A DNA stretch of 64,000 nucleotides from Escherichia coli. Its GTDB lineage: Bacteria > Pseudomonadota > Gammaproteobacteria > Enterobacterales > Enterobacteriaceae. A model generated the notes under the pieces. The model was not told where the DNA came from. It saw only the letters and a list, made by a program, of their open reading frames with translations, and searched no databases. How positions within the stretch are numbered: the stretch's first letter is position 1; every line of letters starts with the position of its first letter. Shown here piece after piece: positions 1-64,000 of this stretch. Both the position numbers and the translations under genes were made by a program. The stretch lies in assembly GCF_024700885.2 (NCBI RefSeq), contig NZ_CP117016.1; one strand, written 5' to 3'.

Positions 1-32
1 GGCGTTTTGCTGTTAAATCAATAGATTATTTT

Positions 33-48
33 TGGCATGATTCTTGTA
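33..48 (+). promoter_or_regulatory. sigma54-type -24/-12 element (TGGCAT-N5-TTGTA) upstream of pspG
   Basis: Motif read directly at 33-48, about 35 bp upstream of the pspG ATG; pspG is known to be sigma54/PspF dependent. The -12 element is imperfect. Confidence 0.4.
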
Positions 49-83
49 ATGCCAGCAAGAGATTTCATATTTGGGAGAGCATC

Positions 84-326
84 ATGCTGGAACTACTTTT
101 TGTGATTGGCTTTTTTGTCATGCTGATGGTCACCGGCGTTTCGTTGCTGGGTATTATCGCTGCGCTGGTTGTGGCGACGGCCATTATGTTCCTCGGCGGT
201 ATGCTGGCATTGATGATTAAGTTGCTGCCGTGGTTACTACTGGCGATTGCGGTGGTGTGGGTTATTAAGGCGATTAAAGCACCAAAAGTGCCTAAATATC
301 AGCGTTATGACCGCTGGCGTTACTAA
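84..326 (+). CDS. pspG: Phage shock protein G (small inner membrane protein)
   Basis: 80-aa ORF MLELLFVIGFF...YQRYDRWRY matches remembered PspG; hydrophobic. Confidence 0.9.
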   Translation: MLELLFVIGFFVMLMVTGVSLLGIIAALVVATAIMFLGGMLALMIKLLPWLLLAIAVVWVIKAIKAPKVPKYQRYDRWRY

Positions 327-454
327 GGGATTGTGCGGATGATCACAACCTAAGGTTTTATCCTTAGAACAAAATAGGAATTGATAATCAAATCTGTCAC
401 TATTGCGCCTCTAACAGATTCATCGTGCTGTACCCTACATACAGCCGAACTATA

Positions 455-495
455 AAAAGAAAGGGCTTCCCAGGTGGAAGCCCTATTTCTTTTAT
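455..495. terminator. Bidirectional intrinsic terminator hairpin between pspG and qorA
   Basis: GC stem gggcttcc/ggaagccc (463-483) flanked by an A-run upstream and a T-run downstream, so it can serve both convergent genes. Confidence 0.5.
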
Positions 496-1475
496 GGAAT
501 CAACAGGCTGGAACCTTGCGTCGCCCGGCTTTCCAGAATCTCATGCGCACGCTGCGCATCCTTCAGCGGATATTTCTGCTGCTCGGCGACATCGACCTTA
601 ATCACACCGCTGGCAATCAAAGAGAACAGTTCATTACTGGCCTCGGTTAATTCCTCCCGCGTGGTGATATAGCCTTGCAGGGAAGGGCGTGTCACATACA
701 ACGAGCCTTTCTGATTGAGAATGCCTAAGTTCACACCGGTAACCGCACCTGATGAGTTGCCAAAACTCACCATTAAGCCGCGGCGTTGCAGGCAATCCAG
801 CGACCGTTCCCAGGTGTCTCTGCCCACGGAATCGTACACTACGCGCACTTTCTTACCGCCGGTGATCTCTTTCAATCGCTCGACCAGATTCTCTTCACGA
901 TAGTTAATAACCTGCCACGCGCCGGCTTTTAGCGCGCTCTGCGCTTTTTGCGCGGTTCCTACGGTGCCGATAAGTTTCGCGCCCAGAGCTTTTGCCCACT
1001 GGCAGGCAATCAAGCCAACGCCGCCAGCCGCTGCGTGGAACAGGAACTGCTCATCAGGTTTAATTTCATAGGTTTTGCGCAGCAGATAATAAACCGTTAA
1101 GCCTTTCAGGAAGGATGCCGCCGCTTGCTCAAAAGAAATTGCCGCAGGCAGAATCGCCGCTTTATCCGCATTAATGTTATGCACCGAGCTGTAAGCGCCT
1201 AACGCCGACTGCGCATAGACTACACGATCGCCTGCCTTAATATGCTTTACACCACTGCCGACTTTACTCACGATGCCTGCCGCTTCGGTACCTAATCCGC
1301 TGGGTAGCGATGGCGGTGGGTAAAGGCCGCTGCGGATATACGTGTCGATAAAATTGATGCCGATGGCTTTATTTTCGACCTGGATTTCATTCTCCGCCGG
1401 ATCGGCAGGAGTGAACTCTACGGCTTGAAGTACTTCCGGGCCACCGTGCTTGTGAAATTCAATTCGTGTTGCCAT
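492..1475 (-). CDS. qorA: NADPH:quinone oxidoreductase (zeta-crystallin family)
   Basis: ORF track 492..1583; start trimmed to Met of MATRIEFHKHGGPEVLQ giving 327 aa, the remembered Qor length. Confidence 0.9.
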   Translation of the reverse strand: MATRIEFHKHGGPEVLQAVEFTPADPAENEIQVENKAIGINFIDTYIRSGLYPPPSLPSGLGTEAAGIVSKVGSGVKHIKAGDRVVYAQSALGAYSSVHNINADKAAILPAAISFEQAAASFLKGLTVYYLLRKTYEIKPDEQFLFHAAAGGVGLIACQWAKALGAKLIGTVGTAQKAQSALKAGAWQVINYREENLVERLKEITGGKKVRVVYDSVGRDTWERSLDCLQRRGLMVSFGNSSGAVTGVNLGILNQKGSLYVTRPSLQGYITTREELTEASNELFSLIASGVIKVDVAEQQKYPLKDAQRAHEILESRATQGSSLLIP

Positions 1476-1557
1476 GTGTCCTCCAGAACGTATCGTCAGG
1501 GTCTGCTTCATATGGTAAAGTTTCGACCCATTCTTTATCTCGGTAACTCCATTCACT

Positions 1558-2973
1558 ATGGCAGGAAATAAACCCTTCAACAAACAGCAGGCTGAACCCC
1601 GCGAACGCGATCCACAAGTTGCCGGGCTGAAAGTGCCTCCGCACTCGATCGAAGCGGAGCAGTCGGTGTTGGGCGGTTTAATGCTGGATAACGAACGCTG
1701 GGACGATGTAGCCGAGCGTGTGGTGGCAGACGATTTTTACACCCGCCCACACCGTCATATCTTTACTGAAATGGCGCGTTTGCAGGAAAGTGGTAGTCCT
1801 ATCGATCTGATTACCCTTGCGGAATCGCTGGAACGCCAGGGGCAACTCGATAGCGTCGGTGGTTTCGCTTATCTGGCGGAGCTGTCAAAAAATACGCCAA
1901 GTGCGGCGAACATCAGTGCTTATGCGGACATCGTGCGTGAACGTGCCGTTGTTCGCGAGATGATTTCGGTTGCGAATGAGATTGCCGAAGCCGGTTTTGA
2001 TCCGCAGGGGCGCACCAGCGAAGATCTGCTGGACCTGGCTGAATCCCGCGTCTTTAAAATTGCCGAAAGTCGTGCAAACAAAGACGAAGGGCCGAAGAAC
2101 ATCGCTGATGTGCTCGACGCCACGGTGGCGCGTATTGAGCAGTTGTTTCAGCAGCCACACGATGGCGTTACCGGGGTAAACACCGGTTATGACGATCTCA
2201 ACAAAAAAACCGCTGGCTTGCAGCCGTCGGATTTGATCATCGTCGCCGCGCGTCCGTCGATGGGTAAAACGACATTTGCGATGAACCTCGTCGAAAACGC
2301 GGCGATGTTGCAGGATAAACCGGTACTTATCTTCTCGCTGGAGATGCCATCAGAACAGATTATGATGCGTTCTCTGGCGTCGCTGTCGCGCGTTGACCAG
2401 ACTAAAATCCGTACCGGGCAGCTCGATGATGAAGACTGGGCGCGCATTTCCGGCACCATGGGTATTTTGCTCGAAAAACGTAATATCTATATCGATGACT
2501 CCTCCGGCCTGACGCCAACGGAAGTGCGTTCCCGCGCGCGCCGTATTGCCCGTGAACACGGCGGCATCGGGCTTATCATGATCGACTACCTGCAACTGAT
2601 GCGCGTACCGGCGCTTTCCGATAACCGTACGCTGGAAATTGCAGAAATCTCCCGCTCGCTGAAAGCACTGGCGAAAGAACTGAACGTGCCGGTGGTGGCG
2701 CTGTCCCAGTTGAACCGTTCTCTGGAACAACGTGCCGACAAACGCCCGGTCAACTCCGACCTGCGTGAATCTGGCTCTATCGAGCAGGATGCGGACTTGA
2801 TCATGTTTATCTATCGTGATGAGGTGTATCACGAAAACAGTGATTTAAAAGGCATCGCGGAAATTATTATCGGTAAACAACGTAACGGCCCAATCGGGAC
2901 GGTACGCCTGACCTTTAACGGTCAATGGTCGCGCTTCGACAACTATGCGGGGCCGCAGTACGACGACGAATAA
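1558..2973 (+). CDS. dnaB: Replicative DNA helicase DnaB
   Basis: 471-aa ORF MAGNKPFNKQQAEPRERDPQVAGLKVPPHSIEAEQSVLGG with Walker A (GKTTFAM); matches E. coli DnaB. Confidence 0.97.
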   Translation: MAGNKPFNKQQAEPRERDPQVAGLKVPPHSIEAEQSVLGGLMLDNERWDDVAERVVADDFYTRPHRHIFTEMARLQESGSPIDLITLAESLERQGQLDSVGGFAYLAELSKNTPSAANISAYADIVRERAVVREMISVANEIAEAGFDPQGRTSEDLLDLAESRVFKIAESRANKDEGPKNIADVLDATVARIEQLFQQPHDGVTGVNTGYDDLNKKTAGLQPSDLIIVAARPSMGKTTFAMNLVENAAMLQDKPVLIFSLEMPSEQIMMRSLASLSRVDQTKIRTGQLDDEDWARISGTMGILLEKRNIYIDDSSGLTPTEVRSRARRIAREHGGIGLIMIDYLQLMRVPALSDNRTLEIAEISRSLKALAKELNVPVVALSQLNRSLEQRADKRPVNSDLRESGSIEQDADLIMFIYRDEVYHENSDLKGIAEIIIGKQRNGPIGTVRLTFNGQWSRFDNYAGPQYDDE

Positions 2974-3025
2974 TAATTATTTTATGAATTAGGTAATTAA
3001 AGCAAACACTTATCAAGGAACACAA

Positions 3026-4105
3026 ATGCAAGCGGCAACTGTTGTGATTAACCGCCGCGCTCTGCGACACAACCTGCAACGTCTTCGTGAACTGGCACCT
3101 GCCAGTAAAATGGTTGCGGTGGTGAAAGCGAACGCTTATGGTCACGGTCTTCTTGAGACCGCGCGAACGCTCCCCGATGCTGACGCCTTTGGCGTAGCCC
3201 GTCTCGAAGAAGCTCTGCGACTGCGTGCGGGGGGAATCACCAAACCTGTACTGTTACTCGAAGGCTTTTTTGATGCCAGAGATCTGCCGACGATTTCTGC
3301 GCAACATTTTCATACCGCCGTGCATAACGAAGAACAGCTGGCTGCGCTGGAAGAGGCTAGCCTGGACGAGCCGGTTACCGTCTGGATGAAACTCGATACC
3401 GGTATGCACCGTCTGGGCGTAAGGCCGGAACAGGCTGAGGCGTTTTATCATCGCCTGACCCAGTGCAAAAACGTTCGTCAGCCGGTGAATATCGTCAGCC
3501 ATTTTGCGCGCGCGGATGAACCAAAATGCGGCGCAACCGAGAAACAACTCGCTATCTTTAATACCTTTTGCGAAGGCAAACCTGGTCAACGTTCCATTGC
3601 CGCATCGGGTGGCATTTTACTCTGGCCACAGTCGCATTTTGACTGGGTGCGCCCGGGTATTATTCTTTACGGTGTATCTCCGCTGGAAGATCGCTCCACC
3701 GGTGCCGATTTTGGCTGTCAGCCAGTGATGTCACTAACCTCCAGCCTGATTGCCGTGCGTGAGCATAAAGCCGGAGAGCCTGTTGGTTATGGTGGAACCT
3801 GGGTAAGCGAACGTGATACTCGTCTTGGCGTAGTCGCGATGGGTTATGGCGATGGTTATCCGCGCGCCGCGCCGTCCGGTACGCCAGTGCTGGTGAACGG
3901 TCGCGAAGTCCCGATTGTCGGGCGCGTGGCGATGGATATGATCTGCGTAGACTTAGGTCCACAGGCGCAGGATAAAGCCGGGGACCCGGTCATTTTGTGG
4001 GGCGAAGGTTTGCCCGTAGAACGTATCGCTGAAATGACAAAAGTGAGCGCTTACGAACTTATTACGCGCCTGACTTCAAGGGTCGCGATGAAATACGTGG
4101 ATTAA
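3026..4105 (+). CDS. alr: Alanine racemase (biosynthetic)
   Basis: 359-aa ORF with PLP-lysine motif [10 protein letters not shown]; matches Alr. Confidence 0.95.
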
Positions 4106-4131
4106 TCGTTCTGTAATATTTGATTGTCTGT

Positions 4132-4162
4132 GCCGGATGCGGCGTGAATGCCTTATCCGGCC
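4132..4162. repeat. REP (repetitive extragenic palindrome) element
   Basis: gccggatgcggcgtgaatgccttatccggcc, the typical REP consensus, downstream of alr. Confidence 0.6.
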
Positions 4163-4357
4163 AATAAAATCCTACCAATTCAATAAGTTGATGTTCTTTC
4201 ATGTTCTTATAAAGGTCGTGCCTCTGGCGAATGTACGTTTGTCATGAGTCTCACTCTGTTGCTAATTACCGTTCGCTCCTGAACATCCACTCGATCTTCG
4301 CCTTCTTCCGGTTTATTGTGTCTTAACCACCTGCCCGTAAACCTGGAGAACCATCGC

Positions 4358-5551
4358 GTGTTTCAAAAAGTTGACGCCTACGCTGGCGACCCGATTCTTA
4401 CGCTTATGGAGCGTTTCAAAGAAGACCCTCGCAGCGACAAAGTGAATTTAAGTATCGGTCTGTACTACAACGAAGACGGAATTATTCCCCAACTGAAAGC
4501 CGTGGCGGAAGCGGAAGCGCGCCTGAATGCACAGCCTCATGGTGCTTCGCTTTATTTACCGATGGAAGGGCTTAATAGCTATCGCCATGCCATTGCGCCG
4601 CTGCTGTTTGGTGCGGACCATCCGGTACTGCAACAACAGCGCGTAGCAACCATTCAAACCCTTGGCGGCTCAGGGGCATTGAAAGTGGGCGCAGATTTCC
4701 TGAAACGCTACTTCCCGGAATCAGGCGTCTGGGTCAGCGATCCTACCTGGGAAAACCACGTAGCAATATTCGCCGGGGCTGGATTCGAAGTGAGTACTTA
4801 CCCCTGGTATGACGAAGCGACTAACGGCGTGCGCTTTAATGACCTGTTGGCGACGCTAAAAACATTACCTGCCCGCAGTATTGTGTTGCTGCACCCATGT
4901 TGCCACAACCCAACGGGTGCCGATCTCACTAATGACCAGTGGGATGCGGTGATTCAAATTCTCAAAGCCCGCGAGCTTATCCCATTTCTTGATATTGCCT
5001 ATCAAGGATTTGGTGCCGGTATGGAAGAGGATGCCTACGCCATTCGCGCCATTGCCAGCGCTGGATTACCCGCTCTGGTGAGCAATTCGTTCTCGAAAAT
5101 TTTCTCCCTTTACGGCGAGCGCGTCGGCGGACTTTCTGTGCTGTGTGAAGATGCCGAAGCCGCAGGCCGCGTACTGGGGCAATTGAAAGCAACAGTTCGC
5201 CGCAACTACTCCAGCCCGCCGAATTTTGGTGCGCAGGTGGTGGCTGCGGTGCTGAATGACGAGGCATTGAAAGCCAGCTGGCTGGCGGAAGTAGAAGAGA
5301 TGCGTACTCGCATTCTGGCGATGCGTCAGGAACTGGTGAAGGTATTGAGCACAGAAATGCCAGAACGCAATTTCGATTATCTGCTTAATCAGCGCGGTAT
5401 GTTCAGTTATACCGGTTTAAGTGCCGCTCAGGTTGACCAACTACGTGAAGAATTTGGTGTCTATCTCATCGCCAGCGGTCGCATGTGTGTCGCCGGGTTA
5501 AATACGGCAAATGTACAATGTGTGGCAAAGGCGTTTGCTGCGGTGATGTAA
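4358..5551 (+). CDS. tyrB: Aromatic-amino-acid aminotransferase
   Basis: ORF track starts at TTG 4316; trimmed to GTG 4358 ([16 protein letters not shown]) giving 397 aa as in TyrB. Confidence 0.93.
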
Positions 5552-5772
5552 TGCAGGAAAGCAGGCTGGAGTTACCCAGCCTGCAGTGAAATTAAACTGT
5601 TGTCGCTTTCACTCTTGCTTTATAGATGATTTTTTTGATGCCATCGTTCTACGTGAGAGGTAATAAAACGTTGTTAGTTCTAACTTGTTAAGTTTATCCC
5701 AATGTTCTGGAGTGCTTTTCCCTGTTTTACCGTGTGGAATAATAATTTTTGCACATCTAACCATTATTAAAT

Positions 5773-6294
5773 TTAATAATAAGTATCGGGTTTGTTACGA
5801 TAGAATTTTTCTATATCCTCAAGAATATGCTTTGCCTTATTGCCTGTGACTATCTGAGATTCAATTATAGTATCGTTAAATTCTAAAGTTAAAGAGAACT
5901 CTTTTTTTCCGCTTTGTGTAAGTTTAACCTTATATTGATTACCAATATCAAATAAAAAGGTCCTGTAATGAGAATAATCACCTTTAACCTCCTCGGCAAA
6001 ACAGCAAAGCGTGCAAATATACATACAATCTTTCTTACCCCTGATTTTGTTAACTAAATCAATAAATGCGTGAAAAACTGTACTTGCAATAGAACTTGAT
6101 ACTTCTTCTCCAGGTCTACAAAAATCTTTTGCAATTTTTAACTGTGTTTCTATATATAAAAAGAGATCTTTGGCATAAGAGAAATCTTTGGCATAAGAGA
6201 TATCTTTGGCATAAGAGATATCTTTGTTATTTAGTGTATCTAGCTCTACAGGTAAAGATGTCGTTTTGTTGCTATTCACATTTGATATATTCAT
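5773..6294 (-). CDS. Hypothetical protein, AT-rich orphan at the yjbS locus (173 aa) with internal 6-aa tandem repeat
   Basis: ORF track 5773..6333; start placed at Met of MNISNVNSNK because AAGGAG lies 9 nt upstream on the coding strand. Strongly AT-rich relative to neighbours. Not recognised by me; relation to K-12 yjbS unverified. Confidence 0.5.
   Translation of the reverse strand: MNISNVNSNKTTSLPVELDTLNNKDISYAKDISYAKDFSYAKDLFLYIETQLKIAKDFCRPGEEVSSSIASTVFHAFIDLVNKIRGKKDCMYICTLCCFAEEVKGDYSHYRTFLFDIGNQYKVKLTQSGKKEFSLTLEFNDTIIESQIVTGNKAKHILEDIEKFYRNKPDTYY
6166..6226. repeat. 18-bp direct tandem repeat, about 3.4 copies (atctttggcataagagaN)
   Basis: Read directly; lies in frame within the orphan ORF and encodes KDISYA-KDISYA-KDFSYA. 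Confidence 0.85.
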
Positions 6295-6416
6295 ATCATC
6301 ATCTCCTTCGGGAGTAATAAAATTAGTCACCATTGTAGGGTAGGGGGCTGGTCAATCAGAAATCATCTTTATAAACTTCGATTGTTTTTGTAATGCTGTA
6401 TCATTAAGTTTATTAA

Positions 6417-7409
<993 letters not shown>

Positions 7410-7414
7410 CAGAG

Positions 7415-7451
7415 CGGGAGAGCGTGACACTCTCCCGAATGCTGTTTTTTT
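7415..7451 (+). terminator. Intrinsic terminator downstream of aphA
   Basis: 8-bp stem cgggagag/ctctcccg with loop, followed by a 7-T run. Confidence 0.6.
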
Positions 7452-7519
7452 AATCACACCTTTATCCTTTCGCTGTCTTGCTGCAAACTGATTAAGAGAG
7501 TTTTATCAAGGAGCAGCAC

Positions 7520-7936
7520 ATGTGGTATCAAAAGACGCTCACGCTTAGCGCCAAATCTCGTGGGTTTCATCTGGTAACGGATGAAATTTTGAATCAGCTG
7601 GCTGATATGCCGCGCGTTAACATCGGTTTACTGCATCTGTTGCTGCAACATACCTCCGCCTCTCTGACACTTAATGAGAACTGCGATCCCACCGTACGCC
7701 ACGACATGGAGCGTTTTTTCCTCCGCACCGTTCCCGATAACGGAAATTATGAGCATGACTATGAGGGAGCAGACGATATGCCTTCTCATATCAAATCCTC
7801 AATACTGGGAACATCGCTTGTATTGCCGGTGCATAAAGGGCGTATTCAGACCGGCACCTGGCAAGGCATCTGGCTGGGGGAACATCGCATCCACGGCGGA
7901 TCGCGTCGCATCATCGCGACACTACAAGGGGAGTAA
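7520..7936 (+). CDS. yjbQ: UPF0047 family protein YjbQ
   Basis: 138-aa [26 protein letters not shown] matches YjbQ. Confidence 0.9.
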
Positions 7937-7939
7937 AAA

Positions 7940-8296
7940 ATGACCATTTCGGAGTTGCTACAATATTGCATGGCAAAACCAGGCGCAGAACAGAGCGTGC
8001 ATAACGACTGGAAAGCGACGCAGATCAAAGTGGAAGATGTACTGTTTGCGATGGTGAAAGAAGTAGAAAATCGCCCAGCTGTTTCGCTGAAAACCAGCCC
8101 GGAGCTGGCAGAGTTGTTACGTCAGCAGCACAGTGATGTGCGTCCGAGCCGCCATCTGAACAAAGCGCACTGGAGCACTGTTTATCTCGACGGTTCGCTG
8201 CCGGATTCGCAAATCTATTATCTGGTGGATGCGTCTTATCAGCAGGCGGTGAATTTGCTGCCGGAAGAAAAACGTAAATTGCTGGTGCAACTCTGA
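7940..8296 (+). CDS. yjbR: Uncharacterized protein YjbR
   Basis: 118-aa ORF immediately after yjbQ, same strand; matches remembered YjbR. Confidence 0.88.
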   Translation: MTISELLQYCMAKPGAEQSVHNDWKATQIKVEDVLFAMVKEVENRPAVSLKTSPELAELLRQQHSDVRPSRHLNKAHWSTVYLDGSLPDSQIYYLVDASYQQAVNLLPEEKRKLLVQL

Positions 8297-8299
8297 AAG

Positions 8300-8326
8300 G
8301 AAAAGGCCGCTCAGAAAGCGGCCTTA
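8300..8326 (-). terminator. Intrinsic terminator of uvrA (hairpin shared with yjbR 3' end)
   Basis: Stem aaggccgc/gcggcctt with loop tcagaaa; the T-run is on the minus strand. Confidence 0.5.
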
Positions 8327-8330
8327 ACGA

Positions 8331-11153
8331 TTACAGCATCGGCTTGAGGAAGCGCGCCGTATGCGAAGCTTCGCACTCCGCGACGGTTTCTGGCGTACCG
8401 GAGACGAGGATTTCGCCGCCGCCACTGCCGCCTTCTGGTCCCAGGTCGACAATCCAGTCAGCGGTTTTGATCACGTCGAGATTGTGCTCAATCACCACAA
8501 TGGTGTTGCCCTGATCGCGCAGTTTATGCAGTACGTCGAGCAGTTGCTGAATATCGGCGAAGTGCAGACCGGTGGTCGGCTCATCAAGAATATACAGCGT
8601 CTGCCCGGTGCCGCGTTTTGACAGCTCACGCGCCAGCTTCACGCGCTGGGCTTCACCACCAGAAAGTGTGGTTGCGGACTGCCCGAGGCGAATGTACGTC
8701 AGACCAACGTCCATCAACGTTTGCAGCTTACGCGCCAGTGCAGGTACGGCATCAAAGAACTCACGCGCCTCTTCGATGGTCATATCCAGCACTTCGTGGA
8801 TGGTTTTGCCTTTGTACTTAATCTCCAGCGTTTCACGGTTATAGCGTTTGCCTTTGCACTGGTCGCACGGTACGTAGATATCCGGCAGGAAGTGCATCTC
8901 CACTTTGATCACGCCGTCGCCCTGACAGGCCTCGCAGCGTCCGCCACGGACGTTAAAGCTGAAACGTCCTGGCGTATAGCCGCGCGCACGGGATTCCGGT
9001 ACGCCCGCAAACAGTTCGCGCACAGGTGTAAACACGCCGGTATAGGTCGCCGGGTTAGAACGCGGAGTACGACCAATTGGGCTTTGGTCGATATCGATCA
9101 CTTTATCGAAATGCTCCAGCCCCTGAATATCGCGATACGGTGCCGGTTCGGCGATGGTCGCCCCATTCAACTGGCGTTGGGCAATCGGGAACAGTGTGTC
9201 GTTAATCAGTGTCGATTTACCGGAACCTGAAACCCCTGTGATGCAGGTAAACAGACCGACTGGCAGCGTCAGCGTCACGTCTTTCAGGTTATTACCGCGT
9301 GCGCCTGTCAGCTTCAGCACTTTTTCCGGATTCGCCGGAACGCGTTTCTTCGGCACTTCAATCTTGCGTTTACCGCTCATGTACTGCCCGGTCAACGACT
9401 CCGGCACCGCCATAATCGCTTCCAGTGGACCTTCCGCGACCACTTCACCGCCGTGAACACCCGCACCAGGACCAATGTCGATCACATGGTCAGCGGCGCG
9501 AATCGCGTCTTCGTCGTGCTCCACCACAATCACGGTATTACCGAGATCGCGCAGATGGATAAGCGTACCCAACAGGCGCTCGTTATCGCGCTGGTGCAGG
9601 CCGATAGACGGCTCATCGAGCACGTACATAACGCCAACCAGGCCCGCACCAATCTGGCTCGCCAGACGGATACGCTGGGCTTCACCGCCAGAAAGCGTTT
9701 CTGCCGAGCGGGAAAGTGTCAGGTAATTCAGGCCGACGTTAACGAGGAATTTCAGGCGATCGCCGATCTCTTTAAGGATTTTTTCCGCAATCTTCGCCCG
9801 CTGACCTGCGAGTTTGAGATTGTTGAAGAATTCCATCGCATGACCGATGCTCATGTCGGAGATAGCAGGCAGCGGCGTATTCTCGACATACACATGGCGC
9901 GCTTCCCGACGCAGACGCGTCCCTTCGCAGCTGGCGCACGGGCGATTGCTGATAAACTTGGCTAATTCTTCGCGTACCGCACTGGATTCTGTCTCTTTAT
10001 AACGGCGCTCCATATTGTGCAGCACGCCTTCGAACGGATGACGACGAATGGAGGTATCGCCACGATCGTTCATGTATTTGAATTCAATGTTTTCTTTGCC
10101 AGAACCGTACAACACCACTTTATGCACGTTCGCGCTCAGGCTGCCCCACGGCGCTTCGACGTCGAACTTATAGTGATCTGCCAGCGATTTCAGCATCTGG
10201 AAGTAATAGAAGTTGCGGCGATCCCAGCCTCGAATCGCACCGCCAGCCAGCGACAGTTCCGGATTCTGGATCACGCGGTCAGGATCGAAATATTGCTGCA
10301 CGCCAAGGCCGTCACAGGTTGGGCAGGCCCCCGCCGGGTTGTTAAACGAAAACAGGCGCGGTTCCAGCTCGCGCATACTGTAGCCGCAAATTGGGCAGGC
10401 GAAGTTGGCGGAGAACAGCAGCTCTTCCGCTTTCGGGTCGTCCATATCCGCAACTACCGCGGTACCACCGGAAAGCTCCAGCGCGGTTTCAAACGACTCG
10501 GCAAGACGTTGGGTAAGATCGTCACGCACCTTGAAGCGATCAACCACCACTTCAATGGTATGTTTCTTTTGCAGTTCCAGTTTCGGCGGATCGGAAAGAT
10601 CGCAGACTTCGCCATCAATACGAGCACGGATGTAACCCTGACTTGCCAGGTTCTCCAGCGTTTTGGTGTGTTCGCCTTTGCGCTCTTTAATGATTGGCGC
10701 GAGTAGCATCAGACGCTTGCCTTCCGGCTGCGACAACACGTTATCCACCATCTGGCTGACGGTTTGTGCCGCCAGCGGAACATCGTGGTCCGGGCAGCGC
10801 GGCTCACCAACGCGAGCGTACAGCAGACGCAAATAGTCGTGGATTTCGGTGATTGTCCCCACCGTAGAACGCGGGTTATGAGACGTCGATTTCTGCTCAA
10901 TCGAGATGGCAGGAGAAAGCCCCTCAATATGGTCGACGTCCGGCTTTTCCATCAGTGACAGAAACTGCCGCGCGTAGGCGGAAAGGGATTCAACGTAACG
11001 GCGCTGCCCTTCGGCATATAAGGTGTCGAAAGCGAGCGAGGATTTGCCAGAACCCGAAAGCCCGGTCACGACAATAAGCTTGTCGCGGGGGATAACGAGG
11101 TTGATGTTTTTGAGATTATGGGTGCGGGCGCCCCGAACTTCGATCTTATCCAT
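8331..11153 (-). CDS. uvrA: Excinuclease ABC subunit A
   Basis: 940-aa [47 protein letters not shown]; two ABC ATPase modules. Confidence 0.97.
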
Positions 11154-11237
11154 TCACCTTTCCCGGATTAAACGCTTTTTTGCCCGGTGGCATGGTGCTA
11201 CCGGCGATCACAAACGGTTAATTATGACACAAATTGA

Positions 11238-11257
11238 CCTGAATGAATATACAGTAT
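11238..11257. promoter_or_regulatory. LexA box (SOS operator) in the divergent uvrA-ssb control region
   Basis: Minus-strand reading tactgtatattcattcaggt fits CTGT-N8-ACAG and matches the known uvrA operator. Confidence 0.7.
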
Positions 11258-11407
11258 TGGAATGCAATACCCGGAGTGTTGTGTAACAATGTCTGGCCAG
11301 GTTTGTTTCCCGGAACCGAGGTCACAACATAGTAAAAGCGCTATTGGTAATGGTACAATCGCGCGTTTACACTTATTCAGAACGATTTTTTTTCAGGAGA
11401 CACGAAC

Positions 11408-11944
11408 ATGGCCAGCAGAGGCGTAAACAAGGTTATTCTCGTTGGTAATCTGGGTCAGGACCCGGAAGTACGCTACATGCCAAATGGTGGCGCAGTTGCC
11501 AACATTACGCTGGCTACTTCCGAATCCTGGCGTGATAAAGCGACCGGCGAGATGAAAGAGCAGACTGAATGGCACCGCGTTGTGCTGTTCGGCAAACTGG
11601 CAGAAGTGGCCAGCGAATATCTGCGTAAAGGTTCTCAGGTTTATATCGAAGGTCAGCTGCGTACCCGCAAATGGACCGATCAATCCGGTCAGGATCGCTA
11701 CACCACAGAAGTCGTGGTGAACGTTGGCGGCACCATGCAGATGCTGGGTGGTCGTCAGGGTGGTGGCGCTCCTGCAGGTGGCAATATCGGTGGTGGTCAG
11801 CCGCAGGGCGGTTGGGGTCAGCCTCAGCAGCCGCAGGGCGGCAATCAGTTCAGCGGCGGCGCGCAGTCTCGCCCGCAGCAGTCCGCTCCGGCAGCACCGT
11901 CTAACGAGCCGCCGATGGATTTTGATGACGATATTCCGTTCTGA
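11408..11944 (+). CDS. ssb: Single-stranded DNA-binding protein
   Basis: 178-aa [47 protein letters not shown] with Gly/Gln-rich tail ending DDDIPF. Confidence 0.97.
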
Positions 11945-12013
11945 TTTGTCATTAAAACAATAGGTTATATTGTTTTAAGGTGGATGATTAAAGCATCTGC
12001 CAGCCATAAAAAA

Positions 12014-12038
12014 AGAAGCCTCCGTTATGGAGGCTTCT
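12014..12038. terminator. Hairpin terminator between ssb and yjcB
   Basis: Stem agaagcctcc/ggaggcttct preceded by an A-run, giving a T-run on the minus strand. Confidence 0.5.
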
Positions 12039-12043
12039 ACATA

Positions 12044-12325
12044 TCAAGTTAAAATCATTGGCCATTGTGGCGGTGTCTGATTCATCTCTTCAATCATCAC
12101 CGACTCGATGTTGTGCCAGATGGCGGTGATATCCGCCATTGTGATGCCAAGCAACCCCATTGCGAACCAGCAGGCAGAAACCACGCCCAGACCGCTGCTG
12201 ATCACTGCAAGCCCGACATAATCAGACCGACGAAAACGGATGTTGAGCGTGCTGGCCAGAAACATCATTACGGCACTAAGAAGTTGCCAGCGAAGTAGAA
12301 CCACGCCAGTGGTGAGGGTAGCCAT
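12044..12325 (-). CDS. yjcB: Small inner membrane protein YjcB
   Basis: ORF track 12044..12424; trimmed to MATLTTGVVLLRWQLL giving 93 aa as remembered. Confidence 0.75.
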   Translation of the reverse strand: MATLTTGVVLLRWQLLSAVMMFLASTLNIRFRRSDYVGLAVISSGLGVVSACWFAMGLLGITMADITAIWHNIESVMIEEMNQTPPQWPMILT

Positions 12326-37776: not shown

Positions 37777-39824
37777 TGCGTGGCTCCTTGTACCTGTTCC
37801 TTGGCGGGCGTTAATGCCGGGGCTGTCCAGTCTGGCAAGCGGGCGAAAAGCTGGCAGACGTGTTGTTCCTGTTTTAATAAGGTGGGCAGGATGGCCTGCG
37901 AGGCGGGTGTCTCTTCAAGCGTTATTTGAGGAGAACGGCTGAGTGCGGTTGCCAGACCGGCAGCGTATTTCTCCAGTGCGTCGGCAAACTGACCTGCTCT
38001 GTCCGGCTGTAGTGCGTTATCCAGCGCCTGCGCCGAGTTCCAGGTTGCATCCCAGTCGTGAAGAATATCGCGGCCCTGACGAATAACCGTTTGCGAACGT
38101 TCAATCAGTAAAGCGCGTTCTTCGCTGTCCAGTTGACGCTCCAGCGCCACGCGTTGGCACATCTCTTCACAGGCATTAAACGCCGCATGCAGACCTATAC
38201 GAATTTGCAGATAAGTGCGCAGAGCCGTGACTTCCTGCTGACGTGGGATCCGCATTACTTTACTCAACATACCCAGCGCGCCAGCCAGTTTTTGCGGCAG
38301 TGTGCGCGCTTCACTTTCAGGCCAGACAAAGGTGTAAATCACCGCGGACACCACGGTACCAATGATGATACCCAGGGCGCGATCGCGAATTTCCACCAGG
38401 TCGTACACCGGGCCAAAAACGTTTTCGAGCGTGGCGAGCGCGAAGGTGACCACCATCTGTGTGCCGATATAAGAAGAGCGTTCAGAGCTGGTGGCAATCC
38501 ATGCGCCCAACAGAAAAATCGGTGCCAGCACAAATAGCAATTCGACAATATTGTCCAGCCAGGGCATGACCAGTAACGTGAATAACAGCGCCAGAATTGC
38601 ACCGCAGAAGGCACCGCCAAAACGCAGCGCCATTTTCTGATACGACGAACCAACATTCGGGTTAGCGACGATCACGCAGGTCAGCATACAGGTGTGAATG
38701 CCTTCCCAGTCCACGCCGCTGTAGAAGGTGTAACAGATCAAACAGGCGAGCAGCGTTTTTACCGCGTAGCGCATATAGTCTGGATTGGTAAAAGCGTCGG
38801 CGACCATTGATGGCGGTTTGGTGGCGGGCGTTGGCAGCGTATTCGGGTCCATCTGACCCAGTTGCAACAATGTCTGGCAGATATTCTCCAGGTTACATTC
38901 CCGTGCCGCCATCGCTTCACTTTCAGTGATCCGCCAGTCGCTTTGCCAGCACTGACCTTCGGCAATGGCATGCTGCAGTTTGTTGATTTCTGAGGCTAAT
39001 TTTTGCCGAAATTCAATAATTGCCTGAGAATCAGCAAAAGAGGTGGGATCGTAGCGATTCAGCGTCGAGTAAATGTAGGTTACCGTTGCCACGCAGCTTT
39101 GCCACCATGCGCTCTGAGTTCGCCAGTTGGCATCGTCCGCGAGGCAAAAGACATTGAGTTTTTGCAGCGCCAGCGCCTCTCTTTCAATCCGCTTTTCGGG
39201 TAGCGGTGTGAGGCTGTCCGTCAGGTGGCTAATGGCATCATCAAGCCGATCATTAAGCGCCTGATGCATCTGCGTGATAGCGCGGCTGGGAAACCACAGC
39301 ACGCCGATTAACGTCATCAATAACGTCGGGTAGAGGCCGACAACGATACACCACAGGGTTAAGCGCACGACCACTTCCGGATAGTCGAGCATGGCGGGGA
39401 AGGTTTGCCCGTAAATAGCGACAATGGCGACGGCGAAAAAGACCAGCCCCAACCGATGGGTGCGCATCAAAAACATACAGCCCATCAGGATCGGTCCGGC
39501 AATGATCAATCGGATCAACGGTTCGCCATATGACCATTTGTAGATCAAAAACAGGCTGGCGATCTCCAGCATCGTGGCGACCACAAACAAGATCGCGACA
39601 AATTTGGTGTAAAACGCGTTCGACTGAATACCGTAAAACAGCACTGCCAGTGATAACGCCACAAAAGGGATCTCAAAAGTCATCGAGATCAGAATCACCA
39701 GCAGGCAGCCTACCCAGAGTTGCATAGTCTGCGGCACGCGGCCTGGTCGCCGCTCGCTTAACTCTTCATGAAAGAACGCCAGCAGCCTGACCACCGGTAA
39801 TGGCAGGGAGTTGAGCGCGCTCAT
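37773..39824 (-). CDS. mdtO: Multidrug efflux membrane component (FUSC/AaeB-like)
   Basis: 683-aa polytopic ORF; 4-nt overlap with mdtP start. Confidence 0.9.
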   Translation of the reverse strand: MSALNSLPLPVVRLLAFFHEELSERRPGRVPQTMQLWVGCLLVILISMTFEIPFVALSLAVLFYGIQSNAFYTKFVAILFVVATMLEIASLFLIYKWSYGEPLIRLIIAGPILMGCMFLMRTHRLGLVFFAVAIVAIYGQTFPAMLDYPEVVVRLTLWCIVVGLYPTLLMTLIGVLWFPSRAITQMHQALNDRLDDAISHLTDSLTPLPEKRIEREALALQKLNVFCLADDANWRTQSAWWQSCVATVTYIYSTLNRYDPTSFADSQAIIEFRQKLASEINKLQHAIAEGQCWQSDWRITESEAMAARECNLENICQTLLQLGQMDPNTLPTPATKPPSMVADAFTNPDYMRYAVKTLLACLICYTFYSGVDWEGIHTCMLTCVIVANPNVGSSYQKMALRFGGAFCGAILALLFTLLVMPWLDNIVELLFVLAPIFLLGAWIATSSERSSYIGTQMVVTFALATLENVFGPVYDLVEIRDRALGIIIGTVVSAVIYTFVWPESEARTLPQKLAGALGMLSKVMRIPRQQEVTALRTYLQIRIGLHAAFNACEEMCQRVALERQLDSEERALLIERSQTVIRQGRDILHDWDATWNSAQALDNALQPDRAGQFADALEKYAAGLATALSRSPQITLEETPASQAILPTLLKQEQHVCQLFARLPDWTAPALTPAKEQVQGATQ

Positions 39825-40855
39825 TATTGCGGCTCAAGATTAGCGACTGCCGAAGCGCCGATGCGGAACATTTCCGGGTCAGGTTTTTCAACCATGATTT
39901 TGACCGGAAAACGCTGGGCAACGCGGACCCAGTTAATAGAACGAGACACTTTCGGCAGGCCGCCCAGCACCAGGCCGCCGTCATCCGGTAGCACGCCGTA
40001 GCCAATCGAATCCACTTTACCCTCGAAGGTTTTGCCGCTGTCGCTCATCAGGCGAATCGTTGCGGGTGTACCTGAGCGAATATTTTTCAGATCGGTTTCG
40101 CGGAAGTTGGCGATCACGTACCAGTGACGAGTGTCGATTAGGGTGAAAATAGGGCGCATGGCAGAAGCAAATTGCCCGACGGAGGTTTTGAGGGAAATGA
40201 CCCGGCCATCAAACGGCGCGCGAACGGTCGCCATTTCCAGATGCAGTTTGGTCAGGGCAATATCCGCTTCGACCGCCGCACGTTGGGCGACCAGCGCATC
40301 GACGCCGCTGACGGCGCTGGCGGCTGACTGCGCCTGTAACAATACGGCATTAAGATCTGCTTCTGCGGCGCGCTGCGCGGTCCTCGCACGGTCAACGTCT
40401 TCCGCTGAGACAAAACCTTCTTTTAGCAACGGCTCGGTACGGCGTAACGTATCGCTGGCCTGTTTAGCGGCGGCACGGGCTTTTTCTACCGTGGCGTTAA
40501 CCGAGTCGGCACCAAACTGTTGCGCGTCAACGCTACGCTGGGTGAGCATAATTTGCTTATCCAGCGCCGCGAGGGAGGCTTCGGCTTTCGCCAGATTGGC
40601 TTCGTACGGGCGCGGGTCGATGCGGAACAGCAAATCGCCCTGTTTCACCGCTTGGTTGTCGGTGACCGCCAGTTCTACAATGCGACCGCTGACTTCCGGC
40701 ACCACATCAATGGTATCTGCTGACGCGTAGGCGTCATTAGTTGATGGCGCACTGTCTACGCGCCAGATAACGAAAACAAGGGCAACCAGCGCCAACGCAA
40801 CCACTAACAGAGCAGGGAATTTACTGCGAGGAGCTTTTTTCGGCGTACTTTCCAT
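39824..40855 (-). CDS. mdtN: Membrane fusion protein of the MdtNOP efflux system
   Basis: 343-aa ORF with N-terminal anchor and coiled coil; 1-nt overlap with mdtO. Confidence 0.9.
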   Translation of the reverse strand: MESTPKKAPRSKFPALLVVALALVALVFVIWRVDSAPSTNDAYASADTIDVVPEVSGRIVELAVTDNQAVKQGDLLFRIDPRPYEANLAKAEASLAALDKQIMLTQRSVDAQQFGADSVNATVEKARAAAKQASDTLRRTEPLLKEGFVSAEDVDRARTAQRAAEADLNAVLLQAQSAASAVSGVDALVAQRAAVEADIALTKLHLEMATVRAPFDGRVISLKTSVGQFASAMRPIFTLIDTRHWYVIANFRETDLKNIRSGTPATIRLMSDSGKTFEGKVDSIGYGVLPDDGGLVLGGLPKVSRSINWVRVAQRFPVKIMVEKPDPEMFRIGASAVANLEPQ

Positions 40856-40873
40856 GAGCGCGTCTCAAATAGA

Positions 40874-41149
40874 TTAGAAAAATGCCAGCCAGAACAGCAT
40901 GGCGTAGAGAGCAAAAAGGGCGGTATAAATAATTCCGACAAATGCCAGATTGATATTTGTCCGCTGAATGATTCGCCTCGTGATGAGCGTCAAAATAAGG
41001 CTGGCAATGGCGCAGAAAAACCAGCTGGGATAATAAGCGCCGATCACCGGGATTGCCGGAGATAATGAGCATCCCGAAACCATGAAGACGGGAATTATCC
41101 AGGCTGTTTTTTTGAGTTGCATCGCCATGCGAGAGAGAACTGTTGGCAT
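40874..41149 (-). CDS. ytcA: Small lipoprotein YtcA
   Basis: ORF track 40874..41197; trimmed to MPTVLSRMAMQLKK giving 91 aa; lipobox VSGC. Confidence 0.75.
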   Translation of the reverse strand: MPTVLSRMAMQLKKTAWIIPVFMVSGCSLSPAIPVIGAYYPSWFFCAIASLILTLITRRIIQRTNINLAFVGIIYTALFALYAMLFWLAFF

Positions 41150-41309
41150 ATTAAATACATCCTGTCTGCTGCGAACAATATCTGTAGTGAATATCAATAT
41201 CCATTGAAGGCGTCAGTATGGCTATTTTCTCGATGAATAAAAATAGCTTTATTCAGCCACCGCATTCATAACTTATATATTTTATGTATTAATTTGTTGT
41301 ATGTATTTT

Positions 41310-41348
41310 TAAAATAAATGCTTTTGGGGGCTTAAGCGCCCCCAAAAG
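41310..41348 (-). terminator. Intrinsic terminator downstream of yjcS
   Basis: Perfect 11-bp stem cttttgggggc/gcccccaaaag; the T-run is on the minus strand. Confidence 0.6.
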
Positions 41349-41357
41349 TGAGTGGCA

Positions 41358-43343
41358 TTAATTTGGGGTTACGATATTCACCCACAAATCGAAATTATCC
41401 AGACAGGCGATAATTTCTTCCAGTTTCGCGCCATTGCCAATAATTTTGGCTTTCTTCGCTTTTACCAGATCCGCCATTTTGGCTTGTCCGGTCAGCACGG
41501 CATGCAGATCTTCACGGCTGATGTAGAAAGAGGCGTCGGCTTGCGGTTGCAGCGTTTTACGGTAGTTAAGCACGCTATCGTTCAGCGTCAGGTTGAGGTT
41601 ATCGCCGTTGCTCATATTGAAGTTCAGGCTGATATTTTTACCTGCGGCTTTCGCACTATCGAGGCGAACGGACATAAAGTCGAATAGCATTTCGACCGAC
41701 ATTCCGCGAATGGTGTCCGGGGAACCGGTGGTGCCGTGGCTGAATTTATGCACCCCTTCGCGCAGCTCTTTCGCGCCGGTCAGGTAGAAACCGCGCCAGG
41801 TGGCGGACTCGGCCTGATAGCCCAGCTGTTCAAAGTTATCCGCTTGCAGATTCTTCGCGACCTGGTCACCTGGGTTGGCGGCAATCACCTGTTTCAGCAG
41901 TTCTGCCGACCAGCGGTAATCACCTTGCTTGTTCGCTTCTTGCGCCAGGTTAATAACGCGGGCAGAACCGCCCAGAGCCTGCACGTAACGTTTACCCATC
42001 TCCACCTGACCATACGGATGCAGGTTAGCCGGGTTACCGTCGTAATAGCCAAGATAGAAGTTATACACCGCGCGGGCGTTGTGGCTGACAGAACCGTAAT
42101 AGCCGCGGCTGGCCCAGTTATTGGCAAGTGCAGGCGGCAGCTTAATCATGTCGCCGATTTCATTCATGGTGTAGCCCTGGTTCGCCAGGTGCAGGGTCTG
42201 GTCGTGAATGTACTTGATGGTATCGCGATATTTACCAATATAATCATTGATATGCTTATTGCCCCAGACCGGCCAGGTGTGCGGCATAAACAGTACTTCC
42301 GCGTCGTTACCCCACATATCCAGCGTTTCGTTCAGGTACTCGGTCCACTTGCTGGTGTCGCGGGTTTTCGCGCCGCGCAGAGTGTAGAAGTTGTGCAGGG
42401 TATGCGTGGCGTTCTCGGCGGTACACAGGGCTTTCAGGGCCGGAATATAGAAGTGCATTTCGGCTGGTGCTTCGCTACCTGGGGTCATCAGGAAGTCAAA
42501 CTCCAGGCCGTCGATAATCATCTTCTCGCCAGTTCTGACAATAGTTTTAGTCGGTGCAATAATGCTCGGGTCGCCGGTTGCCAGCGTCACGCCAAGGCCA
42601 TTACCCACGTTGCCTTGCGCGTTGTGCGGCAGTAACAGACCGTAAGAGTAGAGCGCACGGCGGCTCATGATGTTACCCGCCAGCACGTTTTCGCTGATGG
42701 CTTCGTCCATAAAGCCTGCCGGAGCGATCACCTGCACTTTGCCGGATTTAACATCCGTTTCAGAGATAATGCCTTTCACACCGCCATAATGGTCGGCGTG
42801 GCTGTGGGTGTAAATAACAGCAACAATCGGTTTTTGCGGACGATGCTGGAAGTAAAGGTCAAGTGCGGCTTTTGCGGCAGGCGGCGTCACCAGTGGGTCG
42901 ATAACAATAATGCCTTTCTCGCCTTCTACAAATGTAACGTTAGAGATATCCTGGCCGCGCACCTGATACATTTTATCGGTGACTTTGAACAGGCCAGAAA
43001 TGCCGTTGATCTGCGACTGACGCCACAGGCTGGGGTTTACGGTTTCCGGCGCAGCGGCATTAATATCAAATTTGTAATCATTCGCGCGGTAGTAAACTTT
43101 GCCGTTAGCATCACGCAGAATACCTTCATCCAGCAGCGGGGCGATAAATCCACGCTGGGCATCGTCAAAATCTTGACGATCGCTAAACGGTAATGATTTG
43201 GCGTAATTCTGATTAATCTGTTGGGTATATTGAGTGGCGGCTTTCGCTTCATCTGTTGCGTAAGCGGTATTTACCATCATGCCGCTGGCGGCAGTTAACG
43301 CAATAACAATCCTGCTCAAACGGAATAACCGAGAGTTATTCAT
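41358..43343 (-). CDS. yjcS: Alkyl/aryl sulfatase (metallo-beta-lactamase fold, periplasmic)
   Basis: ORF track 41358..43355; trimmed to [21 protein letters not shown] giving 661 aa; HxHxDH motif ([10 protein letters not shown]). Confidence 0.9.
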
Positions 43344-43595
43344 ATAAATCTCCATTTATCATTTGTGTCGTAAATATGTAATCCATGCAAAATACGTCAT
43401 TTAAAGCTGGCGTTATCATAATTGGGAAATTGCGACTTTAATAAGTGGAAGTGTGAGCGGAACGAGCCATTTTATTAGGCATTTGTGCTGAAGAGGGAAA
43501 AGCACGCGAATTTATTATCTCCGTAAATAATATGAGGTGTTTTATATATTTATTATATATATTGTACTTCGGCAAATACTGAGCACAATTTATCA

Positions 43596-43913
43596 ATGCA
43601 ACCGATGTTTCTTTTTAAAAAACGTACCGGAGCAATGGGCGGTCATGTCGCTGGCACCGCAGGATTCTGCGTTGCTGTGCCAGCCTTTTATTCATGGTCA
43701 ATGAGTGAGGGGATTGATAAAGAAACCAGGTCGTCAGAGCGCACTGATTATCCGCATTACGCCAGTGAAGTTGCACTGGCTTTTGGTTCACGAGTGGTTG
43801 GCCTCGAACTGGCAAAAATGATTGTGGATGCGTGGCTGGGCGCGCAGTACGAAGGCGGTCGTCATCAACAACGCGTTGAGGCGATTACGGCAATAGAGCA
43901 GCGGAAAAATTGA
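43596..43913 (+). CDS. Hypothetical 105-aa ORF at the site where the K-12 als/rpiR/rpiB island is absent
   Basis: ATG-initiated ORF with E. coli-like codon usage but no obvious Shine-Dalgarno; not recognised by me. Confidence 0.3.
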   Translation: MQPMFLFKKRTGAMGGHVAGTAGFCVAVPAFYSWSMSEGIDKETRSSERTDYPHYASEVALAFGSRVVGLELAKMIVDAWLGAQYEGGRHQQRVEAITAIEQRKN

Positions 43914-43981
43914 GATTCATCCACTACTTGAATGGATGAGTAATGACTAATGTGGATAGAGTTTCTTTTTGAGGTTGGCTA

Positions 43982-44311
43982 ATGAAACGTTTTCCGCTAT
44001 TTCTTTTATTCACCCTGCTCACGCTGTCCACCGTTCCGGCCCAGGCCGATATTATCGACGACACCATTGGCAATATTCAGCAGGCGATTAACGATGCTTA
44101 TAACCCTGACCGTGGGCGAGACTATGAAGATTCGCGCGACGACGGCTGGCAGCGTGAAGTGAACGACGATCGGCGCAGACAATATGACGATCGCCGCCGC
44201 CAGTTTGAAGATCGCCGCAGGCAGCTGGACGATCGCCAGCGCCAGCTGGATCAGGAGCGTCGGCAGCTAGAAGATGAAGAGCGGAGAATGGAAGATGAGT
44301 ATGGGCGGTGA
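43982..44311 (+). CDS. yjdP: Secreted low-complexity Asp/Arg/Gln/Glu-rich protein
   Basis: 109-aa ORF MKRFPLFLLFTLLTLSTVPAQA (signal peptide) followed by DDRRRQ(Y/F/L)(D/E)D repeats; matches YjdP. Confidence 0.8.
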   Translation: MKRFPLFLLFTLLTLSTVPAQADIIDDTIGNIQQAINDAYNPDRGRDYEDSRDDGWQREVNDDRRRQYDDRRRQFEDRRRQLDDRQRQLDQERRQLEDEERRMEDEYGR

Positions 44312-44345
44312 TGTTGAGTTTAGAGCAGGCATCGCCCCTCACCCA

Positions 44346-45104
44346 TCACTCCACCCCAATCTCCATCCCATCAAACCCCGCCTCAAACCCTGACGGCAGT
44401 GTGTTCTCCATCAGCCACGCATCAAACTGATGGCTGATATGTGTCAGAACCACGCGCGGCGAGCGGATAACTTCATTCAGCGCCAGCACGGTGTTTAAAT
44501 CACAGTGATTACGCGGTGCATCCTCGCGCGGTGGGTGGCTGCAATCAATCACCATCACCTGCGGCTGATTATTGCGTAAAAATTTCAGCGTTTTTTCCGG
44601 CAGGCCTGCGGTGTCAGACAGCCACGCCACCCGGCTATGTGCCGTTTCCAGTAGATAGCCGAAAGTGAGTTTCGAATGGTTGAGCGGCAGCGGCGTGACC
44701 TGTAATCCCTGCAAATCAAACATCACAAATGGCTCCACCGTGTGGCTGAAATCAAGCAGGCCCGGATGTTTAAACAGATCGTCGCAGCCCTGTTCATCCG
44801 GCGGGCCGTAGACCGGGATCGAATCGCCCACGCCCCAGCGCAGCGGAAACAGCCCCTGCACGTGATCCATATGGTAGTGCGTCAGCAAAAACTGCTGGAA
44901 CGATCCGGGCGACCAGCGATCGGCGAGATCGTGCAGCCCGGCGTCGATCAGGGTGATCGCGTCGTTAAACTTCACGACGCCGCTGCATGGCTGGCGGCGA
45001 TACTGCGGTGAGCGCCGCGCTCTGACGCAGGCCACGCACTCACAGCCCCATGCGGGAACGCCCTGTGCGCCGCCAGTGCCGGTGAGCGTGAGGGTCAGGC
45101 TCAT
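44346..45104 (-). CDS. phnP: Phosphoribosyl 1,2-cyclic phosphate phosphodiesterase
   Basis: 252-aa ORF with metallo-beta-lactamase HxHxDH motif ([10 protein letters not shown]). Confidence 0.93.
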
Positions 45105-45105
45105 G

Positions 45106-45540
45106 TTACAGCGCCTTGGTGAAGCGGAAATGGCTCTGCTCGTAGCCTTCGCGCAGATAGAAACGGTGCGCGTCGTGGCGCTTCACGTTGGTGGAAAGCT
45201 CGGTCATTTCGGCCCCGGCCTGGCGGGCTTCTTCTTCTGCCCATGCCAGTAATTTACTGCCGATGTTCAGACCGCGCGCCTGCGGCATCACCACCAGTTC
45301 CTGAATTTCGCCGATCCAGTTGACATGATGCAGATGAAACTGCAAATGCAGGCCGATCATGCCGACAACTTCGCTATCCAGCAACGCCAGATGGTAGCGC
45401 ATGTTCGGATCGCGCAGATTGGCGTTAAACCCCACGCGAAACGCATGGTGGTCAAACTCCGCCTGTTTTAGCTCACAAATCAGCGCGTAAACTGCGTCGG
45501 TGTCGTACTGCGTAGCCGGGCGAAGCTCACAAGCAGGCAT
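45106..45540 (-). CDS. phnO: Aminoalkylphosphonate N-acetyltransferase (GNAT)
   Basis: 144-aa ORF; position and length match PhnO. Confidence 0.92.
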
Positions 45541-46084
45541 GGTGTTTCTCCTTCTGATGAATCAGCGTCAGCAGCTTGTCGACCGACTGGCGCAGGCTGC
45601 CGTCATTATTGAGCGTAAGACAATCCTGAGGAGTATAGCGGGCAGCGCGTGCCAGTCGGGCGTTAATTTCACTGGCATTTTCACGACCACGGTTTTCCAG
45701 GCGCTGGCGCAGGATCTCCGGCGAAACCTGTAAACAAACGGGCAGCAGCGCCGATTGATAGCGCGCCCGCGCCTGCGGCAGATGGGCGCGTGAGCCGTTG
45801 ACCACCACGTCAAATCCAGCGTGCAGCCAGAGGTCAATCTCGACGCCGATGCCATAATACAGGCCGTTGGCGTGCCAGCTTAAGGCCAGAAGGTTCTGCC
45901 CCGCGCGGGTAAAAAACTCCTGCTCGCTCAGGGCGATATGGTTTTCACTTCCGGCGCTGGCGTCGCGCGTGATGTAGCGATGCGCTACCAGTAGCTGAGT
46001 TTGTTCCCGCTGGCGGAGTTCCGTCAACAGACTGTCTTTTCCGGAGCCAGAGGCCCCCATTAACCAAATCAGTTTTCCCGTCAT
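45527..46084 (-). CDS. phnN: Ribose 1,5-bisphosphate phosphokinase
   Basis: 185-aa ORF with P-loop GASGSGKDS. Confidence 0.92.
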
Positions 46085-47220
46085 CAGAACACCCTTTTAC
46101 CCTGACGCCAGACGTGGTCGATATGAATGTGGTTGCCCTTGCGATGCGCCAGCACCAGGTCGGCGCGTTTGCCCTCGCCAATCACCCCGCGATCCTGAAG
46201 ATTAAGCGCCTGCGCCGGATTTTTAGTCACCAGCTTCACCGCCTGCGGCAGCGTAAAGCGGTTGCTCTCGTCATCGGCGACGCGAAATGCCGCATCGAGC
46301 AGGCTGGCGGGGTAGTAGTCGGAAGAAAGGATATCCAGCAGGCCAAGCTGCGCCAGTTCACTGGCCGCCACGTTACCGGAGTGCGAACCGCCGCGCACGA
46401 TATTCGGCGCGCCCATCAGCACGTTCATGCCATGCTTGCGCGAGGCTTGTGCCGCTTCGAACGTGGTGGGAAATTCGGCGATCACGCTGCCAAGCTGGTG
46501 GGATTCGGCAACGTGGGCGTGCGTGGCGTCATCGTGGCTGGCGAGGGCAATGTGTCGCGCGCGGCACATTGCGGCGATGGTTTCGCGATTAGGTTGTGAC
46601 CAGCGTGCGGCGAGCGCCAATTGCTCTTCTTCGTACTGCTGCATCTGCGCATCGGTGAGGGAATATTTGCCCTGATAATATTCGCGATACTTCTCGCGAT
46701 TGGCGAACTGGCGCTGGCCCGGCGAGTGGTCCATCAGCGATACCAGCGTCACCGGTTCGCGCTGCACCAGTTTTTCAAACAGCGGCAACGTGGTGTGGTG
46801 CGGCAGTTCGCAGCGCAGATGCAGACGGTGCTCGGCGCGGTTGACGCCGCGTTTCTGCGTCTCTTCGATGGCGTTGATCATCTTCTCAAGATTCTCCAGC
46901 CGATCGCCGCCGTCGCGCACATCACCAATCGCCACGGCATCCAGTACGGTGGTGATGCCGCTCGCCACCATCAGCGCGTCGTGGCTGCTCATCGCCGAGT
47001 GGGCAGGCCAGTCAACTTTCGGGCGCGGGGTGAAGAATTTATCCAGATTATCGGTATGCAGCTCAATCAGCCCCGGTAGCAGCCAGCCGCCTTCGCCGTC
47101 CATCGCCTCCGGCAGGCGGCTCTGGCTTTCGGCAAAGGCGCGAATTTCGCCATCCTGCACCTCCAGTGAACCGTGTACCACTTCGTTTTCCAGCACCAGT
47201 TTGACGTTATTGATAATCAT
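46084..47220 (-). CDS. phnM: C-P lyase pathway triphosphate diphosphohydrolase (amidohydrolase fold)
   Basis: 378-aa ORF; position and length match PhnM. Confidence 0.92.
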
Positions 47221-47897
47221 GAAGAGGCTCCCATCGGGTGCAGGCGGTCGGCGACGTCATTGCGTACGGCTTCGTCATGGAAGATACCGACGATGGCTGC
47301 GCCACGGGCTTTGGCTTCGCGAATGAGTTCCACCACCGCGGCGCTGTTTTTAGCGTCCAGCGAGGCGGTGGGTTCATCCAGCAGCAGAATGGGGTAGTCG
47401 ACGATAAAGCCACGGGCGATGTTGACGCGCTGCTGTTCGCCGCCGGAGAAGGTCGATGGTGCCAGGTGCCACAGGCGTTCAGGCACGTTCAGGCGCGTCA
47501 GTAATCGGGCGGCTTTAGCGGCGCAGGCTTCACGCGGTACGCCGGTATCGAGCAGAGGCTGCATCACCACTTCCAGTGCCGAAATACGCGGGATGACGCG
47601 CAGAAACTGGCTCACCCAGCCGATGGTGGTTTTGCGGATCTCCACCACTTTGCGGGCTGGCGCGGTGACCAGGTCTACCCATTCCTCACCGTGTTTGATC
47701 TGGATTTGCCCTTCGTCGGGCAGATAGTTGGCGTACAGCGAGCGCAGCAGGGTTGATTTTCCGCTGCCGGAGTGGCCGTGAAGCACCACGCATTCGCCTG
47801 CGTTGACGGTGAGCGAGGCACGTTGTAAGACGTGCAGGCGCACGCCGTTTTGCTGGTGCAGGATGAAGGTTTTACTGACGTTTTGTACGTTAATCAT
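47217..47897 (-). CDS. phnL: C-P lyase ATP-binding subunit PhnL
   Basis: ORF track 47217..48011; trimmed to [15 protein letters not shown] giving 226 aa; Walker [10 protein letters not shown]. Confidence 0.9.
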
Positions 47898-47917
47898 TTT
47901 TCGCCTCGTGGTTCGGG

Positions 47918-48003
47918 TGTCGGATGCGACGCTGACGCGTCTTATCCGACCTACGGGGAGCGCCTTTGTCGGCCGGATAAGGCGTTTACGCCGTATCCGG
48001 CAC
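47918..48003. repeat. Pair of REP elements between phnK and phnL
   Basis: gtcggatgcgacgctgacgcgtcttatccgac and gtcggccggataaggcgtttacgccgtatccggcac, inverted relative to each other. Confidence 0.6.
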
Positions 48004-48007
48004 TGGC

Positions 48008-48766
48008 TCAATTCTGCAAAACCGATGACACCAGCAACTGGGTGTACGGGTGGTGCGGGTCGTCGAGCACGCGGTCGGTTAACCCACTCTCCACCACTTG
48101 CCCCTGTTTCATCACCAGCAAACGGTCCGCCAGCAGGCGGGCGACGCCTAAATCATGGGTGACAATCACCACCGCCAGATTCAGCTCCACCACCAGGCCG
48201 CGCAGCAGGTCGAGCAGGCGCGCCTGCACCGATACATCCAGCCCGCCGGTTGGCTCGTCCATGAACACCAGCTTCGGATGCGTCACCAGGTTGCGGGCAA
48301 TCTGCAAACGTTGCTGCATACCGCCGGAAAAAGTGGTCGGCAGGTCGTCGATCCGGTTGGCGGGAATTTCCACCTCTTCCAGCCACTTCTGCGCGGTGGC
48401 GCGGATGTCGCCGTAATGACGCGCCCCGGTCGCCATCAGCCGCTCGCCGATATTGCCGCCTGCCGACACCTGGCGGCGCAGGCCGTCGAGCGGATGCTGA
48501 TGTACCACGCCCCATTCGGTGCGCAGCAGGCGACGGCGGTCGGCCTCGCTCATCGCATACAACGAACGATTCTCGTAGCGAATCTCCCCCTGCTGCGGCG
48601 TCAGGCGCGCGGAGATTGATTTCAGCAGCGTGGTCTTCCCGGAGCCGGATTCCCCGACGATGCCCAGCACTTCCCCCGGCCATAAATCAAAAGAGACATC
48701 GCTAAAGCCTTTGCCCGGCGCGTAAAGGTGGGTCAGGTTATTGACCGAAAGTAACGGTTGATTCAT
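48008..48766 (-). CDS. phnK: C-P lyase ATP-binding subunit PhnK
   Basis: ORF track 48008..48796; trimmed to [15 protein letters not shown] giving 252 aa; Walker [10 protein letters not shown]. Confidence 0.92.
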
Positions 48767-49608
48767 TGGCTTTTCGCCTCGCTCTGTTGGCGGCAATAAT
48801 CGGTATCGGAGCAGACAAACATGCGGTTTCCGGCGTCATCCAGCACCACTTCGTCGAGATAGCTGTGGGTCGATCCGCAGATGGCGCATGGTTCATCCCA
48901 CTGCTGAACGGTGAACGGGTGATCGTCGAAATCGAGGCTTTCCACGCGGGTAAACGGCGGCACCGCATAGATGCGCTTTTCGCGCCCCGCGCCGAACAGT
49001 TGCAGGGCGGGCATCATGTCCATTTTCGGGTTATCGAATTTCGGGATCGGCGACGGATCCATCACGTAGCGGCCGTTCACCTTCACCGGATAGGCGTAGG
49101 TAGTGGCGATATGACCGAAGCGGGCGATATCTTCATACAGCTTCACCTGCATCACGCCGTACTCCTCCAGCGCGTGCATGGTGCGGGTTTCCGTTTCGCG
49201 CGGCTCGATAAAGCGCAGCGGTTCGGGGATCGGCACCTGGAAAATAATGATCTGATCTTCCGTCAGCGGCGTTTCGGGGATGCGGTGGCGGGTCTGGATA
49301 AGCGTCGCATCGTCCGTGCGCTCGGTGGTGTTCACCCCGGTCACGCGCTTAAAGAAGTTACGGATCGACACTGCGTTGGTGGTGTCGTCTGCACCCTGGT
49401 CAATCACCTTCAGCACGTCGCTTTCGCCAATCACGCTGGCGGTGAGCTGTATGCCGCCGGTTCCCCAACCGTAGGGCATCGGCATCTCGCGCCCGCCAAA
49501 CGGCACCTGATAACCGGGGATCGCCACCGCTTTTAAGATGGCGCGGCGGATCATGCGTTTGGTCTGCTCGTCGAGGTAGGCAAAGTTGTAGCCGCTCAGA
49601 TTAGCCAT
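48763..49608 (-). CDS. phnJ: C-P lyase catalytic subunit (radical SAM-like, Cys cluster)
   Basis: ORF track 48763..49797; trimmed to MANLSGYNFAYLDEQTK giving 281 aa; C-terminal CxxCxxxxxxxxxC-type cysteines. Confidence 0.92.
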   Translation of the reverse strand: MANLSGYNFAYLDEQTKRMIRRAILKAVAIPGYQVPFGGREMPMPYGWGTGGIQLTASVIGESDVLKVIDQGADDTTNAVSIRNFFKRVTGVNTTERTDDATLIQTRHRIPETPLTEDQIIIFQVPIPEPLRFIEPRETETRTMHALEEYGVMQVKLYEDIARFGHIATTYAYPVKVNGRYVMDPSPIPKFDNPKMDMMPALQLFGAGREKRIYAVPPFTRVESLDFDDHPFTVQQWDEPCAICGSTHSYLDEVVLDDAGNRMFVCSDTDYCRQQSEAKSQ

Positions 49609-50665
49609 GGTTCTGCTCCTGTTGCAGACGTTTGAGTAGCTCCAGTTCGGCCTGGAAATCGACGTAGTGGGGGAGTTTGAGGTGCGAGACAAAGCCTGCG
49701 GCTTCGACGTTGTCGGCATGCGCCAGCACGAACTCTTCATCCTGCGCCGGGCCTGTCGCGTGCTCGCCGTACTCCGGAGCCTGCAACGCACGGTCAACCA
49801 GCGCCATTGCCATCGCTTTGCGCTCGCTCATGCCGAACACCAGTCCGTAGCCGCGCGTGAAGTGCGGCGGCTCATCCGGCGGGTCGATAAAACCGTTGAC
49901 CATTTCACATTCGGTCATCAGCAGTTCGCCGACGTTCACCGCAAATCCCAGCTCTTCCGGCACAATCGACACGTCGATATAGCCACTGCGGATTTCGCCT
50001 GCGAACGGATGATTGCGTCCGTAACCACGCTGGGTGGAGTAGGCCAGCGCCAGCAAATAGCCTTCGTCGCCGCGCATTAATTGTTGCAGGCGGGAGGAGC
50101 GTGAGCAGGGGTAAACCGGCGGCGTGCGGGTGATGTCATCCGGCTGTGCGCCGCTATCTTCTTCAAATTTCGCCAGCCCCTGACGCGCCAGCAGGCTGAA
50201 AACGTGCGGCGACGGGGATTGTTCGCTGTCGGCTGTGGTCAGCGTTGGCGCTTCGCCGTTTGCCAGCAGGGTGAAATCGAGCAGGCGATGGGTGTAGTCG
50301 TAGGTTGGGCCAAGCAACTGGCCGCCGGGAATATCTTTATACACCGCTGAAATACGCCGTTCGAGACGCATCCCGGTGGTGTCGAGCGGCTCGCTTACCG
50401 CAAGCTTCGCCAGCGTGGTACGGTAGGCGCGCAGCAGGAAAATTGCTTCGACGTTATCGCCGCTGGCCTGTTTCAGCGCCAGCGCCGCCAGTTCGCGGTC
50501 GGCAATGCCGCCTTCGGTCATCACGCGATCTACTGCAAGATTAAGCTGCTGTTCAATCTGGGCGACGCTCAGTTCAGGCAAATCTGTATCGCCCCGGCGT
50601 CGGCTCTCTTGCAGGGCGTGGGCGGCGTCGATCGCCTTTTCGCCCCCTTTCACGGCAACGTACAT
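49601..50665 (-). CDS. phnI: C-P lyase core complex subunit PhnI
   Basis: ORF track 49601..50785; trimmed to [16 protein letters not shown] giving 354 aa. Confidence 0.92.
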   Translation of the reverse strand: MYVAVKGGEKAIDAAHALQESRRRGDTDLPELSVAQIEQQLNLAVDRVMTEGGIADRELAALALKQASGDNVEAIFLLRAYRTTLAKLAVSEPLDTTGMRLERRISAVYKDIPGGQLLGPTYDYTHRLLDFTLLANGEAPTLTTADSEQSPSPHVFSLLARQGLAKFEEDSGAQPDDITRTPPVYPCSRSSRLQQLMRGDEGYLLALAYSTQRGYGRNHPFAGEIRSGYIDVSIVPEELGFAVNVGELLMTECEMVNGFIDPPDEPPHFTRGYGLVFGMSERKAMAMALVDRALQAPEYGEHATGPAQDEEFVLAHADNVEAAGFVSHLKLPHYVDFQAELELLKRLQQEQNHG

Positions 50666-51249
50666 CAGCACACCTCCACATGAGTGGTTCGCGGGATAGC
50701 CAGCAGGCGCTCGCCGCAGGTCAGGATCAGGTCGATGCCGAGCGGGAACGGGTGCGGGCGCTCGGTGAGTTCGTGCAAAATGCACTCCGGTAGCTGCGGA
50801 GCGATCATTCGTTCTTCGGCAATACCCGCGCCAGTAAGGCGCAGCATGCGCCCGCCGCTCAGGCTGGCGACCTGTAAAATCAGCGTCGCGCCCGCTTCTG
50901 GCGCAACGGCGGTGCCGGTGGAAAGGGCGTTGAGCTGTTCGCTGGAAATCGCCTCATCCGTTACCGCGAAGGTCGCCTGTTCCGGCTGGCTGACCAGCGG
51001 CGCGTTGGTATGAAAACGCAGGCTCTGGCTGACGATATCGTTACTTAATGGCGTAGAAAGCCACACCGGCGTGTCGTTATCGGCCAGCGTCAGCAGCACG
51101 CTGGTGGTGGCGATATTCAGCGGCTGCCAGCCGCGCTTGAGCTGATGCAGGGCGACAATCACGCCCGGCTCGCTCATGGCCTTTAACAGGCGACGAAAAC
51201 TGTGCTGGGCATCCTGCACGGGAAGCATAAAAGCAGTTTCCAGGGTCAT
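50665..51249 (-). CDS. phnH: C-P lyase core complex subunit PhnH
   Basis: 194-aa ORF; position and length match PhnH. Confidence 0.92.
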
Positions 51250-51698
51250 GCGTTATCTCCGCGAACCATCGTAAAGAAGTCGACCCGGCTGGCGTTCACT
51301 TCGGCCTGGCGTGCGGCAATGCGTGCCATACGGTCAGCGTCCAGCGGGGCAATAAGGGTTTCTGATAAGTTTTGAAAATGGCGGGTTTGCTGCATCAGCG
51401 CGTCAATCAGCGCGCAGCGTTCGGCGTGCTGTTTGTCGCGCCCCAGCACCCAGCTGTAGCCGAGCGTGCCGTCAGTCAGGCGTACGGCGGCGCGGGTGAG
51501 CGTGGCGTCGCCAGCAAAAAAGCGTTCGCCGGTGCCACCCATCCGCGCCTGAATCTGCACCAGGCCGGTTTCAGCGGCGCGGATCACTTCATAGTCGGCG
51601 GTGATGTTCAGCGCCTTCAGGCGGGCTGCCAGTTCAGCCGGTTGGCTGTGTGCCAGTACGGACATCCAGTGCTGGCGGGTCGCGGTATCTGCGTGCAT
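51246..51698 (-). CDS. phnG: C-P lyase core complex subunit PhnG
   Basis: 150-aa ORF; position and length match PhnG. Confidence 0.92.
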
Positions 51699-52424
51699 TC
51701 AGTGCTCCATAGTGAATTCAATCATGTCGGCGCGCGTCAGGCTGACGGAGTACTCCGCCGGGCTGCTTTCACCGTCACGGTGGTTAAGGGTGCGCACGCA
51801 CAGCAGCGGCGACATATTCGGGATTTCAAGACGCTGGCACTCTTTGGCCTGGGCGCGGCGGGCGCTGATCCGCGTCTGGCTGCGGCGCAGCGCAATCCCC
51901 GTTTGCTCGCGCAGAAAATCGTGCAGCGAGCCGCTGTCGAAGCGTTGCAGCGTCGGCCAGAGGGTGAGGTCCGCAAAGTAGTGGTCGATTAAACAGAGCG
52001 CGACGCCGTTGACCCGGCGCAGGGTGCGCAGGTGGATAACGTTCTCGCCCTCGGTTATCCCCAGCGCGTCAGCGACGTGACCGGAGGCCGGGCGCAGCAC
52101 AGACAGCAGTTTTTCGCTGGTGGGATGGCTGCCCTGATCCAGCAGGTTCTGGCTAAAACGCGCCTGGGCGTTGAGCGGGTAATCGAACGGGCGCATCAGC
52201 ACCAGTACGCCGATGCCCTGACGGCGCTGTACCCAGCCTTTTTCCACCAGTTGGTCGATGGCACGGCGCAGGGTGTGGCGATTCACCTCAAAGCGCGCCG
52301 CCAGTTGCTGCTCGGCGGGAAGATAGTCGCCGCAGCGGTAGTGTTGACGAAGCTCCTGCTCAAGTTTTGCGGCTATCTCCTGATAGCGTGTTGGGTAGCT
52401 GGTCGGATGTGTAGACAAGTGCAT
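51699..52424 (-). CDS. phnF: GntR-family repressor of the phn operon
   Basis: ORF track 51699..52433; trimmed to MHLSTHPTSYPTRYQEIAAKL giving 241 aa; HTH plus UTRA domain layout. Confidence 0.9.
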   Translation of the reverse strand: MHLSTHPTSYPTRYQEIAAKLEQELRQHYRCGDYLPAEQQLAARFEVNRHTLRRAIDQLVEKGWVQRRQGIGVLVLMRPFDYPLNAQARFSQNLLDQGSHPTSEKLLSVLRPASGHVADALGITEGENVIHLRTLRRVNGVALCLIDHYFADLTLWPTLQRFDSGSLHDFLREQTGIALRRSQTRISARRAQAKECQRLEIPNMSPLLCVRTLNHRDGESSPAEYSVSLTRADMIEFTMEH

Positions 52425-52444
52425 AGATATCAATGCCTCGCTTA

Positions 52445-53224
52445 TCAGATAAAGTGCTTACGCAACCGTTGAGAGAGGAAATCCAGCAGGCTGACCGTGA
52501 CGATAATCAGCACCATCAGGGCGCAGGTTTGCTGGAACTGGAAACCGCGAATCGCTTCCCACAGCGTGACGCCGATCCCGCCCGCGCCGACCATGCCGAC
52601 GACGGTCGCCGAGCGGACGTTGGATTCGAAGCGATAGAGGGAGTAGGAGATCAGCAGCGGCATCACCTGTGGCAGCACGCCGTAGAGGATCTCTTCGAGC
52701 TTGTTGGCACCGGTGGCGCGAATGCCTTCCACCGGGCCAGGTTCAATTGCTTCTACCGCTTCGGAAAGCAGCTTGGAGAGCACGCCGGTGGTGTGAATAA
52801 ATAGCGCCAGCACGCCAGCGAACGGACCGAGACCGACGGCGACCACGAACAGCATGGCGAAGACCATCTCGTTAATGGCGCGGCAGGCGTCCATCAGGCG
52901 GCGAACGGGCTGGTAAACCCACCACGGCACCAGGTTTTCGGCGCTCATCAGGCCGAAGGGGATGGAGAGAACGACTGCCAGCGCGGTGCCCCAGACGGCG
53001 ATTTGCAGCGTGACGGCCATTTCGGTGAGGTAATCCTGCCACTGGCTGAAATCGGGCGGGAAGAAGTCGGCGGCGAACGTCGCCATGTTGCCGCCGTCTT
53101 TAATCAGCGTGAGCGGGGCCATTTCCGCGCCCTGCCACGAGACGACCAGCACGGCGAGAACAACGGCCCAGCTCAGAAGCGAGAACCAGCTGCGTTTGGG
53201 TGGGGCGATGGTGATGGTTTGCAT
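52445..53224 (-). CDS. phnE: Phosphonate ABC transporter permease, apparently intact single ORF
   Basis: ORF track 52445..53287; start at [16 protein letters not shown] giving 259 aa uninterrupted. K-12 MG1655 carries a frameshifted cryptic allele as I recall. Confidence 0.88.
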
Positions 53225-53240
53225 GTTTGGCTCCGGTCTG

Positions 53241-53326
53241 TAGGCCGGATAAGGTGCTTGCACCGCATCCGGCATCAACGTCTGCACATTGTCGGATGCG
53301 ACGCCGTGGCGTCTTATCCGACTTAC
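53241..53326. repeat. Pair of REP elements between phnE and phnD
   Basis: taggccggataaggtgcttgcaccgcatccggca and gtcggatgcgacgccgtggcgtcttatccgac. Confidence 0.6.
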
Positions 53327-53329
53327 GAT

Positions 53330-54346
53330 TTACTGCACCGCTTTACTCACCGAACTCATCGCGCTTAACGCGTTGTTCAGGCGGTCCAGGTCATCCAGTT
53401 GCGCCTGAATGGCGGTGGCTTTTGCCAGCTTGTCCTGCTCATTCAGCCCTTTATTGCCTTTCACGCCCTGCATCTCTTTAAACAGCGCGAGCTGGCGAAT
53501 CGGTACCAGTTGCAGGTCGCTGGAGGCGCGGAACGGGGCCCAGCCCAGGCGTTCCAGCACCGCTTTCTCTTCCGGCGTTTTGCCGTAATTCATAAAGAAG
53601 TCGTAGATCTTGTCTTTGGTGGTTTCGGAAAGATTCTTGCGCCAGACGATCGGATCGCCTGGGATCAGCGGCGACTTCCAGATCACCTTCAGTTCTTTCA
53701 GCTTCTCTGGCGCGGAGGTTTTCAGCTTGTCGAGGTTTTCGGTGTTGTTGGTCGCCACATCCACCTGCTTGTTGGCGACGGCCAGCGCGTTGGTTTCATG
53801 CCCGGCGTTGACGGTGCGTTTGAAGTCGCTGGCGGAGATATTGTTTTTGGCGAAGACGTAGTAACCAGGGACGAGGAAGCCGGAGGTAGAGTTAGGATCG
53901 CCATTGCCGAAGGTGAGATCTTTACGCTTCGCCAGCAGATCGTTCAGGTTGTTGATCGGACTATCTTTGTTGACGATCAACACGCTCCAGTAACCCGGCG
54001 ATCCATCCGCCGCGACCGTCTGGGCGAAGACCTGACCGTTGGCGCGATCCACCGCTTCCATCGCAGACAGATTGCCGTACCAGGCGATATCCACTTTATT
54101 GAAGCGCATCCCCTGGATAATGCCCGCGTAGTCCGGGGCAAAGAAGGCGTTGACCTTCACGCCCAGCTTCTTCTCCATATCCTGCAAGAACGGCGTCCAT
54201 TGCGGTTTCAGGTTTTGCTGTGATTCCGTTGAAATAATGCCGAAATTCAGCGCCTTTTCCTGCTCTTCGGCGTGCGCCGGGCTTAACAGGGTGCTGAGGC
54301 TGAACATGCTGGTGAAGGCCAGCGAGGCAATTATCTTAGCGTTCAT
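53330..54346 (-). CDS. phnD: Phosphonate ABC transporter periplasmic binding protein
   Basis: 338-aa ORF with signal peptide MNAKIIASLAFTSMFSLSTLLSPAHA. Confidence 0.93.
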   Translation of the reverse strand: MNAKIIASLAFTSMFSLSTLLSPAHAEEQEKALNFGIISTESQQNLKPQWTPFLQDMEKKLGVKVNAFFAPDYAGIIQGMRFNKVDIAWYGNLSAMEAVDRANGQVFAQTVAADGSPGYWSVLIVNKDSPINNLNDLLAKRKDLTFGNGDPNSTSGFLVPGYYVFAKNNISASDFKRTVNAGHETNALAVANKQVDVATNNTENLDKLKTSAPEKLKELKVIWKSPLIPGDPIVWRKNLSETTKDKIYDFFMNYGKTPEEKAVLERLGWAPFRASSDLQLVPIRQLALFKEMQGVKGNKGLNEQDKLAKATAIQAQLDDLDRLNNALSAMSSVSKAVQ

Positions 54347-54370
54347 TCGTTTTCCTCAATGATGGGGATG

Positions 54371-55159
54371 TCAGGCAGCTTTCGCGTTTTCTTCGACGCG
54401 GTTGATGCTGCGGTAGAGATGGTCAAAACGTTCGTTATCAAACTGTTGGCTGCTGCCGTCGTAGAAGACGTGCCCCTGGCGCAGGGCGACGATGCGTTCG
54501 CAGTAGCGCAGGGCGTAATCCACCTGATGCAGCGTGACGACCACGGTAATGCCGTCGTTCTGGTTAATGTCGCGCAGGGTGTCCATCACGATGCGCGCTG
54601 ATTCCGGGTCCAGCGAGGCGATGGGTTCATCGGCCAGAATCACCTTCGCCTGCTGCATCAGCGCACGGGCAATCGCTACACGCTGCTGCTGGCCGCCGGA
54701 GAGGGTGGAAACGCGCTGATGGGCAAAGTGCACCATGCCAACGCGGGTCAGCGCCTGTAACGCGCGCTGTTTCTGCTCGCGGGTGAAGTAGCTAAAACAG
54801 GTGCGCCAGAACGGCGTGCTGCCGAGCGCGCCAATCAGCACGTTCTCCAGTACGCTCAGGCGATTCACCAGGTTGAATTGTTGGAAGATGTAGCCGGTGT
54901 TGGCGCGGCTTTTGCGGATATCGCGGGCCAGGCGGCCTTCGCGCTGGACTGTGCGACCCAGCAGCTCGATATGGCTACCGGCAGATTTATCGCCGGTAAT
55001 CAAACCGCTTAAGTGACGTAAAAGGGTGGATTTGCCGGAACCCGACGGCCCAAGCAGAGCCACCATTTCACCGTGATGAATGTTCAGATCAACCGCGTGC
55101 AGCGCCTGATGCTGATTGAAGGTTTTGGCGAGCTTCTCGACACGGATAATCGTTTGCAT
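54371..55159 (-). CDS. phnC: Phosphonate ABC transporter ATPase
   Basis: 262-aa ORF with Walker [10 protein letters not shown] and signature LSGGQQQR. Confidence 0.95.
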
Positions 55160-55200
55160 GATGCAGCCTCCCTAAAAAAGTGGCTCCATCGTGGCGGATT

Positions 55201-55236
55201 ATTGTGACGATTTTGTTAACTAAAAGTGACTAACGG
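55201..55236 (-). promoter_or_regulatory. Candidate Pho box (PhoB site) of the phnC promoter
   Basis: Minus-strand reading gttagtcacttttagttaacaaaatcgtcacaataat contains three CTGTCAT-like 7-mers at 11-bp phasing, about 45-80 bp upstream of the phnC ATG. Confidence 0.5.
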
Positions 55237-55291
55237 ATGAAGAGTTAACGAGATTTCGATGACAGTGCGGGAGGGCGGCCCTCCCGGCGGG

Positions 55292-55735
55292 TTATTGCGT
55301 TGGTTGTTGTTTGACGACATTAATCATCCACGGAACGCCAAATTTATCGGTGACTTTGCCGAAGCCATGCGCCCAGAAAGTTTCCTGCCAGGCCATTTCG
55401 ATTTTTCCGTTAGCGGCAAGATTGTCAAACCAGCGTTTTCCTTCTTCGACCTGTTGCGAATCGAGCACCAGCGTAAAGCCGGAGTAGCTGGCTTTTCCTG
55501 ACGGTATAGCATCGCTCATCATAATGTCGCTTCCGGCAATGCGCACGTTGGCATGAGCGATGGCGGTATCGGGAAATTGCATTCCGGAAGGGCAGTTCTC
55601 GGCGCTGTCCTGCGCTGATTTCGGCATTTCGCCGAAGCTGATTTTATAGAGCAGTTCCGCGCCCAACGTACGTTGATAATAGGCAATCGCGTCGGAACAG
55701 TTACCGGCAAAAGAGAGGTAGGGACTTAACGGCAT
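55292..55735 (-). CDS. phnB: VOC/glyoxalase-family protein PhnB (YjdN)
   Basis: 147-aa ORF MPLSPYLSFAGNCSDAIAYYQ matches PhnB/YjdN. Confidence 0.88.
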   Translation of the reverse strand: MPLSPYLSFAGNCSDAIAYYQRTLGAELLYKISFGEMPKSAQDSAENCPSGMQFPDTAIAHANVRIAGSDIMMSDAIPSGKASYSGFTLVLDSQQVEEGKRWFDNLAANGKIEMAWQETFWAHGFGKVTDKFGVPWMINVVKQQPTQ

Positions 55736-55801
55736 GATGGTGACCTCAGTTAAGAGAAGCCAGTTAAGTGTAGTTCGAAATTTATACAGATGAGAGGGAA
55801 G

Positions 55802-55878
<77 letters not shown>

Positions 55879-55894
55879 AACGATCACATTACAA

Positions 55895-56230
55895 TCAGTT
55901 CTTTTTCACAAACTCAGATTTCAGTTTCATCGGACCAAAACCATCGATTTTGCAATCGATGTTATGGTCGCCTTCAACCAGGCGGATGTTTTTCACTTTG
56001 GTGCCAATTTTCAGCATCGAAGAGCTACCTTTCACCTTCAGATCTTTAATGATGGTAACGCTGTCGCCGTCAGCCAGCAGATTGCCGTTAGCATCTTTAA
56101 CGATCAGCTCGTCGCTTTCCTGTGCAGGTTCTGCGTCGTTCCATTCGTAGGCACATTCCGGGCAGATGTACATGCCGTTATCTTCGTAGGTGTATTCGGA
56201 GTTGCATTTTGGGCAGTGTGGTAATGACAT
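55895..56230 (-). CDS. phnA: Zinc-ribbon protein PhnA (YjdM)
   Basis: ORF track 55895..56377; trimmed to [30 protein letters not shown] giving 111 aa. Confidence 0.9.
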
Positions 56231-56631
56231 GTGGATTTCCTCAAAAGTCAGCAGGGCAAAAGCGCCAAAAAACGGCAGATTGCCGAAAAAGGCCGCAATT
56301 ATACACAAAATCCCTGAGTTTGTCGGGGGTACTGCTGATTTTAGACGACGATCGTTTTCATTTGAAAGGAAACGCAAAAAGAAAATAATCTTTTTGCCTC
56401 CATTTATTATTTAAGATAAGGTTAATGCTCTACTTGTTCTTTTTTTAATTCAAATGATATTTTTATCTTTCTGACGTTTTAAACGTATCGGAAGACGTTA
56501 TTTATTCTAATAAAAAACAACACTCTAAATATAAAATTATTTCTTGCAGTAATTATAAAAGCCGAAAACAGAACTCAAAAACAATCTGGCTAAATAAAAG
56601 TAACAAAATTTGCTTTAAGGAAGAATTTTCT

Positions 56632-58860
56632 ATGTACACACAGACCCTGTATGAGTTAAGTCAGGAGGCTGAACGCCTGTTACAGCTTTCTCGCCAACAG
56701 TTGCAGTTACTGGAAAAAATGCCTCTCTCTGTACCCGGAGACGATGCGCCACAACTGGCTTTACCCTGGAGTCAGCCTAATATCGCCGAACGTCACGCGA
56801 TGCTGAATAATGAGTTGCGTAAAATTTCCCGACTGGAAATGGTGCTGGCGATTGTCGGTACCATGAAAGCAGGGAAATCAACCACCATTAATGCCATTGT
56901 TGGTACGGAGGTTTTGCCTAATCGTAATCGCCCAATGACTGCGCTGCCGACGCTTATTCGCCATACGCCCGGGCAAAAGGAACCGGTACTGCATTTTTCA
57001 CATGTCGCGCCAATCGATTGTTTAATTCAAAAATTACAACAGCGCCTGCGTGATTGCGATATTAAGCATCTGACCGATGTGCTGGAAATAGATAAAGATA
57101 TGCGTGCGCTTATGCAGCGGATCGAAAATGGCGTCGCTTTCGAAAAATATTATCTGGGTGCCCAGCCTATTTTTCATTGTCTGAAAAGTTTGAATGATTT
57201 GGTGCGACTGGCGAAGGCGCTGGACGTCGATTTTCCTTTTTCTGCTTACGCCGCCATTGAGCATATTCCCGTGATTGCAGTGGAGTTTGTCCATCTAGCG
57301 GGGCTGGAGAGTTATCCCGGTCAGTTGACGTTACTGGATACCCCTGGGCCAAATGAAGCCGGGCAACCGCATCTGCAAAAAATGCTTAACCAGCAGCTGG
57401 CACGCGCCTCGGCGGTATTGGCGGTGCTGGATTATACGCAACTGAAATCGATCTCCGATGAAGAGGTCCGTGAGGCGATTTTGGCGGTGGGGCAATCGGT
57501 GCCGCTGTATGTGCTGGTCAATAAGTTCGATCAACAGGATCGTAACAGTGACGACGCCGACCAGGTGCGGGCACTGATTTCCGGGACGCTGATGAAAGGC
57601 TGTATTACGCCACAGCAGATATTTCCGGTGTCGTCGATGTGGGGCTACCTGGCGAATCGGGCGCGCAATGAGTTAGCCAACAACGGTAAGTTACCACCGC
57701 CAGAGCAACAACGCTGGGTGGAAGATTTTGCCCATGCCGCGCTCGGCAGGCGCTGGCGTCATGCCGATCTGGCGGACCTCGAACATATTCGTCATGCTGC
57801 CGATCAGTTGTGGGAAGATTCGCTGTTCGCCCAGCCAATTCAGGCGTTGCTTCATGCCGCTTACGCTAACGCCTCGTTGTATGCTCTGCGATCTGCCGCG
57901 CATAAACTGTTGAATTACGCGCAGCAGGCGCGGGAATACCTGGATTTTCGTGCGCACGGGTTAAACGTCGCTTGTGAACAATTGCGGCAAAATATCCATC
58001 AGATCGAAGAAAGTTTGCAGCTATTGCAACTCAATCAGGCGCAGGTGAGCGGCGAGATTAAACATGAAATCGAGCTGGCCCTGACCTCCGCCAACCACTT
58101 TCTGCGTCAACAGCAAGATGCGCTGAATGCGCAGTTAGCCGCCTTGTTTCAGGATGATTCGGAGCCGTTAAGCGAGATTCGTACCCGCTGTGAGACACTG
58201 TTACAGACGGCGCAGAACACCATCAGTCGCGACTTTACGCTGCGTTTTGCCGAGCTGGAATCCACCCTTTGCCGGGTGTTAACCGATGTTATTCGCCCCA
58301 TTGAGCAACAAATCAAAATGGAATTGAGCGAGTCAGGGTTTCGTCCTGGGTTTCATTTTCCTGTTTTTCACGGCGCAGTTCCCCACTTCAACACTCGCCA
58401 GCTGTTCAGTGAAGTCATTTCGCGCCAGGAAGCAACGGACGAGCAGAGCACGCGTTTAGGCGTTGTGCGTGAGACTTTTTCGCGCTGGTTGAATCAGCCT
58501 GACTGGGGACGGGGAAATGAGAAATCCCCGACAGAGACGGTTGATTACAGTGTGTTGCAACGAGCATTAAGCGCAGAAGTCGATCTTTATTGCCAACAAA
58601 TGGCTAAAGTTCTGGCAGAGCAGGTCGATGAATCTGTTACGGCAGGCATGAATACTTTTTTCGCTGAGTTCGCTTCATGTTTGACGGAATTACAGACGCG
58701 TTTACGCGAAAGCCTGGCTCTGCGTCAACAAAATGAATCGGTGGTCAGGCTGATGCAGCAGCAATTGCAGCAGGCTGTGATGACTCACAGCTGGATTTAC
58801 ACCGACGCTCAGCTGTTACGCGATGATATTCAAACACTTTTCACGGCAGAACGATATTGA
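56632..58860 (+). CDS. crfC: Bacterial dynamin-like GTPase CrfC (YjdA)
   Basis: 742-aa ORF with GTPase G1 motif GTMKAGKST near residue 75 followed by long helical regions; matches CrfC. Confidence 0.9.
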   Translation: MYTQTLYELSQEAERLLQLSRQQLQLLEKMPLSVPGDDAPQLALPWSQPNIAERHAMLNNELRKISRLEMVLAIVGTMKAGKSTTINAIVGTEVLPNRNRPMTALPTLIRHTPGQKEPVLHFSHVAPIDCLIQKLQQRLRDCDIKHLTDVLEIDKDMRALMQRIENGVAFEKYYLGAQPIFHCLKSLNDLVRLAKALDVDFPFSAYAAIEHIPVIAVEFVHLAGLESYPGQLTLLDTPGPNEAGQPHLQKMLNQQLARASAVLAVLDYTQLKSISDEEVREAILAVGQSVPLYVLVNKFDQQDRNSDDADQVRALISGTLMKGCITPQQIFPVSSMWGYLANRARNELANNGKLPPPEQQRWVEDFAHAALGRRWRHADLADLEHIRHAADQLWEDSLFAQPIQALLHAAYANASLYALRSAAHKLLNYAQQAREYLDFRAHGLNVACEQLRQNIHQIEESLQLLQLNQAQVSGEIKHEIELALTSANHFLRQQQDALNAQLAALFQDDSEPLSEIRTRCETLLQTAQNTISRDFTLRFAELESTLCRVLTDVIRPIEQQIKMELSESGFRPGFHFPVFHGAVPHFNTRQLFSEVISRQEATDEQSTRLGVVRETFSRWLNQPDWGRGNEKSPTETVDYSVLQRALSAEVDLYCQQMAKVLAEQVDESVTAGMNTFFAEFASCLTELQTRLRESLALRQQNESVVRLMQQQLQQAVMTHSWIYTDAQLLRDDIQTLFTAERY

Positions 58861-64000: not shown

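Follow-up and report, generated by a model that had tools for sequence, protein, structure and literature searches.

An in-frame, probably near-neutral minisatellite in the Escherichia coli orphan gene yjbS

What does a tandem repeat do inside an open reading frame without recognizable relatives: does it differ among strains, does it leave the frame open, and does its length matter? The question is raised by a stretch of Escherichia coli DNA of 64,000 nt (contig NZ_CP117016.1 of assembly GCF_024700885.2), referred to here as the window. A first-pass annotation, made from the letters alone, had pointed to an in-frame tandem repeat of an 18-bp unit at 6166-6226, three and a half copies of it, coding for KDISYA hexapeptides within an orphan ORF. 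TRF places the array at 6162-6226 on the minus strand, with a period of 18 nt, 3.6 copies, 95% matches, no indels and a score of 116, and ranks it as the top-scoring tandem repeat of the whole window. When the window was block-shuffled 200 times with its composition preserved, the TRF maximum was 64 and the mean 44; no shuffle reached 116. Read on the plus strand, the successive units are AGAGATCTTTGGCATAAG, AGAAATCTTTGGCATAAG, AGATATCTTTGGCATAAG and AGATATCTTTG. Translation and coordinate mapping show that positions 6166-6225 (minus strand) are the codons of residues 24-43, which read KDISYA KDISYA KDFSYA KD. Both the repeat and its hexapeptide are thus as first described. The unit is a multiple of 3, and the array lies inside the minus-strand frame 5773-6294.

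The ORF that carries the array spans 5773-6333 on the minus strand and would give 186 aa from its first ATG. The ATG at 6333 is without a ribosome-binding site; the ATG at 6294 has, 8 nt before it, a Shine-Dalgarno-like AAGGAG (6303-6308, minus strand), found by direct reading. The latter is, from the sequence, the more likely start, giving 173 aa (5773-6294, minus strand, stop included), and it is the start that PGAP/RefSeq uses for YjbS too. The composition profile places the ORF in an AT-rich islet of ~0.9 kb with ~30-32% GC (5640-6560, limits approximate). The islet lies between two flanking core genes, both on the plus strand, tyrB (4358-5551, from the ORF and the RefSeq annotation of the identical strain 1190) and aphA (6696-7409, from sequence, ORF and annotation), which is the position of yjbS in K-12. 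K-12-type records place yjbS at this homologous tyrB-aphA position, with the same start and an identical N-terminal sequence. The K-12-type allele combines 1.5 repeat copies with 1-nt deletions at 6119 (minus strand; seen by alignment and ORFs in 15 of 70 alleles) and at 5902, and the outcome is a YjbS of 67 aa. Sequence and position together identify the window ORF as the full-length form of K-12 yjbS, and the 67-aa K-12 YjbS as a frameshift remnant (pseudogene) of an ORF of 161-179 aa. RefSeq/PGAP labels intact alleles 'frameshifted', that of the window's own strain included, and often adds an 83-aa 'hypothetical protein' for the C-terminal half; NZ_CP023386, NZ_CP141061, NZ_CP077481, NZ_CP070906 and NZ_CP010140 are examples of intact alleles so mislabelled. 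The label arises because the reference protein is the truncated K-12 YjbS, and this mis-annotation is a systematic artefact affecting thousands of E. coli genomes.

The copy number of the array differs among strains. A search with 271 nt around the array as query gave 4,350 matching E. coli complete-genome records, and an evenly spaced sample of 60 rows was measured. The matched spans in this sample were 271 nt (1), 253 nt (31), 235 nt (6), 234 nt (20) and 232 nt (1), a ratio of 1 : 31 : 27 for the classes 271, 253 and 235/234/232 nt. When representatives were aligned, the 18- and 36-nt length differences fell exactly in the array and the odd single bases elsewhere. Metagenome contigs, scanned by exact pattern for a conserved 29-mer adjoining the array, contributed 69 further loci. 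Among the 74 sequences that could be parsed, 25 carry 1.5 copies, 45 carry 2.5 and four carry 3.5, with 19 distinct array alleles in all; 4.5 copies occur in one genome, SW4848 (179 aa). The commonest state is 2.5 copies, found in ~52% of the genomes in the 60-row sample. Array-length alleles differ by whole 18-nt units, the ORF being open at 161, 167, 173 or 179 aa, and each protein has between one and four full KD(I/F)SYA hexapeptides. The first-pass annotation had predicted that copy number would differ among isolates and that, with the frame kept, the result would be length polymorphism rather than on/off switching at the repeat. Both predictions hold for the alleles seen here, and the invariance that it had named as the contrary outcome was not observed. 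Variation of the on/off type does exist in yjbS, via frameshifts at 5902-5908 and at 6119, not via the repeat. Frame-switching by the repeat was found in none of the observed alleles, the truncations stemming from other sites. The array is therefore not the frame switch of a phase-variable contingency locus.

The same copy numbers have arisen more than once. The four 3.5-copy arrays, those of the window, L009, L014 and L025, show four different unit orders and must therefore have had separate origins. Each of them amounts to one 18-nt duplication from a different 2.5-copy array, and the nearest flank relatives of all four carry 2.5 copies. On a tree of the flanks of 69 sequences at least 14 copy-number changes are required, versus at least 18 for random labels, so that both inheritance and homoplasy have shaped the distribution. 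For the window's own haplotype, the best matches were listed, five of them were read, and the flank was compared over ~1.64 kb. With 0 SNPs over this flank, the array has 4.5 copies in SW4848, 3.5 in 28 genomes and 2.5 in the O166:H15 strain JNE21-003; the JNE21-003 array has lost its middle unit, and two other O166:H15 strains have 3.5 copies. Strain 1190 and ~27 other complete genomes are 100% identical to the window over the tested stretches. The occurrence of 2.5-, 3.5- and 4.5-copy alleles on flanks identical to that of the window means that these changes are recent and recurrent. Copy number shifts faster than 1.6 kb gains one substitution; yet it is common to most members of the clade. 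The array is only moderately unstable, since 3.5 copies are found in 28 of the 30 genomes of the window's haplotype among the matches listed, which argues, if indirectly, against hypermutability. By its unit, its frame, its whole-unit variation and its recurrence, the array is an intragenic in-frame VNTR, or minisatellite.

The gene around the array is decaying in many lineages. Among 70 alleles spanning the whole ORF, 36 are intact (161, 167 or 173 aa) and 34 are truncated, the latter in at least 11 different lengths. Most truncations come from a T7 homopolymer (A7 in the coding strand) at 5902-5908, minus strand, a recurrent frameshift site. The indel catalogue of the 70 aligned alleles records changes of -1, +1, -2, +5 and -10 nt in this run on different haplotypes, and the -1 change is present both on the K-12-type and on the L004-type (L009) haplotype. 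Some of the T7-run indels in metagenome or long-read sequences could be sequencing errors. In the O55/O157 alleles a 10-nt deletion (5902-5911) shortens the product to 119 aa when it is counted from the 6294 ATG, or to 132 aa with the upstream ATG as start. In the 160-aa protein of one ENA contig (P0008), 14 residues are missing after the last KD(I/F)SYA unit and before the downstream KIAKDF. This loss likely came from misalignment of the array with a degenerate further copy (AAATCTTTTGCAAT, ~6121-6134), and the presence of the degenerate copy suggests that the array was once longer.

The islet as a whole is also replaceable. In 1,047 of 5,426 complete E. coli genomes (~20%) it is replaced by an island of ~6 kb that encodes a DASS anion symporter, an Ldh-family oxidoreductase, a sigma-54-dependent regulator and a sensor kinase (for example, NZ_CP025328, 4672426-4685018). 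In one genome, SL124 (NZ_CM194971), an IS1-mediated deletion has left IS1B in place of the islet and the 5' end of aphA. The tyrB-aphA junction is a hot spot of replacement. Between haplotypes, the islet diverges most at 5680-5750, in the stretch separating the stop codon of the ORF from the tyrB terminator, where substitutions are clustered and small indels occur. Only the window-type haplotype keeps the 51-aa minus-strand ORF 5609-5764 open, so this ORF is probably not a gene. The promoter/terminator scan found promoter-like sites to be no more numerous than in shuffles. In the literature, yjbS is mentioned incidentally, in connection with an IS1 insertion, TraDIS, a promoter island and intergenic SNPs. 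The IS1 insertions in yjbS were those of macrophage-evolved clones (PMC4999529).

The claim that the ORF is an orphan survived every search. For the 173-aa protein, Pfam and PADLOC returned 0 matches each. BamG from NCBIfam (E=0.07, far below the cutoff), the best PHROGs match, a protein of unknown function (E=0.007), and the PDB sequence profile relatives (E of 0.45 or worse) were all unusable. No solved-structure, defence-system or phage relative of full-length YjbS was found, and the fold resemblances, to CdiI-type immunity proteins and secretion chaperones, are sub-threshold. A word-indexed search of 5.8 billion proteins returned E. coli copies or fragments as the only remote homologues, and so did a HMMER profile scan of 1.84 billion representatives. 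A one-genome-per-species scan of other species with two peptide patterns hit nothing except a contaminant contig in a Flavobacterium assembly. That contig (NZ_JAUFQN010000013.1, 'Flavobacterium paronense' CECT 8460) is 9.5 kb of K-12-like E. coli sequence that includes the yjbS islet, and is almost certainly contamination. Judging from these searches, yjbS is likely absent outside E. coli. A mobile origin was considered as well and rejected: there was no phage match, and the eight 'plasmid' matches were chromosome-sized or were chromosomal fragments filed as plasmids. Taken together with the substitution pattern described below, the data characterize the ORF as a putative E. coli-restricted orphan under weak purifying selection.

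In our view, the array is most probably a slippage-driven, near-neutral in-frame minisatellite. During replication, the nascent strand would mis-pair one or two 18-nt units out of register; unequal recombination between units would be a rarer route. Whole units would be gained or lost in this way, and KD(I/F)SYA hexapeptides with them, taking the protein from 161 to 179 aa. At short direct repeats of such length in E. coli, misalignment events are RecA-independent. We infer slippage as the molecular route from the pattern of the alleles. Near-neutrality is suggested by where the repeat sits. The AlphaFold2 model, built on a 10-sequence alignment (pLDDT 68, pTM 0.65), predicts a core with pLDDT 80-90 made of three helices, a four-stranded sheet and a C-terminal helix, and residues 1-37 have pLDDT <50. 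The repeat would accordingly fall within this poorly ordered N-terminal segment, immediately before the first helix modelled with confidence, where changes of length would be tolerated. The 173-aa product has neither a signal peptide nor a membrane segment (maximum 19-aa hydropathy 0.89) and is predicted to be cytoplasmic. A poorly ordered stretch of a cytoplasmic protein, encoded by a dispensable and often broken gene and varying between one and four copies, would have near-neutral consequences when its length changes. Copy-number variation would then be a nearly neutral by-product of repeat mutability and not a tuned switch.

The main rival is functional tuning, which keeps some probability because the intact gene is somewhat constrained and 2.5 copies are clearly modal. 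On this view, an N-terminal arm or helix would be longer or shorter according to how many KDxSYA units the protein has, and its length would modulate activity or partner binding, with selection keeping several alleles. In its favour are the independent and repeated gains and losses on several haplotypes, the bounded range with a mode at 2.5 copies, some purifying selection on the intact ORF, and a precedent in tolA, where repeat number alters stress tolerance (PMC3477136). Against it, 28 of 30 genomes of the window's haplotype share one copy number, the repeat occupies a low-confidence segment of the AlphaFold2 model, roughly one allele in two is truncated, 20% of genomes are without the gene, and there is no known function on which tuning could act; with no signal peptide or membrane segment, direct selection by host or phage is unlikely. 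We therefore regard tuning as unlikely. The narrow range of one to four copies, two being the commonest, could nevertheless reflect selection for an optimum instead of near-neutrality, and, given dN/dS <1 in intact alleles, repeat number may have a phenotypic effect.

A second alternative holds that the ORF is not expressed as protein at all. The repeat would then belong to the non-coding, AT-rich sequence of a 'promoter island' silenced by H-NS; changes in its length would affect no protein and would at most alter DNA curvature or H-NS binding. In K-12, tyrB/yjbS is indeed one of 78 'promoter islands', which are bound by RNA polymerase and H-NS, transcriptionally silent and associated with horizontally acquired DNA (PMC3661553). 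The gene was also free of transposon insertions in TraDIS, and many of the genes listed with it are AT-rich and were acquired horizontally (PMC5821084). Its frequent disruptions, and the lack of homologues outside E. coli in our searches, would be expected of non-coding DNA as well. However, 161-179 codons are kept open across haplotypes ~6% apart, whereas the other five frames of the region have one stop per 13.5 codons; an open frame of 173 codons in 30%-GC DNA has a chance of ~1.7e-6. The substitutions also look like those of a coding sequence. The median dN/dS over 23 distinct intact alleles, with the repeat removed, is 0.27, versus 0.049 for aphA at the same loci. Segregating changes are 16 synonymous and 27 non-synonymous, where 81% non-synonymous would be expected, a significant deficit (one-sided p=0.0045 against neutrality). 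The canonical AAGGAG 8 nt before the ATG, and a model that folds compactly on ten sequences, are likewise at odds with non-coding DNA. The open frame, the dN/dS and the putative ribosome-binding site weaken this alternative, which we consider quite improbable. The dN/dS below 1 would instead mean that the protein matters in those lineages that keep the gene.

A more far-reaching reading combines the two variable sites. Full-length YjbS would be a young, E. coli-specific protein whose activity is under two-layer built-in mutability, the repeat setting the length of the N-terminal arm and the A7 tract 300 nt downstream acting as an off/on switch; together the two would form a contingency system, operating at the level of lineages, for an intracellular function. 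We give this very little credence. That the variation reflects errors of assembly or sequencing in repetitive DNA is next to inconceivable: some of the records come from long-read-only assemblies or from metagenome contigs of low coverage, but the whole array (<=81 nt) is shorter than any read, the differences are exactly 18 nt with coherent unit order, the alleles recur in independent finished genomes (28 identical to the window and hundreds per other class), and the K-12 and O157 reference alleles differ.

As a textbook in-frame VNTR, the array changes little by itself. The identification of K-12 YjbS as a remnant has wider reach, because the intact gene is mislabelled or split in thousands of genomes, which is worth correcting. 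The window's haplotype offers a clean natural case in which repeat units are gained and lost faster than point mutations arise, three copy numbers being found on SNP-free flanks. The array could be of use as a minor marker for typing, or for slippage measurements on short arrays of few copies. In addition, an E. coli-restricted orphan poised between weak purifying selection and repeated decay is material for studies of orphan-gene turnover.

How does the yjbS array compare with known repeat systems? Contingency loci, such as neuO of E. coli K1, which is phase-variable through a heptanucleotide repeat (PMC3046976) and for whose product tuning has been proposed, resemble it in that repeat-mediated strand slippage acts, or in yjbS would act, within or close to the 5' portion of a coding sequence. 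They differ in having units that are not multiples of 3, high-frequency on/off switching and mostly surface or modification functions, whereas yjbS has an 18-nt unit and a frame that is kept in every case, and its product appears cytoplasmic by its sequence. No indication of a surface, secreted or DNA-modification role was found for the YjbS product, a signal peptide, a membrane segment, a family and defence or phage annotation all being absent. Closer to yjbS is the intragenic repeat of E. coli tolA, with 15-nt units, 8-16 natural copies and a contraction frequency of 6.9e-5 that is partly RecA-dependent (PMC3477136). It too is an in-frame repeat in an E. coli ORF, polymorphic by whole units among natural strains with the frame preserved. 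However, TolA is an envelope protein of essential function with measured phenotypes, whereas yjbS has one to four copies and encodes a dispensable orphan that is predicted to be cytoplasmic.

The window itself contains another example. The gene yjdP (43982-44311, plus strand; 'DDRRRQL repeat protein YjdP') has a repeat at 44165-44250 with a 21-nt period and 4.1 copies. Like yjbS, yjdP codes for a small protein of E. coli, contains a tandem array in frame and varies in locus length among strains; YjdP differs by a signal-peptide-like N-terminus, by its presence in nearly all E. coli and by being named for its repeat. A 601-nt query of yjdP spans 586 to 713 nt among E. coli genomes, making that locus more length-polymorphic than the yjbS array. 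Unlike the yjdP repeat, that of yjbS carries no annotation anywhere, and no mention of its unit or peptide strings was found in the literature searched. The ssb gene (11408-11944) contains two short imperfect tandem repeats, with periods of 21 and 15, in its Gly/Gln/Pro-rich linker (11788-11896, plus strand).

The E. coli MLVA/VNTR typing loci (CVN001-CVN017 and others) are likewise short arrays with isolate-variable copies that can be sized by PCR; with only four alleles, yjbS would have low discriminatory power. CVN002, an MLVA locus with a putative 18-bp unit, was considered as a match to the yjbS array; by allele range, with reported alleles reaching 18, it does not fit one to four copies. 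By allele range and by unit and peptide strings, no published E. coli MLVA locus matching the array was found in the literature searched. K-12 YjbS itself shares the locus, the start codon and the protein up to about residue 45, and has 1.5 repeat copies; it differs in being a 67-aa frameshift truncation of an ORF of 161-179 aa, which the window has in intact form. The yjbS array is a previously undescribed instance of a well-known kind, the in-frame bacterial VNTR.

Follow-up and report, generated by a model that had tools for sequence, protein, structure and literature searches.

A single LexA operator between the divergent uvrA and ssb genes of Escherichia coli, tied in position to the uvrA promoter

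LexA-dependent induction has been published for both uvrA and ssb of E. coli (PMC9505508). The two genes share an SOS box which has a heterology index of 6.98, lies some 170 nt ahead of the start of ssb and overlaps the -35 element of uvrA (PMC9505508); the box and the binding of LexA to it are credited, in the citations given by that paper, to Sancar 1982, Brandsma 1983/1985 and Fernandez de Henestrosa 2000. It has been reported that ssb has three promoters and that LexA may repress only the most distal of them (PMC9505508). Studies from the 1980s to the 2000s conflict on the inducibility of ssb (PMC9505508). Several earlier studies, and three that used microarrays, found ssb uninduced, as recounted in the introduction of the same paper, whereas LexA-dependent induction of ssb was found there by RT-qPCR after UV and gamma irradiation, and an SOS-constitutive mutant overexpresses ssb (PMC9505508). 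In Salmonella a single box with a heterology index of 6.99 is shared by uvrA and ssb, and RNA-seq revealed an 11.2-fold induction of uvrA and a 9.6-fold induction of ssb (PMC8072944).

The present study deals with the same intergenic region in a stretch of the E. coli chromosome of 64,000 nt (64 kb), which is called the window here. The uvrA gene (8331-11153, minus strand, 940 aa) and the ssb gene (11408-11944, plus strand, 178 aa) were placed by the list of open reading frames and by the RefSeq annotation of identical E. coli DNA, where matches of 100% identity carry the labels uvrA and ssb1. Both products were identified with NCBIfam models; the UvrA equivalog NF001503 gave 1629 bits against a cutoff of 1147, and the SSB model NF006533 gave 360 bits against a cutoff of 260. 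The divergent spacer between the two genes extends from 11154 to 11407, with uvrA bordering it at 11153 and ssb starting at 11408, and its length of 254 bp is exactly that given in the original prediction. A 454-bp stretch spanning the site described below is present in 5425 of 5426 complete E. coli genomes, with an identity of at least 99% in 5406 records. As compared to K-12 MG1655, the spacer shows only two differences: at 11267 it has A in place of T, and ahead of the ssb Shine-Dalgarno sequence it has 8 T in a row (11386-11393) instead of 7. This Shine-Dalgarno sequence, CAGGAGA at 11394-11400 on the plus strand, is nearly invariant in the alignment. The A at 11267 is a minority allele in E. 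coli, and 241 records are at least 99% identical across the surrounding 50 nt. An Rfam scan found no RNA family within the spacer, and a consensus scan of 11000-11600 for promoters and terminators returned none at its own threshold.

Collinearity of the window with K-12 MG1655 spans the K-12 coordinates 4262757 to 4306822, at an identity of ~97.4-98%. A piece of ~0.5 kb that K-12 has between gltP and yjcO is absent (window ~33142-33180). From 43567, after yjcS, there is no match to the K-12 als operon and the phn, crfC, proP and pmrB genes are found instead; the window is probably without the als region. Identical arrangements are present in other E. coli strains. Rfam matches at the gathering score were the sRNA sraL/RyjA (15210-15350, minus), the fdhF selenocysteine insertion element SECIS_2 (35646-35700, minus), two REP-derived naRNA4 elements (53243-53323, plus; 55800-55877, minus) and the sRNA STnc630 (61544-61709, plus).

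Pattern, position weight matrix (PWM), conservation and the published box all point to a LexA operator (SOS box) at 11237-11256, the 20-mer ACCTGAATGAATATACAGTA, to which no strand is assigned. Read on the opposite strand it is TACTGTATATTCATTCAGGT, which is letter for letter the SOS box published for uvrA/ssb. The core of the box, CTGAATGAATATACAG at 11239-11254, is the sole match to CTG-N10-CAG in the spacer. The site was scored with a symmetrised PWM made from 24 other LexA operators of E. coli, the site at 11237-11256 being left out. With this leave-one-out matrix the box scores 17.8 bits and ranks first among the ~64,000 positions of the window, the runner-up in the 64 kb having 11.25 bits. 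The training operators span 13.3-28.6 bits, and the box at 17.8 bits is within this range; by this matrix its match to the 20-nt consensus TACTGTATATATATACAGTA is that of a validated operator. In 200 first-order Markov simulations of 64 kb the maxima averaged 11.6 +/- 2.3 bits and 17.8 bits was reached in 1.5% of cases, while the number of sites of at least 17.8 bits expected in 254 bp is 1.6e-4. The PWM matches at 25011 (11.25 bits), 33916 (10.6 bits) and 8176 (9.8 bits) are at the chance level for 64 kb. In the spacer, taken with 10 nt of coding flank on each side, the next-best site has 3.7 bits, which is far under any validated operator, and thus there is no second LexA box. The original prediction was of a single clear SOS box between divergent uvrA and ssb, and it proposed a PWM scan for a second, weaker one; the scan upholds the single box, and the score of 17.8 bits does not fall below the threshold for an operator.

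The conservation of the box was followed in related loci. These were gathered with a degenerate pattern that covers the opening 16 codons of ssb, which makes their selection independent of the box. The search returned 120 loci, and in 62 of these a divergent uvrA start was present less than 1.5 kb from ssb. Exactly one LexA box, of 12.7-22.5 bits, was found in 60 of these 62 orthologous uvrA-ssb spacers, and the second-best site never exceeded 9.8 bits. Of 5409 matching E. coli records, 4684 have the same 36 nt at and around the box, and the other 725 differ by one base; in EC08, the single one-mismatch genome which was looked at, the change is G to A at 11236, just outside the 20-mer. The window spacer was also aligned with 28 other Enterobacterales spacers. 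It was observed that the box is conserved while the flanking spacer DNA diverges. The centre of the box, TGAATAT, is at least 90% conserved, which exceeds the needs of LexA recognition alone.

On the uvrA side of the spacer, all promoter positions, like those on the ssb side, rest on consensus matches and conservation. The matches to the sigma-70 model are not above the shuffle null, and the model was used only jointly with conservation. A highly conserved block at 11154-11167, which reads TCCGGGAAAGGTGA on the minus strand and immediately precedes the uvrA ATG, is the probable ribosome-binding block of uvrA. The most conserved block of the spacer is 11212-11233, and its core (11221-11229) is a putative extended -10 element of uvrA, minus-strand TGTCATAAT, indicated by conservation and by the sigma-70 model. 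The same model pairs this element with a likely -35 element inside the box, TATTCA at 11244-11249 on the minus strand, which lies across a 17-bp spacer in the middle of the LexA box. The box thus overlaps the only recognisable uvrA promoter, and this predicted overlap between an SOS box and a core promoter is supported by the literature. Among 61 loci, the uvrA -10 and the box are separated by 10 nt in 42 and by 12 nt in 8. This gap is fixed while the distance from the box to the ssb -10 varies, which argues, at the level of sequence, that the box is a part of the uvrA core promoter. The sequence GTTAATTAT at 11217-11225, with no strand assigned, overlaps the uvrA -10 and resembles the ArcA consensus; it is a putative ArcA site. 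What other genera mostly keep is AATTATGACACAA, not the portion that is like ArcA. Figure 1 of PMC9505508 places an ArcA site in the uvrA-ssb spacer.

The two half-sites of the box are of unequal strength. The ssb-proximal half is near consensus with 15.8 bits, and the uvrA-proximal half is weak with 2.0 bits, reading CTGA where the consensus is CTGT. The same asymmetry exists in 58 of 61 loci (60 box-bearing orthologues, plus the window). It had been held that the box is oriented as the uvrA operator. In position the box is tied to the uvrA promoter, but the orientation itself is a listing convention: the box is customarily written in the uvrA sense, and the LexA dimer that binds it is symmetric.

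On the ssb side, the best sigma-70 match near the box is tentatively proposed as P1, the distal LexA-controlled ssb promoter (11234-11263, plus strand). This candidate consists of a -35 TTGACC at 11234-11239, an 18-bp spacer and a -10 TGGAAT at 11258-11263. Its score under the sigma-70 model is 8.7 bits, not above the shuffle null of 8.8 +/- 2.0, and its hexamers are poorly conserved across genera. It would be a plausible distal ssb promoter with the box in its spacer, the assignment of the hexamers being tentative. A moderately conserved block, TTGGAATGCA, is found at 11257-11266. The change at 11236 in EC08 turns the candidate -35 from TTGACC into TTAACC.

Nearer to ssb, conservation and the top plus-strand model matches mark a set of probable promoter elements at 11344-11373, which are likely to be LexA-independent. 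They include an extended -10, TGGTACAAT at 11351-11359, conserved in the pattern TGnTAnAAT, and a second -10, TACACT at 11368-11373, conserved as TAnACT, with a -35 TTGGTA at 11344-11349. In the window these -10 elements are ~95-115 nt downstream of the box. Across loci the ssb extended -10 may be as near as 5 nt to the box or as far off as 309 nt, but measured from the ssb ATG its end falls 43-45 nt ahead in 38 of the 54 loci where the motif was recognised. The proximal elements therefore make up a separate module, which would be beyond the reach of LexA bound to the box. In the available supplements of Kim 2012 and Ettwiller 2016, consulted for transcription starts, neither ssb or uvrA nor any matching coordinate is listed.

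The original prediction also stated that ssb has both SOS-dependent and constitutive promoters, and this agrees with the literature, in which three promoters are described and the distal one alone is repressible by LexA (PMC9505508). It was further proposed that the spacing from the box to each start governs the differential induction of the two genes. Differential induction as such is supported, but it is better explained by promoter overlap than by the distance to the start codons, because the box overlaps the uvrA promoter while the ssb-proximal -10 elements lie ~95-115 nt away and at a variable distance.

Another conserved block, to which no strand is assigned, was noticed in the alignment at 11310-11332, where E. 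coli has CCGGAACCGAGGTCACAACATAG. In many other Enterobacterales genera it reads CTGGAAT-N5-TCGCA-N2-3-TAT, and the version of E. coli and E. albertii is CCGGAAC-N5-(T/C)CACA. Where the block is present, it sits 38-40 nt upstream of the ssb extended -10. In Citrobacter a second copy of the block, TGGAATGCAAAACGCA, directly follows the LexA box, at the equivalent of 11257-11273 of the window. For a sigma-54 promoter the criterion was TGG-N9-(T/C)GC, that is, GG at -24 and GC at -12 in exact spacing. A sigma-54-like spacing, GG-N10-GC, fits the block in ~20 genera, and the GG is missing in Enterobacter asburiae, Lelliottia and some other loci. In the window a sigma-54 promoter at 11310-11332 was rejected, as CCGG...TCAC alters both key elements. 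No ssb or uvrA entry was seen in those parts of an E. coli sigma-54 ChIP-seq paper (text and supplements) and of a Salmonella sigma-54 study that were available to us. A sigma-E promoter (GGAAC ... TCAAA) was rejected as well, the spacer being ~12 nt and not 16 on hand inspection of the alignment. A CRP-like site (TGTGA-N6-TCACA) is not supported, as there is one good half-site only and it is not conserved.

There are also 33 loci, of Vibrio, Shewanella, Alteromonas and relatives, in which uvrA and ssb are separated by 1.5-6.3 kb. Of these 33 loci, 14 have a box scoring 12 bits or more no further than 300 nt from the uvrA ATG, among them all 12 from Vibrio (L007, L014, L022, L036, L056, L061, L062, L065, L069, L074, L082 and L113); not one of the 33 has a box of this strength within 400 nt of ssb. 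The Vibrio uvrA boxes have 20-25 bits, are near consensus and lie ~65 nt upstream of uvrA. The Vibrio ssb gene is ~2.1 kb off, beyond two genes on the uvrA strand; in the two loci inspected, one of these appears from our own reading to start like GalU, and the other is an open reading frame of 214 aa. In the Shewanella and Alteromonas loci examined, one large open reading frame on the ssb strand stands between uvrA and ssb, presumably encoding a membrane transporter to judge by its look. Most Shewanella and Alteromonas loci (L002, L039 and others) have a box near neither gene. When the pair is split the box follows uvrA, which supports the view that it is primarily a uvrA operator. These results support the conclusion that LexA control of ssb is secondary and dependent on the adjacency of uvrA and ssb.

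Taken together, our data indicate, with a probability of about 0.93, that 11237-11256 is the classical operator through which LexA blocks the uvrA promoter and ssb P1 while the proximal ssb promoters escape. In undamaged cells a LexA dimer would occupy 11237-11256. The box would cover the -35 region of the single uvrA promoter, the extended -10 being 10 nt off, and would at the same time lie inside the core of the distal ssb promoter P1, so that bound LexA could bar RNA polymerase from both promoters. On DNA damage, RecA on single-stranded DNA would bring about the self-cleavage of LexA, and both promoters would open. With its lone promoter, uvrA is expected to be clearly SOS-inducible, and the weak half-site (heterology index ~7) may allow a substantial basal level of uvrA. 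For ssb, the proximal promoters beyond LexA would provide a high LexA-independent basal level, and it would take strong SOS induction to add a modest increment via P1. This reading starts from the observed site with its strength, uniqueness and conservation, from the fixed position of the uvrA -10 and from the conserved proximal ssb -10 elements. For inducibility, for the count of three ssb promoters and for the position of the box over the uvrA -35 we rely on the literature, and we infer the P1 hexamers and the occlusion mechanism.

It could be argued that the box is functionally a uvrA operator only, and that whatever it does to ssb follows incidentally from adjacency and hardly counts in physiology. 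The position of the box is indeed locked to the uvrA -10 and to no ssb element, but such a view is rather unlikely in the face of the LexA-dependent induction of ssb measured by RT-qPCR after UV and gamma irradiation and its overexpression in the SOS-constitutive strain (PMC9505508). The 9.6-fold induction of ssb in Salmonella, which is similar to the 11.2-fold induction of uvrA (PMC8072944), also counts against it. Cooperation of the box with another, weaker LexA site, inside the spacer or close to it, might instead set the differential induction, as at lexA or recN; a table in PMC8072944 lists multiple boxes at lexA, recN and dinI. This is very improbable here, as the runner-up in the spacer has 3.7 bits where the weakest operator used for training has 13.3 bits, no secondary site in the orthologues goes beyond 9.8 bits, and one box is given in both the E. 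coli (PMC9505508) and the Salmonella (PMC8072944) studies.

CTG-N10-CAG might also have arisen by chance in this AT-rich spacer, with no operator function, since the bare pattern is frequent (the window has 24 matches where 14 are expected). Such a chance origin is effectively refuted by the score of the full 20-mer, which was reached in 1.5% of simulated 64-kb sequences and for which 1.6e-4 sites are expected per 254 bp, by the retention of the box in 60 of 62 orthologous spacers amid diverging flanks, and by its identity to a published and experimentally studied operator (PMC9505508). Two further readings are more tentative. In the first, the box may be triple-coded, as LexA operator, as uvrA -35 and as the spacer of ssb P1. 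The weak uvrA-proximal half and the over-conserved centre would then have been selected for a high basal level of uvrA, and ssb would have come under SOS control only in the lineage where uvrA and ssb abut. In the second, the conserved TGGAAT-N7-CGCA-like block at 11310-11332 could bind an uncharacterised regulator of ssb. These readings are rather unlikely.

The site at 11237-11256, read as the classical operator described above, is a textbook SOS operator. It has little significance beyond confirmation, and the comparative results add modest detail. A box tied to the uvrA promoter, with secondary control of ssb, fits the decades of conflicting data on the inducibility of ssb.

Alpha-proteobacterial LexA recognises a motif different from the gamma-proteobacterial one. 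In Sinorhizobium meliloti the same divergent uvrA-ssb pair is under SOS control, according to what is given of Tapias and Barbe 1999 in PMC2248561. The uvrA box of Vibrio and that of E. coli are both of the gamma-proteobacterial CTG-N10-CAG type, but the Vibrio box is much closer to consensus, and the Vibrio ssb gene is distant and without a box of its own. The shared uvrA/ssb box of Salmonella enterica, although from a different species, is like that of E. coli in being single and in having both genes induced by DNA damage. The uvrA/ssb SOS box of K-12 has the same 20-mer, position, genes and arrangement as the window, with no functional difference of note. The box of the window is thus the classical, already described uvrA/ssb SOS operator of E. 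coli; it is real, conserved and ordinary.

Follow-up and report, generated by a model that had tools for sequence, protein, structure and literature searches.

The short yjcS-yjdP interval of an Escherichia coli strain is probably the scar of an als/rpiB island deletion, with a chimeric remnant of rpiB

The interval between yjcS and yjdP in the Escherichia coli DNA analysed here (a stretch of 64,000 nucleotides of contig NZ_CP117016.1, below called the window) is best read as a deletion scar of the als/rpiB island, and the open reading frame (ORF) of 105 amino acids within it as a chimeric remnant of rpiB; we put the probability of this reading at about 90%. The interval measures 638 bp (43344-43981), in line with the roughly 640 bp given in the original prediction, against 7,270 bp in K-12 DH10B, where it holds alsK, alsE, alsC, alsA, alsB, alsR (rpiR) and rpiB. 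That prediction placed the als, rpiR and rpiB genes of K-12 between yjcS and yjdP, and this synteny is indeed seen in DH10B, whose interval is not of the length found here. The island had further been called absent, which is correct for the als genes and rpiR; rpiB is not wholly gone, as about 208 nt of it remain at 43706-43913. The two genes that border the interval are the following.

41358-43343, minus strand: yjcS (alkyl sulfatase), left flank, with its start codon at 43343 (ORF list; yjcS annotation in strain 1190)
43982-44311, plus strand: yjdP (DDRRRQL repeat protein), right flank (ORF list; strain 1190 annotation)

The product of yjcS matches the Pfam families Alkyl_sulf_dimr, Alkyl_sulf_C and Lactamase_B, and yjdP is followed in the window by phnP, phnO, phnN and phnM. 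Strain 1190 is 100% identical to the window across the gap and carries the same annotation. The spacer between yjdP and phnP (44312-44345) is 34 bp long, as in 042, DG341-1 and strain 1190, and 146 bp long in K-12, IAI1 and YA-1, an indel of about 111 bp that is independent of the als state. None of alsB, alsA, alsC, alsE, alsK and rpiR was found in the gap or elsewhere within the 64 kb of the window, nor does the window contain a DNA homolog of the deleted K-12 segment at another place. When the deleted K-12 DNA was compared with the window by tblastx, the sole matches were paralogous ABC ATPases (phn operon).

A sensitive blastn comparison of the window with the K-12 locus (L003) gave four collinear blocks. 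The first pairs 43144-43567 with L003 1-425 at 94% identity and consists of 200 bp of the 5' end of yjcS followed by native intergenic DNA with an AT-rich tract. The second pairs 43646-43697 with L003 427-478 (41 of 52 positions identical, E=3e-7), the third 43706-43785 with L003 7036-7115 (71 of 80 identical), from the last base of rpiB codon 28 to codon 53, and the fourth 43776-44181 with L003 7265-7670 at 98%, covering rpiB codons 107-149 and the spacer and running into yjdP. The matches to the alsK terminator and to rpiB have E-values of 3e-7, 4e-25 and 0. The alignment of the third block passes the junction of a 159-bp deletion by a few bases because similar sequence lies on both sides of that junction. 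The features of the interval, some of which overlap, are given below; where no strand is named, none was assigned.

43344-43567: native DNA between yjcS and alsK, with the AT-rich tract (blastn against K-12)
43568-43645: 78-bp piece to which no als+ genome has an equivalent (missing in K-12, E. whittamii and L013)
43596-43913, plus strand: chimeric ORF of 105 amino acids (ORF list, BLASTP; RefSeq CDS WP_001182929.1)
43646-43697: remnant of the DNA downstream of alsK, with a terminator hairpin whose arms are 43650-43661 and 43673-43684 (blastn, inverted-repeat search; aligned with K-12, E. whittamii and L013)
43692-43697: stop codon and last codon of alsK, TCATGG, part of the preceding remnant
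43698-43705: 8-bp junction filler TCAATGAG at the large deletion, between two K-12-homologous blocks and with no assignable homology
43706-43785, plus strand: rpiB remnant, codons 29-53 (blastn against K-12 rpiB; BLASTP)
43761-43784, plus strand: terminator-like hairpin GCCAGTG-AAGTTG-CACTGGC followed by TTTT, inside the ORF (consensus scan, pattern match only)
43776-43781, plus strand: CTGGCT, the one remaining copy of a 6-bp direct repeat around the 159-bp rpiB deletion (overlap of blastn blocks)
43786-43913, plus strand: rpiB remnant, codons 107-149 and stop codon (125 of 128 positions identical to K-12; Pfam LacAB_rpiB)
43914-43981: native rpiB-yjdP spacer (66 of 68 positions identical to K-12)

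The AT-rich tract ttttatatatttattatatatattg that had been reported in the gap is present at 43540-43564. It belongs to the native yjcS-alsK intergenic DNA and is no feature of the junction, being found also in K-12, in E. whittamii, in L013 (a genome deposited as E. coli and about 89-91% identical to E. coli at the locus) and in O157-like genomes. A BLASTN search of the gap for the ends of rpiB and alsK, as proposed with the original prediction, recovered both: the alsK terminator with the stop codon, and two pieces of rpiB. As expected of a gene relic, the gap thus retains collinear fragments of the two ends of the intact locus, ordered and oriented as in K-12, and of the two states that had been offered for the locus it is the deletion scar that agrees with them.

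Relative to K-12 the larger of two deletions spans L003 479-7035 (6,557 bp), nearly all of the DNA from alsK through rpiB codon 28, and takes with it alsK, alsE, alsC, alsA, alsB, alsR/rpiR, the rpiR-rpiB promoter region and the start of rpiB. Its breakpoint is obscured by the 8-bp filler and by sequence divergence. The second deletion is in frame and removes 159 bp that encode RpiB residues 54-106. In K-12 this segment is bracketed by CTGGCT repeats at L003 7106-7111 and 7265-7270, where both BLAST blocks overlap, and the search for flanking direct repeats suggested earlier found this repeat at the 159-bp deletion with one copy kept. Loss of a segment flanked in this way is the signature of slippage or of microhomology-mediated deletion. 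In total about 6.7 kb of the island is missing, and no transporter, kinase, epimerase, regulator or functional isomerase is left. The hairpin at 43761-43784 owes its perfect 7-bp stem to the 159-bp deletion together with a C-to-G change and does not occur in such a form in the intact gene. Together, a deletion of about 6.56 kb from just inside the 3' end of alsK to rpiB codon 28 and a 159-bp in-frame deletion between the CTGGCT repeats within rpiB account for the missing DNA. The ORF is probably accidental: followed upstream, the rpiB frame would happen to meet no stop codon in the junction, the antisense terminator or the 78-bp piece before it reaches an ATG.

The ATG ORF at 43596-43913 is present in the ORF list with its 105 amino acids, as described earlier, but the view that it is of unknown origin has to be abandoned: blastn, BLASTP and Pfam all assign its C-terminal two thirds to rpiB, in two pieces. 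The last 68 codons come from rpiB, whereas the first 37 correspond to noncoding DNA (the 78-bp piece, the antisense strand of the alsK terminator and the junction). In BLASTP against K-12 RpiB, ORF residues 38-62 align with RpiB 29-53 and residues 63-105 with RpiB 107-149, with 63 identities and one gap of 53 residues. The Pfam family LacAB_rpiB (PF02502) matches ORF residues 61-97 with positions 102-138 of the 138 in the profile (45.8 bits against a cut-off of 24.7 bits). A full-length domain of this family has about 138-150 residues, and the ORF covers 68 of the 149 residues of RpiB. We also considered whether ORF residues 12-20 (GAMGGHVAG) could be the RpiB N-terminus (AFGCDHVGF); the same DNA fits the alsK terminator far better and the alignment with the 5' end of rpiB is at chance level, so this candidate was rejected. 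Cys66 is the catalytic base of E. coli RpiB, and the H99N substitution lowers kcat 26-fold (PMC4783025). Cys66, Thr68 and His99 (E. coli numbering) all lie within the deleted residues 54-106 and are missing from the ORF, as are RpiB residues 1-28. Lacking the N-terminal strand-helix units as well as the loop with these three residues, the product, judged from its sequence, should not be able to act as a sugar-phosphate isomerase.

RefSeq nevertheless lists the 105-residue product (WP_001182929.1 / WP_001183287.1) as an "RpiB/LacA/LacB family sugar-phosphate isomerase", and the relic bears an isomerase name in all scar genomes inspected. The PGAP/RefSeq records WP_001182929.1, WP_001183287.1 and WP_001183290.1 present the relic as an intact isomerase, and some name it "ribose-5-phosphate isomerase". 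This naming is an over-annotation, through which automated metabolic reconstructions could wrongly give about 29% of E. coli genomes a second ribose-5-phosphate isomerase. The exact 105-residue protein occurs on at least 1,000 contigs and belongs to a cluster of 912 members at 90% identity; shorter versions of the ORF, of 70 and 92 amino acids, are called in many assemblies.

To follow the distribution of the scar we surveyed 5,426 complete E. coli genomes. The full 638-bp arrangement was found in 1,568 of them at 97-100% identity, and the junction segment in 1,569 (about 29%), always at yjcS-yjdP. Junction, 78-bp piece and 159-bp deletion are common to these 1,569 genomes, at 96.7-100% identity. 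Intact rpiB is carried by about 3,400 genomes, and both it and the scar are missing from about 450. The scar is present in IAI1 and in the enteroaggregative strain (EAEC) 042, which we take to be of phylogroups B1 and D, respectively. None of 100,044 species representatives contained it, and no match among them covered ORF residues 1-37; the same scan showed that E. whittamii (L012) and L013 are als+, arranged as in K-12 and without the 78-bp piece. The flanks of the window are nearest to those of 042, with 98.1-98.6% identity in most aligned blocks and 97.0% in one phn block (about 1.4-3.0% different). Against IAI1 they are 95.4-96.1% identical, with 96.1% on the yjcS side and 97.8% in the last block, and against K-12 97.3% on the yjcS side and 94.4% on the phn side. 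By these values the flanks do not group by als state. Divergence from K-12 rises from 2.7% on the left (34344-43567, mdt/yjcS) to 5.6% on the right (44344-53235, phn), and the divergence of IAI1 from the window is about 4-4.6% to the left and right of the scar alike. Between E. coli backgrounds the region is 94-96% identical. The neighbourhood is far more diverse than the typical E. coli core, which suggests frequent recombination around a variable slot.

The slot has further states. In O157-like E. coli a different sugar island of about 9 kb replaces als, where the window shows a loss. This island encodes a D-lyxose/D-mannose isomerase, a ketose-1,6-bisphosphate aldolase, a carbohydrate kinase, an ABC transporter, a response regulator and a hybrid sensor kinase; it was seen in E. 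coli ERL03-1416 (L004 6001-12221, L096 9041-13501), at the place of window positions 43564-43981. Like the scar, it has its left boundary directly behind the AT-rich tract and a 68-bp spacing to yjdP, and the yjdP beside it is diverged. Variable DNA begins at one point after the tract in three locus states. In NCTC9966 (L005 8288-9047) the als genes and rpiB have been lost together with ytcA and yjcS, and an IS1A separates yjdP from a truncated mdtN; this is an independent, IS1A-mediated loss that extends from ytcA to rpiB. Strain BS-04 (L011 2765-3320, equivalent to window positions 43564-43712) has a variant of the scar with a gap of 556 bp, no 78-bp piece and another left hairpin arm. Its junction TCACACTGAGCGGTGAGG is closer to rpiB codons 21-29 than that of the common allele, and the variant could be an older or a rearranged form of the scar. 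As an intermediate form we set it aside, since it is a singleton (one of 5,426 genomes).

In E. coli genomes the 78-bp piece (43568-43645) was found at the scar locus alone, without a second copy. Compared with the als regions of K-12, E. whittamii and L013 on both strands, it aligns at chance level, with 61-77 of 200 shuffled sequences scoring as well. The idea that it is a templated or inverted copy of neighbouring scar sequence was rejected, as the inverted matches I2 and I5 behind it lack significance, being equalled by 95 of 500 shuffles. Its plasmid matches are all E. coli sequence of chromosomal type (records of megabase size, or matches that lie on the same RpiB-family ORF); it has no phage matches and no similarity to the O157-type island.

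Neither a promoter nor a ribosome-binding site could be recognised for the ORF. The earlier statement that it has no clear ribosome-binding site is borne out, as the 20 nt before the ATG (ATACTGAGCACAATTTATCA) contain no Shine-Dalgarno-like motif. A consensus scan of 43250-44400 gave no sigma-70-like site, and an Rfam search of the gap no match. Eight full-length alleles were compared (window, YA-1, 6817, MB06102, DG341-1, YY76-1, IAI1 and 042), in all of which the ORF is open at 318 bp. They differ by 10 nonsynonymous and 5 synonymous changes, giving from these 15 changes a pN/pS of 0.62 (p=0.27 against neutrality); nonsynonymous changes outnumber synonymous ones by 4:1 in the new N-terminal part and by 6:4 in the part derived from rpiB. 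W36, invariant in the intact RpiB of Escherichia, Citrobacter and Enterobacter, is replaced (W36R) in all eight alleles, and two further residues invariant in intact RpiB are affected by G34E/D replacements in scar alleles and by R133S in one allele. Intact rpiB, for comparison, is under purifying selection, and the RpiB proteins of K-12 and E. whittamii are identical.

The same observations bear on the other explanations of the locus. Had this lineage never possessed the als island, and had K-12 gained it by insertion, the short gap, the common starting point of variable DNA in three locus states and an O157-like island showing that the slot accepts other cargo would all be accounted for. This pre-insertion state was one of the two possibilities raised in the original prediction; however, an alsK terminator with its stop codon and two pieces of rpiB remain in the correct order and orientation, and both further Escherichia genomes recovered, E. 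whittamii and L013, are als+. Leftovers of both island ends, together with these als+ relatives, rule it out for practical purposes. Just as improbable in our estimation is that als was deleted recurrently and that the window holds one of many scars: independent events do exist, as the IS1A deletion of NCTC9966 and the O157-like replacement show, but 1,569 genomes have the same junction, 78-bp piece and 159-bp deletion, and a junction so shared points to one event for the scar allele. On the deletion-scar reading the scar would thus have arisen once, with the same junction now found on different flanking backgrounds. Whether the ORF is real or a remnant had been left undecided. That it is a remnant is upheld by the two rpiB pieces without catalytic residues, and the case for a real gene is weakened by the missing Shine-Dalgarno motif and promoter-like site and by the terminator-like hairpin within the frame. 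A chimeric gene expressed in a non-isomerase role, with the C-terminal helices of RpiB behind a new and partly hydrophobic N-terminus, would fit an ORF of the same length in eight of eight alleles on divergent backgrounds, an intactness somewhat above that expected of a very old neutral relic, a pN/pS nominally below 1 and the RefSeq CDS annotation. The pN/pS is, however, not significantly off neutral and the N-terminal part shows the 4:1 split, invariant RpiB residues are replaced, versions of 70 and 92 residues are called, and BS-04 has a rearranged, shorter one; we therefore consider such a gene very unlikely. We give very little credence to a version in which the ORF would be a young and useful expressed chimera in about 1,570 genomes and the scar core an old allele recombined across phylogroups. 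From its sequence we conclude that the ORF is probably a relic held open by chance, its intactness in eight alleles leaving a small probability of expression.

Where the scar came from is a separate matter, on which its uneven divergence bears. Identity to K-12 is about 99% over 43344-43499, 84% over the 55 aligning bp of 43500-43567, 79% in the alsK terminator remnant and 89% in the middle piece of rpiB; it returns to 98% (125 of 128) in the 3' piece, where most other scar alleles have the K-12 base at the three differing sites. The core of the scar is thus about 11-21% different from K-12 and the adjoining rpiB 3' piece 0-2%. The two rpiB pieces have lost function alike, so that the contrast needs more than decay, and simple decay in situ is not the whole history. 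The scar could stem from a deep-branching or unsampled Escherichia lineage, or be an ancient polymorphism, and have spread across phylogroups by homologous recombination through its flanks. In keeping with this, no intact E. coli rpiB exceeds 91% identity to the middle piece, over which K-12 is 95-96% identical to E. whittamii or L013. At two sites the scar reads CGC and GAA (Glu49) like L013 and Citrobacter, against CGT and CAA in K-12 and E. whittamii. The neighbouring 3' piece is 98-100% K-12-like, as in a mosaic allele, and IAI1 and 042 both carry the scar, with flanks that do not follow the als state. On the other side, the signal lies in 80 to 290 bp with few informative sites, four of eight differences are nonsynonymous, so that relaxed constraint covers about half of them, and E. 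coli is unusually diverse over the whole region (94-96% between backgrounds). Moreover, neither a donor of the scar haplotype nor a parent with als or an intact rpiB was found among 100,044 species representatives or in the contigs of two metagenome scans. The sequences tentatively suggest, at a likelihood well short of even, that the scar core may derive from an rpiB lineage distinct from the K-12-type alleles, with its right part perhaps replaced later by recombination.

From a functional point of view the deletion-scar reading connects to strains that are already described. The K-12 als regulon and rpiB have been reported by Kim et al. 1997 and Poulsen et al. 1999, as cited in PMC2808357. 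In the same slot the window keeps a homologous alsK terminator and rpiB codons 29-53 and 107-149; it differs from the K-12 regulon in lacking about 6.7 kb and in having the 78 bp that are missing from all als+ genomes. Strain W, als-negative like the one analysed here, is reported to have no alsBACEK and not to use allose (PMC3032704). For EAEC 042 it was reported that the als operon is lacking and that the strain is D-allose-negative, and a "complete absence" that includes rpiB was stated (PMC2808357). Our comparison shows that 042 carries the same scar as the window, with a 318-bp ORF at the same offset, and the stated absence of rpiB overlooks this relic. The scar explains the D-allose-negative phenotype of 042-type strains and predicts the same for the window strain. 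On its gene content, this strain is expected not to grow on D-allose and to have RpiA as its sole ribose-5-phosphate isomerase. The record WP_001182929.1 differs from a true RpiB in that its name implies an enzyme, while its sequence is without the catalytic loop. With at least three common states (als island, scar and D-lyxose-type island) and a sharp left boundary that they share, the yjcS-yjdP slot makes a convenient marker and a small example of island turnover, none of which will surprise a specialist; of mild interest are the scar core, unusually divergent from every intact allele, and the other sugar island of O157-like strains. Loss of als and the D-allose-negative phenotype were already known from W and 042, and the finding, real but ordinary, adds to these strains a common allele of single origin.

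Follow-up and report, generated by a model that had tools for sequence, protein, structure and literature searches.

The gene yjdP of Escherichia coli lies on the forward strand at 43982..44311 of the window (the whole 64,000-nucleotide stretch of DNA that was analyzed), and it encodes a small protein whose repeat tract is most likely a fixed six-heptad helical rod and not disordered filler. The reading that we prefer, tentatively and with slightly less than even confidence, is that YjdP is an Rcs-induced, Sec-exported helical rod with a leucine (Leu) seam that acts by pairing. Within this reading, regulation and architecture stand on firmer ground than pairing and cellular role. yjdP is a core gene of the E. 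coli "y-ome", and its conserved upstream box and six-heptad architecture make it testable. If the Rcs link holds, YjdP would join the conserved outputs of the main enterobacterial envelope-damage response, and would be an unusual Arg-flanked, single-Leu-seam heptad rod working outside the cytoplasm.

The open reading frame (ORF) runs from ATG to TGA and contains 109 codons plus the stop. A Shine-Dalgarno sequence, GAGG, was read directly at 43971..43974 (+), 8 nt 5′ of the start codon, and orthologues keep GAG(A/G) at this position. The naming of the gene as yjdP in the original prediction was confirmed by 100% DNA identity over 1.4 kb around the ORF with E. coli strain 1190, where the annotated yjdP is preceded by yjcS and then a 105-aa "RpiB family" CDS and is followed by the convergent genes from phnP-phnO-phnN onward. 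The protein also matched NF041443 (DDRRRQL repeat protein YjdP, equivalog) with 147.4 bits and an E value of 1.2e-43 against a curated cutoff of 90, and residues 1-103 were aligned to profile positions 1-101 of 101. The Pfam family PF28054 (YjdP) is precomputed on every listed YjdP homologue, including proteins 98-100% identical, and a Pfam scan of YjdP with a model set lacking PF28054 returned noise alone (E >0.4). Weak profile matches to FlbB and RNase Y were rejected as low-complexity artefacts, as were the names "RNase H-like nuclease" and "Skp family chaperone" carried by some homologues. yjdP and its repeat character are already in public catalogues, where the gene is correctly called and named, and nothing changes in its genome annotation. 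The family is named but uncharacterised, so that homology did not lead to a structured, characterised family, and the literature naming E. coli yjdP held no functional account, in agreement with the earlier statement that the function is undescribed. No Rfam match was obtained over 43300-44500.

Of 5,426 complete E. coli genomes, 5,404 (>99%) carry yjdP. A species-representative scan (one genome per species) returned 109 YjdP relatives, 80 of which were kept; all of these belonged to Enterobacteriaceae and they covered more than 20 genera, with Escherichia, Citrobacter, Enterobacter, Raoultella, Kosakonia, Kluyvera, Buttiauxella, Leclercia, Klebsiella oxytoca/grimontii, Atlantibacter, Trabulsiella, Cedecea, and others among the carriers and no Salmonella among the 80. 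When 1.84 billion representative proteins were searched exhaustively without a profile, only 51 matches had an E value of 1e-3 or lower, and many of these were fragments. From these loci, 79 orthologues were extracted; 78 distinct sequences were used for the codon comparison, and 59 distinct heptad tracts were used for the position profile.

In the pairwise codon comparison of the 78 distinct orthologues, pN was 0.17 for the heptads and 0.16 for the N-terminal helix (N-helix), compared with 0.38 for the linker and 0.32 for the signal peptide, and synonymous sites were saturated (pS 0.65-0.86). The codon-position entropy of the heptads was 0.52, 0.31, and 1.44 bits at positions 1, 2, and 3, respectively. 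This entropy pattern, together with the low pN, establishes the reading frame and constraint at the amino acid level, and the heptads and the N-helix are under purifying selection. The same pattern already refutes the reading of yjdP as a spurious ORF, namely, a 21-bp DNA repeat that is open by chance, to which we assign a negligible probability. Such a reading could draw on the long mechanical ORFs that the opposite strand of the repeat also carries (e.g., 44088..44342, 84 aa), but pN is far below pS, the entropy lies at the third codon position, the signal peptide, start codon, and Shine-Dalgarno sequence are conserved in 78 orthologues, and yjdP RNA has been detected and is regulated (PMC5105897).

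The signal peptide, MKRFPLFLLFTLLTLSTVPAQA, comprises aa 1-22 (43982..44047, +) with a predicted signal peptidase I cut after AQA. A rule-based check found an n-region with K2 and R3, a hydrophobic core of 12 residues (F4-L15, mean Kyte-Doolittle 2.35), and A20-Q21-A22 before D23; A-x-A before D or N is conserved in the orthologues despite a diverged signal peptide. The signal peptide that had been proposed earlier is thus borne out by rule and by orthologue conservation, and YjdP is predicted to be exported via Sec. Cys is absent throughout YjdP, and there is therefore no lipobox; the signal peptide also lacks a twin-arginine motif. No proteomic or fusion evidence for periplasmic YjdP was found in the searchable literature.

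In the mature protein of 87 aa, Asp, Glu, Arg, and Gln together make up 67% of the residues and 81% of the last 52. The original description of a mature protein made almost entirely of these residues therefore applies well to the C-terminal part, but not to the first 18 mature residues, which are hydrophobic-amphipathic. These residues (DIIDDTIGNIQQAINDAY, aa 23-40, 44048..44101, +) form a putative amphipathic helix with a hydrophobic spacing of 4-3-4-3, are near-invariant across genera, and have a hydrophobic moment of 0.52, compared with 0.20 +/- 0.10 for shuffled sequences (19 of 5000 shuffles reached the observed value). The acidic linker that follows (aa 41-61, 44102..44164, +) is the most variable part of YjdP in sequence and in length, and the protein ends in an acidic tail, EDEYGR (aa 104-109, 44291..44308, +), with a conserved [DE][DE][DE]Y.R ending and a mean net charge of -2.6. 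The net charge of YjdP is -8 overall. With a charged fraction of 0.55-0.65, a kappa of ~0.08, and a mean hydropathy of -2.3, the protein is a well-mixed polyampholyte, as had been suggested.

The six heptads span aa 62-103 (44165..44290, +) and read, in order, DDRRRQY, DDRRRQF, EDRRRQL, DDRQRQL, DQERRQL, and EDEERRM, with the consensus [DE][DE]R[RQ]RQ[YFLM]. Residue identity at lag 7 was 0.48, compared with 0.05-0.25 at other lags below 14, showing that the repeat unit is a heptad, and the nine-residue unit "DDRRRQxxD" of the original prediction has to be replaced. At the DNA level, a 21-bp tandem array at 44165..44250 (4.1 copies, 78% matches) begins at the first heptad codon. The proposed comparison of repeat number gave a divided result. 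Of the 79 extracted orthologues, only five departed from a count of six heptads, whereas within Escherichia whole-heptad indels yield YjdP proteins of 95, 102, 109, and 123 aa, with alleles of 4, 5, and 8 heptads besides the usual six. Such indels are expected from slippage of the 21-bp array, and since the heptad number varies within Escherichia, the rod length is not strictly fixed.

The position profile revealed constraints on individual heptads. The seventh residue is Y, L/F, L, L, L, and L/M in heptads 1-6, respectively, and was never polar in the 59 distinct tracts. Heptad 4 is D[DE]RQRQL, and its Q at position a was retained in 59/59. When Leu is taken as position d, positions e and f are acidic, b is Arg, c is Gln, and g is Arg in heptads 1-4, whereas position a in heptads 1-6 is R/S, R/Y, R, Q, R, and E. 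A polar position a (R, Q, or E) is a poor fit for a classical coiled-coil core. Opposite-charge pairs at i+3/i+4 numbered 36, compared with 22.8 +/- 3.5 in shuffled sequences (2/5000 shuffles reached this number; z ~ +3.7), and like-charge pairs numbered 4, compared with 21.9 +/- 3.5 (0/5000; z ~ -5). The acidic residues of the rod are 9 Asp versus 5 Glu, and Arg is the sole basic residue. Net charge per heptad falls from approximately +1 in heptads 1-3 to 0 in heptads 4-5 and -1.7 in heptad 6, followed by -2.6 in the tail; the N-terminal part carries -6.3. This charge gradient is conserved over 74 orthologues, and it favors antiparallel or head-to-tail contacts.

In the AlphaFold monomer model, which was built on a 16-sequence alignment, helices were predicted at aa 18-40 and 52-108, the latter being a 57-residue helix of ~8.5 nm. 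The pLDDT was 91-96 over the heptads and ~53 in the linker, and the N-helix was helical at modest confidence. When two copies were modeled as a tethered tandem, both rods stayed helical (pLDDT 78-90) and the pTM rose from 0.35 to 0.45, whereas the confidence of the N-helix was very low (~32); the antiparallel hairpin seen in this model is favored by the artificial linker. Charged repeats are routinely drawn by AlphaFold as confident helices, and Asp is a weaker helix former. Given that Asp exceeds Glu in the rod, the free YjdP monomer may be only partly helical. A PDB sequence search with YjdP gave no match at E up to 1, and Foldseek searches of the PDB with the monomer and tandem models gave no matches. 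The intrinsic disorder that had been proposed for the whole mature protein thus fits only the linker, which looks disordered, and is at odds with the position-specific conservation, low pN, and high pLDDT of the heptads.

Upstream of the gene, an RcsB-box-like element, TGAGATTCATCCAC, lies at 43911..43924 (+). The rpiB remnant on its 5′ side ends in this element, whose first three bases serve as the rpiB stop codon. Conservation of the upstream region defines an extended motif, TTGAGATTCATCCACTAC, at 43910-43927 (+). The RcsB homodimer box consensus is TN(G/A)GAN4TC(T/C)NA (PMC7913699); TGAGA-TTCA-TCCAC agrees with it at 7 of the 8 specified positions, the last base being C and not A. A strict consensus match was found in 1 of 79 distinct upstream regions and a near-match in 79 of 79. 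All 79 regions, from more than 20 genera, carry (A/T)TTGAGATTCCTCCGCTAC at a near-constant distance of about 72 nt from the start codon (71-75 nt in 75 regions), and the cross-genus consensus of the element is TGAGATTC(C/A)TCC(G/A)C. Information content was 1.0-2.0 bits inside the element versus ~0.1 bit in the flank, and the gene 5′ of yjdP varies by genus (rpiB, a sodium-solute symporter-family (SSF) transporter, or a nitroreductase). The core TGAGA-N4-TCC also resembles the RcsAB box TaAGaa|tatTCctA (PMC3950696). A relaxed RcsB pattern occurred 10 times in 128 kb (the window, both strands). Conservation extends over more than 14 nt, which leaves room for binding by another or a further factor.

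A candidate -10 hexamer, TAATGT, is located at 43948..43953 (+), in a conserved block at box +37..+42 that reads TA(A/C)CGT in most other genera; T37, A38, and T42 are kept in 72 of 78-79 sequences. The block lies 30.5 nt from the box center, and the transcription start of yjdP is probably near 43960. With this spacing, the box would be centered at approximately -42.5, directly next to a poor -35, as in promoters that depend on an activator. A generic sigma-70 scan found no consensus promoter, as is expected for a promoter of this type. TTGAGA was also considered as a plain -35 hexamer and rejected, since the sequence 16-18 nt downstream of it contains no conserved -10. The putative osmC-proximal site shares the box-to-promoter geometry of yjdP. 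The bdm-side box (TAAGATTAGTCCTG) differs from this geometry in its distance to a guessed -10 and was not used as a control. RNAalifold on the yjdP 5′ leader gave no consensus structure, although stems were visible.

Published expression data link yjdP to envelope stress. In an RNA-seq analysis of BW25113, a strain that has an identical upstream box and a six-heptad yjdP allele, a LolCDE inhibitor at two doses increased yjdP RNA 9.5- and 10.6-fold (PMC5105897). The genes co-induced with yjdP include the wca genes, osmB, bdm, rcsA, ivy, mliC, and yjbEFGH, and the list is dominated by Rcs targets (PMC5105897). Cpx and sigma-S genes are also present, and spy, cpxP, osmY, osmC, otsAB, and yjbJ are co-induced with yjdP (PMC5105897); the induction of yjdP could therefore run via another regulator. 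The induction and the conserved RcsB-like box fit the earlier suggestion of an envelope-stress factor. In addition, CsiR induction repressed yjdP 3.5-fold, with a genic ChIP peak (PMC5217608). A test of RcsB dependence or of binding by phosphorylated RcsB was not found for yjdP in the literature searched, and the supplementary data searched for PMC8822343, PMC13098195, and PMC7888660 contained no yjdP entry.

Several other explanations of the rod and of the gene were weighed against the preferred one. The rod could be a monomeric charged single alpha-helix (SAH), a stiff spacer that never pairs and serves as a ruler or tether from the target of the N-helix to the acidic tail; we consider this unlikely. 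SAH domains (ER/K, CSAH; myosin VI/X, caldesmon) share with YjdP a dense i to i+4 charge alternation and a long straight predicted helix. The excess of opposite-charge i+3/i+4 pairs with like-charge pairs nearly absent is what is seen in a CSAH, the AlphaFold monomer is one straight helix at high confidence, the six-heptad length is conserved across genera, and position a is polar. However, known SAH domains, such as ER/K motifs, are Glu-rich and have no conserved hydrophobic seam, whereas position 7 of YjdP is Y, L, F, M, or I in every heptad of the 59 distinct tracts, Asp exceeds Glu, Arg is the sole basic residue, and the protein is predicted to be periplasmic. Moreover, in the tandem model, where two rods lie packed against each other, the rod lost little confidence. 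Rather improbable, in our judgment, is a disordered periplasmic polyampholyte that provides bulk cation buffering, hydrophilin-like hydration or osmoprotection, or Asr-like anti-aggregation. The high charged fraction, low kappa, and low hydropathy of the protein, its Asp-rich rod, the variable, low-confidence linker, the co-induction with osmB, osmY, osmC, otsAB, and yjbJ, and the lack of a solved structure similar by sequence or by Foldseek are all consistent with this explanation. Proteins that act through bulk properties tolerate shuffling and length change, whereas the YjdP heptads each keep their identity and their Leu register in more than 20 genera, and the order of charges is tuned to helical spacing and not merely well mixed.

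The genomic neighborhood raises the very improbable alternative that YjdP is an accessory of phosphonate catabolism or that yjdP is regulated by convergent phn transcription. The neighbor phnP (44346..45104, -; identified from its ORF and the strain 1190 annotation) lies downstream of yjdP in convergent orientation in 71 of 83 loci, an arrangement that persists at 47% protein identity. A 4-nt overlap of the two stop codons is frequent, whereas the gene upstream of yjdP varies. No terminator-like site was seen between yjdP and phnP in the window; the sole terminator-like sites are inside rpiB′ or inside yjdP on the opposite strand. The convergent orientation excludes co-transcription of yjdP with phn. 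Furthermore, yjdP persists in genomes that have lost the entire phnC-P operon (E. whittamii, E. coli SCPM-O-B-8794, and Phytobacter), where it adjoins yjdN/phnB, yjdM/phnA, and yjdA, as well as in two genomes with partial phn deletions; in Citrobacter and Kosakonia, unrelated small genes are inserted between yjdP and phnP. The upstream box was retained with yjdP in every phn-deleted or interrupted locus, indicating that the adjacency of yjdP and phnP is positional only, and on the strength of retention in the phn-deleted loci, a functional link to phosphonate catabolism is rejected. The conserved cis-element is RcsB-box-like, and no Pho-box-like sequence was seen by eye.

Under the preferred reading of an Rcs-induced, Sec-exported, pairing rod, envelope damage would raise yjdP transcription, most likely via phosphorylated RcsB acting at the conserved box (center ~-42.5), which would adjoin a weak -35 followed by a TAAYGT -10. 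Sec would export the precursor, and cleavage after AQA would release the 87-aa mature YjdP, consisting of the 18-residue amphipathic helix, a flexible, variable acidic linker, and the six-heptad rod. The heptads would form a single alpha-helix of ~6-8.5 nm held by dense Asp/Glu-Arg salt bridges at i+3/i+4. With Leu as d, this helix would display a one-residue Leu seam with Arg on both sides (g and a), an arrangement that on a helical wheel matches neither the classical SAH nor the classical coiled coil, and its charge would run from positive in heptads 1-3 to negative in heptad 6 and the tail. The rod may pair via the Leu seam, either with a second copy (antiparallel or head-to-tail) or with another envelope component, and the N-terminal helix could offer a second contact surface. 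YjdP could then have a structural or adaptor role, chaperone-like in kind, in the periplasm under stress. Nucleic acid binding by YjdP in the periplasm is unlikely.

A more specific version, which we regard as quite unlikely, is that yjdP is an unlisted direct RcsB target and that its antiparallel or head-to-tail, Arg-lined Leu-seam rod binds a charged periplasmic ligand. Cationic antimicrobial peptides or lysozyme might be sequestered, in parallel to Ivy and MliC, or YjdP might instead bridge anionic envelope polymers. If true, binding of a charged ligand would make YjdP a new structural class of envelope-defense protein.

YjdP shares features with several known systems. Ivy, MliC, OsmB, YpeC, and YmgD are among the small Rcs-induced exported proteins whose genes are co-induced with yjdP on LolCDE inhibition, and Bdm is another small Rcs-induced protein with the same behavior. 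yjdP has an RcsB-box-like element next to its putative promoter, and its RcsB dependence is predicted. However, Ivy and MliC are globular proteins that inhibit lysozyme, and OsmB belongs to the lipoproteins, whereas YjdP is a Cys-less charged heptad rod of unrelated sequence. With bZIP-type leucine zippers, YjdP shares Leu at each seventh position, acidic residues at e, and basic residues at g (heptads 1-4). As in a coiled coil, its heptads have a hydrophobic d, but position a is not hydrophobic; YjdP also differs from bZIP proteins in having no basic DNA-binding region and no Pfam match to them, and in favoring an antiparallel arrangement.

Lpp is a small, abundant-type envelope protein that forms a helical heptad rod of ~8 nm in the periplasm, and YjdP is likewise essentially one heptad rod, with a predicted length of ~8.5 nm. 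Lpp has a lipobox Cys, forms a trimer through a fully hydrophobic a/d core, and is linked to peptidoglycan by its C-terminal Lys, whereas YjdP has no Cys, a polar position a, and a C-terminal Arg, and no family match points to homology between the two. Spy, CpxP, ZraP, and Asr resemble YjdP as small periplasmic envelope-stress proteins with signal peptides; Spy and CpxP are helical, and Asr is of low complexity. The LTXXQ motif is absent from YjdP, and no Pfam or NCBIfam match to CpxP/Spy/ZraP was found at E up to 1. Asr is basic, rich in Lys, Ala, and His, and without heptads, whereas YjdP is acidic overall and heptad-built.

The ORF immediately upstream of yjdP (window 43596-43913) carries RpiB homology only from about 43776, and the match is confined to its last ~42 codons (Pfam positions 102-138 of 138). 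This ORF is a remnant of rpiB: the interval from yjcS to yjdP in this strain has lost the als operon together with the greater part of rpiB. In RefSeq, the remnant is labeled as an intact 105-aa "RpiB/LacA/LacB family" CDS. The als/rpiB-deleted configuration was common to about 1,575 of the 5,409 E. coli genomes; the same site holds the full als-rpiB region in K-12 and the island OI167 in EHEC (PMC10128022).

On the downstream side, the intergenic region between yjdP and phnP is just 34 nt long (window 44312-44345), and no terminator-like hairpin was found between these convergent genes in this window. At the same junction, K-12/BW25113 has a 112-bp insert composed of GGGGAGAGGG/CCCCTC-type repeats, which is the G-quadruplex-hairpin (HPGQ) element given for yjdP>>><<<phnP in PMC5100583. 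The gap in some other genera holds small unrelated genes, which were recognized by eye from sequence alone: a RelE/ParE-like toxin ORF of 95 aa in Citrobacter (L012, 4327-4614, minus strand; coordinates of the individual yjdP loci), a low-molecular-weight phosphatase-like ORF of 114 aa in Kosakonia (L009, 4306-4650, minus strand), and a 203-aa ORF in assembly GCA_001654925.1 (L001, 4582-5193, plus strand), for which no Pfam match was obtained. The C-P lyase operon phnC-P was lost independently, as a whole in loci L004, L013, and L061 (E. whittamii, Phytobacter, and the E. coli strain SCPM-O-B-8794 being the organisms concerned) and in part in L023 and L027 (about 4330-6000). After the deletion, yjdP adjoins yjdN(phnB)-yjdM(phnA)-yjdA. 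In Escherichia sp. E1V33, phnP is gone and phnO is retained.

The predicted 5′ leader of yjdP (window about 43955-43995; upstream of the ATG at 4001 in the other loci) contains, in many genera (L007, L029, L031, L044, L045, L052, L059, and others), a stem that brackets the Shine-Dalgarno sequence. Apparent compensatory changes were observed in this stem (AAAGCCAG/CUGGCUUU, AGGGCCAG/CUGGCCCU, GGUCA/UGACC, GCCUC/GAGGC, and UCUCAC/GUGAGA), whereas Escherichia and Citrobacter differ in that the 5′ end of the leader pairs with codons 3-6 (GGAUAG/CUAUCC). No consensus structure of the leader was returned by RNAalifold on the MAFFT alignment, and the single-sequence folding z-scores were weak (−0.2 to −1.8).

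Two long mechanical ORFs run antisense through the yjdP repeats on the minus strand, one of 84 aa (window 44088-44342) and one of 58 aa (window 44006-44182). Neither showed coding signs; the GC-rich CGN/GAY codon repeats give rise to both as a side effect. The source labels on the YjdP homologues P0002 and P0040, "predicted RNase H-like nuclease (RuvC/YqgF family)" in some cases and "Skp family chaperone for outer membrane proteins" in others, should not be propagated: they appear to stem from COG matching to the charged, coiled-coil-like repeats of YjdP.

Follow-up and report, generated by a model that had tools for sequence, protein, structure and literature searches.

The question raised by this locus is whether the tight packing of the E. 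coli C–P lyase (phn) genes, and the REP pairs that interrupt it at two places, are meaningful for the expression of the operon. The window, i.e., the whole stretch of 64,000 nucleotides of E. coli DNA that was analyzed, contains phnCDEFGHIJKLMNOP on the minus strand at 44346–55159, exactly the predicted span, which has the stop codon of phnP at one end and the start codon of phnC at the other, with the gene order intact. By megablast, the sequence was 100% identical to that of annotated E. coli genomes in RefSeq, strain 1190 among them. According to the RefSeq gene table, transferred to window coordinates, the genes lie as follows, all on the minus strand: phnC (54371–55159), phnD (53330–54346), phnE (52445–53224), phnF (51699–52424), phnG (51246–51698), phnH (50665–51249), phnI (49601–50665), phnJ (48763–49608), phnK (48008–48766), phnL (47217–47897), phnM (46084–47220), phnN (45527–46084), phnO (45106–45540) and phnP (44346–45104). 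All 14 coding sequences translated cleanly from the ATG of the RefSeq starts.

The operon was found in 5,417 of 5,426 complete E. coli genomes. It is the canonical phn operon, a feature already known, which was reportedly studied by Chen (1990), Makino (1991) and Metcalf and Wanner (1993). The operon of strains K-12 and B has the same 14 genes, order, junction distances and REP pairs as here, the K-12 spacers differing from those of the window by only 4 nt (phnK/phnL) and 3 nt (phnD/phnE). On the other hand, phnE is intact in the window, with two copies of the 8-bp repeat GCTGGCGT, while K-12 has three copies and a frameshift. Compared to K-12, the window strain retains much less of the BoxC flanking phnP and of the REP325 array.

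Gene packing and translational coupling

Four phn junctions are spaced (C/D +24, D/E +105, E/F +20 and K/L +110 nt) and the other nine form two packed blocks on the minus strand. The first (48763–51701) comprises F/G 0, G/H −4 (ATGA), H/I −1, I/J −8 and J/K −4, with every downstream start preceded by its own Shine–Dalgarno sequence within the upstream gene. The second (45102–47220) comprises L/M −4 (ATGA), M/N −1, N/O −14 and O/P +1. The original prediction counted nine of thirteen junctions as overlapping by 1–14 nt; nine are indeed tight, but the description has to be amended, since seven are true overlaps (4, 1, 8, 4, 4, 1 and 14 nt) and two merely abut (F/G, TGAATG; O/P, TAAcATG).

The qualification of this packing as extreme was not supported. 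Other operons of the same window (nrf, mdtNOP, eptA-basRS, yjcH-actP, crfC-rdcB and yjbQR) have overlaps at 9 of their 15 junctions, which makes phn typical rather than extreme. Considering all the unidirectional gene pairs of E. coli, 24% lie within −8 to +6 nt (PMC10666635); compared with that background, the phn figure (8/13) gave a binomial P = 0.004, while P was 0.10 against an assumed rate of 40% and 0.57 against 60%, the rate obtained for those other operons of the window.

Overlaps of −4, −1 and −8 nt have been experimentally shown to allow termination–reinitiation and are enriched in heteromeric complexes, the reinitiation being lost past a spacing of about 20–38 nt (PMC10666635). Six of the seven phn overlaps belong exactly to these classes of Huber et al. 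(2019, 2023). In their system, overlaps are enriched in complex subunits, of which the putative phn counterpart is PhnGHIJK; the phn overlaps also join phnM, phnN and phnO. Across species, the overlaps are most deeply conserved in phnG-H-I-J (G/H 66%, H/I 84% and I/J 81% of 73–75 species), matching the PhnGHIJ core complex, and in phnL-M-N (L/M 79%, M/N 60%). J/K overlapped in 54% and N/O in 91%, the latter with n = 11.

It had also been proposed that the overlaps are consistent with stoichiometric production of the C–P lyase complex. This stands insofar as the overlap classes permit coupling, but the argument on stoichiometry is weakened by three points. One is the ordinary degree of overlap for E. 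coli operons. Another is that L/M, M/N and N/O overlap too, and we know of no evidence that PhnM, PhnN or PhnO belong to a stable complex. The third is that PhnK and PhnL, each of which binds the core complex as a dimer (PMC9947105), are separated by the 110-nt REP spacer. It seems reasonable to interpret the short phn overlaps as ordinary operon packing that would permit termination–reinitiation coupling.

Anatomy of the two REP pairs

The REP pairs at phnK/phnL and phnE/phnD are real and lie almost exactly where predicted, at 47918–48002 and 53239–53327. In the phnK/phnL spacer, a Y-type REP in forward orientation on the mRNA (47968–48002, minus strand; three mismatches to the Y consensus) starts its hairpin 6 nt past the phnK TGA stop codon (48010–48008). 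After a 12-nt linker (47956–47967) it is followed, tail-to-tail, by a Z2-type REP in reverse orientation (47918–47955, minus strand) and then by the conserved phnL ribosome-binding region gaggcgaaaaATG (47907–47895). In the phnD/phnE spacer, the Z2-type REP, reverse on the mRNA, comes first (53290–53327, minus strand), with its hairpin starting 7 nt past the phnD TAA stop codon (53332–53330). A forward Y-type REP (53239–53274, minus strand) stands head-to-head with it across a 15-nt linker and is followed by cGGAGccaaacATG, the ribosome-binding site and start (53224) of phnE. No match to the REP-consensus pattern was expected by chance, as estimated with shuffles, and the folding z-scores of the two pairs were −4.75 and −4.10. 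A U-tract, looked for at both pairs, was absent, so they are not intrinsic terminators.

Both long spacers thus hold a Y plus Z2 pair, a BIME-type unit as in naRNA4/REP325. A third such pair (55800–55880, minus strand; RF02564, 92 bits) occurs upstream of phn between yjdM (phnA) and yjdN (phnB), and is a single-unit version of the K-12 REP325/naRNA4, with a spacer of 159 nt versus 657 nt in K-12. The phn pairs share with REP325/naRNA4 (Harris et al. 2026; Qian et al. 2015 mBio) the Y and Z2 units and the location between same-strand tandem genes. REP325 itself sits in the yjdMN operon, 1.5 kb upstream of the phn sites, and in K-12 it contains 12 units (577 bp) versus two in each phn spacer.

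It could be thought that the phn pairs are processed into naRNA4-like, HU-binding RNAs that organize the nucleoid. The Rfam naRNA4 model (RF02564; gathering score 59.5 bits) matched the phnD/phnE pair in full length (53243–53323) with 64.6 bits on the plus strand, which is above the gathering score. Nevertheless, that strand is antisense to phn, and both the sense strand (49.8 bits) and the phnK/phnL pair (40.7–40.9 bits) are below it. Besides, the model merely recognizes the Y/Z2 REP unit that it describes, and the naRNA4 compaction model was not reproduced (bioRxiv 10.64898/2026.03.23.713779). We consider this origin of the pairs very improbable.

Different conservation of the phnD/phnE and phnK/phnL spacers

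The phnD/phnE spacer was compared in 43 species of 21 genera, a phylogenetically clustered sample in which Pseudomonas provides 19 of the 43 spacers. The genes overlapped in no species (median spacer 68 nt), and 41 spacers (95%) folded with an MFE of −15 kcal/mol or better (median −27.5), a threshold passed by 7% of the C/D, 22% of the K/L and 28% of the E/F spacers. The median cross-species shuffle z-scores were −2.73 for D/E, 0.05 for C/D and −0.01 for K/L. Outside Enterobacterales, the first paired base was 1–12 nt past the phnD stop in 33 of 33 spacers examined. The hairpins derive from unrelated sources: the REP pair in E. coli, one REP in Citrobacter, BoxC in Leclercia, Kluyvera and Enterobacter, REPINs in Pseudomonas, and plain GC hairpins, some of them with T-tracts. 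Within E. coli, the REP pair is present in 3,876 genomes and a BoxC-type allele in 1,339, and further variants exist; no hairpin-free allele was seen, and all seven alleles read keep at least one hairpin. These comparisons indicate that the spacer following the binding-protein gene phnD is probably a conserved hairpin position, whichever sequence family fills it, and in most E. coli genomes it is filled by the REP pair. The comparative data back the stabilizer or attenuator role originally proposed for the REP pairs at phnD/phnE, where the hairpin is kept across 21 genera.

The phnK/phnL spacer behaves differently. It is only 9 nt long and unstructured in Leclercia, Citrobacter sp. FP75, Cedecea neteri, Hafnia and an Enterobacteriaceae MAG, while it is 55–160 nt long, with REPs of the own species, in Enterobacter, Kluyvera, Pluralibacter, C. 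werkmanii and Cedecea sulfonylureivorans. In Pseudomonas/Stutzerimonas, REPINs occur at five loci and an 11-nt spacer at two related ones. In E. coli, the REP pair was found in 4,841 genomes and a BoxC-type allele in 546, with no empty site among the matches listed or the coverage classes. Repeats have entered this spacer many times, and the REP pair looks like an opportunistic insertion; with close relatives having an empty spacer of 9 nt, the comparative data do not back a stabilizer or attenuator role here. The ancestral junction may have been of about 9–10 nt (stop codon, gaggcNaac, then ATG), and the REP pair an insertion of about 100 nt into one of the few junctions tolerating it. Such an insertion would remove any residual phnK-phnL coupling. 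A mild attenuation of phnLMNOP may result as well, but the insertion is probably nearly neutral.

Either phn spacer can instead be occupied by BoxC/PIT/TMECO elements (Holder et al. 2015, PMC4666352), as is the case in 10–25% of E. coli genomes and in Leclercia, Kluyvera and Enterobacter; their sequences agree with the type A and type B motifs published for them. These elements are absent from the two spacers of the window, which has just a 10-nt remnant after phnP.

Two broader explanations treat both sites alike. One takes the pairs as equal functional punctuation, acting as stabilizers or attenuators, by which the operon would be split into three tiers of expression (phnCD, phnE-K and phnL-P). 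Both fold stably and begin 6–7 nt past a stop codon, REP325 and the genome-wide bias of tandem pairs support this as the general function of REPs, and the lack of empty phnK/phnL alleles among those E. coli matches and classes agrees with it. However, K/L is unstructured, with 9–15 nt, in many Enterobacterales and has 11 nt in some Pseudomonas/Stutzerimonas, so a hairpin is not required there, and its median z-score across species is near zero. Moreover, PhnK and PhnL act jointly on the core complex, hence an expression step between them is without obvious rationale. This explanation is possible but doubtful.

The other explanation, which we judge even less likely, is that REP and BoxC are neutral selfish DNA that piles up at any non-overlapping junction, phn expression being unaffected at both sites. 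It would agree with the high polymorphism of both sites in E. coli (whole-spacer family replacement, inversion and internal deletions), with the character of BoxC sites as known variation hotspots devoid of terminator activity (PMC4666352), with the repeats also found at E/F in some Pseudomonas (spacers of 146–175 nt) and with the presence of three REP-family loci within 12 kb. But C/D and E/F do not overlap either, and still structure is practically never present at C/D (7%, z 0.05), while D/E is structured in 95% of the species, including those with a non-repeat hairpin, and E. coli alleles with a hairpin-free D/E were not seen.

Putative role of the hairpins in expression

The intercistronic REPs of malE-malF and hisJ-hisQ, reportedly described by Newbury et al. 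in 1987 and Stern et al. in 1988, follow the gene of a periplasmic binding protein and precede a permease gene; the phnD-REP-phnE layout is exactly alike, and the role proposed below for the phnD/phnE hairpins would follow the classic logic of these two operons. Unlike them, the phn transporter genes precede 11 further genes on one transcript, and any attenuation would therefore reduce the catabolic enzymes too. From transposon polarity, Metcalf and Wanner are said to have concluded in 1993 that all genes from phnC to phnP are transcribed as a single unit; therefore, the read-through of both REP sites must be substantial.

The likeliest role of the phn REP pairs would be the stabilization of upstream mRNA together with partial attenuation. 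Such a function is the standard one for REPs and by now well supported. It is known for REP325, which stabilizes yjdM and attenuates yjdN about 8–10-fold, partly via Rho, and agrees with a genome-wide trend, as 146 tandem gene pairs with REPs show a bias toward upstream expression (bioRxiv 10.64898/2026.03.23.713779). REP325 fragments of 2–4 hairpins were not bicyclomycin-sensitive (bioRxiv 10.64898/2026.03.23.713779), so a single pair may attenuate just weakly. BoxC elements have been reported to be without terminator or promoter activity (PMC4666352). Their replacement of REPs in 10–25% of E. coli genomes counts against the attenuation reading.

The sole phn expression data found were RNA-seq data of K-12, in which phnC (log2 −3.2) and phnD (−2.05) gave a PhoB-dependent signal and the genes from phnE to phnK did not. 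These data are confounded by the polarity of the frameshift that K-12 carries in phnE, and by read counts too low for a test.

The short distance from stop codon to stem suggests a translational effect as another explanation: a hairpin lying no more than 15 nt past the stop would stall the terminating ribosome and lower PhnD and PhnK (tmRNA, mRNA cleavage), and/or block reinitiation as a 'ribosome termination structure' (RTS). The stems that start 6 nt past phnK and 7 nt past phnD, and the 1–12 nt seen in the 33 spacers outside Enterobacterales, fit the 15-nt rule summarized in PMC12306157, and insulation by RTS has been modelled (PMC7518266). But the RTS evidence is from a synthetic operon, BoxC alleles put the stem 14–22 nt from the stop, and less binding protein contradicts the usual need for its excess. 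Such an effect, which could coexist with a stabilizer or attenuator role instead of replacing it, seems to us rather unlikely as the explanation. REPs at up to 15 nt from the stop codon reportedly lower upstream translation (PMC12306157), which would work against a higher level of PhnD.

Altogether, we find it somewhat probable that the operon combines ordinary packing, a conserved hairpin position at phnD/phnE and a phnK/phnL REP pair that is probably a near-neutral insertion. Our observations show how the locus is built, how it varies in the population and how far it is conserved across species, whereas any effects at the RNA and protein levels are inferred. At phnD/phnE, the hairpins would block 3′-to-5′ exonucleases and so stabilize the phnCD segment, and would partly attenuate read-through, possibly with the assistance of Rho; as an outcome, PhnD would be produced in excess over PhnE and the downstream enzymes.

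Gene order and packing of the phn operon

The 10.8-kb stretch at 44346-55159 of the window (minus strand) is the E. coli phnCDEFGHIJKLMNOP (C-P lyase) operon, and several RefSeq E. coli chromosomes match it at 100% identity. The operon was found in 5,417 of the 5,426 complete E. coli genomes. Its 14 co-directional genes run in the canonical order from phnC to phnP and are orthologous to the annotated genes. When the strain 1190 RefSeq gene table was projected onto the window, 14 intact coding sequences resulted, all with ATG starts, from phnC (54371-55159, minus strand) to phnP (44346-45104, minus strand). The phnE gene is intact (259 aa), with the 8-bp repeat GCTGGCGT in two copies at 52804-52820, whereas K-12 phnE has a third, extra copy and a frameshift, the classic cryptic phn switch.

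Concerning the start of phnE, the in-frame ATG at 53273-53275, which lies inside a Y-type REP and is the start of the K-12 RefSeq phnE1 pseudogene, was considered and rejected as lacking a Shine-Dalgarno sequence. The PGAP start, at 53224, is 51 nt downstream of this ATG (53275). With the 53224 start, the alignment of phnE orthologues begins at residue 1-2, and the sequence upstream is unconserved. Since the ATG at 53275 has no Shine-Dalgarno sequence and the orthologues align only from 53224, the K-12 phnE1 start looks like an annotation artefact.

Upstream of phnC, the search for the Pho-box consensus gave no site at ≤3 mismatches; apart from degenerate CTGTCAT-like repeats at about 55204-55262, nothing of the kind is visible. 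For K-12, phnC and phnD are reported to depend on PhoB. The degenerate repeats lie downstream of a GC-rich hairpin (ccgGGAGGGCcGCCCTCCcg, 55262-55290) placed directly 3′ of the yjdN stop, some 100 nt upstream of phnC and without a U-tract.

True overlaps occur at seven of the thirteen junctions: phnG/phnH (-4 nt), phnH/phnI (-1), phnI/phnJ (-8), phnJ/phnK (-4), phnL/phnM (-4), phnM/phnN (-1) and phnN/phnO (-14). The remaining distances are 0 nt at phnF/phnG, +1 at phnO/phnP, +20 at phnE/phnF, +24 at phnC/phnD, +105 at phnD/phnE and +110 at phnK/phnL. Nine overlaps had been predicted, a count that apparently took in two abutting junctions, TGAATG and TAAcATG. A Shine-Dalgarno sequence is recognisable inside the upstream gene for most downstream starts, being weak for phnN and phnP.

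Eight of the thirteen junctions fall within about -8 to +6 nt, which, together with a Shine-Dalgarno sequence inside the upstream gene, is the criterion for termination-reinitiation (PMC10666635), with phnN/phnO, at -14, just outside. The same interval holds 24% of all E. coli unidirectional gene pairs genome-wide (PMC10666635). The phn proportion gives P=0.004 against this rate, P=0.10 against an assumed rate of 40%, and P=0.57 against the 60% of the neighbouring operons in the window (nrf, mdtNOP, eptA-basRS, yjcH-actP, crfC-rdcB and yjbQR), where 9 of 15 junctions overlap. The coupling had been called extreme, a description that was not upheld: compared to the neighbouring operons and to published genome-wide rates, the packing of phn is not unusual.

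Across species, 80 phn loci recovered via PhnJ were compared. Overlaps are frequent at phnG/phnH (66%), phnH/phnI (84%), phnI/phnJ (81%), phnJ/phnK (54%), phnL/phnM (79%) and phnM/phnN (60%), and rare or absent at phnK/phnL (9%), phnC/phnD (2%), phnD/phnE (0%) and phnE/phnF (0%). Judged from this comparison, the phn overlaps are old despite the ordinary packing. The phnJ/phnK "spacers" of 26-77 nt in some species are unstructured, probably a product of the start-codon heuristic, and were left uninterpreted.

Termination-reinitiation is lost at about 20-38 nt of separation (PMC10666635), so it should operate at neither of the 105-110-nt spacers, and phnE and phnL would thus need de novo initiation at the Shine-Dalgarno sequences that both have kept. 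The proposal that the compact junctions serve stoichiometric production of the complex is loosely consistent with the data, but it is weakened at the 110-nt phnK/phnL spacer: PhnK and PhnL bind the core complex together (PMC9947105), and an insertion that parts these two partners argues against a junction layout that tracks stoichiometry.

REP pairs and their alleles in E. coli

The two predicted REP pairs (REPs being palindromic repeat units, here of Y or Z2 type) were confirmed at nearly the coordinates proposed. Both are extragenic, between annotated coding sequences, and each spacer contains two REPs in inverted orientation. In mRNA order, the phnK TGA is followed after 6-7 nt by a Y-type REP (48002-47968), a 12-nt linker, a Z2-type REP in reverse (47955-47918) and cccgaaccacGAGGcgaaaaATG. 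At phnD/phnE, the TAA is followed after 3-7 nt by a reverse Z2-type REP (53327-53290), a 15-nt linker, a Y-type REP (53274-53239) and agaccGGAGccaaacATG. The arrangement is tail-to-tail at phnK/phnL and head-to-head at phnD/phnE. The units match the imperfect-palindrome REP consensus of about 35-40 nt, for which zero matches are expected in shuffled sequence. The minimum free energies of the two spacers are -49.5 and -44 kcal/mol (z-scores -4.75 and -4.10). The stems begin 6 nt past the phnK stop and 7 nt past the phnD stop.

Intrinsic terminators were considered at the REPs and rejected, as in the scan neither site had a hairpin with a U-tract behind it; the tails after the hairpins, 'cccgaacc' and 'agaccgga', have no U-tract. 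The promoter scan found no internal sigma-70-like promoter near either spacer.

The Rfam model RF02564 (naRNA4, a Z2+Y unit of REP325; gathering score 59.5) matches the phnD/phnE pair with 64.6 bits on the plus strand, that is, antisense to phn, and the phnK/phnL pair with about 41 bits, under the gathering score. A third Y/Z2 unit, in the yjdM-yjdN spacer (55800-55880, with the Rfam match at 55800-55877), scores 92 bits. A nucleoid role of the naRNA4/HU kind was set aside, because Rfam only recognises the Y/Z2 unit, the best-scoring strand at phnD/phnE is the antisense one, and the compaction model was not reproduced. The window contains five REP loci; as the other two lie at 4132-4165 and 22686-22710, three of the five cluster in the 12-kb yjdM-phn region.

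REP325, the REP array of the K-12 yjdMN operon, lies 1.5 kb upstream of phn and is built from the same Y/Z2 units as the phn pairs. The yjdM-yjdN spacer is 159 nt with a single Y/Z2 unit in the window versus 657 nt with the 12 units (577 bp) of REP325 in K-12, so the strain of the window carries the model REP array in a naturally near-deleted form. At the other end of the operon, the yjdP-phnP spacer (44312-44345) is 34 nt and retains, directly 3′ of the phnP stop, only a 10-nt BoxC remnant, gggtgagggg (about 44333-44342), versus 146 nt with a full BoxC/TMECO element (no. 22, PMC4666352) in K-12. Nearby, yjdP, annotated as a 'DDRRRQL repeat protein', has three tandem 21-nt repeats at 44165-44248. 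In 41358-43913 the K-12 als operon, located between yjcS and rpiB, is absent, and a truncated rpiB (105 aa versus 149 aa) adjoins yjcS, which suggests a deletion in the lineage of the window.

Both phn spacers are dimorphic in E. coli. At phnK/phnL, the REP-pair allele is present in 4,841 of 5,396 genomes and a BoxC-type allele in 546; at phnD/phnE, the corresponding figures are 3,876 and 1,339 of 5,395. In the BoxC-type alleles the entire spacer, from the stop codon to the ribosome-binding site, is exchanged for a different palindromic family; its sequence (CCCTCTCCC..GGGAGAGGG..GGGTGAGGG) agrees with the BoxC/PIT/TMECO elements described by Holder et al. 2015 (PMC4666352). Their lengths are 176 nt at phnK/phnL and 125, 67, 64 (inverted) and 60 nt at phnD/phnE. 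At least one stable hairpin occurs in every allele read (two at phnK/phnL and five at phnD/phnE, besides those of the window), and no empty, hairpin-free spacer was found among the listed matches or the coverage classes of the E. coli genomes. This REP/BIME versus BoxC dimorphism at both junctions is a mildly new point.

Further variation was also seen among the E. coli spacer alleles. The BoxC stem-loop at phnD/phnE is inverted in place in locus L090 (152-215), the phnD/phnE REP pair of locus L091 (152-240) has lost 16 nt, which leaves it with a shorter Z2 hairpin, and locus L004 (151-317) has a three-REP phnK/phnL allele with an AT-rich linker, adjoining a divergent phnL.

The two spacers in other species

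The phnD/phnE spacer was compared in 43 species of 21 genera, a sample weighted toward Pseudomonas. Its length is at least 22 nt, with a median of 68 nt, and 41 of the 43 spacers fold at ≤ -15 kcal/mol (median -27.5). The same threshold is reached by 7% of phnC/phnD, 28% of phnE/phnF and 22% of phnK/phnL spacers, and the median shuffle z-scores are -2.73 for phnD/phnE, 0.05 for phnC/phnD, -1.45 for phnE/phnF and -0.01 for phnK/phnL. In the 33 phnD/phnE spacers from outside the Enterobacterales, base pairing begins 1-12 nt past the phnD stop. The hairpins are unrelated in sequence: Leclercia, Kluyvera and Enterobacter have BoxC, Citrobacter a single REP, Cedecea a REP pair and Pseudomonas REPINs, and plain GC stems, some with T-runs behind them, also occur. 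The comparison thus points to a conserved hairpin position after phnD that is filled by interchangeable elements, which is the only other mildly new point.

In Leclercia and Citrobacter sp. FP75, 9 unstructured nt (gaggcNaac) separate the phnK stop from the phnL ATG; Cedecea neteri, Hafnia and an Enterobacteriaceae MAG have another 9-nt sequence there, likewise unstructured. REPs native to the host lengthen the phnK/phnL spacer to 55-160 nt in Enterobacter asburiae, Kluyvera, Pluralibacter, C. werkmanii and Cedecea sulfonylureivorans, and REPINs lengthen it to 82-337 nt in five of the Pseudomonas/Stutzerimonas loci; it is 11 nt in two related loci. The longest, the 337 nt of locus L071, contains several REPIN-like units. 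As the ancestral gaggcgaaaaATG is kept in E. coli, the REP pair and its flanks amount to an insertion of roughly 100 nt, which is best seen as opportunistic. Some Pseudomonas, Salinicola and Stutzerimonas genomes have a much lengthened phnE/phnF or phnK/phnL spacer; besides L071, these are the phnE/phnF spacers of 146-175 nt in loci L054, L056, L076 and L053.

Possible roles of the hairpins

The phn operon, its compact junctions and its REP elements are already known, and the locus is among the best studied of E. coli. The role of REPs as stabilisers or attenuators is textbook knowledge, lately reconfirmed at the neighbouring REP325. The proposal that the phn pairs act in this way is partly supported: it is plausible, with precedent, at phnD/phnE and weak at phnK/phnL. 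At both spacers, stable hairpins immediately follow the upstream gene of a tandem pair that is co-transcribed, the layout of malEF, hisJQ and REP325. The best-supported reading for phnD/phnE is that its hairpins would act as REPs behind a binding-protein gene classically do. They would shield phnCD, the RNA upstream, from 3′ exonucleases and attenuate read-through in part, leaving PhnD in excess of PhnE and the enzymes.

At REP325, a direct precedent, yjdN is lowered about 8-10-fold and yjdM is stabilised, with termination that is partly Rho-dependent, and 146 REP-containing tandem pairs are biased to upstream expression (median log ratio 0.96 versus -0.09 in controls); REP325 fragments with two to four hairpins are insensitive to bicyclomycin (all three from bioRxiv 10.64898/2026.03.23.713779). 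BoxC elements have been reported to be without terminator activity (PMC4666352). The only phn data found, a comparison of a K-12 phoB deletion with the wild type in low phosphate, give log2 values of -3.2 for phnC and -2.05 for phnD, those from phnE to phnK being near zero or untestable; such a profile would fit a step after phnD, but is confounded by the K-12 phnE frameshift and low counts. Classical transposon polarity data reportedly imply substantial read-through from phnC to phnP.

A role at the level of translation could coexist with the RNA-level role. Under the Liang & Deutscher rule for stop-proximal REPs as translational down-regulators, as summarised in PMC12306157, REP stems ≤15 nt past the stop are reported to stall terminating ribosomes, and the stems at phnK (6 nt) and phnD (7 nt) both lie within this distance. 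They are also similar to the translational insulator put forward as a "ribosome termination structure" (PMC7518266). A full-text literature search, with the primary phn papers outside its scope, returned nothing specific on REPs of the phn operon or on phn Term-seq.

As originally written, the finding is of small importance, and the modest value added here is comparative: the position after the binding-protein gene is always hairpin-bearing, while the sequence that supplies the hairpin changes from species to species and from one E. coli strain to another. The phnK/phnL spacer differs in being a landing pad used again and again. A wider interpretation, possible though rather doubtful, is that the post-phnD spacer is a position selected for a strong stop-proximal hairpin across Proteobacteria; enterobacterial REP/BIME, BoxC and Pseudomonas REPINs, mobile palindromes unrelated to one another, would have been taken up there repeatedly and swapped even within E. 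coli, selfish repeats being domesticated as interchangeable parts that tune expression within the operon. If this selected position were real, the REP versus BoxC dimorphism at phnD/phnE and phnK/phnL would produce heritable strain differences in the transporter:enzyme ratio. The comparative result makes the phn operon a handy natural experiment on the functional interchangeability of REP and BoxC, and it could show whether repeat turnover alters expression between strains without any change in promoter or coding sequence.

Follow-up and report, generated by a model that had tools for sequence, protein, structure and literature searches.

Does this E. coli strain carry a working phosphonate importer, or the disrupted version known from K-12? 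The question turns on phnE, which encodes the permease subunit of the PhnCDE phosphonate ABC importer. The E. coli B form of the locus, phn(EcoB), supports growth on phosphonate; K-12 lacks this ability owing to an 8-bp duplication in phnE, and proficient mutants have lost that duplication (PMC3463581). We examined the gene within a window of 64,000 nt, the whole stretch of DNA analysed here. The window very probably carries an ordinary functional (ON) phnE allele within a complete phnCDEFGHIJKLMNOP operon.

The reading frame is a genuine, uninterrupted phnE gene. Both the ORF listing and the sequence give a single 780-nt ORF on the minus strand, running from an ATG at 53224 to a TGA that ends at 52445, and its translation has 259 codons plus the stop with zero internal stops. 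The preliminary description had called exactly this uninterrupted ORF at these coordinates, and the call holds. PhnE scores 311.5 bits with the NCBIfam equivalog model TIGR01097 (cut-off 216.7), the match extending over profile positions 8–251 of 252, and residues 88–258 match the binding-protein-dependent permease domain, Pfam BPD_transp_1 (PF00528), with 91.8 bits. In strain 1190 (NZ_CP023386.1), DNA that is 100% identical to the window gene is annotated by RefSeq as an intact 780-nt phnE CDS. The ORF is therefore phnE and not a chance reading frame. It follows phnC and phnD on the same strand (Table 1). Residues 166–185 form an EAA-type loop, the element by which ABC importer permeases dock their ATPase for coupling.

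Translation most plausibly begins at ATG 53224. An alternative 280-aa version would start from GTG 53287; we rejected it because that codon lies inside the REP-like palindromes of the phnD–phnE spacer, and because ATG 53224 is preceded by a well-spaced GGAG. RefSeq and the TIGR01097 alignment likewise fit the 259-aa form. As a separate observation, the REP-type motif GCCGGATGCGGCG has 16 matches in the window against 4.15 expected, and matches also occur in the phnK–phnL spacer (47919–48001). In the MG1655 record, the annotation of the phnE1 pseudogene (839 nt) begins further upstream, inside the corresponding phnD–phnE spacer.

A single octamer copy is the only indel between the window gene and its K-12 counterpart. 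Pairwise alignment with the K-12 and E. coli B alleles, the check that the preliminary description had proposed, returned one indel: an 8-bp unit of consensus GCTGGCG(T/C), present twice in the window and in REL606 and three times in K-12. The window and REL606 tract reads GCTGGCGTGCTGGCGC, two copies in the order GCTGGCGT-GCTGGCGC. In K-12 (ER2796 and MG1655) the tract is GCTGGCGT-GCTGGCGT-GCTGGCGC, occupying 24 nt at ORF nt 406–429 (GCTGGCGTGCTGGCGTGCTGGCGC). The 8-bp insertion that the preliminary description named for K-12 corresponds to this third copy. It lengthens the gene to 788 nt, shifts the frame at residue 141 and brings in a stop at codon 190, and RefSeq lists the K-12 gene (b4583, the phn(EcoK0) allele) as a frameshifted pseudogene. 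K-12 thereby loses the remainder of the permease domain. Because the EAA loop lies downstream of the point of frameshift, it is lost in K-12 and kept in the window. The K-12 allele belongs to the same gene and operon, and removing the 8 bp from K-12 phnE in silico yields a protein identical to window PhnE.

The window gene instead matches the E. coli B allele. PhnE is identical to that of REL606 at 259 of 259 residues, and the REL606 and strain 1190 proteins share one accession, WP_001193500.1. The REL606 gene has the same 780-nt length and two-copy tract, and its neighbours in a 14-gene operon are likewise phnD and phnF. The two alleles differ by 15 nucleotides in phnE, all synonymous; the operons are 95.9% identical overall, and their Pho-box regions differ at three positions. 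Published reactivation of the transporter involved the same element: deletion of GCTGGCGT at ORF 407–414 reactivates PhnCDE, with octamer and position matching those found here, and K-12 revertants were put down to spontaneous slippage (PMC6469041). Reversible switching of phnE in K-12 is credited to Iqbal et al. 2004, as cited in that paper. Judged by its sequence, the window phnE is a functional allele of the phn(EcoB) type. This state is already known: papers of 1991 and 2004, to which PMC6469041 and PMC3463581 refer, documented it.

The rest of the operon is equally complete. Annotations of strain 1190, REL606 and MG1655 supplied the coordinates by which we located the 14 phn genes in the window. 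All 14, from phnC to phnP, match REL606 and MG1655 in length, in line with the preliminary description, which took them to be full-length, and each begins with ATG, ends with a stop codon and is free of internal stops; an internal frameshift that it might have overlooked was sought and found neither in phnE nor in the other 13 genes. Amino acid identity to REL606 is lowest for PhnP (240/252, 12 changes) and highest for PhnE, with eight changes each in PhnM (370/378 identical) and PhnN (177/185). At the nucleotide level the whole operon is 95.9% identical to REL606 and 95.75% identical to K-12, a difference of about 4%. Elsewhere in E. coli, the phn operon can carry other lesions: some genomes have IS4-family insertions within its span, or a PhnI that is annotated differently and covered to only 98%. 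A broken phn operon can therefore arise by routes other than the octamer.

Table 1. Features of the phn locus in the window (strand as read in the window; the dot marks a feature without strand).
Feature	Position	Strand	Evidence or remark
phnG-H-I-J-K-L-M-N-O-P, C-P lyase pathway and accessory genes	44346..51698	-	full length; amino acid identity 95–99.6%
phnF, GntR-type operon regulator (241 aa)	51699..52424	-	240/241 identical to REL606 and MG1655; annotated in strain 1190
phnE CDS, permease subunit of the PhnCDE phosphonate ABC importer	52445..53224	-	intact, predicted ON state
EAA-type coupling loop, PhnE residues 166–185	52670..52729	-	motif search on translation
Octamer tract GCTGGCGT-GCTGGCGC, two copies, ORF nt 406–421	52804..52819	-	pairwise alignment and regex location
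GGAG Shine-Dalgarno, 6 nt 5' of phnE ATG	53231..53234	-	upstream sequence ...GACCGGAGCCAAAC-ATG
Two REP-like palindromes, phnD–phnE spacer (53244–53273 and 53291–53322)	53244..53322	.	inverted repeats
phnD, periplasmic phosphonate-binding protein (338 aa)	53330..54346	-	full length; private T310A
phnC, ATP-binding subunit (262 aa)	54371..55159	-	260/262 identical to REL606, no internal stops
Putative PhoB-binding site (Pho box), phnC promoter, GTTAACAAAATCGTCACA	55203..55220	-	predicted by matrix and K-12 homology

One nucleotide distinguishes the window from strain 1190. The two agree at 20,779 of 20,780 aligned bases, and the sole difference, at position 53419, turns PhnD codon 310 (53417–53419) from ACC, threonine in 1190, REL606 and MG1655, to GCC, alanine in the window. 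Every phn gene is otherwise nucleotide-identical to that of 1190. The exact window PhnD sequence occurs on one 5.26-Mb contig only in a collection of about 15 billion proteins. The protein matches the E. coli PhnD structures 3p7i, 3qk6 and 3quj with E=4e-206. Around residue 310 its C-terminal tail also varies at positions 297, 300 and 312 among K-12, B and the crystallised protein, and matches to more distant phosphonate- or phosphite-binding proteins end at query residues 226–287, short of 310. T310A could in principle alter ligand handling; since it falls in a variable tail, past the part that aligns with distant binding proteins, we judged it unlikely to affect PhnD function and set it aside as a disabling change.

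The D-allose operon is absent from the window: about 6.8 kb of REL606, from alsK to alsR together with the first 313 nt of rpiB, is missing, and about 208 bp of unrelated sequence stands in its place at 43568–43775. A remnant ORF (43596–43913, plus strand) encodes a chimeric 105-aa RpiB fragment that joins roughly residues 31–53 to residues 106–149 and lacks the middle of the protein; for strain 1190, RefSeq nevertheless calls it an intact 'RpiB/LacA/LacB family sugar-phosphate isomerase'. Strain 1190 and about 23 other genomes, O166:H15 isolates among them, have a phnE 100% identical to that of the window and share its als-less yjcS–yjdP junction. Altogether 1,569 of 5,426 complete genomes have the same junction, which is therefore a common polymorphism.

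The phnC promoter carries a predicted PhoB-binding site. GTTAACAAAATCGTCACA sits 61–44 nt 5' of the phnC ATG and is homologous to ATTAACCAAATCGTCACA, the motif identified 5' of K-12 phnC by PhoB ChIP-seq (PMC10294691). We scored it with a PhoB log-odds matrix built from the other 58 motif instances in Table 1 of that study. By this measure, which is a heuristic and not an affinity, the window site scores 14.4 bits and the K-12/B site 12.7 bits. The 58 training sites span 6.5–23.4 bits with a median of 15.1, a range that includes the window site. GTTAACAAAATCGTCACA is also the best of the 127,966 18-mers on both strands of the window, and weaker 11-bp-phased repeats reach upstream from it to 55242. 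The Pho box that the preliminary description had placed upstream of phnC is thus present, and by the matrix measure undegraded, given its homologous place, its top rank and a score no worse than that of K-12 and B.

Substitutions in the promoter do not appear to weaken this site. In the 141 nt 5' of phnC the window departs from K-12/B at several sites, and three of these fall within the Pho-box region (ATCTGTTAGTCACTTTTAATTAACCAAATCGTCAC in K-12/B against ATCCGTTAGTCACTTTTAGTTAACAAAATCGTCAC in the window). In the classical Pho-box register, CTGTTAGTCACTTTTAAT, the T→C change falls on a consensus position. We dropped the idea that the three substitutions reduce PhoB binding: the 58-site matrix does not favour the classical register, agrees with the ChIP-seq study on where the phnC site lies, and gives the window variant the higher score. 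In K-12, phnC RNA measured 32,470 in the wild type and only 13 once phoB was deleted (PMC10294691); among five promoters tested, that of phnC bound PhoB with the lowest affinity and was the last to be induced (PMC4447250). By analogy with K-12, the window promoter should likewise be induced through PhoB; PhoB, PhoR and other trans-acting factors are encoded outside the window. The next-best matrix matches in the window are two overlapping, 11-bp-phased sites on the minus strand at 20279–20307, inside the 5' end of yjcF (GATAACCACTCTGTCACA, 13.4 bits; TGTCACAAGTCCATCACA, 14.1 bits). The K-12 sites of PMC10294691 list no PhoB ChIP-seq peak near yjcF.

An intact phnE is the majority state in E. 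coli. The gene was found in 5,394 of 5,426 complete genomes, and we typed its copy number with two short queries for which the 8-bp indel moves a match into another identity band. A 110-nt query from the three-copy K-12 allele matched 1,009 records at 95% identity or above and 4,379 at lower identity, where all sampled rows span 102 nt and so have two copies. The converse 102-nt query from the two-copy window allele matched 4,383 records at 90% or above and 996 in the 80–90% band, where full-length sampled rows span 110 nt and so have three. The two-copy ON allele thus accounts for about 81% of complete E. coli (about 4,380 records) and the three-copy OFF allele for about 19% (about 1,000 of about 5,390). 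The preliminary description was right that phnE is intact; the interest it implied by contrast with broken K-12 is weak, because intact is the state of most complete genomes and the finding is correct but ordinary. The exact window PhnE protein is found on at least 1,000 contigs, and the window phnE DNA is at least 99% identical in 24 genomes only, all 24 of them two-copy.

The three-copy allele extends beyond laboratory K-12 and, in the rows sampled, keeps to K-12-like backgrounds. Among the sampled carriers are isolates from humans, pigs, chickens, a frog and wastewater; phnE of FDN-9, a chicken-gut isolate, is 788 nt long and flagged as frameshifted. Of the 1,009 three-copy matches, 1,001 reach at least 99% identity to K-12 across the 110-nt query. 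Among 60 rows spread down the ranking of matches to the K-12 operon, the three-copy state was confined to operon haplotypes with a K-12 identity of 99.5% or more; haplotypes at 99.2–99.4% are already two-copy. The locus shares a trait with contingency loci driven by slipped-strand mispairing: the reading frame depends on a tandem repeat within the ORF, and strains vary in its copy number. Frequent switching would also scatter the OFF and ON states over many lineages, a pattern absent from the 60 rows, which are a sample and not a phylogeny. We therefore disfavoured frequent natural phase variation across the species, all sampled three-copy rows being on K-12-like haplotypes. The distribution suggests, from a sample and not a tree, that the three-copy allele is inherited within a K-12-related clade without frequent species-wide switching. 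The OFF allele seems to be stably inherited in its roughly 19% of genomes, gut and farm isolates among them, apparently on one operon haplotype. It is a speculative and improbable further step that loss of PhnCDE is selectively maintained in that clade, for example against import of toxic phosphonates, while lineages like that of the window stay ON.

Two rival readings put the functional state in doubt. An operon intact on paper might still be phenotypically impaired, whether by T310A, by the promoter substitutions, by the PhnM, PhnN and PhnP variants or by a defect outside the window such as in phoBR. T310A lends this some weight as the one change that sets the window apart from strain 1190 over 20,780 bp and as part of a protein confined to one contig; so do the three changes around the Pho box, the divergence of PhnP, PhnM and PhnN from REL606, and a K-12 phnC promoter that is already a low-affinity PhoB target (PMC4447250). 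Against it, threonine to alanine is a conservative change at a residue in a polymorphic tail beyond the distant-homologue alignment, and the promoter substitutions raise the PhoB-matrix score. The genes are otherwise those of strain 1190, and some 24 isolates match the operon at about 100%; since these come from humans, chickens, a dog and water, the haplotype is one that persists in nature. We regard impairment as very unlikely. Scarcely credible is the reading of the two-copy tract as a snapshot of a mixed ON/OFF culture at a slippage-prone repeat, or as a collapsed three-copy assembly. Strains do differ in how many copies of the tandem octamer they carry, and slippage has been invoked for K-12 revertants (PMC6469041). 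Yet all 24 of the closest relatives, independently assembled, have two copies, as do about 81% of complete genomes; the sampled three-copy rows are at least 99.5% K-12-like, against 95.75% for the window operon; and a tract of 16 or 24 nt is easily resolved by any sequencing platform.

A third alternative accepts a functional system and questions its use. PhnCDE can also carry orthophosphate (PMC6469041), and its main role might be auxiliary transport of inorganic phosphate or other phosphorus compounds in place of dedicated phosphonate uptake. Its orthophosphate uptake kinetics are comparable to those of PitA, and a pitA pst ugp triple mutant can subsist on it (PMC6469041). Such transport would nonetheless add to phosphonate uptake without replacing it, and an intact full set of C-P lyase genes makes sense only with phosphonate catabolism; we think this role improbable as the main one. 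The preferred reading, an ON allele in a complete operon, would work as follows. With two octamers, the frame runs through the whole permease domain, EAA loop included. Under phosphate limitation, PhoB~P would bind the Pho box 5' of phnC and turn the operon on; PhnD would bind phosphonate in the periplasm, PhnE and PhnC would import it, and the PhnG–P C-P lyase pathway would then free the phosphorus. Expression, transport and growth on phosphonates are predicted here by extension from the E. coli B and K-12 literature. For transport in particular, we infer activity of window PhnE from its amino acid identity to the E. coli B protein and the growth proficiency of phn(EcoB) (PMC3463581).

The strain should be able to use phosphonates, a prediction supported at the level of genotype, since an uninterrupted phnE lies within a complete phn operon. 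It is to be scored Phn+ in metabolic reconstructions, and homology-based annotation should not transfer the K-12 pseudogene state to it. The result has little importance beyond correct annotation; its by-product is the pair of allele frequencies, about 81% against about 19% in 5,426 genomes. With the two-copy allele in the majority, an intact phnE is the default expectation for E. coli, and it is a broken phnE that is worth flagging.
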